Assembly: GCA_964560595.1 (NCBI GenBank)
Contig: CAZLME010000003.1
Location: forward strand, 1-32,594
Direction of reading: 5' to 3'
Origin: an uncultured Actinomycetota bacterium
GTDB lineage: Bacteria; Actinomycetota; Humimicrobiia; Humimicrobiales; Humimicrobiaceae
Length of the DNA: 32,594 bases
The stretch's first letter is position 1. Every line of letters starts with the position of its first letter. The notes under the pieces are model-generated. The model was not told the DNA's origin, searched no databases, and worked only from the letters and a program-made list of their open reading frames with translations. Made by a program: the position numbers and the translations under genes. Shown here one piece after another: positions 1 through 32,594 of the stretch.

Positions 1-1
1 G

Positions 2-643
2 GAGGGAAGAGAGCCTATAACGGCGAAATTATTTGCCGATTTGCTTTCTGTAGCCGGGATGAATAGAGCCATACTGATGGATTTACATTCTGCGACTATC
101 CAGGGTTTTTTTGATGTCCCGGTAGATCATGTGACCGCCATACCGATAATAGCCAAATATTTCCAGGAAAAAAATATAAGGAATGGTGTGGTGGTAAGTC
201 CTGATGTGGGCGGGGTAAAAAGAGCGAGTATTTTTGCCAAAAGACTTCATTTTCCATTGGCAATACTGGATAAAAGAAGGCCTGCCCCCAATATGGCTGA
301 TATAGAACATATGGTAGGAGATGTGGAAGGTAAAGAGGTTATATTGTTTGATGATATGATAGACACAGGCAGTACGCTTTTTAAAGCCATTGACATGCTG
401 CTAAGACACAATGCAAGTAAAGTATATATTGGTGCCACACACCCGATATTTTCAGGCGATATTATAGAAAAATTTGAAGATTCGGGAGTTGAAGAGATAG
501 TTGTTGCGGATACTATTCCCCTGAAAAGGGAATGTAAGAAAATAAAAGTCCTTTCCATTGCTCCTCTTCTTGCAAAAACTATAAAAAAAGTTTATCATTG
601 CAAATCTGTAAGTGAATTATTCAAGGGTGAAAATTTAGTTTAA
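2..643 (+). CDS. prs: ribose-phosphate pyrophosphokinase, C-terminal ~2/3 (5' end lies outside the window)
   Basis: The frame is open from the window edge to TAA at 641-643. The translation reads ...AKLFADLLSVAGMNRAILMDLHSATIQGFFDVPVDH... and carries the PRPP-binding loop ILFDDMIDTGSTL, typical of Prs. The TTG at 41 in the ORF track is internal. Confidence 0.9.
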   Translation, partial: EGREPITAKLFADLLSVAGMNRAILMDLHSATIQGFFDVPVDHVTAIPIIAKYFQEKNIRNGVVVSPDVGGVKRASIFAKRLHFPLAILDKRRPAPNMADIEHMVGDVEGKEVILFDDMIDTGSTLFKAIDMLLRHNASKVYIGATHPIFSGDIIEKFEDSGVEEIVVADTIPLKRECKKIKVLSIAPLLAKTIKKVYHCKSVSELFKGENLV

Positions 644-677
644 TTTAATTTATGCATAAGGCAGGTGCTAAAAATAA

Positions 678-1394
678 ATGGAAAATATTGCTATTAAAGT
701 AGAAAAAAGAGATGAAAAAGAAATTAAAAATAAAGCGTCAAGAAGGTTAAGAAGTAATAATTTTATACCGGCAGTTGTATATGGTTTGAAAAAAGAGCCG
801 GTCAACATTAAAGTAAAAGAAAAGGAATTAAAGGATATTTTAAGGGGTAAAAGCATATACAGCGTAATTTTTGATATGCATATAAATGATGCGAAGAAGG
901 GTGAGAAAAATACAGTATTAATAAAAGATTTTCAGAAAGATCCGATTACCAGAGAGTTTTTACACCTTGATTTTTTAAGAATACAGATGGAAAAAGAAAT
1001 TGAGACTACTGTTCCCATTCATATTATTAATGAGGAAATATCAATAGGTATTAAAGAGAAAGGCGGCGTTCTGCAGCATGGCCTGAGGGAGCTTCACATT
1101 TCCTGCCTCCCCGTAGATATTACTGATCATATTGAATATGATATTAAAGACCTTGATATGGGTTTAGCGGTTAGAGTGTCAGATATTAATATTACTGATA
1201 AGATAAAAATACTAAATGACCCCGATGAAGTAGTTGTTTCAATAATTCATCCGACTCAGCTAAAAGAAGAAGAGCTGGCTCCGGAAGAAGAGGCTGAAGA
1301 AGAGATTACTGAACCTGAAGTAATCGGTAAGGGCAAAGAGGAGCCTGCAGAAGAGAAAGAACAATCAGAGGAAAAAAGTTCCAGGGAAAAATAA
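678..1394 (+). CDS. rplY: 50S ribosomal protein L25, long Ctc form with acidic C-terminal tail
   Basis: 238 aa. The N-terminus reads RLRSNNFIPAVVYG...PVNIKV. It has an L25/Ctc beta-barrel plus C-terminal domain and a Glu-rich tail. It sits in the conserved prs-ctc-pth order. Confidence 0.88.
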   Translation: MENIAIKVEKRDEKEIKNKASRRLRSNNFIPAVVYGLKKEPVNIKVKEKELKDILRGKSIYSVIFDMHINDAKKGEKNTVLIKDFQKDPITREFLHLDFLRIQMEKEIETTVPIHIINEEISIGIKEKGGVLQHGLRELHISCLPVDITDHIEYDIKDLDMGLAVRVSDINITDKIKILNDPDEVVVSIIHPTQLKEEELAPEEEAEEEITEPEVIGKGKEEPAEEKEQSEEKSSREK

Positions 1395-1399
1395 TCACT

Positions 1400-1957
1400 A
1401 TGATTTTAATTGTTGGTCTTGGCAATCCCGGCAAAGAATATAAATTTACAAGACATAATATAGGTTTTAAAATTGCAGATAAATTTGCAGAAAGTCTTGA
1501 GGGGAAAAGCCGTTATAGAAAATTTAGTTCTCTGGTTATTGAGTCATCTTACAATAATCATAAAGTAATAATTCTAAAACCACAGACATTTATGAATTGC
1601 AGCGGCAATGCGGTAGCCTTATGTTGCCGGTTTTTTAAGGATCAGATAAGCTCAATACTGTTAATCCATGATGATATTGATATTGAATTTGGTGAAATTA
1701 AACTTAAAAACGATGGAAGTACCGCGGGGCATAAAGGACTTGAATCGGTAGCGGTCAGTCTTGGAAGCTATGATTTTAACAGGCTGCGGTTCGGCGTAGG
1801 AAGACCTCCCGGAAGGCAGGATCCCGCCGACTATGTGCTTGAGGATTTCAGCAGGAATGAAAAGGAAGAAGTTGAAATAGGCATACAGAAATCGGTAGAT
1901 ATTATAAGAGATTATATAGAAAAAGGCATTGAATATGCTATGAATGAATATAACTAA
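1400..1957 (+). CDS. pth: peptidyl-tRNA hydrolase
   Basis: 185 aa. Motifs are LIVGLGNPGKEY..TRHNIGF, QTFMNCSG and GHKGLES. It starts 5 nt after ctc. Confidence 0.95.
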   Translation: MILIVGLGNPGKEYKFTRHNIGFKIADKFAESLEGKSRYRKFSSLVIESSYNNHKVIILKPQTFMNCSGNAVALCCRFFKDQISSILLIHDDIDIEFGEIKLKNDGSTAGHKGLESVAVSLGSYDFNRLRFGVGRPPGRQDPADYVLEDFSRNEKEEVEIGIQKSVDIIRDYIEKGIEYAMNEYN

Positions 1958-2164
1958 AAAGCATTTTAATACACAGTCCTATTTATATTCTTCATATGCT
2001 TCTTTTGCTTAACGAGTTTAAATCAAAAACAATCCAATATTAAGCTGTTAATTTATTGAGAAAACTCAAATATACTTTTTTAAAATAATCGATATCAGTA
2101 AGAAATTTTTAACAGTTTTTTATATAATCATTCCTGACAATAGTTTTAAATATTAGGGATAGAG

Positions 2165-5100
2165 ATGTTTCTAAAGAATTTCATGCTTGAAAAGCATTGG
2201 AAGCAATTTATAGAAAAATATAAAAAAATATATACCGGAGGTAGTAGCAGCAAAGGTGCAAATCTCAATACACTGATAGCTGATGAGAATATCTGGCCTT
2301 TTACGATAGGTGCTTTTTTTAAGTATATTAATTTACCGGCTCTTGTGGTTACTTCAACCCGGGAAAGAGCTCTTGAGCTGGAACAGGAGATAAAATGCAT
2401 TATTCCTGATACGGAGATATTAAGCTTCCCGGGCTTTGGAAACAGTATATTTTATAAAAATAAAATTACTCCTGCAGAAAATCTTACTAAAAGGTTAAAT
2501 GTTGTTAAAAATTTATTAGATATCAATAACTCAGCAAATCCGCCTTTAATTATTGCCACCTGTAATTCATTGCTGAATCTGATGCCTGCCTCAAAGGTTA
2601 ACGAAATGGAAAGTATGAAAATATCTGCAGGAAAAGAATATAACAGGGATAAGTTAATATCAAAACTAATTGGAAGCGGTTATGAAAGAGTGAACAGAGT
2701 TTATGACTGCGGAGAATTCAGTGTTAGAGGAGAAGTTATTGATATATTTGACATAACAGGCGAGTACCCTGCAAGAATTGATTTTATTGGAGATGAAGCC
2801 GAGAAAATATTTTTTTATGATATCCCGGGTCAAAAACTCATAAGACAATTAAGCAGTGTATCCGTTTTCCCTAACATAAATCCCTGGGAAATAAAAGAAA
2901 CAGATAATACTAAATTGGCCGGTAAAACAATTTCTTTTATTGATTTATTAAAGAAAAATGCACAGGAATTCTTTGTTGTGCTCTGCGATCCAGCAGAAAT
3001 TTACCTTAAAGTTAGAAGCGATATTGATATTCTTAAAAGAATTTTTGATAGAGATAAAGATACCCTGGTGGCCGACAGTAAAATTATTATAGATTTTTAC
3101 CTTGTAAAACAGGATTTTCTTGGGGAAGAAGATAACTGCCGGAAATTAAATATAATCTCTACAAGGAAAGAAGCTTTAACCAGGGGTGAATTCAATCTTG
3201 GTAAGATAATCAGACAGAAAAAAAGTTATGGAAGTTCTGTTGACTTTATACATAACGTTAAAAATGATTTAAAAAACTGCAGGAAGGTTATTATATCTGT
3301 TGAGGGAAAAGAAAGAAGGGTAAAAATAGAAGAACTGCTATTAAATAATTCAATATCATATACTTATCCGGAAGCTGGTGACTCGGGGACCGATGATGGC
3401 ATTGAATACAATATGCTTCAATCTAATGTTGTGAGTATCTCTGGTACCCGCCTATATAGAGGATACCAGACCGGTAGTGTTTCGCTATACGGGGAACTGG
3501 ATATTTATGAACAGATGCAGTATCAAATATCCGAAAGAAAGGTCTTCCCGGATAGTGATCTTAAATATTTTAGGCCCGGGGAGTATGTAGTACATAAGAA
3601 TCACGGTATAGGCAAATATATTGATATTATTTCAAAGCAGGTTGATGGATGTAAGAGAGAGTATTTTTTAATAGAATATGCCGGCAACGATAAATTATAT
3701 GTTCCAACCTGGCAGGCTGATAGGTTAAGCAAATATATCGGGGCAAAAAAACCTGTAATAACATCGTTAAATTCCAGGCAGTGGGAAAGTATCAAAAAAA
3801 GAGTAAGAAAATCGGTGCAAAAACTTGCCATAGACCTCGCAAAATTATATGCAGAAAGAAATTCTGCAAGTGGTTATGCATTTCCTGCTGACAGTCCATG
3901 GCAGAAAGAAGTAGAAGATTTATTTCCATTCAGGGAAACTCCTGATCAGATTAAAGCAATCAATTATGTAAAAAATGCGATGAGCCAGCCCAGGCCGATG
4001 GATATTCTAATAATTGGAGATGTGGGGTTTGGTAAAACAGAAGTAGCGGTAAGAGCTGCTTTTAAATCAATAGAAAGCGGAAAGCAGGTCCTGATGCTGG
4101 TCCCGACCACAATTCTTGCTGATCAGCACTACCAGACATTTAGTGAAAGGTATAAGGATTATCCAGTAGTCCTGGAAGTCTTAAGCAGATTTAAAACCAG
4201 GAAAAAACAAAAAGATATAGTAAAAGATTTTAATGAAGGAAAAATAGATATGATAATAGGCACTCACCGTATACTTCAGGAGGATATAAAACCCGGGGAC
4301 CTCGGTCTATTAATTATAGATGAAGAGCAGAGGTTCGGAGTTAACAGCAAGGAAAAAATAAAATTGTTAAAAACCAGAGTCGATGTGTTGACTTTAAGCG
4401 CCACGCCAATTCCCAGGACTTTATATATGTCTCTTGCCGGAGTAAGGGATATGGTATCGATTGAAACTCATCCCGAAGGCAGAAATCCGATTGAGACTTT
4501 TGTGGGTGAAACTGATTATGAGGTTATAAGAAGAGCCGTTGAAAGGGAATTAGCCAGAGGAGGGCAGGTATATTACGTATATAATAGAATATCCGGCATA
4601 GAAAATAAAAAAATCCAGCTGCAGCACCTTATTCCGCAGGCAAAAATCGCTCTTACCCATGGTCAGATGGAGGGCAACAGGATAGAAAAAATAATGGGTG
4701 ATTTCATAAGTAAAGATTATGACGTACTGCTTACAACTTCTATAATAGAATCTGGAATGGATATCGGGAATGTAAACACGTTAATAGTTGAAAATTCACA
4801 TCTTTTTGGTTTATCGCAATTGTATCAATTAAGGGGAAGAGTGGGAAGATCCTCCGAGATAGCCTATTCTTACTTCTTCTATCCCGGCAGGAAGAATCTT
4901 AGTTTTCAGGCTTTTCAAAGACTTAAGACACTTGCAGAGTATACTGACCTGGGTTCAGGTTATAATATAGCGATGAGGGACCTGGAAATAAGGGGAGCAG
5001 GAGAAATATTAGGGGCAAAGCAGCATGGACATATAAGTAGCGTGGGTTTTGATATGTACTGCCAGATAATAAGGGAAGAGATTGAAAAACTCAAAGGTGT

Positions 5101-5548
5101 AAAAGTTGAGGAGGATATCAACATACAGATAGATTTGCCGGTAAGTGCATATATACCTAAAAGTTATATCAGAAGTGAGAAAGATAGAATTAACATATAC
5201 AAAACACTGGGGAATGCAGAAAGTCTGGATGAAATAGATAAAATAAGATTAGATATGGCATATAGGTATAAAGAAGCACCTTCCGTAGTGGATAATCTTG
5301 TAAACATTGCTAAAATAAAATATCTGCTCAGAAAAGCAAAAATAGAAAAACTGGTCTTTTCCGGGGATAAAGGTATTTATATAAAAAAAGTGAATTTATC
5401 CTGGGATAAAGCAAGAGAAATAAACAGTAAAAATAAAGATTTATTGTACGAACCGGCTTTAAAACGCGTAGTAATAAAAAAAATTAATAAAAATATCGAT
5501 TTAGATTTAGTCTTAAGCAGCCTTGATGATATAATAAGCTTTATGTAA
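2165..5548 (+). CDS. mfd: transcription-repair coupling factor
   Basis: 1127 aa. It has the CarD-like segment GEYVVHKNHGIGKY, the superfamily-2 helicase motifs GDVGFGKTEVA, DEEQRFG and LSATPIPRT, and a TRG-type region QLRGRVGRS. Confidence 0.95.
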   Translation: MFLKNFMLEKHWKQFIEKYKKIYTGGSSSKGANLNTLIADENIWPFTIGAFFKYINLPALVVTSTRERALELEQEIKCIIPDTEILSFPGFGNSIFYKNKITPAENLTKRLNVVKNLLDINNSANPPLIIATCNSLLNLMPASKVNEMESMKISAGKEYNRDKLISKLIGSGYERVNRVYDCGEFSVRGEVIDIFDITGEYPARIDFIGDEAEKIFFYDIPGQKLIRQLSSVSVFPNINPWEIKETDNTKLAGKTISFIDLLKKNAQEFFVVLCDPAEIYLKVRSDIDILKRIFDRDKDTLVADSKIIIDFYLVKQDFLGEEDNCRKLNIISTRKEALTRGEFNLGKIIRQKKSYGSSVDFIHNVKNDLKNCRKVIISVEGKERRVKIEELLLNNSISYTYPEAGDSGTDDGIEYNMLQSNVVSISGTRLYRGYQTGSVSLYGELDIYEQMQYQISERKVFPDSDLKYFRPGEYVVHKNHGIGKYIDIISKQVDGCKREYFLIEYAGNDKLYVPTWQADRLSKYIGAKKPVITSLNSRQWESIKKRVRKSVQKLAIDLAKLYAERNSASGYAFPADSPWQKEVEDLFPFRETPDQIKAINYVKNAMSQPRPMDILIIGDVGFGKTEVAVRAAFKSIESGKQVLMLVPTTILADQHYQTFSERYKDYPVVLEVLSRFKTRKKQKDIVKDFNEGKIDMIIGTHRILQEDIKPGDLGLLIIDEEQRFGVNSKEKIKLLKTRVDVLTLSATPIPRTLYMSLAGVRDMVSIETHPEGRNPIETFVGETDYEVIRRAVERELARGGQVYYVYNRISGIENKKIQLQHLIPQAKIALTHGQMEGNRIEKIMGDFISKDYDVLLTTSIIESGMDIGNVNTLIVENSHLFGLSQLYQLRGRVGRSSEIAYSYFFYPGRKNLSFQAFQRLKTLAEYTDLGSGYNIAMRDLEIRGAGEILGAKQHGHISSVGFDMYCQIIREEIEKLKGVKVEEDINIQIDLPVSAYIPKSYIRSEKDRINIYKTLGNAESLDEIDKIRLDMAYRYKEAPSVVDNLVNIAKIKYLLRKAKIEKLVFSGDKGIYIKKVNLSWDKAREINSKNKDLLYEPALKRVVIKKINKNIDLDLVLSSLDDIISFM

Positions 5549-5567
5549 TAATAAACTTTATGTAATA
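5534..5567. repeat. 17-bp tandem duplication spanning the mfd stop codon
   Basis: ATAAGCTTTATGTAATA (5534-5550) is followed directly by ATAAACTTTATGTAATA (5551-5567), with 1 mismatch. Confidence 0.85.
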
Positions 5568-5593
5568 TTTATTAAAAAGAAAGAAGGTAAGGA

Positions 5594-6634
5594 TTGAAGA
5601 GAAGCATTGCAACCCTGGTTATATTGTTAATTATTATTTCCCTGTTTGCAGGTTGCAGTAAAACTGTAGCAAGGGCAGACGGAATAGAAATAAAACAAAA
5701 AGAAGTAGATACTTATATTAATTTTATAAAAAAACAGGATACGACCGGGGAAATAACTTCTGATGAAGAAACATTTAATAATTTAAAGGCAAATATAATT
5801 GACTCGCTTATTGTAATAAAATTACTTGAAAAACATGCAGCAGAAAATAACATAACTGTAACTGACGAGGAGATTGAAGAACAGTTAAAATCAATTATAG
5901 ATACTTATCCTTCAGAAGAAGATTTTGAAAAAGAATTAAAAGAAAATGAAATAGATAGAAAATTTATTGAAGGAGAACTAAAAAATCAGTTATTAAGAAG
6001 TAAGATTTATGATAAAGTCACCGCAAATGTAATTGTTACTGATAAAGAGATGGAACAGTATTATGAAGACAATAAAGACACATTATTCCTGGTCCCCTTT
6101 AGTGTAAAAGCGGGCCACATACTGGCTATGTTCCCATGGAAAAAAGATAATTCTGAAGAAACCCAGGAAGGTAGAGAAGAAGCTAAAGAAAAAATAGAAA
6201 TGATAGAAGAAAAATTAAAAAACGGTGAAGATTTTGAAGACCTTGCACGCCAGTACTCGGATGACGAGACCACCAGTGAAAGTGGTGGAGATCTGGGCTA
6301 TTTAAGTGAAGGTCAGATGGTTGAGGAATTTGATAAAGCATTATTTTCTCTGGATGTGGGGGAAGTAAGCAAAATTATTGAGACCGAGTATGGATTTCAT
6401 ATAATAAAGGTTTATGAGTACAGGGAAGAATATGTCCAGGATTTTGATGAGGTTAAAGAAAATATAAATACATATCTTTTAAAATTATACGAGAACGGCA
6501 AATGGGAAGATTTTGTTTTAGCGTTAATAGATAAAGTCGATATTGAATATTTTACAGATGTAGAGGGTACTCTGAAAAGCACCGGCACAGAAAAGGAAGA
6601 CAGTGAAATTCCTGTTGAAGAGGAAGGCGAGTGA
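5594..6634 (+). CDS. peptidylprolyl isomerase lipoprotein (PrsA/SurA-like, parvulin domain)
   Basis: TTG start. The signal peptide ends in the lipobox LFAGC. It has a SurA-N-like helical region and the parvulin motifs GGDLGY...F......G....I.T.YGFHIIKV. Confidence 0.85.
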   Translation: MKRSIATLVILLIIISLFAGCSKTVARADGIEIKQKEVDTYINFIKKQDTTGEITSDEETFNNLKANIIDSLIVIKLLEKHAAENNITVTDEEIEEQLKSIIDTYPSEEDFEKELKENEIDRKFIEGELKNQLLRSKIYDKVTANVIVTDKEMEQYYEDNKDTLFLVPFSVKAGHILAMFPWKKDNSEETQEGREEAKEKIEMIEEKLKNGEDFEDLARQYSDDETTSESGGDLGYLSEGQMVEEFDKALFSLDVGEVSKIIETEYGFHIIKVYEYREEYVQDFDEVKENINTYLLKLYENGKWEDFVLALIDKVDIEYFTDVEGTLKSTGTEKEDSEIPVEEEGE

Positions 6635-7470
6635 AGTTCGGATTGGACGTTAATGATCTGAAAGATCTGGACAAAATAAACGACACCGGCGAACTTTTTT
6701 CCATTCTTACGCATATAATGAAAAAATTGAGGTCTCCTGAAGGGTGCATGTGGGATAGAGAACAAAATCATAAGACTATTAAAAGAAACCTGATAGAGGA
6801 GACTTATGAAGCTGTGGAAAGCATTGAAAGTAACGATTTTAAAGGATTAAAGGAAGAATTGGGCGATTTGCTTCTTCAGGTTGTCTTTCACAGTCAAATT
6901 GCGGCTGATAATAATAAGTTTAATATAAATGAAGTTATCAGGGGAATTATAAATAAATTAATAAGAAGACATCCTCATGTATTCCAGGGAGTGGTTTTAA
7001 ATAGCAGTAAAGAAATACTGGCAAGCTGGGAAGATATTAAGAAAAAGGAAAGAAAGGATGAATATAAAAAGTCGGATTCAATATTCAGCGGAATACCAAA
7101 ATCACTACCTTCACTTCATTTTGCCTGGGAAATCCAGAATAGAGCGTCAAGGCTGGGGTTTGACTGGGATGGCGCAATTGATGTATTTAATAAAATGAAA
7201 GAGGAACTTGGTGAACTGGAGAAGGAAATCAATGAAGGCAGGGAGAAACGTCTTCCCGATGAAATCGGCGATATTCTTTTTACTGCAGTAAATTTTAGCA
7301 GGCATCTTGGTATAGACTGTGAAGAAAGTCTATATGAGACCAGCAAGAGATTTATAAGAAGATTTGATTTTATGGAGAGATACGCAAAAGAAAACAATTT
7401 AAATTTTAGGAAATTATCGCTAAAAGAAAAAAATAAGCTGTGGGAAATTGCGAAAAAGGAACTGCCATGA
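6631..7470 (+). CDS. mazG: nucleoside triphosphate pyrophosphohydrolase MazG (tandem MazG domains)
   Basis: The translation contains LRSPEGCMWDREQNHKTIKRNLIEETYEAVESIE and a second EELGELEKE..DEIGDILF repeat. The GTG start overlaps the upstream stop (GTGA). The exact start is uncertain. Confidence 0.85.
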   Translation: MKFGLDVNDLKDLDKINDTGELFSILTHIMKKLRSPEGCMWDREQNHKTIKRNLIEETYEAVESIESNDFKGLKEELGDLLLQVVFHSQIAADNNKFNINEVIRGIINKLIRRHPHVFQGVVLNSSKEILASWEDIKKKERKDEYKKSDSIFSGIPKSLPSLHFAWEIQNRASRLGFDWDGAIDVFNKMKEELGELEKEINEGREKRLPDEIGDILFTAVNFSRHLGIDCEESLYETSKRFIRRFDFMERYAKENNLNFRKLSLKEKNKLWEIAKKELP

Positions 7471-8918
7471 GAAAAACTAAAATAATCTGTACTATCGGGC
7501 CTGCAAGTAAAGATGAAAAAATATTAAAAAAAATGATAACGGGGGGGATGGACATAGCCCGTATAAATTCTTCTCATAGCAGCCCTGATGAAGTTGTAGA
7601 AATGGTCAGGAAGATAAGAAAAATATCGAAGGAATTTAATAAAAATACGGCAATAATTTTGGACCTGCAGGGGTCTAAAATCAGAGTCGGTAAATTAAAG
7701 AATAAAGTAAAATTATGTAAAAAACAAAAAGTCATTTTTACAACTAAAGATGATTGTAATTTAGATTCTGGAAATAACCAGAATATAATCAAAGTTACAT
7801 ATAAGAAGTTTATAGAAGATATTAAAAAAGGCTCCAGTATTTTTATTAATGACGGTTTAATTGAATGCAGAGTAAAGGAAATTGACAGACTTAAAAAAAC
7901 TGCCGTTTGCGAGGTCGTAACAGGAGGGATCCTTGAATCATACAAGGGAATTAATCTGCCGGGAATAACAATAAGTGCAGATTCTATTACAAAAAAGGAT
8001 ATTGAATTTCTGGAGCTGGGATTAAAACTGGAAGTGGATTTTATAGCCCAGTCTTTTGTCAGGAACTCAGGCGATATAGAAAGAATTAAGAAAGCAATAC
8101 ATGATAAAAAAAGCCATATAATGGTTATAGCCAAAATTGAGAAACATGAAGCGGTAAATAATTTTGATGATATATTAAATTCAGCAGATGCTATTATGGT
8201 AGCACGGGGGGATCTGGGCATTGAGGTTAATCCTGAAGATATCCCTTATCTACAGAAAGAAATTATAAAGAAATCTAATAGAGCAGGTAAGCCTGTAGTA
8301 ACTGCTACTCAGATGCTGGATTCCATGATGAGAAATCCCAGACCGACCAGAGCCGAAGTCAGTGACGTTGCCAATGCAATTATAGATGGTTCAGATGCGA
8401 TTATGCTATCAGGAGAGACTGCCATAGGTGAATATCCTCTGGAATCTCTGGAAATGATGGTCAAGATTATAAATAAAACTGAAGTTTCTCTGGATTATGA
8501 TTTATTATTGCGTAACAGTGATATCAAGAATAAGAAACTAAGAGTTAATTATGATACCATTACGGGAGCAATAAGTTTCGCCTCCTGTGAAATTGCAAGG
8601 ATACTGAACGCAAAAGCTATTATTTCCTCAACCGAGTCGGGGCATACGGCCAGACAGGTTTCTAAAAATAAACCAAAAAGCATTATAATCGGAGCAAGTT
8701 CCCACGATTGGGTAATAAGACAGTTGATGATTAGCCGGGGCGTGGTTCCGGTAAAAACAAAACCTGCCAGGAATATTGATATGATGATTGATGAGTCTGT
8801 TAATGTTTCAAAGAAACTTAAATATGTAAGTGCGGGTAATATAGTAGTAATTACAGCAGGAGTTATGCTGAACAAACCCGGCAGTACCAATCTTATAAAT
8901 GTTAAGGAAGTAGAATAG
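7467..8918 (+). CDS. pyk: pyruvate kinase
   Basis: I chose the ATG at 7467 (MRKTKIICTIGPAS), which overlaps the mazG stop as ATGA. Motifs are MDIARINSSH, MVARGDLGIE and ATQMLDSM. This gives 483 aa. The ORF-track start at 7440 adds 9 non-conserved residues. Confidence 0.93.
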   Translation: MRKTKIICTIGPASKDEKILKKMITGGMDIARINSSHSSPDEVVEMVRKIRKISKEFNKNTAIILDLQGSKIRVGKLKNKVKLCKKQKVIFTTKDDCNLDSGNNQNIIKVTYKKFIEDIKKGSSIFINDGLIECRVKEIDRLKKTAVCEVVTGGILESYKGINLPGITISADSITKKDIEFLELGLKLEVDFIAQSFVRNSGDIERIKKAIHDKKSHIMVIAKIEKHEAVNNFDDILNSADAIMVARGDLGIEVNPEDIPYLQKEIIKKSNRAGKPVVTATQMLDSMMRNPRPTRAEVSDVANAIIDGSDAIMLSGETAIGEYPLESLEMMVKIINKTEVSLDYDLLLRNSDIKNKKLRVNYDTITGAISFASCEIARILNAKAIISSTESGHTARQVSKNKPKSIIIGASSHDWVIRQLMISRGVVPVKTKPARNIDMMIDESVNVSKKLKYVSAGNIVVITAGVMLNKPGSTNLINVKEVE

Positions 8919-8962
8919 AGTTCAGTCTGGATTGTCCTGGCATATTTTAATATTTATTCTCT

Positions 8963-9625
8963 TTAATCTTCAGTGAAACGCAATTTCTTAAGCAGCCTAT
9001 CTTCCCCGATTAACGTAACGACATCGTCTTTTTTAAATTTGTATTTAACATCGGGAGGGGATATAATTTCATTTTCTTTATTTTTTATACTGATTATAGT
9101 TACTCCATATTTATTTCTTAAATTCAGCTCCATTAAATTCTTTCCCACCAGCATTTCAGGAGCAGGCATCTCGATTATACTTACATCCGAGCTGACTCGC
9201 AGAAAATCAATGATGTTAGCACTTATAAGGCTTCTTGCCACTCTTTCTCCCATGTCTTTTTCCGGAAAAACTATGATATCAGCACCGACTTTTGAAAGGA
9301 CTCTGCCCTGTGTTTTAGTGCCAGCTTTTGCGATTATCTTTTTCGCCCCCTTTTCTTTAAGCAGAAGAGTTACAAGTATTGAATTCTGTATATACTTCTC
9401 TCCTATACATACAATAGCTGCTTCATAATCAGGGATACCCATAGATTCCAGTATATCTGCATCAGTAGCATCGCATTTTATTACATCTGCTATTTGTTCG
9501 GAGATTCTCTGGATTTTATCTTCAGATTGGTCTATTCCCACAACGCTGTGTCCGGCTTCAGTCAATGTAAAGGCAACGCTTGCTCCAAATCTTCCTAATC
9601 CTATTATTAAAAATTGTTTTTTCAT
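8963..9625 (-). CDS. ktrA: K+ uptake system peripheral subunit, RCK/TrkA-N plus TrkA-C domains (KtrA type)
   Basis: 220 aa. It has the Rossmann motif IIGLGRFG and a C-terminal RCK_C segment. It starts 4 nt after the ktrB stop. Confidence 0.88.
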   Translation of the reverse strand: MKKQFLIIGLGRFGASVAFTLTEAGHSVVGIDQSEDKIQRISEQIADVIKCDATDADILESMGIPDYEAAIVCIGEKYIQNSILVTLLLKEKGAKKIIAKAGTKTQGRVLSKVGADIIVFPEKDMGERVARSLISANIIDFLRVSSDVSIIEMPAPEMLVGKNLMELNLRNKYGVTIISIKNKENEIISPPDVKYKFKKDDVVTLIGEDRLLKKLRFTED

Positions 9626-9629
9626 TTTT

Positions 9630-10973
9630 TTAAATAGTTATTGTTTCCTCAGGATATGTCATTTTATCTACAACACTCCTTATAGCAATAGCTAAAGATA
9701 AAGTACTGATTCCAATTCTACCAATAAACATGGTCACTATCAATATAATCTTGCTCGCTATAGAAAGCGCAGATGTTATCCCTGTGCTTAGCCCCACTGT
9801 TCCAAATGCAGATATTACCTCAAACAGAGCTTCTTTTAAAGAGCATTTTTCAAATACAAGTACGCCGATTGTTGAAATTATAATTAAAGTAATTGCTGCG
9901 ATAGTTATAGTCAGAGCCCTGTATATTAAACCGGAAGGGAGTTTTCTTTTAAGCAGGGTTACTTCGCTCCTGCCTCTTATTGAACGCAGACCTGCTGCAG
10001 CAACTGCGGCGAATGTGGTAGTTTTTATACCACCTCCGGTACCGCCGGGTGACGCTCCTATGAACATCAGGAGAACAAGGAAAAACAAAGTAGCAGGGTT
10101 TAATTTTCCAATGTTTAGTGTATTAAAACCGGCTGTTCTGGCCGTAACGGATTGGAAGAAGCTTGCTAAAATTTTAGTCGGTATTGATTCATTTTTAATA
10201 GAATCAGCGTTGTTAAATTCAAGAAGGAAAAAAATAAGCGCTCCTCCCAGTATCAGCACGGCAGTTGCTATTAATACTACTTTTGCATGCAGTGAAAAGT
10301 GCTTTACTCTTTTAAAAGCAATAATCTCGGAAATTACAGGGAAGCCGATTCCTCCGAGTATAATTAAAATCATAAATATTAGATTCAGAGGAATATCGGA
10401 TGTAAAACTATTCAGGCTGTTTGAGTATAAAGAAAATCCCGCGTTATTGAAAGCGCTTATGGTATGAAACAGGCTGAAAGTCATTGATGTTTTTATTGGA
10501 TAAAAATGTCTGAAGTGAAAAATTGCAGCCATAATAATAAATCCTATAAATTCTATAGTAAAGGTAGTCCCTGCGATTACCATAAAAAATTTGGATGCGC
10601 TGAACGGCTGCCCGGTACCAAAGCTTGTATTGATATAAAATCTATCTCTAATATTTATTTTCCTTCCCAGGATTAAACCAAAAATAGAACCGATAGTCAT
10701 GATACCCAGCCCGCCAATCTGTATCATAATAAGTATTATGATTTTTCCCAGGTCACTAAAATAAGTAGGCGTGTCCTGGACTATCAAACCTGTCACACAG
10801 ATAGCGGAAGTCGAAGTAAAAACTGCATCTATATAACTTATTTTTCCGCTCTGTGTCATCTGTGGGATTAAAAGGAGAAGCGAACCAATTAATATAGCTG
10901 CCGTAAACCCGAGCATTACATGTTTCGCGATTTTATTTTGTGTTCTGGAAGAAAATAAAGGTATCTCTTTCAT
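9630..10973 (-). CDS. ktrB: TrkH/KtrB-family K+ transporter membrane subunit
   Basis: 447 aa and polytopic. It carries repeated selectivity-filter-like segments (TGL, GGLG, AGF, GTGGG/GLSTG) typical of KtrB/TrkH. Confidence 0.88.
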   Translation of the reverse strand: MKEIPLFSSRTQNKIAKHVMLGFTAAILIGSLLLLIPQMTQSGKISYIDAVFTSTSAICVTGLIVQDTPTYFSDLGKIIILIMIQIGGLGIMTIGSIFGLILGRKINIRDRFYINTSFGTGQPFSASKFFMVIAGTTFTIEFIGFIIMAAIFHFRHFYPIKTSMTFSLFHTISAFNNAGFSLYSNSLNSFTSDIPLNLIFMILIILGGIGFPVISEIIAFKRVKHFSLHAKVVLIATAVLILGGALIFFLLEFNNADSIKNESIPTKILASFFQSVTARTAGFNTLNIGKLNPATLFFLVLLMFIGASPGGTGGGIKTTTFAAVAAAGLRSIRGRSEVTLLKRKLPSGLIYRALTITIAAITLIIISTIGVLVFEKCSLKEALFEVISAFGTVGLSTGITSALSIASKIILIVTMFIGRIGISTLSLAIAIRSVVDKMTYPEETITI

Positions 10974-11102
10974 TAAATTTTTGAATTAAATTATAATATT
11001 ATATCTTACATATAAGTTGATATTTTAATAAAATTACCAGTTTAAAACAATAACTTTATTATTTTTGACTTAATTTACAAAATGTTAAAAACTTTACAAA
11101 TA

Positions 11103-11130
11103 TTGGTATTATTTCAGCATATGCTATAAT
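11103..11130 (+). promoter_or_regulatory. candidate sigma-70 promoter with extended -10
   Basis: TTGGTA (11103-11108), a 16-nt spacer, then TGcTATAAT (TG at 11122-11123, TATAAT at 11125-11130). It lies about 100 nt upstream of the FtsB-like gene. Confidence 0.35.
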
Positions 11131-11232
11131 TATATAAAAACAAGGACTAAATTCTTAAAGATGTGGTTAAGATAGAATAATAATAAAAACGTAGCCAGGT
11201 TAAAGTAATAAAATTATAGTAAAAATATAAAA

Positions 11233-11661
11233 ATGAATGATAACATTAAAATTGTTAGCAGATTATCAAGAAAAGCTAAAATAAATATCGTAATTGTCAT
11301 TTTTTTATTTTTTATAGTAGTCACAATATTAACTTCCATAAACCAGGTAAAAGATATTGTTGAAAAAAGAGAAAAACTATTAGGGCTGGAAGAAAAATTA
11401 AACTGGTACAGAAACGAGAATATCAGGCTTTTGGCCTTTGAGAAAAGCCTTTATGAAGATGAAGCCATAGAGCTTGAGGCAAGAAAACAATTTAATATGA
11501 CTGCAGGAGAAGAAGTCAACATTTCTGTGGTTGTAGAGGAAAATACACCCTCAAAAGATTCTGAAAACAGTAACAATCTATCATCTAATGAAAAGGTATA
11601 TTCCGATTCTGATTTATGGGGGAATATAAAGATTTTCTACAATAATGAAATTAAAAAATAA
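11233..11661 (+). CDS. septum formation initiator family protein (FtsB/DivIC-like)
   Basis: 142 aa with one N-terminal TM helix, then a coiled coil and the motif DEAIELEARKQFNMTAGEE that resembles the family signature. Confidence 0.7.
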   Translation: MNDNIKIVSRLSRKAKINIVIVIFLFFIVVTILTSINQVKDIVEKREKLLGLEEKLNWYRNENIRLLAFEKSLYEDEAIELEARKQFNMTAGEEVNISVVVEENTPSKDSENSNNLSSNEKVYSDSDLWGNIKIFYNNEIKK

Positions 11662-11697
11662 TAATTCTGGATAAAAAAAATATACAGATATCTATAA

Positions 11698-12645
11698 ATG
11701 AAACTGGCAGCTATTGATATAGGCACAAACTCAACAAGACTACTCATAACAAATTATCACCATAATAAATTCATTACGCTTGAAAGAAAAATGGAGGTTA
11801 CGCGGCTGGGAAGGGATCTTGATATGAATAATAATTTCATTTCTGATGACTCTGCTAAGAAAACTCTAAAAGTTCTTTCAGCTTACGGGCGTGTAATCAG
11901 AAATCATAATGTAAGTAAATACAGGGCTATTGGGACCAGTACATTAAGGAAAGCAGTAAACAGCAAAAATTTTATATCTTCCGTAGAGAAAGATACCGGA
12001 ATAAAAGTTGATGTAGTAAGTGGAAGAGAAGAAGCGCTTTTAAGTTTTTGCGGCGCCGTAAAAAATATTAATTCAAATCTACCCGGCAGTAAATCCGGGC
12101 TTGCTTCAAGGATTCTGGTTATAGATATTGGAGGAGGAAGCAGCGAATTTATAATGGGGGATTACAATTGCAATCTGGAGTTTACCAGCAGTATAGATAT
12201 AGGATGTGTCAGTTTAACTGAAAGGTTTATTAATTCCGGTGTACCGGATGAGAAAAAAATAAATCAAATGCGGAATTATATTGAAGATAGAATCAGGAGC
12301 ACAATCGAAGATATAAAAAAGTTTAAATCTTTATCCATAGTGGGTGTTGCCGGCACGATAACCACTCTAGCAGCAGTTGATTTAAAATTAGAAGAATATG
12401 ATAGTGAAAAAATACACGGACATATATTGAATCTTAAAATAATTGAAGAAATATATGATTTTTTATGCGGGATGAACTTTGAGGATAGGAAAAAGGTAAC
12501 AGGGCTTGACCCAAAAAGAGCTGATATTATTATTGGCGGAACGGAAATTGTTCTGACGATTTTAAAAATGCTCGGTAGAAGAGAAATCCTTGTAAGCGAG
12601 AGAGATATTCTGGACGGGATCATTTACACCCTTATCGATTTTTGA
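11698..12645 (+). CDS. ppx: Ppx/GppA family phosphatase (exopolyphosphatase / pppGpp phosphohydrolase)
   Basis: 315 aa. ASKHA-fold motifs are AAIDIGTNSTRLL, DIGGGSSEF and a second GVAGT segment. Confidence 0.85.
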   Translation: MKLAAIDIGTNSTRLLITNYHHNKFITLERKMEVTRLGRDLDMNNNFISDDSAKKTLKVLSAYGRVIRNHNVSKYRAIGTSTLRKAVNSKNFISSVEKDTGIKVDVVSGREEALLSFCGAVKNINSNLPGSKSGLASRILVIDIGGGSSEFIMGDYNCNLEFTSSIDIGCVSLTERFINSGVPDEKKINQMRNYIEDRIRSTIEDIKKFKSLSIVGVAGTITTLAAVDLKLEEYDSEKIHGHILNLKIIEEIYDFLCGMNFEDRKKVTGLDPKRADIIIGGTEIVLTILKMLGRREILVSERDILDGIIYTLIDF

Positions 12646-12672
12646 TAATATGAATCAGCAAATTTAACCCCT

Positions 12673-12760
12673 GCCCGAGTGGCGGAATTGGTAGACGCAA
12701 CGGACTTAAAATCCGTTGAGGTTTTACCTCGTGCCGGTTCGATTCCGGCCTCGGGCACCA
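12673..12760 (+). tRNA. tRNA-Leu, anticodon TAA, CCA encoded
   Basis: I folded the cloverleaf by hand. The acceptor is GCCCGAG/CTCGGGC. The anticodon stem is ACGGA/TCCGT with loop CTTAAAA. It has a long variable arm and the T arm GCCGG-TTCGATT-CCGGC, and it ends in CCA. Confidence 0.9.
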
Positions 12761-12766
12761 AATTTG

Positions 12767-12836
12767 ATTATCAAATTCTTTAAATTTTAGTAATTCTTTA
12801 AAAAATTGGTTCGAAATTTCATCTGTTAGGGGAGCC
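12767..12836. repeat. 70-bp direct repeat, copy A, immediately 3' of tRNA-Leu
   Basis: It aligns without gaps to 14859-14928 with 56/70 identical positions by hand count: ATTATCAAATTC..TTTTAGTAATTCTTT..TTGGTT..TTAGGGG..CC. Confidence 0.75.
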
Positions 12837-13003
12837 AGCGAAATTAGTTTTTTCATCTATTTTTTTAATGAGACTTTTAGTCTTTGCTTTTGTCCAGTAG
12901 TATTTTGATGCATTCTTCAGTAGCTAGGCCTCACACCATGTAGAAGGGGAATATTATACTATAATTTATTTAATTCAAGTTATCATTTTCATTAAGAATA
13001 TTA

Positions 13004-13050
13004 TTGACATAATTGAAAATGAATGATACTACTTACTTAATGCTAAGTAA
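13004..13050 (+). promoter_or_regulatory. candidate promoter plus 7-4-7 palindromic operator upstream of the TetR gene
   Basis: TTGACA lies at 13004-13009 with only a weak -10 (GATACT/TACTAC near 13025-13032). The palindrome TTACTTA-atgc-TAAGTAA lies at 13033-13050, 20 nt before the ATG. This is the usual place for a TetR autoregulatory operator. Confidence 0.4.
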
Positions 13051-13070
13051 AATAATATAGGTGAGTAAAT

Positions 13071-13679
13071 ATGTGTGCAAAGGAAAGAATCAGAGATAAG
13101 GATTCAACAGTACAAAAAATCTTAAGTGCAGCAGAAGAGGTCTTTGCTAAATATGGATTCAATGCATCATCTATCAAAATGATCTCGGATAAATCGGGTA
13201 TATCGGATGGATTAATTTTATATCACTATAAAACAAAGAAGAATCTTTATAAATCTGTAAGGGAAAAAACTGCTAAGCGTTATGGTGATGTATTAGAGGC
13301 AAATCTTAAAATGATTGGTTTACCCAAAAAAATGATTCTTCAGAGTATTGAGACAGTATTTAAATTTTGTAAGAATGACAAAACATACAGTAGGATATCT
13401 TTATGGTCATACCTTGAAGGTGAAAATGATATTGTTGAAAACGAGGCTAAGATTACAGGTAAAATAGTTGAAATCGGGAAGTGGCTTCAGAAACAGCGTA
13501 TCCTGAAAAAAAATGTAGAATTAATTGTACTATTGACCATTCTTATTGGCTCGATACATTTTTGGCTGAGATACAGGAAGCAATATATAAAAATGCTTAA
13601 TATGGGTAAAACAATTGACGAGTTAGACAAAATATTTATAGAACAAATCTATGAAATAATATCAAAGGAGATCTTGTGA
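13071..13679 (+). CDS. TetR/AcrR family transcriptional regulator
   Basis: 202 aa. The N-terminal HTH region reads ILSAAEEVFAKYGFNASSIKMISDKSGISDGLILYHYKTKKNLY. Confidence 0.85.
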   Translation: MCAKERIRDKDSTVQKILSAAEEVFAKYGFNASSIKMISDKSGISDGLILYHYKTKKNLYKSVREKTAKRYGDVLEANLKMIGLPKKMILQSIETVFKFCKNDKTYSRISLWSYLEGENDIVENEAKITGKIVEIGKWLQKQRILKKNVELIVLLTILIGSIHFWLRYRKQYIKMLNMGKTIDELDKIFIEQIYEIISKEIL

Positions 13680-13680
13680 T

Positions 13681-14580
13681 ATGAAGAATAATAAGTTTAT
13701 CTATAGCGAACAGGATATTGATAAAAATATTTCAGATACAGCAGTATTTGTGACCTATTTTAGGGCTTGTTCAAACAAAGAAAGGAAACTTAAAGGGCCT
13801 GACTATCTTGCAAAAGAATTTCATACTGGTTCCGCAAGACTGAAATTAAAATTATCACCTATTTTATTACCACTATTAAAGAAATATATACCTGGTACTT
13901 ATGAGTGGGTTGTTTCCAGGACTTTTCTTTTTGATGAAATATTTAAGAATGCACTTGAAGAGAATTTTAATCAGATAATCATTTTGGGTGCAGGATTTGA
14001 TTCGCGCCCTTACCGTTTTATAGATTATATAAAAAATACCAGAATATTTGAGGTGGATGTAGCGCCAACTCAGGAAACAAAGATAAAAATATTAAAGGAT
14101 AAAAAAATAAATATACCTGATGAAATGCAATTTGTTGCTATTAATTTTAATAAAGATAATCTTGCCGAAAGGTTACTCCAATCGGGATTTCAAGTAGGTA
14201 AAAGAAACCTTTTCGTATGGGAAGGTGTAACAGAATATCTTACAGATGATGCCGTTGATTCAACTTTAACTTTTATAAAGAATAACTCAATGAGAAAAAG
14301 CCTTATTGCTTTTACTTATATTTACAAAGAAGCCATTGAAGGCAATTATAATTATTATGGATCAAAAGAAATAGTTAATTTAGTATCGAAATATAAAGAA
14401 CCATACCATTTTGGAATACCTGAAGGAGAGATAAATAAATTTTTGAAAAAGTGGGGATTTAATATTGTAAAAAATTATACTCCAAATGAGTTGGAAAAAC
14501 TCTATCTTACCCTTGGAAGTGGTAGGTCCTTTGGCAAGATTAGCGGTCATCAATGTGCAGTTATTGTTGAGGTATTATGA
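13681..14580 (+). CDS. class I SAM-dependent methyltransferase, leucine-carboxyl-methyltransferase (LCM/TIGR00027-like) family
   Basis: 299 aa. It has IIILGAGFDSRPYRF (SAM motif I of the LCM family), the downstream FEVD and WEGVTEYL. It starts 1 nt after the TetR stop. Confidence 0.78.
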   Translation: MKNNKFIYSEQDIDKNISDTAVFVTYFRACSNKERKLKGPDYLAKEFHTGSARLKLKLSPILLPLLKKYIPGTYEWVVSRTFLFDEIFKNALEENFNQIIILGAGFDSRPYRFIDYIKNTRIFEVDVAPTQETKIKILKDKKINIPDEMQFVAINFNKDNLAERLLQSGFQVGKRNLFVWEGVTEYLTDDAVDSTLTFIKNNSMRKSLIAFTYIYKEAIEGNYNYYGSKEIVNLVSKYKEPYHFGIPEGEINKFLKKWGFNIVKNYTPNELEKLYLTLGSGRSFGKISGHQCAVIVEVL

Positions 14581-14716
14581 TTTATAATGAACAGAAATCC
14601 CGTTAAGAAAAATGCTGATGTATTTAGCTGATAATAAATATAGCTTTAAATTTATTTTTAAAGGCTGTGAAAGATGATAAGAAAATTGTGGCCTATTCTC
14701 AGCCTTTTGAGATAAA

Positions 14717-14776
14717 CTTATAAATCAATTTTAATCTTTATTTTAAAAGTTCTAAAATTGTCCAATACGGGGAGCC
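14717..14776. repeat. possible third, degenerate and gapped copy of the 70-bp repeat
   Basis: It ends in the same GGGGAGCC as copy A and is preceded by TTTTAAAAGTTCTAAAATTG, which resembles AAAAATTGGTTCGAAATTTC. The alignment needs several gaps. Confidence 0.3.
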
Positions 14777-14858
14777 GAATTAATTATAAAGTTTATCTAT
14801 TTTAATAATTTATTCTATAATTTTGTTTGAAATTTAAGAGATTAGGCTATAAAAATTA

Positions 14859-14928
14859 ATTATCAAATTCCTTAAGTTTTAGTAATTCTTTTATAATTTG
14901 GTTTGATGTTTCAAGACTTAGGGGCACC
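14859..14928. repeat. 70-bp direct repeat, copy C
   Basis: See copy A. On the minus strand both copies encode a similar peptide tail: ..SNQFFKELLKFKEFDN in A and ..SNQIIKELLKLKEFDN-stop in C. Confidence 0.75.
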
Positions 14929-15086
14929 ACTTCTGAATCATATTCATTACATGGGGCTTAAAAACTGGGTTCTTCACCAATAAACGGGGGTTTTACATCA
15001 ATTAAAATTTGACAAAAATGATTTATTCTAGTATTTTAAGTTTTACATAATAAAACTATATTTCATTATTTGAAACTTTTAAAATG

Positions 15087-15117
15087 ATAGAAACATTATT
15101 AAGGTAATAGAAACATT
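15087..15117 (+). promoter_or_regulatory. two 11-bp direct repeats upstream of the G+C-rich gene
   Basis: ATAGAAACATT occurs at 15087-15097 and 15107-15117, 20 bp apart centre to centre. The repeats lie between a candidate promoter (TTGACA 15009-15014, 17 nt, TATTTT 15032-15037) and the SD AAGGGGA. Confidence 0.35.
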
Positions 15118-15139
15118 TTTCAATGAAGGGGATAAGATT

Positions 15140-16264
15140 ATGCTAGAAGAAGACACAACTGTTTCAAGGAGTAACGGGACGGTAACTATAACTGCCGTCA
15201 ACAAGTTTCAGATTGGACGACCTAGTCAGACTATCGAGCTTGCGGCCAAAGATTTAGAAGCACTCGGCGAAAAGGACTTGACCAGAATCCATGTTAAAGA
15301 CGCAACTGGCAAGGAACTGCTCTGCCAGGCAGTGGACACCGATGGGGACTATACTCAGGACCAATTGATATTCCAGGCCGACTTTACTGCCGGACAAACC
15401 CAGATCTTCACAGCCACTGTAGGTGACAAGCGGGTGTATGCCAAGGACCAGTTCAGAGCCTATGGCCGCTTTGTACGGGAGAGGTGTGACGACTTCTGCT
15501 GGGAGAATGATCGCATTGCCTTTCGGATATACGGAAAGACCCTGGAGACCTGTGTCCTATATCCGTTAACCAGTAGTACAGTGGATATATGGTCCAAGCG
15601 AACGTCCCGCATGGTCATCAATGACTGGTATATGGTGGATAACTATCATGGTGATACAGGAGAAGGCGGGGATTTCTACTCGGCCGGGCTAAGCCGTGGG
15701 TGTGGCGGTAATGGTCTATGGGCGGCAGACAGACTCTGGGTCTCTAAGAATTTTGTGAATTCCCGTCCCCTGACTAACGGGCCGATCCGCGTAATGTTTG
15801 AGTTGATCTATGAGCTGTTCGAAGTTAATGGGGTAATGGTTTCTGAGATCAAGCGGATTTCTATGGATGCCGGGCAGAACTTGTGCCACTATCAAAGCAT
15901 TTACAAATCTGAAAAGCAAATGGACTTGATTACTGGTGTTGGACTAAAGAAGGTCACAGGAGAGCATTCGGATGTAAACACAGAGCGGGGATGGCTGGCT
16001 AAGTGGGAGCCCATGGAGATGAATGCCGGCGAGCAGGGTCTAGCGGCTATAGTGGATCCTAATCTCTTTGAGAAACAGACAGAAGACCAGTACAACCTTC
16101 TCATGCTGGCCCGGGTACCAGCCGATAACATTGCGTCATATTGGGCTGGTTTCTGCTGGGACAGGAGTGGCCAATTTGCAGATTTCGAGGCATGGAAGAC
16201 ATATATAGATCAGTTCGCCCAGGGGTTACTCTCGCCGATCGAAGTCAGTGTGTCGGTCCAGTGA
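15140..16264 (+). CDS. compositionally foreign protein, tentatively DUF4861-like (family seen in pectin/uronate utilisation loci); no signal peptide
   Basis: This is a 374-aa uninterrupted ORF with codon usage unlike its neighbours (CTG, GCC, GAC, CGG). The family call rests on my memory of a WENDRIAFRIYG-type motif and the overall length. It needs an HMM check. Confidence 0.55.
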   Translation: MLEEDTTVSRSNGTVTITAVNKFQIGRPSQTIELAAKDLEALGEKDLTRIHVKDATGKELLCQAVDTDGDYTQDQLIFQADFTAGQTQIFTATVGDKRVYAKDQFRAYGRFVRERCDDFCWENDRIAFRIYGKTLETCVLYPLTSSTVDIWSKRTSRMVINDWYMVDNYHGDTGEGGDFYSAGLSRGCGGNGLWAADRLWVSKNFVNSRPLTNGPIRVMFELIYELFEVNGVMVSEIKRISMDAGQNLCHYQSIYKSEKQMDLITGVGLKKVTGEHSDVNTERGWLAKWEPMEMNAGEQGLAAIVDPNLFEKQTEDQYNLLMLARVPADNIASYWAGFCWDRSGQFADFEAWKTYIDQFAQGLLSPIEVSVSVQ

Positions 16265-16380
16265 GGTGAGGATTAGGGGCAGATCTGGTGTGGATCTGGG
16301 ATCAGACCATGACACAAATCAACTTATATAAAATAACTAAAGCATTAGAAGCTAAAGTTGATGACTTATTAAAGTAAAAA

Positions 16381-16935
16381 TTAATGATTATTTTTAACCG
16401 GTTTTTTAGTTGAAGAAGGTTTTTCTTTTGTCCTGGTCTTTGCAGTTTCTTTTGTTTTAGCCTTTTTAACCGATTTTTGTTTGGAGACTTTAGCACTTTT
16501 TTTAGCAGCAGCATGTGTTTTCTTATTATCGGAAATCTTTTTATTTTTATTTTCACTTATAGTTTCTTTTTTAAAGGGAATATCTTTTTTAACTTTAATT
16601 TTCTCTTTTACTTCAGCTGTTTTTAAAGGTTTATTTTCTTTTTTTGCTGAAGTGATTTTTTCCAGAATCTTTATGGTATTATCCAGATCCTCCAGATATT
16701 TAGTATTATCTGAAGAGCTGAAAGGTTTGTTACCACGATGATATTTAGTATCGGTAAAGGTTAACTTTTTAAAATCGTTTATATCCCTGGTGAAATCCGA
16801 AGGAAGCATTTTTAAAAGGTTCATGGTGCTGGCATGCCAGGTCTTAAATCTAAAGTCTTTGCTGTTTAAATTCCTTAAGGGTCCGGCTTCTTTTAGCTTT
16901 TTATTAATTTTTTCTGATAATTCTTTGTCCATCAT
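16381..16935 (-). CDS. hypothetical protein with about 100-aa N-terminal domain and Lys-rich low-complexity tail
   Basis: 184 aa. The tail reads KKTHAAAKKSAKVSKQKSVKKAKTKETAKTRTKEKPSSTKKPVKNNH (histone-H1-like composition). I recognised no family for the N-terminal part. Confidence 0.55.
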   Translation of the reverse strand: MMDKELSEKINKKLKEAGPLRNLNSKDFRFKTWHASTMNLLKMLPSDFTRDINDFKKLTFTDTKYHRGNKPFSSSDNTKYLEDLDNTIKILEKITSAKKENKPLKTAEVKEKIKVKKDIPFKKETISENKNKKISDNKKTHAAAKKSAKVSKQKSVKKAKTKETAKTRTKEKPSSTKKPVKNNH

Positions 16936-17207
16936 TTTTCCTGTATTTTTTATATAGTTAACAGTTTTTCATTTTATCATATTCTTTACCTATTATGAAT
17001 TTTAAATTATAGGGTTTTTAAAGTTTTCGTCTTAAGTCAGAGATAAGAACAATGGCGCTGTAAGAAAATAATATATGGATTCAGGTGATAAAAGATTTAG
17101 TTTTATTGTTTTTTTCAAATTTCCAACAATCTATAAATTAATAATAAAAAGTGATAACATTAATCAGTGTTGAAAAGATTTATATTCAACCAGAGGGAGG
17201 GAATAAA

Positions 17208-17648
17208 ATGAAAATTGAAAGCCCTGCTTTTAAAGATAATGAATTAATACCGCCGGAATATACCTGCGATGGTGAGAAAGTAAACCCACCTTTAATTATA
17301 AGCGATGTCCCGGTAAGTGCGAAAAGTCTGGTTCTAATTGTAGATGACCCTGATGCTCCGGGAGGAACCTTTATTCACTGGACTGTATGGAATATTGGCC
17401 CGGATACAAAGGAAATTCCGGAAAACAGCTGTCCGCAGAATGCAGTAGAGGGGATGACTGACTCGGGCAGACCCGGATACTGCGCACCAAGCCCTCCTTA
17501 CGGGACCCACCGTTATTTCTTTAAACTTTTTGCACTGGATACCACCCTGGACCTTGGTGCTTCTGCCAGAATAGCAGATATTGAACATAAGATGGAGGAG
17601 AACATAGTGGCAAAAGCACAGCTGGTGGGGTTATACAGGCGTAATTAA
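17208..17648 (+). CDS. YbhB/YbcL family Raf-kinase-inhibitor-like (PEBP) protein
   Basis: I chose the ATG at 17208, which follows the SD GAGGGAGG (17193-17200). Motifs are DDPDAPGGTFIHW and GTHRYFFKLFALD. Confidence 0.85.
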   Translation: MKIESPAFKDNELIPPEYTCDGEKVNPPLIISDVPVSAKSLVLIVDDPDAPGGTFIHWTVWNIGPDTKEIPENSCPQNAVEGMTDSGRPGYCAPSPPYGTHRYFFKLFALDTTLDLGASARIADIEHKMEENIVAKAQLVGLYRRN

Positions 17649-17652
17649 ATTT

Positions 17653-17668
17653 ATTTACTTAAGTAAAT
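17653..17668. terminator. 16-bp perfect palindrome filling the 20-nt gap between convergent genes (weak bidirectional terminator candidate)
   Basis: ATTTACTT/AAGTAAAT. The stem is AT-only, so any hairpin would be weak. Confidence 0.25.
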
Positions 17669-18235
17669 TTATATATATTTTTTAATCAATTTTATAATTT
17701 CAGGAATCTTTTTTTCTATTACATCTGATAATTCCATAGAAAATGTAATGGGTTTAACTGATTTATTATTATCACCGATATTTACACCGATAAGAAATCC
17801 ATCAATTTTCATATTATGCGTCAATCTAAATAACTTTAATACGTCTATAAGTTCAGTCTGGTGAAATGAAATAAAGTCCCTATCCCTGTGTCCGGAGTCG
17901 ATTATATCGTAAAGGTCATTTAAAGGTATGATGTAAATGCCGCCTTTTACGGGAATATTTTTTTTATTTTCAGTATTGCGGGTATTGAAATTTATATTGT
18001 GACAAGAATCATATGATATTTTCAGGGCATCTATAATTATGAATCTGCAATTTTTATAGGTTTCGAAAATCGGCAGTAATCTAAAACCCGCGGTCGAGCC
18101 ATCTATCAGTAAAATACTCCGGGGGAGCTTTTCTTCTTTGAGTTTCTTTATTATGTGAATTCCTATACCTTCGTCCCCGAGCAGAATATTTCCCACGCCG
18201 AGTATAATGGTATTTATGTTATTTGAATCTCCCAC
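17669..18235 (-). CDS. [NiFe] hydrogenase maturation endopeptidase (HyaD/HybD/HoxM family)
   Basis: 188 aa with a GTG start. The N-terminus ILGVGNILLGDEGIGIHIIKKL is typical of the family. It is the last gene of the hydrogenase unit, 5 nt after the metF stop. Confidence 0.8.
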   Translation of the reverse strand: MGDSNNINTIILGVGNILLGDEGIGIHIIKKLKEEKLPRSILLIDGSTAGFRLLPIFETYKNCRFIIIDALKISYDSCHNINFNTRNTENKKNIPVKGGIYIIPLNDLYDIIDSGHRDRDFISFHQTELIDVLKLFRLTHNMKIDGFLIGVNIGDNNKSVKPITFSMELSDVIEKKIPEIIKLIKKYI

Positions 18236-18240
18236 TGTAT

Positions 18241-19152
18241 CTATTTTAAATCTTTAACCACGGCAGGTATATGCTTCTCCCATCCGAGAGCCTGGATGTG
18301 GACCCCGGCACAATATGGTTTGACTTCATCTATCAGGTTGGAAGCAATCTCGATGCACATTGAAACCTTATCTTCTGTCGCTTCCATTTTTTTTACAATG
18401 GGCTCCGGTACAAATACGCCAGGTACAAATTTATTCATATAATTTGCCATCTTTTCGGATTTTAAAAGAATTATACCGGCGAGTATAGGAATATCGATAT
18501 GCTCCTTACGAATCCTTTCCATAAACCTTTTAAAAACTTCCGCATCAAATATGGCCTGAGTCTGGAAGAATTGGGCACCCTGACTTATTTTTTTCTTCAT
18601 TTTTATAATCTGAAGCTCATAAGATGCCTCTGTATCGGCACCGGGATTCACTACGGCACCCTTAAAGAAAGAAGGTTTCTGGGTCAGGTCATTACCTGCC
18701 AGGTCTTTTCCCTCTTCCAGGGTTTTTATTGCCCATAACAGCTGAACCGAATCAAGGTCAAACACAGGCTCAGCCTGCGGGTGGTCACCGGTAGTGGTAT
18801 AGTCACCGGTAAGAGCAAGGACATTTCTTATACCCATAACATAAGCGCTTATCAGGTCAGATTGAAGGGCAAGCCTATTTCTATCCCTGCAGGTAACCTG
18901 GAATATGGGATCGAGTCCCCATTCCTTTAAAAAATGGCAGGTTGCAAGCGAGCCAAGACGCATTACCGAACTCTGAAGGTCTGTTACATTTATTCCGTCC
19001 GCAACATCTCTTAAGATTTCTGCCGCTTCTTTAATCTCTTCGATATCGGCCCCTTTGGGAGGGCCCAACTCGGAGGTTACCGCAAACTTTCCACTTTTTA
19101 ACGCTTTTTCAAATTTCGATTCTTCCACTGTTGTTTTTTCTGATTCTTCCAT
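18241..19152 (-). CDS. metF: methylenetetrahydrofolate reductase, MetF subunit (acetogen MetVF type)
   Basis: I chose the ATG at 19152 (MEESEK...), 2 nt after the metV stop. It is a TIM-barrel MTHFR with motifs FAVTSELGPPKG, RDRNRLALQSDL, ALTGD and FFQTQAIFD. Confidence 0.85.
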   Translation of the reverse strand: MEESEKTTVEESKFEKALKSGKFAVTSELGPPKGADIEEIKEAAEILRDVADGINVTDLQSSVMRLGSLATCHFLKEWGLDPIFQVTCRDRNRLALQSDLISAYVMGIRNVLALTGDYTTTGDHPQAEPVFDLDSVQLLWAIKTLEEGKDLAGNDLTQKPSFFKGAVVNPGADTEASYELQIIKMKKKISQGAQFFQTQAIFDAEVFKRFMERIRKEHIDIPILAGIILLKSEKMANYMNKFVPGVFVPEPIVKKMEATEDKVSMCIEIASNLIDEVKPYCAGVHIQALGWEKHIPAVVKDLK

Positions 19153-19154
19153 GT

Positions 19155-19832
19155 TTACACCATCTCCTCTTCGTCCAGCGCCCATAATCTTGTTTTTCTT
19201 AATTCTGCCGAAGGTAATATTTTTGAATAATCCCGTGGCGGTATGAATTTATTTAATATATCCAGCCTGCCAATTTTTTTTAGGCTGTTATAAATAAGTT
19301 CCCACCCGCAGTCCCTTTCCGGGTCTGTTTCGCATTTCCCGTTACTCTGTCCTGCACATGCGCCATTTTCAAGTTTTTTGGGACAGGCAGAATACGGGCA
19401 TATACCGCCTGTATAATCCAGTATGCAGTCACCGCATGTATCGCATCTTTCGGTGCCCTGCCACATGCCTGTTATACCCCCAAAGGTTATGGTATTTAAA
19501 GCCGGATGGCAGATTTTATTTAAGACTGCTGCTGCTGCCTGGACGCCCAGTCCGCACGAAAATACAAGTGCAGAATCTGCATTTTTTATTTCATTGAGTC
19601 TCGGTTTTATGCGGGAACGGATTAATGCTTTCTGGCAGAGAAAATCTATTTCAAGTATACCGGTTACGTTTTTTCCTTCTTTTTCAAGCTTATCTTTCAT
19701 ATCAGTCAGCACTTCTTTTCCACCGGTTTTAGCACCTTCGGGACATCCGCAGCAGCCGATAATAAAAATATTTTTCTCATCTTTTAGTTTTAATAGTATT
19801 TCTTCTACAGGTTTAAATTCAGTTAATATCAT
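19155..19832 (-). CDS. metV: MetV, Cys-rich MTHFR-associated subunit (MTHFR_C domain)
   Basis: 225 aa. It has IIGCCGCPEGAKTGG, CGLGVQ and the C-terminal cluster CDTCGDCILDYTGGICPYSACPKKLENGACAGQSNGKCE....RDCGW, characteristic of MetV. Confidence 0.75.
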   Translation of the reverse strand: MILTEFKPVEEILLKLKDEKNIFIIGCCGCPEGAKTGGKEVLTDMKDKLEKEGKNVTGILEIDFLCQKALIRSRIKPRLNEIKNADSALVFSCGLGVQAAAAVLNKICHPALNTITFGGITGMWQGTERCDTCGDCILDYTGGICPYSACPKKLENGACAGQSNGKCETDPERDCGWELIYNSLKKIGRLDILNKFIPPRDYSKILPSAELRKTRLWALDEEEMV

Positions 19833-19859
19833 TAGACCTCCTAAAAAAATTTAAAGCTT

Positions 19860-21410
19860 TTAGATTACTTTATATTTACCAATCAGGTCCCCATCTGGCG
19901 TTATCAGGTGAACCGCACAGGCGGTACAGGGATCAAAACTTCTTATAACCCTTAAAATTTCAATAGGGCTCTCGCTTTCTTTAATTTTAAGGCCGATCAG
20001 CGCCTGTTCATACGGACCCGGCTGCCCATTTTTATCTTTTGGTGATGCATTCCAGGCAGTGGGGGTGATTATCTGGTAATTTGATATTCTGCCTTCTTCT
20101 ACATTTAACCAGTGCCCCAGCGCGCCTCTCGGTGCAGCACACAAACCCACTCCCTTTCCATCGGCGGGAGGGTCGTACTCAACTGCTGCAGGTTCTCCTG
20201 CTTTTAACTGCATAGCCCATTTTAAGAGCTGGCAGGCTATTATGTCAGCAGATAGCACTCTGGCAAGATGCCTTCCTGCCACTGAGTAAAAATTGGAAAT
20301 ATTTCCTCCAATTTCTGATAGGGCATCATCAACAATTTTTTTAACTTCCGGATCTTTTTTACCAAGATAAGTCGAAAGAATATTTGCAACAGGGCCAACC
20401 TCAAATACTTTACCGCTGTATCTCGGAGATTTAATCCAGCTGTATCCTTTTTCCTTATCAGATACTGGCTCGGTTTTACCGTTACCCGGATACAGGGGCC
20501 CGGAATCCTTATACCAGCTGTGGGTTACGTCCTCAGTTATGTTGTTGATATCAAATTCACTGTAATTATCAATATCGCTTATAAGCCCACCTTTAAAAAG
20601 CATATCGTTATAGCTACCATTGGATTTAGTTTTGTATGAATCATATGCCAGTAAGTTCAGGCAGCCTTTCCCGATTTCAAGATACTCACTGTATGTTTTA
20701 GCTACAGCTATAACATCAGGTAAATAATAATTTTTAATAAAATCTTTAATTTCTTCAAGTCTCCATATAAATTCAGTTATTTTATCAGCGGTTAGTTTTC
20801 CGGATACACCGCCGGCTACAATGGCGGCGTCATGGGGCCACTTTCCGCCAAAAAGGGTAGCGGCCTGCTGGGTTTTCTTGTAAATATCAAGAGCCCTGAG
20901 ATAATGACTCACTACCGCGCAGGTGGTTTCTTTATCAAACTTATAATCTATATCATCCCGGGGTAAAAATGGTGTGGAATATCCCTGCCCGAGAAAATAT
21001 TTTAATGTATTTAAATTCTTGTCTTGGCCGCTGTATTCGATAACCCTGGCAGGGTCAACATAATCCAGCCCGCTTAAAATATAAAAATGTAAAATATGGT
21101 CCGCAATGGTCCTGGTTCCAAGTATCAGATTCCTTAATAAAATCCCATTTTCAGGGATTTTATCGGAAAGGCCGGCATAATCTTCCACTGCAGTAACCGA
21201 GGCTATGGCGTGCGGTTCCGGGCATACTCCGCAAATTCTCTGCGTCAGCAGAACCGCATCCCGGGGATCTCTTCCTTTTAATATAACTTCTATCCCCCTG
21301 AACATGGTTCCGCTGATATTGGCATCTTTTATCTCGCCATTATCCACCATTACTTCCACTTTCAGGTGGCCTTCTATTCTGGTTATGGGGTGTATTACAA
21401 TTTTTTTCAA
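19860..21410 (-). CDS. [NiFe] hydrogenase large subunit
   Basis: 516 aa. The TTG start follows the SD GGAAGGTG. The N-terminal Ni-binding motif is PITRIEGH...QRICGVCPEPH. The C-terminal motif is ITPTAWNASP...RSFDPCTACAVH, followed by a 15-aa extension (LITPDGDLIGKYKVI) of the kind removed by the endopeptidase. Confidence 0.93.
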   Translation of the reverse strand: MKKIVIHPITRIEGHLKVEVMVDNGEIKDANISGTMFRGIEVILKGRDPRDAVLLTQRICGVCPEPHAIASVTAVEDYAGLSDKIPENGILLRNLILGTRTIADHILHFYILSGLDYVDPARVIEYSGQDKNLNTLKYFLGQGYSTPFLPRDDIDYKFDKETTCAVVSHYLRALDIYKKTQQAATLFGGKWPHDAAIVAGGVSGKLTADKITEFIWRLEEIKDFIKNYYLPDVIAVAKTYSEYLEIGKGCLNLLAYDSYKTKSNGSYNDMLFKGGLISDIDNYSEFDINNITEDVTHSWYKDSGPLYPGNGKTEPVSDKEKGYSWIKSPRYSGKVFEVGPVANILSTYLGKKDPEVKKIVDDALSEIGGNISNFYSVAGRHLARVLSADIIACQLLKWAMQLKAGEPAAVEYDPPADGKGVGLCAAPRGALGHWLNVEEGRISNYQIITPTAWNASPKDKNGQPGPYEQALIGLKIKESESPIEILRVIRSFDPCTACAVHLITPDGDLIGKYKVI

Positions 21411-21430
21411 AATTTCACCTTCCTAAATAA

Positions 21431-22321
21431 TTATTTATTTTGGATTTTAGCCTTCTTTTCATTTACCGGTACTTCAACATCTATAATTCTTTCACAGAAA
21501 TCTCCCAGAAGATCGGGATATTCCGGAGATGTGCAGCCGTTACACGGAGCTCCGCTTCCGATTACCCAGTTTGTTCTGCCGTTCCATTGCCTTGTGGAGC
21601 AATCGGCATAAGTTATAGGGCCTTTGCATCCCAGTTCGTAAAGACAGCCCTCGTCCCCCGGTTTTTTGGCAAATTTACCTTCATCAAAGTAAGCCCTGTT
21701 CGGACAATTCTCGTGAATCAATTTTCCGTAATATATCTTTGGTCTTTTAAAATCATCCAGCTCCAGATTTTCCAGACCTTTTGTAAGGATTTCTTCAATA
21801 GTGCCGAATAGCCAGTCCGGATGGGGAGGGCAGCCCGGAATATTTACAAGCGGGGTTTTAATATCATTGGCCAAAAAAATTTCTCCCACGCTCTTTGCTC
21901 CGGTTGGATTGGGATTTGCGGCAGCAATCCCTCCAAATGCTGCACAGGTTCCAAGAGCTATTACGAGCATTGCATTTGGTGCAAGCTTAAGCGCTTCTTC
22001 CAGTATGGTGTATTTTTTACCGTCCTTTTCTCCTGTAATGCAATAAATTCCATTATTGCCGGTCGGTATGGCTCCATCTATAATTAAAACATAACCCTTT
22101 TTATCAGCAGATTTTTCAAGTATTTCCATGGCAAGATTTCCGCTTGCAGTCATGATATTGGGATGAAATATAAATTCGAGCTTAAATCCCGGGATTATAT
22201 CCTGGAGCAGTACATTCTTAATTGAAGGATATTCGGAGCAGATTGTAGAAGTTATGCAACCGGTACAATTTTGTCCCTGAATATTAATAACGGGTATTGC
22301 AGGACTTTTTTTGTCATTCAT
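21431..22321 (-). CDS. [NiFe] hydrogenase small subunit, no Tat signal and no C-terminal anchor
   Basis: 296 aa. Proximal-cluster ligands are NCTGC, GTCAAFGG and GCPP. The distal and medial cluster region is HENCPNR...CLYELGCKGPITYADCSTRQWN...GAPCNGCTSPEYPD, closely resembling periplasmic Desulfovibrio-type small subunits. Only 18 residues precede the first CxxC. Confidence 0.9.
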   Translation of the reverse strand: MNDKKSPAIPVINIQGQNCTGCITSTICSEYPSIKNVLLQDIIPGFKLEFIFHPNIMTASGNLAMEILEKSADKKGYVLIIDGAIPTGNNGIYCITGEKDGKKYTILEEALKLAPNAMLVIALGTCAAFGGIAAANPNPTGAKSVGEIFLANDIKTPLVNIPGCPPHPDWLFGTIEEILTKGLENLELDDFKRPKIYYGKLIHENCPNRAYFDEGKFAKKPGDEGCLYELGCKGPITYADCSTRQWNGRTNWVIGSGAPCNGCTSPEYPDLLGDFCERIIDVEVPVNEKKAKIQNK

Positions 22322-22669
22322 ATCAATCTCCTTAAAAAAAGATTTTCTTTTTGTTTTTTAAACAGTGTTGATTTGAGCCTGAGAGGTAATATATTATATA
22401 TGTTATATTTGGAATGATTTGCAGACTTTAATGATTTTATATTTCGCTTATATATAAGTTTAAGCATTAATTATAATATTTGCCAAAGATAATTTGTCTT
22501 ATTTTAAACAAAATAAGATTTATTTTCAATTAAATTAGTTTACAGGATAGAGATATTTTTCATTTATTTTTTTGAGAATATAAATTTTCTAATTTACTGA
22601 TAAAATATACAGCATAAGTCATTAAATCTTTTTTAAAAGAAAACAGAGATTAAATTTATTTTTAAGATC

Positions 22670-22698
22670 ACTAAGATTAATTTTAAAACAATCTTAGT
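22670..22698. promoter_or_regulatory. 9-11-9 palindrome overlapping the candidate -35 of the archease promoter
   Basis: ACTAAGATT-aattttaaaac-AATCTTAGT. A TATAAT box lies at 22717-22722. The element is related to the hairpin at 25104-25139. Confidence 0.4.
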
Positions 22699-22732
22699 AA
22701 AGACTTTATAGCGTTTTATAATGAAATTGTGA

Positions 22733-23197
22733 ATGGATATGAACCCAAAAAAAGCAGGTAAAAAATATAGATATATTGACCACCTCTCTGATACCGGTAT
22801 CAAGTTTTACGGAAATACACCGGCAGAATTATTTGAAAATGCTGCGGCCGGGATGTTTTCCATAATGTGTGATTCGGAGTCGGTAAAACCTCTGGAAAAA
22901 AAGAGAGTCAGGATATCCCAAAAGAATACTGGCTATGAAGATCTATTAATATTATGGCTGGAAAAATTACTTTATCTGTACGAGGTTAATAATATCTTAT
23001 TTTCAAAATTCAAAGTCAGTAAAATTGAAAAGAAGGGTAATGCTTCTGTGCTTGAGGCTGAAATTTACGGGGAGAAAATAGACTTTTCCAGGCATGAAAT
23101 AAAAATAGCTATTAAAGCCCCGACTTACCATGCGCTTGAAATAAAGGAAGGCGGAGTAAATTATAACTGGAAAGGCAAGATTATTTTTGATGTCTAG
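22733..23197 (+). CDS. archease (RtcB activator)
   Basis: 154 aa. It has YIDHLSDTGIKFYGNTPAELFENAAAGMF near the N-terminus and a C-terminal KAPTYHALEI. It lies directly upstream of rtcB. Confidence 0.8.
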   Translation: MDMNPKKAGKKYRYIDHLSDTGIKFYGNTPAELFENAAAGMFSIMCDSESVKPLEKKRVRISQKNTGYEDLLILWLEKLLYLYEVNNILFSKFKVSKIEKKGNASVLEAEIYGEKIDFSRHEIKIAIKAPTYHALEIKEGGVNYNWKGKIIFDV

Positions 23198-23215
23198 TAA
23201 AGGAGTGGATCTGCA

Positions 23216-24667
23216 ATGAGTGGTTACAGGATTAAAAAAATAAGTGATTACAAATGGGAAATAGAAAAAAATGAAGAATATGGAATGAGAGTTCCGGGAA
23301 TAATTTTTGCCGACAAAGAGCTCCTGGATCATGCAATCGGTGAAAAGACTGTAGACCAGGTAATAAATGTTGCCACACTTCCCGGAATCATAAAAGCTTC
23401 TTTTGCCATGCCTGATATACATTACGGTTATGGGTTTCCTATTGGAGGAGTGGCTGCATTTGGGGAAGAAAAAGGGGTTATCTCGCCCGGGGGGGTCGGC
23501 TTTGACATATCCTGCGGGGTGAGAACACTCCGTACCAGTTTAAGCATAGATGATATTAAGGATAAACTGGAAGAAATAATGAGCATTCTATCATTCAGCA
23601 TACCAAAGGGAGTGGGCAGTAAAGGAAAAATAAGATTGTCAAAAAACCAGATGATCCAATTATTAAGAGAAGGCGTGAATTGGGCAGTTCAAAACGGCTA
23701 TGGGCAGGAGGAAGATAAATTTTTTATAGAGGAAAGAGGACGGATGGAAGGTGCTAATACTGATTTTGTCAGCAATCTTGCTCTGGATAGGGGAATGGAT
23801 CAGGTGGGGACCCTCGGCTCCGGAAATCATTTTGTGGAAATCCAGGCAGTAGATGAGATTTACGATACTGAAGCTGCAGAAATTATGGGTCTTAAAAAAG
23901 ATCAAATAACTATTATGATACATTCAGGTTCAAGAGGGCTCGGTCATCAGATATGCAGTGATTATATAAGAGTGATGCAGCAGGCTGCCGCAAAATATGG
24001 AATAAAACTGAATGATAGACAATTAGCCTGTGCCCCTTTGTCTTCCCCCGAAGGGAAAAGATACTATGGTGCAATGATTTGTGCAATTAACTATGCCATG
24101 GTTAACAGGCACTGTCTTGCCCACTGGGTAAGGGAAGCTTTAGAAAGATTTTTTAGAAAATCTCAGGAGAAATTAGGCATCAGTACCGTCTATGATGTAT
24201 CTCATAACATAGCAAAAATTGAAGAGCATAATATTAATGGTAAAGTAAATAAAGTATGCGTACACAGAAAAGGCGCTACAAGAGCTTATCCGCCGGGACA
24301 TAAGGATATTCCGGAACGGTATAAAAGTATCGGCCAGCCTGTAATAATCCCTGGAGATATGGGCCGTTATTCCTATATACTCCTGGGGACCGAGAAGGCA
24401 ATGAGTGAAAGTTTTGGCTCTACCTGCCACGGAGCGGGAAGACTCATGAGCAGGTCCAAAGCAAGAAAAATCATTCAGGGAAGTGAGCTTAAAAGAGACC
24501 TTTTTGATAAAGAGGGAATCGTGGTTATGGCCGGAAGTATGTCGGGGCTGGCAGAAGAAGCTCCGCAGGCCTATAAGGATGTAAGTAAAGTAGTGAATGT
24601 TGCCCACAATGCCGGAATATCAAAAAAGGCAGTAAGGCTCAGGCCGCTTGGTGTTCTTAAAGGATAA
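23216..24667 (+). CDS. rtcB: RNA-splicing ligase RtcB (3'-phosphate/5'-hydroxyl RNA ligase)
   Basis: 483 aa. Motifs are PDIHYGYGFPIGG, GGVGFDISCGVR, GSGNHFVEIQ, HSGSRGLGHQ and CHGAGR. Confidence 0.95.
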   Translation: MSGYRIKKISDYKWEIEKNEEYGMRVPGIIFADKELLDHAIGEKTVDQVINVATLPGIIKASFAMPDIHYGYGFPIGGVAAFGEEKGVISPGGVGFDISCGVRTLRTSLSIDDIKDKLEEIMSILSFSIPKGVGSKGKIRLSKNQMIQLLREGVNWAVQNGYGQEEDKFFIEERGRMEGANTDFVSNLALDRGMDQVGTLGSGNHFVEIQAVDEIYDTEAAEIMGLKKDQITIMIHSGSRGLGHQICSDYIRVMQQAAAKYGIKLNDRQLACAPLSSPEGKRYYGAMICAINYAMVNRHCLAHWVREALERFFRKSQEKLGISTVYDVSHNIAKIEEHNINGKVNKVCVHRKGATRAYPPGHKDIPERYKSIGQPVIIPGDMGRYSYILLGTEKAMSESFGSTCHGAGRLMSRSKARKIIQGSELKRDLFDKEGIVVMAGSMSGLAEEAPQAYKDVSKVVNVAHNAGISKKAVRLRPLGVLKG

Positions 24668-24831
24668 AAAAGAAGTTCTTGTTTTAAAAATCTTTGTTTA
24701 AATTTAGAATATAATAGTATAATTAATATTCAATTATCTTATAAACTTAAAATGTTTATTTAACTTAAAAAAATGTTGTTAGAAGAGTAAGATTAAAAAC
24801 TACTTAAAAATGATAGAAAGGGAGGTGAGAA

Positions 24832-25062
24832 ATGAATAAATTTAACCGTGTGGTAGTGGTTTTAGTACTGCTGAAAATAATCCTTTTTTCAATTGCGGCT
24901 GTGGTAAATAAATTCTTAAACCTTTTTGAGTGGTCTAAGATATTAGACAAGATTATTGGTTTTGTAGGAGGCCTTAATATCTATATTACCGGAGGGGCAC
25001 TTCTGGCTGTTTTTATAATCAGCTTAATTCTTCTTATCTTTGAGTTCAGAAGAAGTAGTTAG
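24832..25062 (+). CDS. small membrane protein, two predicted TM helices
   Basis: 76 aa. It has a strong SD (AAGGGAGGTGAG) 5 nt before the ATG, two hydrophobic stretches, and a hairpin terminator downstream. Confidence 0.55.
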   Translation: MNKFNRVVVVLVLLKIILFSIAAVVNKFLNLFEWSKILDKIIGFVGGLNIYITGGALLAVFIISLILLIFEFRRSS

Positions 25063-25103
25063 AGCAATAATATGGCTAAATGTCCGGATAAAATTTAAAT
25101 TTA

Positions 25104-25142
25104 AATACTAAGATCAATTGTAAAATTGGTCTTAGTATTTTA
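25104..25142 (+). terminator. Rho-independent terminator candidate
   Basis: The stem is AATACTAAGATCAATT (25104-25119) paired with AATTGGTCTTAGTATT (25124-25139), giving 15 of 16 Watson-Crick pairs plus one U-G wobble. The loop is GTAA and a short T run follows. Confidence 0.6.
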
Positions 25143-25322
25143 TGTAAACTTATTTCTCTATTTTTATAGAGTGGCTTATTAAAAATATCTTTATCAAAAC
25201 GCTGCATGTTATAACCCTGACCCAAGCCCATAAACCGCTAAAGCTATTCTTTTAATAAAAATATTTCTTAAAAAGAAAAAATAATTTCAGGGCAATGTAA
25301 AAAATTTTATTAAAATTATATA

Positions 25323-25350
25323 TTGACATATCTAAATATGTGATTATAAT
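25323..25350 (+). promoter_or_regulatory. sigma-70 promoter with embedded 6-4-6 palindrome (candidate ArsR operator)
   Basis: TTGACA (25323-25328), a 16-nt spacer, then TATAAT (25345-25350). The spacer contains ACATAT-ctaa-ATATGT (25326-25341). Confidence 0.55.
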
Positions 25351-25374
25351 TTATCTTGATTTATGGAGGTTAAA

Positions 25375-25728
25375 ATGAATACTTTAAAAAATATTACGAG
25401 AGTTTTAAAAGCACTGGCCGATGAAAACAGAATCAGGATTCTCTATTTACTGAGCGAAAGGGAAGATTTATGTGTGTGTGAAATCAGAGATATAATAGGG
25501 CTTTCTCAGCCTACCATATCGAGTCATTTAAAAATCTTAGAAAATAATGAGTTGATTGCCTTTGGCAAAGATGGAAAATGGGTTAATTATAATATGAATC
25601 CGCATCCTGATATAAACATAAAAAAAATAACTGATAGTATATTTTCAATGATAAAAACAGATAATGAGGTTAAAAAAGATAAAGACAGAGTAAGTAGGGT
25701 TGACCGTAAAAAATTACATATAGTCTGA
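25375..25728 (+). CDS. arsR: ArsR/SmtB family metalloregulator
   Basis: I chose the ATG at 25375, 5 nt after GGAGG (25365-25369). The wHTH region is LKALADENRIRILYLL....LCVCEIRDIIGLSQPTISSHLKIL, with the ELCVCE-type As(III)-site cysteines. Confidence 0.85.
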   Translation: MNTLKNITRVLKALADENRIRILYLLSEREDLCVCEIRDIIGLSQPTISSHLKILENNELIAFGKDGKWVNYNMNPHPDINIKKITDSIFSMIKTDNEVKKDKDRVSRVDRKKLHIV

Positions 25729-25840
25729 TACAAGAACTTTAACTGAAGGAAGTTATGAATTTAAACTGAGAAAATTCAGGGAAGCAAGGGATAACATTGA
25801 AAAAAATATATTAAATTTTCTTGAAGGGATAAAAGATTAG

Positions 25841-26887
25841 ATGGAAATATTTATAGGAACAATTAAAAGCGGATGGTACGGGCTTCTTGAGTATCTTTCG
25901 GCACATGTGCTTACCTGCCTTATACCTGCATTTTTTATTGCGGGTGCTATTGCAGTTTTTATTTCAAAAGGGGCAATTCTAAAGTACTTTGGACCAAAGG
26001 CAAAAAAATGGCTATCCTACAGCGTTGCTTCTGTATCCGGCGCTATACTTGCAGTGTGTTCCTGTACGATTCTTCCCCTGTTTGCGGGAATAAGAAAAAG
26101 GGGGGCCGGTCTCGGTCCTGCAATAGCTTTTTTATATTCCGGTCCGGCTATAAATATTCTGGCTATAGTTTATACTGCCAGGCTTCTTGGCTATGACCTT
26201 GGTGTGGCAAGAGCAATTGGGGCAATTATCTTTTCAATAGTAATAGGCCTTATTATGTCTCTTATCTGGATTAAAGAAGAAAGGAAAAGAGCGGAAGGTA
26301 ATCAGGATTTATTTAAGGTAGATGAACAAAGTAGTTACCAGAAACCAAAATATATAAGTATAATATTTTTCCTGTCCCTTCTCGCCATACTTATATTCGG
26401 TGCGGCGAAGATGTGGATATATGCCGGAACCAGCCTTGCAGTTCTTATCGTAATTATAATAATTGGCTACAGGAAGGCCGAACTAAAAGACTGGATGAAG
26501 GAAACCGGAAAACTCGCATGGCAGATATTTCCAATCCTTCTTGCCGGTGTATTTATAGTGGGGGTCATAAAATATTTTCTTCCCCAGAGCGTAGTTGAGA
26601 CCTGGGTAGGCGGGAATGGTATAAGGTCAAATTTTGTGGCTTCTGTATTTGGAGCTCTTATGTACTTTTCCACACTGACAGAGGTTCCCATAGTAAAAGC
26701 TTTAATGGAACTGGGTATGGGAAAAGGACCTGCTCTTACACTGCTGCTGGCCGGTCCATCATTGTCACTTCCAAATATGATTGTAATAGGAAGAATTATG
26801 GGAGCTAAAAAAACGCTTGCTTATGTAGCTCTGGTTGTAGTTATGGCTACTTTTACCGGAATGGCTTTCGGGTATTTTTTTACTTAG
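25841..26887 (+). CDS. predicted permease of the ArsP/PF03773 type
   Basis: 348 aa and polytopic. It has the conserved VCSCTILPLF segment and SGPAINILAI. The neighbouring ArsR and small thioredoxin-like gene form a pairing I recall as recurrent. Confidence 0.75.
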   Translation: MEIFIGTIKSGWYGLLEYLSAHVLTCLIPAFFIAGAIAVFISKGAILKYFGPKAKKWLSYSVASVSGAILAVCSCTILPLFAGIRKRGAGLGPAIAFLYSGPAINILAIVYTARLLGYDLGVARAIGAIIFSIVIGLIMSLIWIKEERKRAEGNQDLFKVDEQSSYQKPKYISIIFFLSLLAILIFGAAKMWIYAGTSLAVLIVIIIIGYRKAELKDWMKETGKLAWQIFPILLAGVFIVGVIKYFLPQSVVETWVGGNGIRSNFVASVFGALMYFSTLTEVPIVKALMELGMGKGPALTLLLAGPSLSLPNMIVIGRIMGAKKTLAYVALVVVMATFTGMAFGYFFT

Positions 26888-26933
26888 TATTTTTATTTTA
26901 ATCTGGATATTTTTTTAACTTAGAAATTTTATA

Positions 26934-27224
26934 TTGATTTTAATTTTTAAAAAAAACAAAGGGATAATTAAAAGGAAAGGAGTAAATCTTATAAAAATTC
27001 AAATTCTGGGCTCGGGATGTCCCAAATGCAGGAAAACTGAAGCTAATGCAAGGGAAGCGGTAGATAATCTGGAAATCGATGCGGTTATCGAAAAGATTAC
27101 AGACATAAATCAAATAATTGATTTTGGGGTAACCGTTACCCCTGCGCTTGCTGTAGATGGAGATGTAAAGTTTTCAGGGAAGATACCCTCTGTAGAGGAA
27201 ATAGAAGAGGTATTGAAAAAATAA
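26934..27224 (+). CDS. thioredoxin-like redox-active disulfide protein 2 family; start codon uncertain
   Basis: The core reads IKIQILGSGCPKCRKTEANAREAV...TPALAVDGDVKFSGKIPSVEEIEEVL. The only canonical start is TTG at 26934. The SD AAAGGAAAGGAG (26971-26982) is spaced for the ATA codon at 26991, where I recall the family Met lying. Confidence 0.7.
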   Translation: MILIFKKNKGIIKRKGVNLIKIQILGSGCPKCRKTEANAREAVDNLEIDAVIEKITDINQIIDFGVTVTPALAVDGDVKFSGKIPSVEEIEEVLKK

Positions 27225-27239
27225 TCCGGAAAGGTTTAG

Positions 27240-27404
27240 GAGATAGAAAAAAGAGGACTGCCATTATTTGAAAAATTTTTAACATTATGGGTACTTCTGT
27301 GTATTGGCGCAGGGGTTGCCATAGGGAGATTTTTACCCGTAATACCTAAAACCCTCAGCCGTTTTAAGTATGACAGTGTATCCATACCTGTAGTCATAGA
27401 TTGA
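27240..27404 (+). pseudogene. ACR3-type arsenite efflux pump, N-terminal stub only (about 54 codons)
   Basis: My hand translation is EIEKRGLPLFEKFLTLWVLLCIGAGVAIGRFLPVIPKTLSRFKYDSVSIPVVID-stop. It matches the ACR3 N-terminus pattern (LSF.DRYLTLW......G...G...P.........SIP.AI). It has no canonical start and ends at TGA 27402-27404. The remaining roughly 300 codons are absent. Confidence 0.65.
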
Positions 27405-27500
27405 TGGCTGTCCGGTCAAATGTGCTTTCCAGATAGTATCAAAATTTACTGATAAAAAGCCAAGCCTGGATATCCAGATTATGGAACAGTATGCAATATT

Positions 27501-27962
27501 GTGGCAAATCCTAATATCAGGTATTTGGTATTAGCCGGTCCTGAATCCGAAGGTCATTTAACCTGTGAAACTTTAAAGGCATTAATTAAAAATGGAATTG
27601 ACAGCAAAAAAAGAATAATCGGCACCAATTCACCGCATCCTTTTTTATATAATATTCCAGTAGAATTTGTAGAGAGATTCAGAAAACAGCTGACTTTAAT
27701 TGACCTGCAATTTGAGGGTGACCCGGAAGTAATAAGAAAAGCTGTCTGGGCTTGCTATCAGGAAGAACCGGTTGAGTTTAGGGGTTATAGTTTATATGAC
27801 ATTGGTGCCTACTCAGAGGAACCTTTAAGCGACAAAATTACCTGGCGTATTACAATGCCATGGGCAGTTCCGGAAGATGATAAGGAAAAAGAGGCCCTGG
27901 AGCGGGCAAAGGAACTTTTAAATAAGTTAAGGGAAAAATACGGGAAAAAAGATTCACAGTAA
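27501..27962 (+). CDS. MtrA-like corrinoid-binding module, truncated at the N-terminus relative to archaeal MtrA (possible pseudogene)
   Basis: NPNIRYLVLAGPESEGHLTCETLKALIKNGID..RIIG...PHPFLYNIP.EFVERFRKQLTLIDL matches my recollection of MtrA (NPNIRF.ILCG.E..GHITGQ..KAL..NG......IIG..GAIPF.EN....AVERFR.Q). The start is GTG. About 60 N-terminal residues of the fold are missing or degenerate. Confidence 0.6.
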   Translation: MANPNIRYLVLAGPESEGHLTCETLKALIKNGIDSKKRIIGTNSPHPFLYNIPVEFVERFRKQLTLIDLQFEGDPEVIRKAVWACYQEEPVEFRGYSLYDIGAYSEEPLSDKITWRITMPWAVPEDDKEKEALERAKELLNKLREKYGKKDSQ

Positions 27963-28026
27963 TAATTGGTAATTATTTTGATTTTTTATTCTTAAGCAAT
28001 AGTAGATAAAAAACTTTAATAAAACC

Positions 28027-28953
28027 TTATTCTTGTATTTTATAAGATTTCTTTTTTGCCTTAAAACTGAGATAGAGCAGGAATAGTATTATAAAAACGC
28101 TTGCTATGGCACCGGGAATTGATGCCATTTCTCCATATAAAGCCAGCGCGGTAGCCGCGGCGAAACCAGTATTTTTGGTAGTTCCAAAAAGAATAATAGG
28201 GCCTGATAGGCTGCGGCTGATTTTTAATTTTTTAGTTATAAATTCATACAATAAACCCAGTCCTGTTATAGTTACAAAACAGATCAATGAGATTCTTCCA
28301 AGCATCTCTGGATTGTCAAAGAAGACGCTGCGGTTAAGTCCTATTATTGTAAAAATTACCACAAACAAACCCCAGTTTACGACAGGTCCCCTGAATTTTA
28401 ATATATGCCTGTCAATTTTAATCTTTATAAATATCTGTGACAGGATTAGCGGGATTATTATTAATGTGGTAAAAACAGTAATAAGCCTTAAAGGCTGAAT
28501 AAAACTCTGTCCCACTAAAGCCAGCCCTGCTGCCGGCATTATGATAAGTGCCGCTATATATGAGCCGATTACTCCAATCAGTGAAAATTTTACATCACCG
28601 CCCATTATACGGGCGAATGGAGGTATGGCTACTCCGGGCGGAGCAAAAGCTATAATAACAAATCCAATCCATAGCTCTCTTTCCGGGATAAGAAACCAGG
28701 CCATGGTAAGCATAACAAGAGCAAAAATAAAATAATTTAGCAGTATGGAAAGCAGCACTGGTTTTATAGCATTTTTTAGCGGAAGAAATGATTTTATAGG
28801 AATCTCTGTCATGGATACTGTCATTAGCACAGCCAGAGCGGGGAGTGTTAGATGTTTCGTCCAGCTGCCGATATATCCTCCTATGGACAAACCAAGAATA
28901 AAAGCTAATGCAAAGATAAAATTTCTATTTTTAAATACCTTTATTAAAAACAT
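28027..28953 (-). CDS. bile acid:Na+ symporter (BASS/SBF-like) superfamily transporter
   Basis: 308 aa and polytopic. AFAPPGVAIPPFARIMGGDVKFSL resembles the BASS signature (..P.G..S........GD..LS.). The subfamily is not assignable by eye. Confidence 0.6.
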   Translation of the reverse strand: MFLIKVFKNRNFIFALAFILGLSIGGYIGSWTKHLTLPALAVLMTVSMTEIPIKSFLPLKNAIKPVLLSILLNYFIFALVMLTMAWFLIPERELWIGFVIIAFAPPGVAIPPFARIMGGDVKFSLIGVIGSYIAALIIMPAAGLALVGQSFIQPLRLITVFTTLIIIPLILSQIFIKIKIDRHILKFRGPVVNWGLFVVIFTIIGLNRSVFFDNPEMLGRISLICFVTITGLGLLYEFITKKLKISRSLSGPIILFGTTKNTGFAAATALALYGEMASIPGAIASVFIILFLLYLSFKAKKKSYKIQE

Positions 28954-29195
28954 ACAATATTAATTTACTATTTTAATGCTTTATTGTGAATGTTATTTAT
29001 AAATATGTTTTAAATTCTACGATTTTTCTTTTAACCGGATTTGCTGGATAATTATCATATTTCTTTTATTTAAACTAAATAAATTGAATGTATCGGGATT
29101 TTTTGCCTGAATTAAGAAGAAAATATTGAAATTTTAAGTTGTTTTTATGGAATATTAAAATTTTTTATAATAAATATAATATTTTTTTAAAAAAA

Positions 29196-29204
29196 TGATA
29201 TAAT
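29196..29204 (+). promoter_or_regulatory. extended -10 element TGaTATAAT
   Basis: It lies about 85 nt upstream of the first synthase gene. No clear -35 was found. Confidence 0.35.
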
Positions 29205-29288
29205 TACAGTTAAAATTATAAAAAAATATGTTTTTTGCATTTTTTTTTGCATTTTTTTACTATTTACATGTAGTGAGAGGTGACATTA

Positions 29289-30512
29289 ATGAGAGAAATA
29301 GATCTATTTACAGAATTTTCCCGGAAAGCGGGGACTGAAATTAACCCGAATGATATAAAGATAGATGATACCACATTAAGAGACGGCGAGCAGACTGCGG
29401 GAGTGGTATTTGCCAATGAAGAAAAAATACATATAGCAAAGATGCTGGATAAAATAGGGGTTCATCAAATAGAGGCGGGAATACCAGCAATGGGCGGAGA
29501 CGAGAAAGAAGCAATTAAAAAGATTGCTTCGCTCGGCCTGAGCTGCAGCATACTCGGGTGGAACAGGGCTGTTAAATCAGATATAGATGCTTCAGTTGAA
29601 TGCGGCGTTGATGCGGTGGCCATTTCCATATCTTCTTCTGACATACATATTGAGCATAAGCTCAGAAAAAGCAGAGAATGGGTTCTTGAAAGTGTTAAGA
29701 CCTGCGTGGATTATGCAAAGGGATTCAATCTTTATGTCTCGGTAAATGCAGAAGATGCTTCACGTTCAGATATGGAATTTCTTTTATCATTTGCAAGGAC
29801 CGCAAGAGATGCCGGGGCAGACAGGTTGAGATATTGCGATACCCTGGGCACTCTTGACCCTTTTGAAACTTTTATAAGGGTAAAAAACATAATTGATATT
29901 ATGGGGATAGATGTAGAAATGCATACCCATAATGATTTTGGAATGGCCATTGCCAATGCCATAGCAGGTATTAAGGCAGGGGCAATTTATGTTAACACTA
30001 CTATTAACGGGCTGGGTGAAAGAGCGGGAAACGCTGCATTTGAGGAGCTTGTCATGGCTCTTAAGTATATTGAAGGAGTGGATATGGGTTTCGATACTAC
30101 TCTTTTCAGGTCGTTATCCGAATATGTTGCAAGAGCCTCAGACAGAGTTCTTCCTACCTGGAAGCCGATTGTAGGCGGGAACTTATTTGTTTACGAAGCC
30201 GAGAGTAAAGCTTCGGGGGTTCTGGCTAATCCCCAGACCTATGAATTGTTTAATGAGAATGAGGTCGGACTGGAGCGGAAAATAATACTTGGTAAATATT
30301 CGGGTGTAAATACCATAATTTATAAATTAAATGCACTCGGTATCAAAATCAGCCATAAAGAAGCGGAAGAACTGGCAGAAATCATAAGAGATAAGACAAC
30401 AGCTCTTAAAAGAGCCCTTTTTGATAGCGAAATCATCGAGACCTATAAGTCTTATAAAGGCAAGCCAGGTAAGAGTAAAGTAGAAAAAGCCGGTAAAAAG
30501 GGAGGAAAGTAA
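29289..30512 (+). CDS. homocitrate/2-isopropylmalate/citramalate synthase family protein, paralog 1 (metal site intact, HxxGIH motif lost)
   Basis: I chose the ATG at 29289, 9 nt after GAGAGG. Motifs are TTLRDGEQTAGV, EMHTHNDFGMA and NGLGERAGNAA. The conserved F.HE.GIH.DG position reads FVYEAESKASGV. Confidence 0.85.
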   Translation: MREIDLFTEFSRKAGTEINPNDIKIDDTTLRDGEQTAGVVFANEEKIHIAKMLDKIGVHQIEAGIPAMGGDEKEAIKKIASLGLSCSILGWNRAVKSDIDASVECGVDAVAISISSSDIHIEHKLRKSREWVLESVKTCVDYAKGFNLYVSVNAEDASRSDMEFLLSFARTARDAGADRLRYCDTLGTLDPFETFIRVKNIIDIMGIDVEMHTHNDFGMAIANAIAGIKAGAIYVNTTINGLGERAGNAAFEELVMALKYIEGVDMGFDTTLFRSLSEYVARASDRVLPTWKPIVGGNLFVYEAESKASGVLANPQTYELFNENEVGLERKIILGKYSGVNTIIYKLNALGIKISHKEAEELAEIIRDKTTALKRALFDSEIIETYKSYKGKPGKSKVEKAGKKGGK

Positions 30513-31687
30513 TGGCCAAAAAAAAGGATAAAAGGCATATAAATATAATTGACACTACTTTAAGGAATGGAGAACAAACGGCAGGGGTGGTTTTTTCCAA
30601 ACATGAAAAAATCAGGATAGCTAAAATGCTTGACGAGATAGGTATTCCTGAAATCGAGATAGGCACCCCTTCTCTGGGAGATGTTGAAAGAAAGATAGTT
30701 AAGGAAATTTTAAAGGATAGTTTTAATTCCAGATTGTTTGTTTATTGTGAGGCCGAACCGGAGAATATAGAATATGCAGTTAAGTGCGGGGCAAAAAATG
30801 TGATTATTAACATTTCTACTTCCGATATACATATCAAGGAAAAATATAAAAAGAATAAAACATGGGTTATAAACAAGCTAAGGGAGGCCATAAGAACTGC
30901 CCGTCAAAATGGACTAAACTTTATAATTAGCGCCGAAGATGCTACGCGTACTGATCTTGGATTCCTGCTAAGATTAATATCTATCGCCAGTAAAAAAGGT
31001 GCATATAGATTCAGGATCTGTGATACAGTAAGCAGACTGGACCCTTTTAGGACATTCTTGGATATAAGCACTATTTCAAGTGCTGCGGACCTTCCAATAG
31101 AAGTATATAACCATAACGATTTTGGAATGGCAACTGCAAATGGAATGGCGGCAATAAGAGGAGGTGCCTCAAGCCTTGTAGTTAGCGTGGGTGGATTGGG
31201 TGAAGGAACCGGCAATGCTGCAATGGAAGAAATTGTAATGGCCTTAAGGTATCTTGAAAACATAGAGCTGGGCATAGAAACATCAAGATTCAGGGAAATT
31301 GCCGAATATGTAGCAAGAGCCTCTTCAAGGGCTGTTCCTGTATGGAAGGCAATTGTGGGTACAAATGTGTTTGCTCATGAATCGGGCATACACGTGGATG
31401 GAGTTATAAAAAATCCAAGAAATTATGAAATATTCAACCCGAGCGAAGTGGGATTGACCAGACAGCTTGTTGTGGGTAAACACTCCGGTTCACATACAAT
31501 TTTGCATAAATTTAAAGAGTTTAATATAGAGCTTACCGATAAGCAGGCAAACGAGATACTGGCCCTGGCAAGGGATATGTCCGTAGATTTTAAAAGACCT
31601 CTTTTTGATAAGGAACTTATGTATATTTACAATGAATTTAAAAAGAAAAACAAAAGCAAAAAAAAAGAACCGGAAAATCAAGAATAG
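30512..31687 (+). CDS. homocitrate/2-isopropylmalate/citramalate synthase family protein, paralog 2 (metal ligands substituted, HESGIH motif intact)
   Basis: The ATG overlaps the paralog 1 stop (TAATG). Motifs are TTLRNGEQTAGV (D to N), EVYNHNDFGMA (first H to Y), GGLGEGTGNAA (R to G) and an intact FAHESGIHVDGV. Confidence 0.85.
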   Translation: MAKKKDKRHINIIDTTLRNGEQTAGVVFSKHEKIRIAKMLDEIGIPEIEIGTPSLGDVERKIVKEILKDSFNSRLFVYCEAEPENIEYAVKCGAKNVIINISTSDIHIKEKYKKNKTWVINKLREAIRTARQNGLNFIISAEDATRTDLGFLLRLISIASKKGAYRFRICDTVSRLDPFRTFLDISTISSAADLPIEVYNHNDFGMATANGMAAIRGGASSLVVSVGGLGEGTGNAAMEEIVMALRYLENIELGIETSRFREIAEYVARASSRAVPVWKAIVGTNVFAHESGIHVDGVIKNPRNYEIFNPSEVGLTRQLVVGKHSGSHTILHKFKEFNIELTDKQANEILALARDMSVDFKRPLFDKELMYIYNEFKKKNKSKKKEPENQE

Positions 31688-31701
31688 GATTGGAGGTTTT
31701 G

Positions 31702-32594
31702 TTGAATCAAACAATTTCTGAGAAAATACTAAGCGAACATGCCGGCAGGGAACTTAAAGCAGGAGATATTGCAGTTGTTGATGTAGATGTAATAATGTCC
31801 CAGGACGGAACGGGTCCCCTGGCAGTCAGCCAGCTTAAAAGAATGGGTTTTAGCACAGTAAAAAAGCCTGAAAAATCTATTTTTTTCATTGACCATGCGG
31901 CACCCAGCCCCGGTAAAGAGCTTTCCAACTCCCATGCCGTATTAAGGGATTTTGCAGTGCAGGCGGGAGCAGTGATAAGCGATGTAGGAAAAGGAATATG
32001 CCACCAGATTCTCGTTGAATCATATGCCTGTCCGGGTGATATTGTTATCGGCGGAGATTCCCATACCTGTACATCCGGAGCGCTGGGAGCTTTTGCAACT
32101 GGAATGGGTTCCACGGATATTGCGGTTGGATACGCTCTTGCTAAAACCTGGCTTATGGTTCCGGAGACAATAAAGATAAATTTTAACGGGAAGACAAATA
32201 AAGGTGTGTTTGCAAAAGATTTAATTATTTATTTGATCGGAAAAATTACTTCGGACGGCGCAACCTATAAGTCTTTAGAGTTTGGCGGTGAACTTTTAGA
32301 AAAATTTAGCATTGATGACAGGTTCACTATTTCAAATATGGCAGTTGAAGCAGGAGCAAAAACAGGCATATTTCCATCTGATAATGTTATCCTGGGATAT
32401 TTGAAAAATCAGGGGCGGGGAAATTGTTTCAGGGAAATATATCCGGATAAAGGTGCAGTTTATGAGCAAACCATAGATATCAATTGTTCAGTTATTGAAC
32501 CTATGGTTTCCCAGCCTCATACTGTTGATAATGCTTTACCGGTAAGCTCACTGGAGAAAATTAAAATTGACCAGGTATTTATAGGAACCTGTAC
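31702..32594 (+). CDS. aconitase-family dehydratase large subunit (3-isopropylmalate / homoaconitate / methylmalate dehydratase), 3' end outside window
   Basis: This ORF is not in the ORF track because no stop is reached. A TTG start (31702, or 31699) follows GGAGG (31692-31696). My hand translation contains IGGDSHTCTSGALGAFATGMGSTD, NMAVEAGAK and ends in VFIGTC. Confidence 0.9.
   Translation, partial: MNQTISEKILSEHAGRELKAGDIAVVDVDVIMSQDGTGPLAVSQLKRMGFSTVKKPEKSIFFIDHAAPSPGKELSNSHAVLRDFAVQAGAVISDVGKGICHQILVESYACPGDIVIGGDSHTCTSGALGAFATGMGSTDIAVGYALAKTWLMVPETIKINFNGKTNKGVFAKDLIIYLIGKITSDGATYKSLEFGGELLEKFSIDDRFTISNMAVEAGAKTGIFPSDNVILGYLKNQGRGNCFREIYPDKGAVYEQTIDINCSVIEPMVSQPHTVDNALPVSSLEKIKIDQVFIGTC

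What the first reader, a model, noticed from the sequence alone, without database searches (positions are those of the whole stretch)
17669..22321. Five-gene operon embedding MetV/MetF methylene-THF reductase inside a cytoplasmic [NiFe] hydrogenase unit
The minus strand carries five genes in a row: small subunit (22321-21431), large subunit (21410-19860), MetV (19832-19155), MetF (19152-18241) and a HyaD/HybD-type endopeptidase (18235-17669). The gaps between them are only 20, 27, 2 and 5 nt. Recognisable SD sequences precede the first three genes and a weaker one precedes metF. A 411-bp AT-rich region lies upstream and a convergent gene lies downstream, so the block reads as one self-contained transcription unit. 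The hydrogenase-specific protease comes after metF, so metVF sits inside the hydrogenase operon rather than merely next to it.

From established work on acetogens, MetVF-type reductases are genetically linked to HdrABC-MvhD (Moorella type) or to RnfC2 (Acetobacterium woodii), or they stand alone. Their physiological electron donor is still debated. No hdr, mvhD, rnfC or NAD(P)H-binding subunit is present in this block.

My inference is that this is a candidate H2:methylene-THF oxidoreductase. The FeS wire of the hydrogenase small subunit would feed MetV/MetF directly. The reaction would be exergonic (H2 about -414 mV, methylene-/methyl-THF about -200 mV). I am not aware of a biochemically described complex of this composition.
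Basis: partly seen in the sequence, partly recalled or inferred. Interest (0 to 1): 0.8.

Follow-up and report, generated by a model that had tools for sequence, protein, structure and literature searches.

The report
Cytoplasmic [NiFe] hydrogenase wired to MetVF reductase
An uncultured actinobacterium has one operon that joins a cytoplasmic hydrogen-splitting enzyme to the folate reductase of the acetyl-CoA (Wood-Ljungdahl) pathway, and the same pairing recurs across several bacterial phyla, which suggests that hydrogen gas feeds this carbon-fixation step directly, although no one has yet shown this in the laboratory.

Summary
Five minus-strand genes are present: hydS, hydL, metV, metF and a maturation protease. 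The gaps are 20, 27, 2 and 5 nt, and a 411-bp upstream region carries a conserved promoter/palindrome.

The hydrogenase is group-1a-like, but its small subunit has no Tat signal and no membrane anchor. All [NiFe] and FeS ligands are present, along with a C-terminal extension and a dedicated protease. It is therefore catalytic and cytoplasmic, not sensory.

The linkage goes far beyond this window:
- 71 of 72 related loci with enough flanking DNA carry metV next to hydL, at hydL identities of 46-94%.
- These loci come from Actinomycetota, Chloroflexota, Elusimicrobiota and Clostridia.
- They often lie inside acs/fhs/folD clusters.
- Only these five gene families are universally conserved. No Hdr, MvhD, RnfC or NAD(P)H module is.

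The order S-L-V-F-protease is specific to the Humimicrobiia clade.

The best reading is a soluble HydSL-MetVF H2:methylene-THF oxidoreductase, possibly reversible. This is inferred, not demonstrated.

Two metagenome papers already noted the adjacency: 2018 in Ca. Syntrophonatronum, and 2024 in Ca. Bipolaricaulia, which also proposed the same electron-donor idea. I found no biochemistry or structure. I rate it a new variant of known kinds, of moderately high interest.

The parts
22498..22529 (-). Conserved promoter-like element. It has -35 TTGAAA (22529-22524) and -10 TAAAAT (22506-22501). A perfect palindrome CTTATTTT-GTTT-AAAATAAG (22517-22498) overlaps the -10 and is a likely operator. The element lies about 180 nt upstream of hydS.
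   Evidence: The consensus scan scores 10/12. This block is the only long invariant stretch in an alignment of seven otherwise diverged upstream regions. The exact 32-nt pattern is found in 5 related loci. The core occurs once in the window, against 0.14 expected. Its function is inferred.
21431..22321 (-). hydS: [NiFe] hydrogenase small subunit, 296 aa. It has no Tat signal and no C-terminal membrane anchor. Ligands for the proximal 4Fe4S cluster are C19, C22, C126 and C164. The medial cluster has three Cys (C241, C260, C263). The distal 4Fe4S cluster has H203, C206, C226 and C232.
   Evidence: The closest solved structure is the Dm. baculatum [NiFeSe] small subunit 1cc1_S, E 2.3e-69. Ligand conservation was checked in 56 loci. 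Position 253 is Val here but Cys in 36/56 relatives. Only 18 residues precede the CxxC motif, and all relatives are likewise Tat-less. There is no TM-like segment outside the conserved core strand.
19860..21410 (-). hydL: [NiFe] hydrogenase large subunit, 516 aa, TTG start. The L1 motif is RICGVCPEPH (C60, C63). The L2 motif is DPCTACAVH (C495, C498, H501). L2 is followed by a 15-residue C-terminal extension that is the protease substrate.
   Evidence: NF033181, 606.9 bits against a cut-off of 600. PDB matches are to group 1 periplasmic enzymes, E 1e-108 to 1e-100. The metal ligands are invariant in 56 loci and in alignment A1.
19155..19832 (-). metV: FeS/zinc subunit of MetVF-type methylene-THF reductase, 225 aa, with 12 conserved Cys. 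C27, C30 and the eight C-terminal Cys are invariant in 56 loci; C66 is present in 55 and C93 in 51. Four lie in an N-terminal alpha/beta domain (C27, C30, C66, C93). Eight lie in the C-terminal DUF5981 domain (C130, C133, C136, C145, C150, C159, C167, C175). It is the proposed docking and electron-relay partner of HydS.
   Evidence: PF12225, E 6.7e-32. The AF2 model is confident for residues 1-116 only. MetV has no relative of solved structure. Pairwise distances of MetV track those of HydS (r=0.87) and HydL (r=0.80).
18241..19152 (-). metF: flavin-containing catalytic subunit of methylene-THF reductase, 303 aa. An alternative upstream ATG lies at 19185.
   Evidence: PF02219, E 1.5e-41. It aligns to T. 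thermophilus MTHFR 1v93_A, and the E(F/L)xPPK and LAL(R/T)GD motifs align. Relatives align from residues 1-8.
17669..18235 (-). HyaD/HybD-type hydrogenase maturation endopeptidase, 188 aa, GTG start. It is the last gene of the operon in this clade.
   Evidence: TIGR00072, 80.6 bits against a cut-off of 47.45, and PF01750. It is present in 68 of the related loci. Its position after metF is specific to the Actinomycetota clade.

Best explanation
The five genes form one transcription unit that encodes a soluble, cytoplasmic HydSL-MetVF assembly, an H2:methylene-tetrahydrofolate oxidoreductase.

Proposed electron path (inferred):
1. H2 is split at the [NiFe] site of HydL.
2. Electrons pass along the three FeS clusters of HydS: proximal 4Fe4S, a three-Cys medial cluster, and a His-ligated distal 4Fe4S.
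3. They enter the Cys-rich FeS subunit MetV.
4. [quoted passage not shown]

MetV would play the adaptor role it plays towards RnfC2 in the A. woodii type and towards HdrABC-MvhD in the Moorella type. Here the input module is a group-1a-like hydrogenase that has lost its Tat signal and stays in the cytoplasm. The protease matures HydL.

The reaction stays exergonic at the very low H2 pressures of sediments: -13 kJ/mol at 1 Pa H2, where H2 to NAD+ is already endergonic. That gives a rationale for bypassing NADH and ferredoxin. Near such pressures the enzyme could also run backwards.

What is shown: gene content, cofactor ligands, cytoplasmic location, and strongly conserved linkage. What is inferred: the physical complex, the electron path, the direction and the activity.
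For: Identity and cytoplasmic location
- Gene identity and tight spacing are established.
- HydS lacks a Tat signal and an anchor, here and in all relatives.
- All NiFe and FeS ligands, the C-terminal extension of HydL and a dedicated protease are conserved.

Linkage starting from hydL
- 70/72 loci with at least 1.5 kb downstream carry metV, and 49/51 with at least 3.5 kb carry metF.
- One apparent exception, L040, has metV further downstream, giving 71/72.
- hydL identity across these loci ranges from 94% down to 46%.

Linkage starting from MetV
- The next-closest MetV clade (55-57% identity, Chloroflexota/Dehalococcoidia) is 3/3 directly downstream of hydS-hydL.

Taxonomic spread
- Actinomycetota/Humimicrobiaceae, Clostridia, Chloroflexota/Anaerolineae and Elusimicrobiota.
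- Bipolaricaulia and Ca. Syntrophonatronum from the literature.

Conserved content and context
- Only five gene families are universal in the neighbourhoods. The next most frequent occurs in at most 12 loci, so no alternative donor module is conserved.
- Recurrent non-core neighbours are Wood-Ljungdahl genes: FolD, FTHFS, CooC, AcsB/C/D/E, DUF3786 and NuoEF-type formate dehydrogenase modules.

Co-evolution
- MetV distances correlate with HydS (r=0.87) and HydL (r=0.80) almost as well as HydS does with HydL (0.88-0.91). Mantel p=0.001.

Operon signals
- A conserved promoter/operator lies upstream, and there is no intergenic terminator.

Thermodynamics

Independent proposal
- PMC11287216 suggests the same thing.
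Against: - There are no biochemical, transcript or structural data for any member.
- Multimer modelling could not be run, so a HydS-MetV interface has not been examined.
- The mirror-tree correlation partly reflects shared organismal phylogeny.
- MetF co-varies only weakly with HydL (r=0.46).
- Direct H2 use dissipates up to 41 kJ/mol at 1 bar H2 without an obvious coupling site. That is costly for an acetogen.
- This window holds no other Wood-Ljungdahl gene, so pathway context for this particular genome rests on relatives and on the literature about the class.
- Some Chloroflexota loci interleave a histidine kinase and response regulators. That leaves room for a regulatory side to the story.
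Confidence: 0.62

Rival explanations
1. The same HydSL-MetVF complex works physiologically in reverse. Methyl-THF oxidation is coupled directly to H2 evolution during syntrophic acetate oxidation or methyl-group oxidation. A hydrogen-consuming partner keeps H2 at about 1 Pa or lower and so pulls the reaction.
For: At 0.1-1 Pa H2 the H+/H2 couple rises to about -240 to -270 mV. With a high methyl-/methylene-THF ratio the reaction then approaches equilibrium. PMC6295475 proposed H2 production for the metF-linked cytoplasmic hydrogenase of a syntrophic acetate oxidiser. Most members of the wider clade carry the fourth Cys at HydS position 253 (36/56). That gives an all-4Fe4S relay as in the [NiFeSe] enzymes, which from general knowledge are good H2 producers.
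Against: Even at 1 Pa H2 the reductive direction is favoured by -13 kJ/mol under otherwise standard conditions. The window's own HydS has Val at position 253, giving a three-Cys medial cluster. From general knowledge this is the pattern of uptake-biased standard [NiFe] hydrogenases. Many loci sit in acs/fhs/folD clusters of putative acetogens, but that context does not tell direction.
Confidence: 0.15
2. The complex is electron-bifurcating. Two H2 are oxidised. One electron pair reduces methylene-THF (exergonic) and drives reduction of ferredoxin (endergonic), analogous to MvhADG-HdrABC. The energy of this step would then be conserved rather than wasted.
For: It would remove the energetic penalty discussed for MetVF enzymes in PMC8760232. 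The architecture, a cytoplasmic [NiFe] hydrogenase wired to a flavoenzyme that reduces a high-potential acceptor, parallels Mvh-Hdr. Foldseek gives a very weak resemblance between the MetV N-terminal domain and HdrA (5odc_A, rank 16, E 0.011).
Against: No recognised bifurcating module (HdrA, NuoF-type Bfu, EtfAB, NfnB) is conserved in the module. The only flavin is that of MetF, which must deliver a hydride to methylene-THF. Purified MetVF enzymes oxidise reduced ferredoxin without a second acceptor (PMC8760232). The Foldseek hit is not significant, and profile searches find nothing.
Confidence: 0.08
3. The genes are co-regulated but the proteins do not dock. HydSL reduces a diffusible carrier such as ferredoxin, flavodoxin or thioredoxin-like protein, and MetVF then oxidises it. 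The operon reflects only a shared need under H2/CO2 growth.
For: Type II MetVF enzymes accept electrons from reduced ferredoxin in vitro (PMC8760232). Gene order within the module is variable, and a kinase gene can sit between metV and metF.
Against: Linkage is almost obligate over deep divergence and several phyla (71/72). MetV co-varies with HydS as tightly as HydL does. No carrier gene is conserved nearby. From general knowledge, group-1-type heterodimers are not known to reduce ferredoxin. At sediment H2 pressures H2 could not reduce ferredoxin or NAD+.
Confidence: 0.1
4. HydSL is an H2 sensor, like the group 2b regulatory hydrogenases, and controls expression or activity of MetVF rather than supplying electrons.
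For: In many Chloroflexota-type loci a cNMP-binding histidine kinase lies between metV and metF, and two response regulators follow. PMC6295475 mentions regulation as one option.
Against: HydL keeps the C-terminal extension, and a dedicated endopeptidase is co-encoded. From general knowledge, regulatory hydrogenases lack both. Both subunits are most similar to catalytic group 1a/1b enzymes. The Actinomycetota operon has no kinase or regulator. The L1 motif reads CGVC, not the CGIC I recall for sensors; that last point is from memory and was not tested.
Confidence: 0.04

Closest known systems
H2-to-methylene-THF electron transport chain of Sporomusa ovata (Kremp, Roth & Muller 2022, PMC9430772)
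   Same: [quoted passage not shown] It was shown with washed membranes.
   Different: In S. ovata the hydrogenase is periplasmic and bound to cytochrome b. MetVF is tethered to the membrane through HdrCBA-MvhD, and the chain is chemiosmotic. Here the hydrogenase is Tat-less and anchor-less, no Hdr, MvhD or cytochrome gene is conserved, and everything is predicted to be cytoplasmic.
Type IV MTHFR, HdrABC-MvhD-MetVF (Moorella thermoacetica type), and type III, RnfC2-MetVF (Acetobacterium woodii type), as classified in PMC8760232
   Same: A MetV+MetF core is joined to a separate electron-input module that is encoded next to it. MetV is the FeS adaptor.
   Different: The input module is a [NiFe] hydrogenase heterodimer instead of an NADH-oxidising HdrA or RnfC2. 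No NAD(P)H site is present. This arrangement is not among the four types in that classification.
Type II MTHFR, stand-alone MetVF (C. ljungdahlii, T. kivui, E. callanderi)
   Same: The same two reductase subunits with FeS clusters and flavin. The physiological donor of type II enzymes is unresolved.
   Different: Here a specific donor enzyme is co-encoded and co-inherited with the reductase.
Periplasmic group 1a [NiFe]/[NiFeSe] hydrogenases (Desulfomicrobium baculatum 1CC1, D. vulgaris Hys)
   Same: These are the best sequence matches for the small subunit (1cc1_S, 2.3e-69) and strong matches for the large subunit. The cluster ligands are the same, and so is the maturation route via a C-terminal extension and protease. 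A MetVF-adjacent homologue was called group 1a by HydDB in PMC11287216.
   Different: No Tat signal, so no export. Cys rather than Sec in the L2 motif. No cytochrome c3 or b partner. The window's medial cluster has three Cys. The NCBIfam Hys-specific models score below their cut-offs: 284.6 against 470 for the small subunit, and 454.9 against 780 for the large subunit.
Hydrogenases hard-wired to a reductase: MvhADG-HdrABC (group 3c) and the hydrogen-dependent CO2 reductase HDCR of A. woodii (from general knowledge)
   Same: The concept is the same. A cytoplasmic hydrogenase passes electrons through FeS subunits straight to an enzyme of C1 metabolism, without a soluble carrier.
   Different: The hydrogenase lineages are unrelated or distant. 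Group 3c models match only the N-terminal roughly 120 residues of HydL, and HDCR uses an [FeFe] enzyme. The acceptor enzyme also differs.
Earlier genomic notes of the same adjacency: Ca. Bipolaricaulia OTUs (PMC11287216, 2024) and Ca. Syntrophonatronum acetioxidans (PMC6295475, 2018)
   Same: A signal-peptide-less [NiFe] hydrogenase sits next to metF/metVF. The 2024 paper proposes electron supply for MTHF reduction.
   Different: Each is a one-sentence remark on a single MAG. Neither documents the breadth, the near-obligate linkage, the minimal five-gene core or the cofactor conservation, and neither gives experimental data.

Membership tests
[NiFe] hydrogenase, catalytic heterodimer | The large subunit has the N-terminal RxCGxCxxxH motif and the C-terminal DPCxxCxxH motif that bind Ni and Fe. 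| tested here: met
   RICGVCPEPH and DPCTACAVH are present. C60, C63, C495 and C498 are invariant in 56 loci, and H501 is present in 55 of 56. PF00374, E 4e-146.
[NiFe] hydrogenase, catalytic heterodimer | The small subunit has ligands for proximal, medial and distal FeS clusters. | tested here: met
   There are 4 Cys (proximal), 3 Cys (medial) and His+3 Cys (distal), each present in at least 55 of 56 loci (C19 in 55, the rest in 56). The alignment to 1cc1_S supports this.
[NiFe] hydrogenase, catalytic heterodimer | The large subunit has a C-terminal extension that is removed by a dedicated endopeptidase. | tested here: met
   Fifteen residues follow H501. The extension is present across alignment A1. 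A HyaD/HybD-type protease gene is in the operon. Cleavage itself cannot be tested here.
Group 1 (periplasmic/membrane-bound uptake) hydrogenase, subgroup 1a | The small subunit has a twin-arginine (Tat) signal peptide for export. | tested here: not met
   Only 18 residues precede the first cluster motif. There is no RRxF motif, here or in any of about 80 related small subunits.
Group 1 (periplasmic/membrane-bound uptake) hydrogenase, subgroup 1a | A cytochrome (c3 or b-type) or membrane-anchor partner is present. | tested here: not met
   No such gene is in the window or among the conserved neighbours. There is no C-terminal TM helix in HydS.
Group 1 (periplasmic/membrane-bound uptake) hydrogenase, subgroup 1a | Sequence affiliation of both subunits with group 1a (HydDB or a phylogeny). 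| tested here: inconclusive
   The best PDB and NCBIfam matches are 1a/[NiFeSe]-type for the small subunit. For the large subunit, 1a, 1b and 1c score about equally. HydDB was not available. PMC11287216 reports 1a for a MetVF-adjacent enzyme.
MetVF-type methylene-THF reductase | A MetF TIM-barrel flavoprotein (PF02219) with the folate/flavin-site motifs. | tested here: met
   PF02219, E 1.5e-41. In the alignment to 1v93_A, the query's ELGPPKG and LALTGD segments line up with the structure's EFFPPKD and LALRGD.
MetVF-type methylene-THF reductase | A Cys-rich MetV subunit (PF12225/DUF5981) is encoded directly upstream of metF. | tested here: met
   PF12225, E 6.7e-32. The gap to metF is 2 nt. 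Twelve Cys are conserved, ten of them invariant in 56 loci.
MetVF-type methylene-THF reductase | Methylene-THF reductase activity and an identified electron donor. | not testable with these tools
   This needs an enzyme assay.
Type III (RnfC2) or type IV (HdrABC-MvhD) MTHFR | Adjacent rnfC2, or adjacent hdrCBA plus mvhD genes. | tested here: not met
   Both are absent from the window. Neither is among the conserved neighbours of the module.
Regulatory (H2-sensing, group 2b) hydrogenase | The large subunit lacks the C-terminal extension, needs no endopeptidase, and is coupled to a histidine kinase. | tested here: not met
   The extension and the protease are present. There is no kinase in this operon. 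A kinase is present in some Chloroflexota loci only.

The most novel reading that the evidence does not exclude
HydSL-MetVF is an electron-bifurcating (or confurcating) enzyme. It would couple exergonic H2-to-methylene-THF electron flow to ferredoxin reduction. In reverse, it would let syntrophs oxidise methyl-THF to H2. This would be a previously unrecognised energy-coupling site of the Wood-Ljungdahl pathway, used by abundant uncultured subsurface Chloroflexota, Actinomycetota, Elusimicrobiota and Bipolaricaulota.
Probability: 0.1. Interest if true: 0.9.

Novelty: new variant of a known kind. Interest (0 to 1): 0.66.

Why it matters
The physiological electron donor of MetVF-type methylene-THF reductases is a long-standing open problem in acetogen bioenergetics. 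PMC8760232 lists four enzyme types and none uses H2 directly.

A fifth, hydrogenase-coupled type would name the donor for a large set of uncultured Wood-Ljungdahl bacteria in sediments, aquifers and digesters. It would also change their ATP and H2-threshold budgets: the step stays exergonic at 1 Pa H2, where NAD+ reduction is not. A third consequence is a precedent for a group-1 'uptake' hydrogenase being relocated to the cytoplasm and docked onto a metabolic enzyme.

The module is compact, with four structural genes plus a protease. The hypothesis can therefore be tested directly by heterologous expression or by cryo-EM of enrichment material.

Tried and rejected
1. Multimer modelling. The distance between the HydS distal cluster and the MetV clusters therefore could not be examined.

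2. MetV structure.
   - The AF2 model with a 37-sequence alignment is confident only for the N-terminal alpha/beta domain. The Cys-rich C-terminal half is below pLDDT 60.
   - Foldseek against the PDB gave no hit with E<1e-3. HdrA (5odc_A, 7bkb_A) appears at E about 0.01-0.02 among generic Rossmann-like folds.
   - Profile-versus-PDB and Pfam scans of the N-terminal domain found nothing.
   - The idea that the N-terminal domain is MvhD/HdrA-like therefore remains an unsupported lead.

3. Syntrophaceticus schinkii. I suspected that its cytoplasmic [NiFe] hydrogenase (SSCH_370002-6, PMC5113046) was the same module in a cultured organism with transcript data. The supplement shows a smaller enzyme (765- and 1314-nt genes) followed by hydD, hypA and hypB, with no metVF. 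Rejected.

4. Cultured hosts. The top 120 homologues of the window HydL and of the Clostridia HydL are all MAG or metagenome sequences.

5. Riboswitch or known RNA in the 411-bp leader. None was found.

6. Promoter and terminator scans. Counts were not above shuffled controls. Only cross-species conservation singled out one promoter-like site.

7. Literature.
   - PMC7325909, PMC9586279, PMC5736913, PMC10689502, PMC6085454 and PMC9888536 describe only Hdr/MvhD- or RnfC-linked MetVF, or unrelated hydrogenases.
   - Jiao et al. 2021 (ISME J, the paper that named Humimicrobiia) is not held. I could not check whether it already shows this cluster.

8. Two apparent exceptions to the linkage. L040 does have metV, further downstream after the kinase, metF and a response regulator. 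L096 (46% identity) really lacks metVF within 5 kb.

Full report
**Observation**

The minus strand of the window carries five consecutive ORFs at exactly the coordinates given.
- hydS, 22321-21431
- hydL, 21410-19860, TTG start
- metV, 19832-19155
- metF, 19152-18241
- A HyaD/HybD-type endopeptidase, 18235-17669, GTG start

Pfam and NCBIfam confirm each assignment.
- The small subunit hits PF01058+PF14720 and TIGR00391 above its cut-off.
- The large subunit hits PF00374 and NF033181 (606.9 bits, cut-off 600).
- MetV hits PF12225, MetF hits PF02219, and the protease hits TIGR00072.

The sequence itself shows gaps of 20, 27, 2 and 5 nt and Shine-Dalgarno-like motifs before hydS, hydL, metV and metF. 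A 411-bp AT-rich spacer runs to a divergent archease/RtcB pair, and a convergent PEBP-family gene lies 20 nt downstream. The rest of the window is housekeeping. It includes Mfd, PrsA-like, MazG, pyruvate kinase, TrkAH and Ppx, and holds no other Wood-Ljungdahl or hydrogenase gene.

**What kind of hydrogenase**

Both subunits resemble periplasmic group 1 enzymes. The small subunit is closest to the Desulfomicrobium baculatum [NiFeSe] small subunit (1cc1_S, 2.3e-69). The large subunit matches group 1b, 1a and 1c structures at 1e-108 to 1e-100. Group 2a, 1h and 3 enzymes are far weaker matches.

The small subunit begins only 18 residues before its first CxxC. It has no twin-arginine motif and ends without a hydrophobic anchor. 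The enzyme therefore must stay in the cytoplasm.

Nearly all cofactor ligands are invariant across 56 related loci, and the few exceptions are each missing in a single locus.
- HydL: C60, C63, C495, C498 and H501.
- HydS proximal cluster: C19, C22, C126, C164.
- HydS medial cluster: C241, C260, C263.
- HydS distal cluster: H203, C206, C226, C232.

HydL keeps a 15-residue tail after the DPCxxCxxH motif, and a dedicated protease is co-encoded. This is the maturation route of catalytic enzymes, not of H2 sensors.

One detail separates this lineage from its relatives. At HydS position 253 the window has Val, whereas 36 of 56 relatives have the Cys that gives [NiFeSe]-type enzymes an all-4Fe4S relay. 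The window enzyme probably has a 3Fe4S medial cluster.

**Host**

The closest genome records are MAGs of Actinomycetota, one of them named Candidatus Humimicrobiaceae (lineage). [quoted passage not shown] I could not read that paper.

**Conserved linkage**

This is the main result.

- All ten Actinomycetota genome loci (hydL identity 94% down to 66%) have hydS-hydL-metV-metF-protease in the same order. A Clostridia MAG at 51% identity has hydS-hydL-protease-metV-metF.
- Three arbitrarily chosen hits of about 50% identity also carry the set. They are from Chloroflexota-like contigs and lie next to CODH/ACS, FTHFS and FolD genes.
- A metagenome scan returned 80 further loci at 46-83% identity.
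- Over all loci, 70 of 72 with at least 1.5 kb after hydL have metV, and 49 of 51 with at least 3.5 kb have metF.
- One of the two exceptions, L040, has metV further downstream. Only L096, the most distant locus, truly lacks it.
- Elusimicrobia contigs and a 489-kb contig show the same module.
- In the reverse direction, the next-closest MetV proteins (55-57% identity, Chloroflexota/Dehalococcoidia) are 3 of 3 directly downstream of hydS-hydL inside acsB-acsCD-acsE clusters.
- Every related small subunit is Tat-less.

**What else is conserved**

Clustering all neighbouring ORFs shows only five universal families: HydL in 90 loci, HydS in 80, MetV in 69, the protease in 68 and MetF in 62. The next family occurs in 12 loci.

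The recurrent extras are mostly Wood-Ljungdahl or maturation genes: FolD, NuoF/NuoE-like proteins, CooC-type ATPase, DUF3786, FTHFS, and HypD/HypE. Response regulators and a cNMP-binding histidine kinase also recur. No Hdr, MvhD, RnfC or other donor module is conserved.

**Co-evolution and gene order**

- Pairwise distances of MetV follow those of HydS (r=0.87) and HydL (r=0.80) nearly as closely as HydS follows HydL (0.88-0.91).
- MetF follows less well (0.46-0.53). Mantel p=0.001.
- Shared species phylogeny contributes to these values, so they are supportive rather than decisive.
- A neighbour-joining tree shows that the protease-last order is a derived feature of the Actinomycetota clade. 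Elsewhere the protease usually sits between hydL and metV, or is absent from the locus.

**Transcription signals**

Consensus scans are no richer than shuffled sequence and show no intergenic terminator inside the block.

Aligning the upstream spacers of seven Actinomycetota loci reveals an invariant block in otherwise diverged sequence. It coincides with the best promoter-like site, TTGAAA-17-TAAAAT at 22529-22501. It also contains a perfect palindrome, CTTATTTT-GTTT-AAAATAAG, at 22517-22498. The 32-nt pattern recurs in five loci, and its core is unique in the window. This fits a single regulated promoter about 180 nt upstream of hydS. No Rfam family matches the leader.

**Mechanism**

The best-supported reading is a soluble HydSL-MetVF complex. 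H2 is oxidised at HydL. Electrons run through the three HydS clusters into the FeS subunit MetV. MetV has 12 conserved Cys: four in a confidently modelled N-terminal alpha/beta domain and eight in DUF5981. From MetV the electrons reach the MetF flavin, which reduces methylene-THF.

In the established MTHFR classification, MetV already connects MetF to RnfC2 (type III) or to HdrABC-MvhD (type IV). The donor of stand-alone type II enzymes is disputed (PMC8760232). A hydrogenase would be a further input module.

A simple calculation gives -41 kJ/mol at 1 bar H2, -18 kJ/mol at 10 Pa and -13 kJ/mol at 1 Pa. H2-driven NAD+ reduction becomes endergonic below about 100 Pa. Direct wiring is therefore a plausible adaptation to low-H2 sediments. 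It also brings the reaction close enough to equilibrium that reverse operation in syntrophs is conceivable.

The complex, the electron path and the direction are all inferred.

**Rivals**

- Reverse, H2-evolving operation (0.15).
- Electron bifurcation to ferredoxin (0.08). No known bifurcating module is conserved.
- Co-regulation with a diffusible carrier (0.10). Near-obligate linkage, the absence of any conserved carrier gene and thermodynamics all argue against it.
- An H2 sensor (0.04). The C-terminal extension, the protease and the catalytic-type affiliation contradict it, although kinase and regulator genes in Chloroflexota loci deserve attention.

**Relation to the literature**

Two metagenome papers mention the adjacency.
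- PMC6295475 (2018) describes a signal-peptide-less [NiFe] hydrogenase whose genes 'surround' metF in Ca. Syntrophonatronum acetioxidans. It suggests regulation or H2 production.
- PMC11287216 (2024) states that a group 1a hydrogenase (HysAB) lies adjacent to MetVF in Ca. [quoted passage not shown]

Sporomusa ovata membranes catalyse H2-dependent methylene-THF reduction. That system uses a periplasmic cytochrome-b hydrogenase and HdrCBA-MvhD-MetVF (PMC9430772).

Ten full-text searches found no purification, assay or structure of a HydSL-MetVF enzyme. I also found no survey of its distribution. The library is incomplete, and the key Humimicrobiia paper was not readable.

**Verdict**

It passes every genomic test available here but remains unproven. 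The idea has been voiced briefly before, so this is not categorically new. I class it as a new variant of two known kinds: a MetVF reductase with a new donor module, and a group-1a-like hydrogenase relocated to the cytoplasm. The new information from this analysis is the near-obligate linkage over several phyla, the minimal five-gene core, and the cofactor conservation. Interest is 0.66.

Noticed in passing
L012:9733-10842, L015:9695-10834, L040:3472-5328, L099:9628-11511 (and L013, L016, L022, L036, L063, L065): In many Chloroflexota-type loci a cNMP-binding histidine kinase gene sits between metV and metF (in L040 and L099 directly after the hydrogenase genes and before metF), and one or two response-regulator genes follow metF. 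This matches the 'phoBR flanking metF_1' remark for the single-cell genome DscP3 in PMC5736913. It suggests that this module is under two-component control in that phylum.
   Followed up: partly
window 22575-22608 (minus strand): This is a second conserved block in the hydS upstream spacer (ATATTTTATCAGTAAATT.GAAAATTTATATTCT). It is nearly invariant in seven Actinomycetota loci. It may be the divergent archease/RtcB promoter or a second operator.
   Followed up: no
HydS position 253 (window about 21563-21565); alignment of 56 loci: The residue that decides between a 3Fe4S and a 4Fe4S medial cluster is Val in the Actinomycetota clade but Cys in 36/56 relatives. The relay chemistry therefore differs within the MetVF-linked hydrogenase clade.
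   Followed up: partly
L099:6401-7087 and 13399-14953; L021:8017-9403; L067:2068-3404; L072:621-2264: Some loci carry extra or rearranged reductase genes. In L099 metV lies upstream of hydS and a second metV-metF pair follows. L021 and L067 have tandem metV copies. L072 has a single 547-aa ORF that covers both MetV and MetF, an apparent fusion.
   Followed up: no
L096:45-2990: This is the most distant sampled member (46% identity). It is a Tat-less hydS-hydL-protease set with no metVF within 5 kb. A TrkA-type channel and two acyl-CoA dehydrogenase genes follow it. It may mark the edge of the MetVF-linked clade.
   Followed up: partly
window 16381-16935 (minus strand): A 184-aa ORF with a very Lys-rich C-terminal half and no Pfam hit. 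It is nevertheless conserved next to the operon in related Actinomycetota loci, at 54-98% identity over the aligned part.
   Followed up: no
window 15140-16264: A DUF4861 gene lies in a stretch of raised G+C (0.41-0.49, against about 0.29 in its flanks). It is 82% identical in L002, where it is on the opposite strand to the hydrogenase operon, as in the window. This is possibly a laterally acquired glycan-related gene.
   Followed up: no
window 12673-12757 (+): This is the only Rfam hit in the window, a tRNA gene (63.4 bits), just after the Ppx/GppA gene.
   Followed up: no
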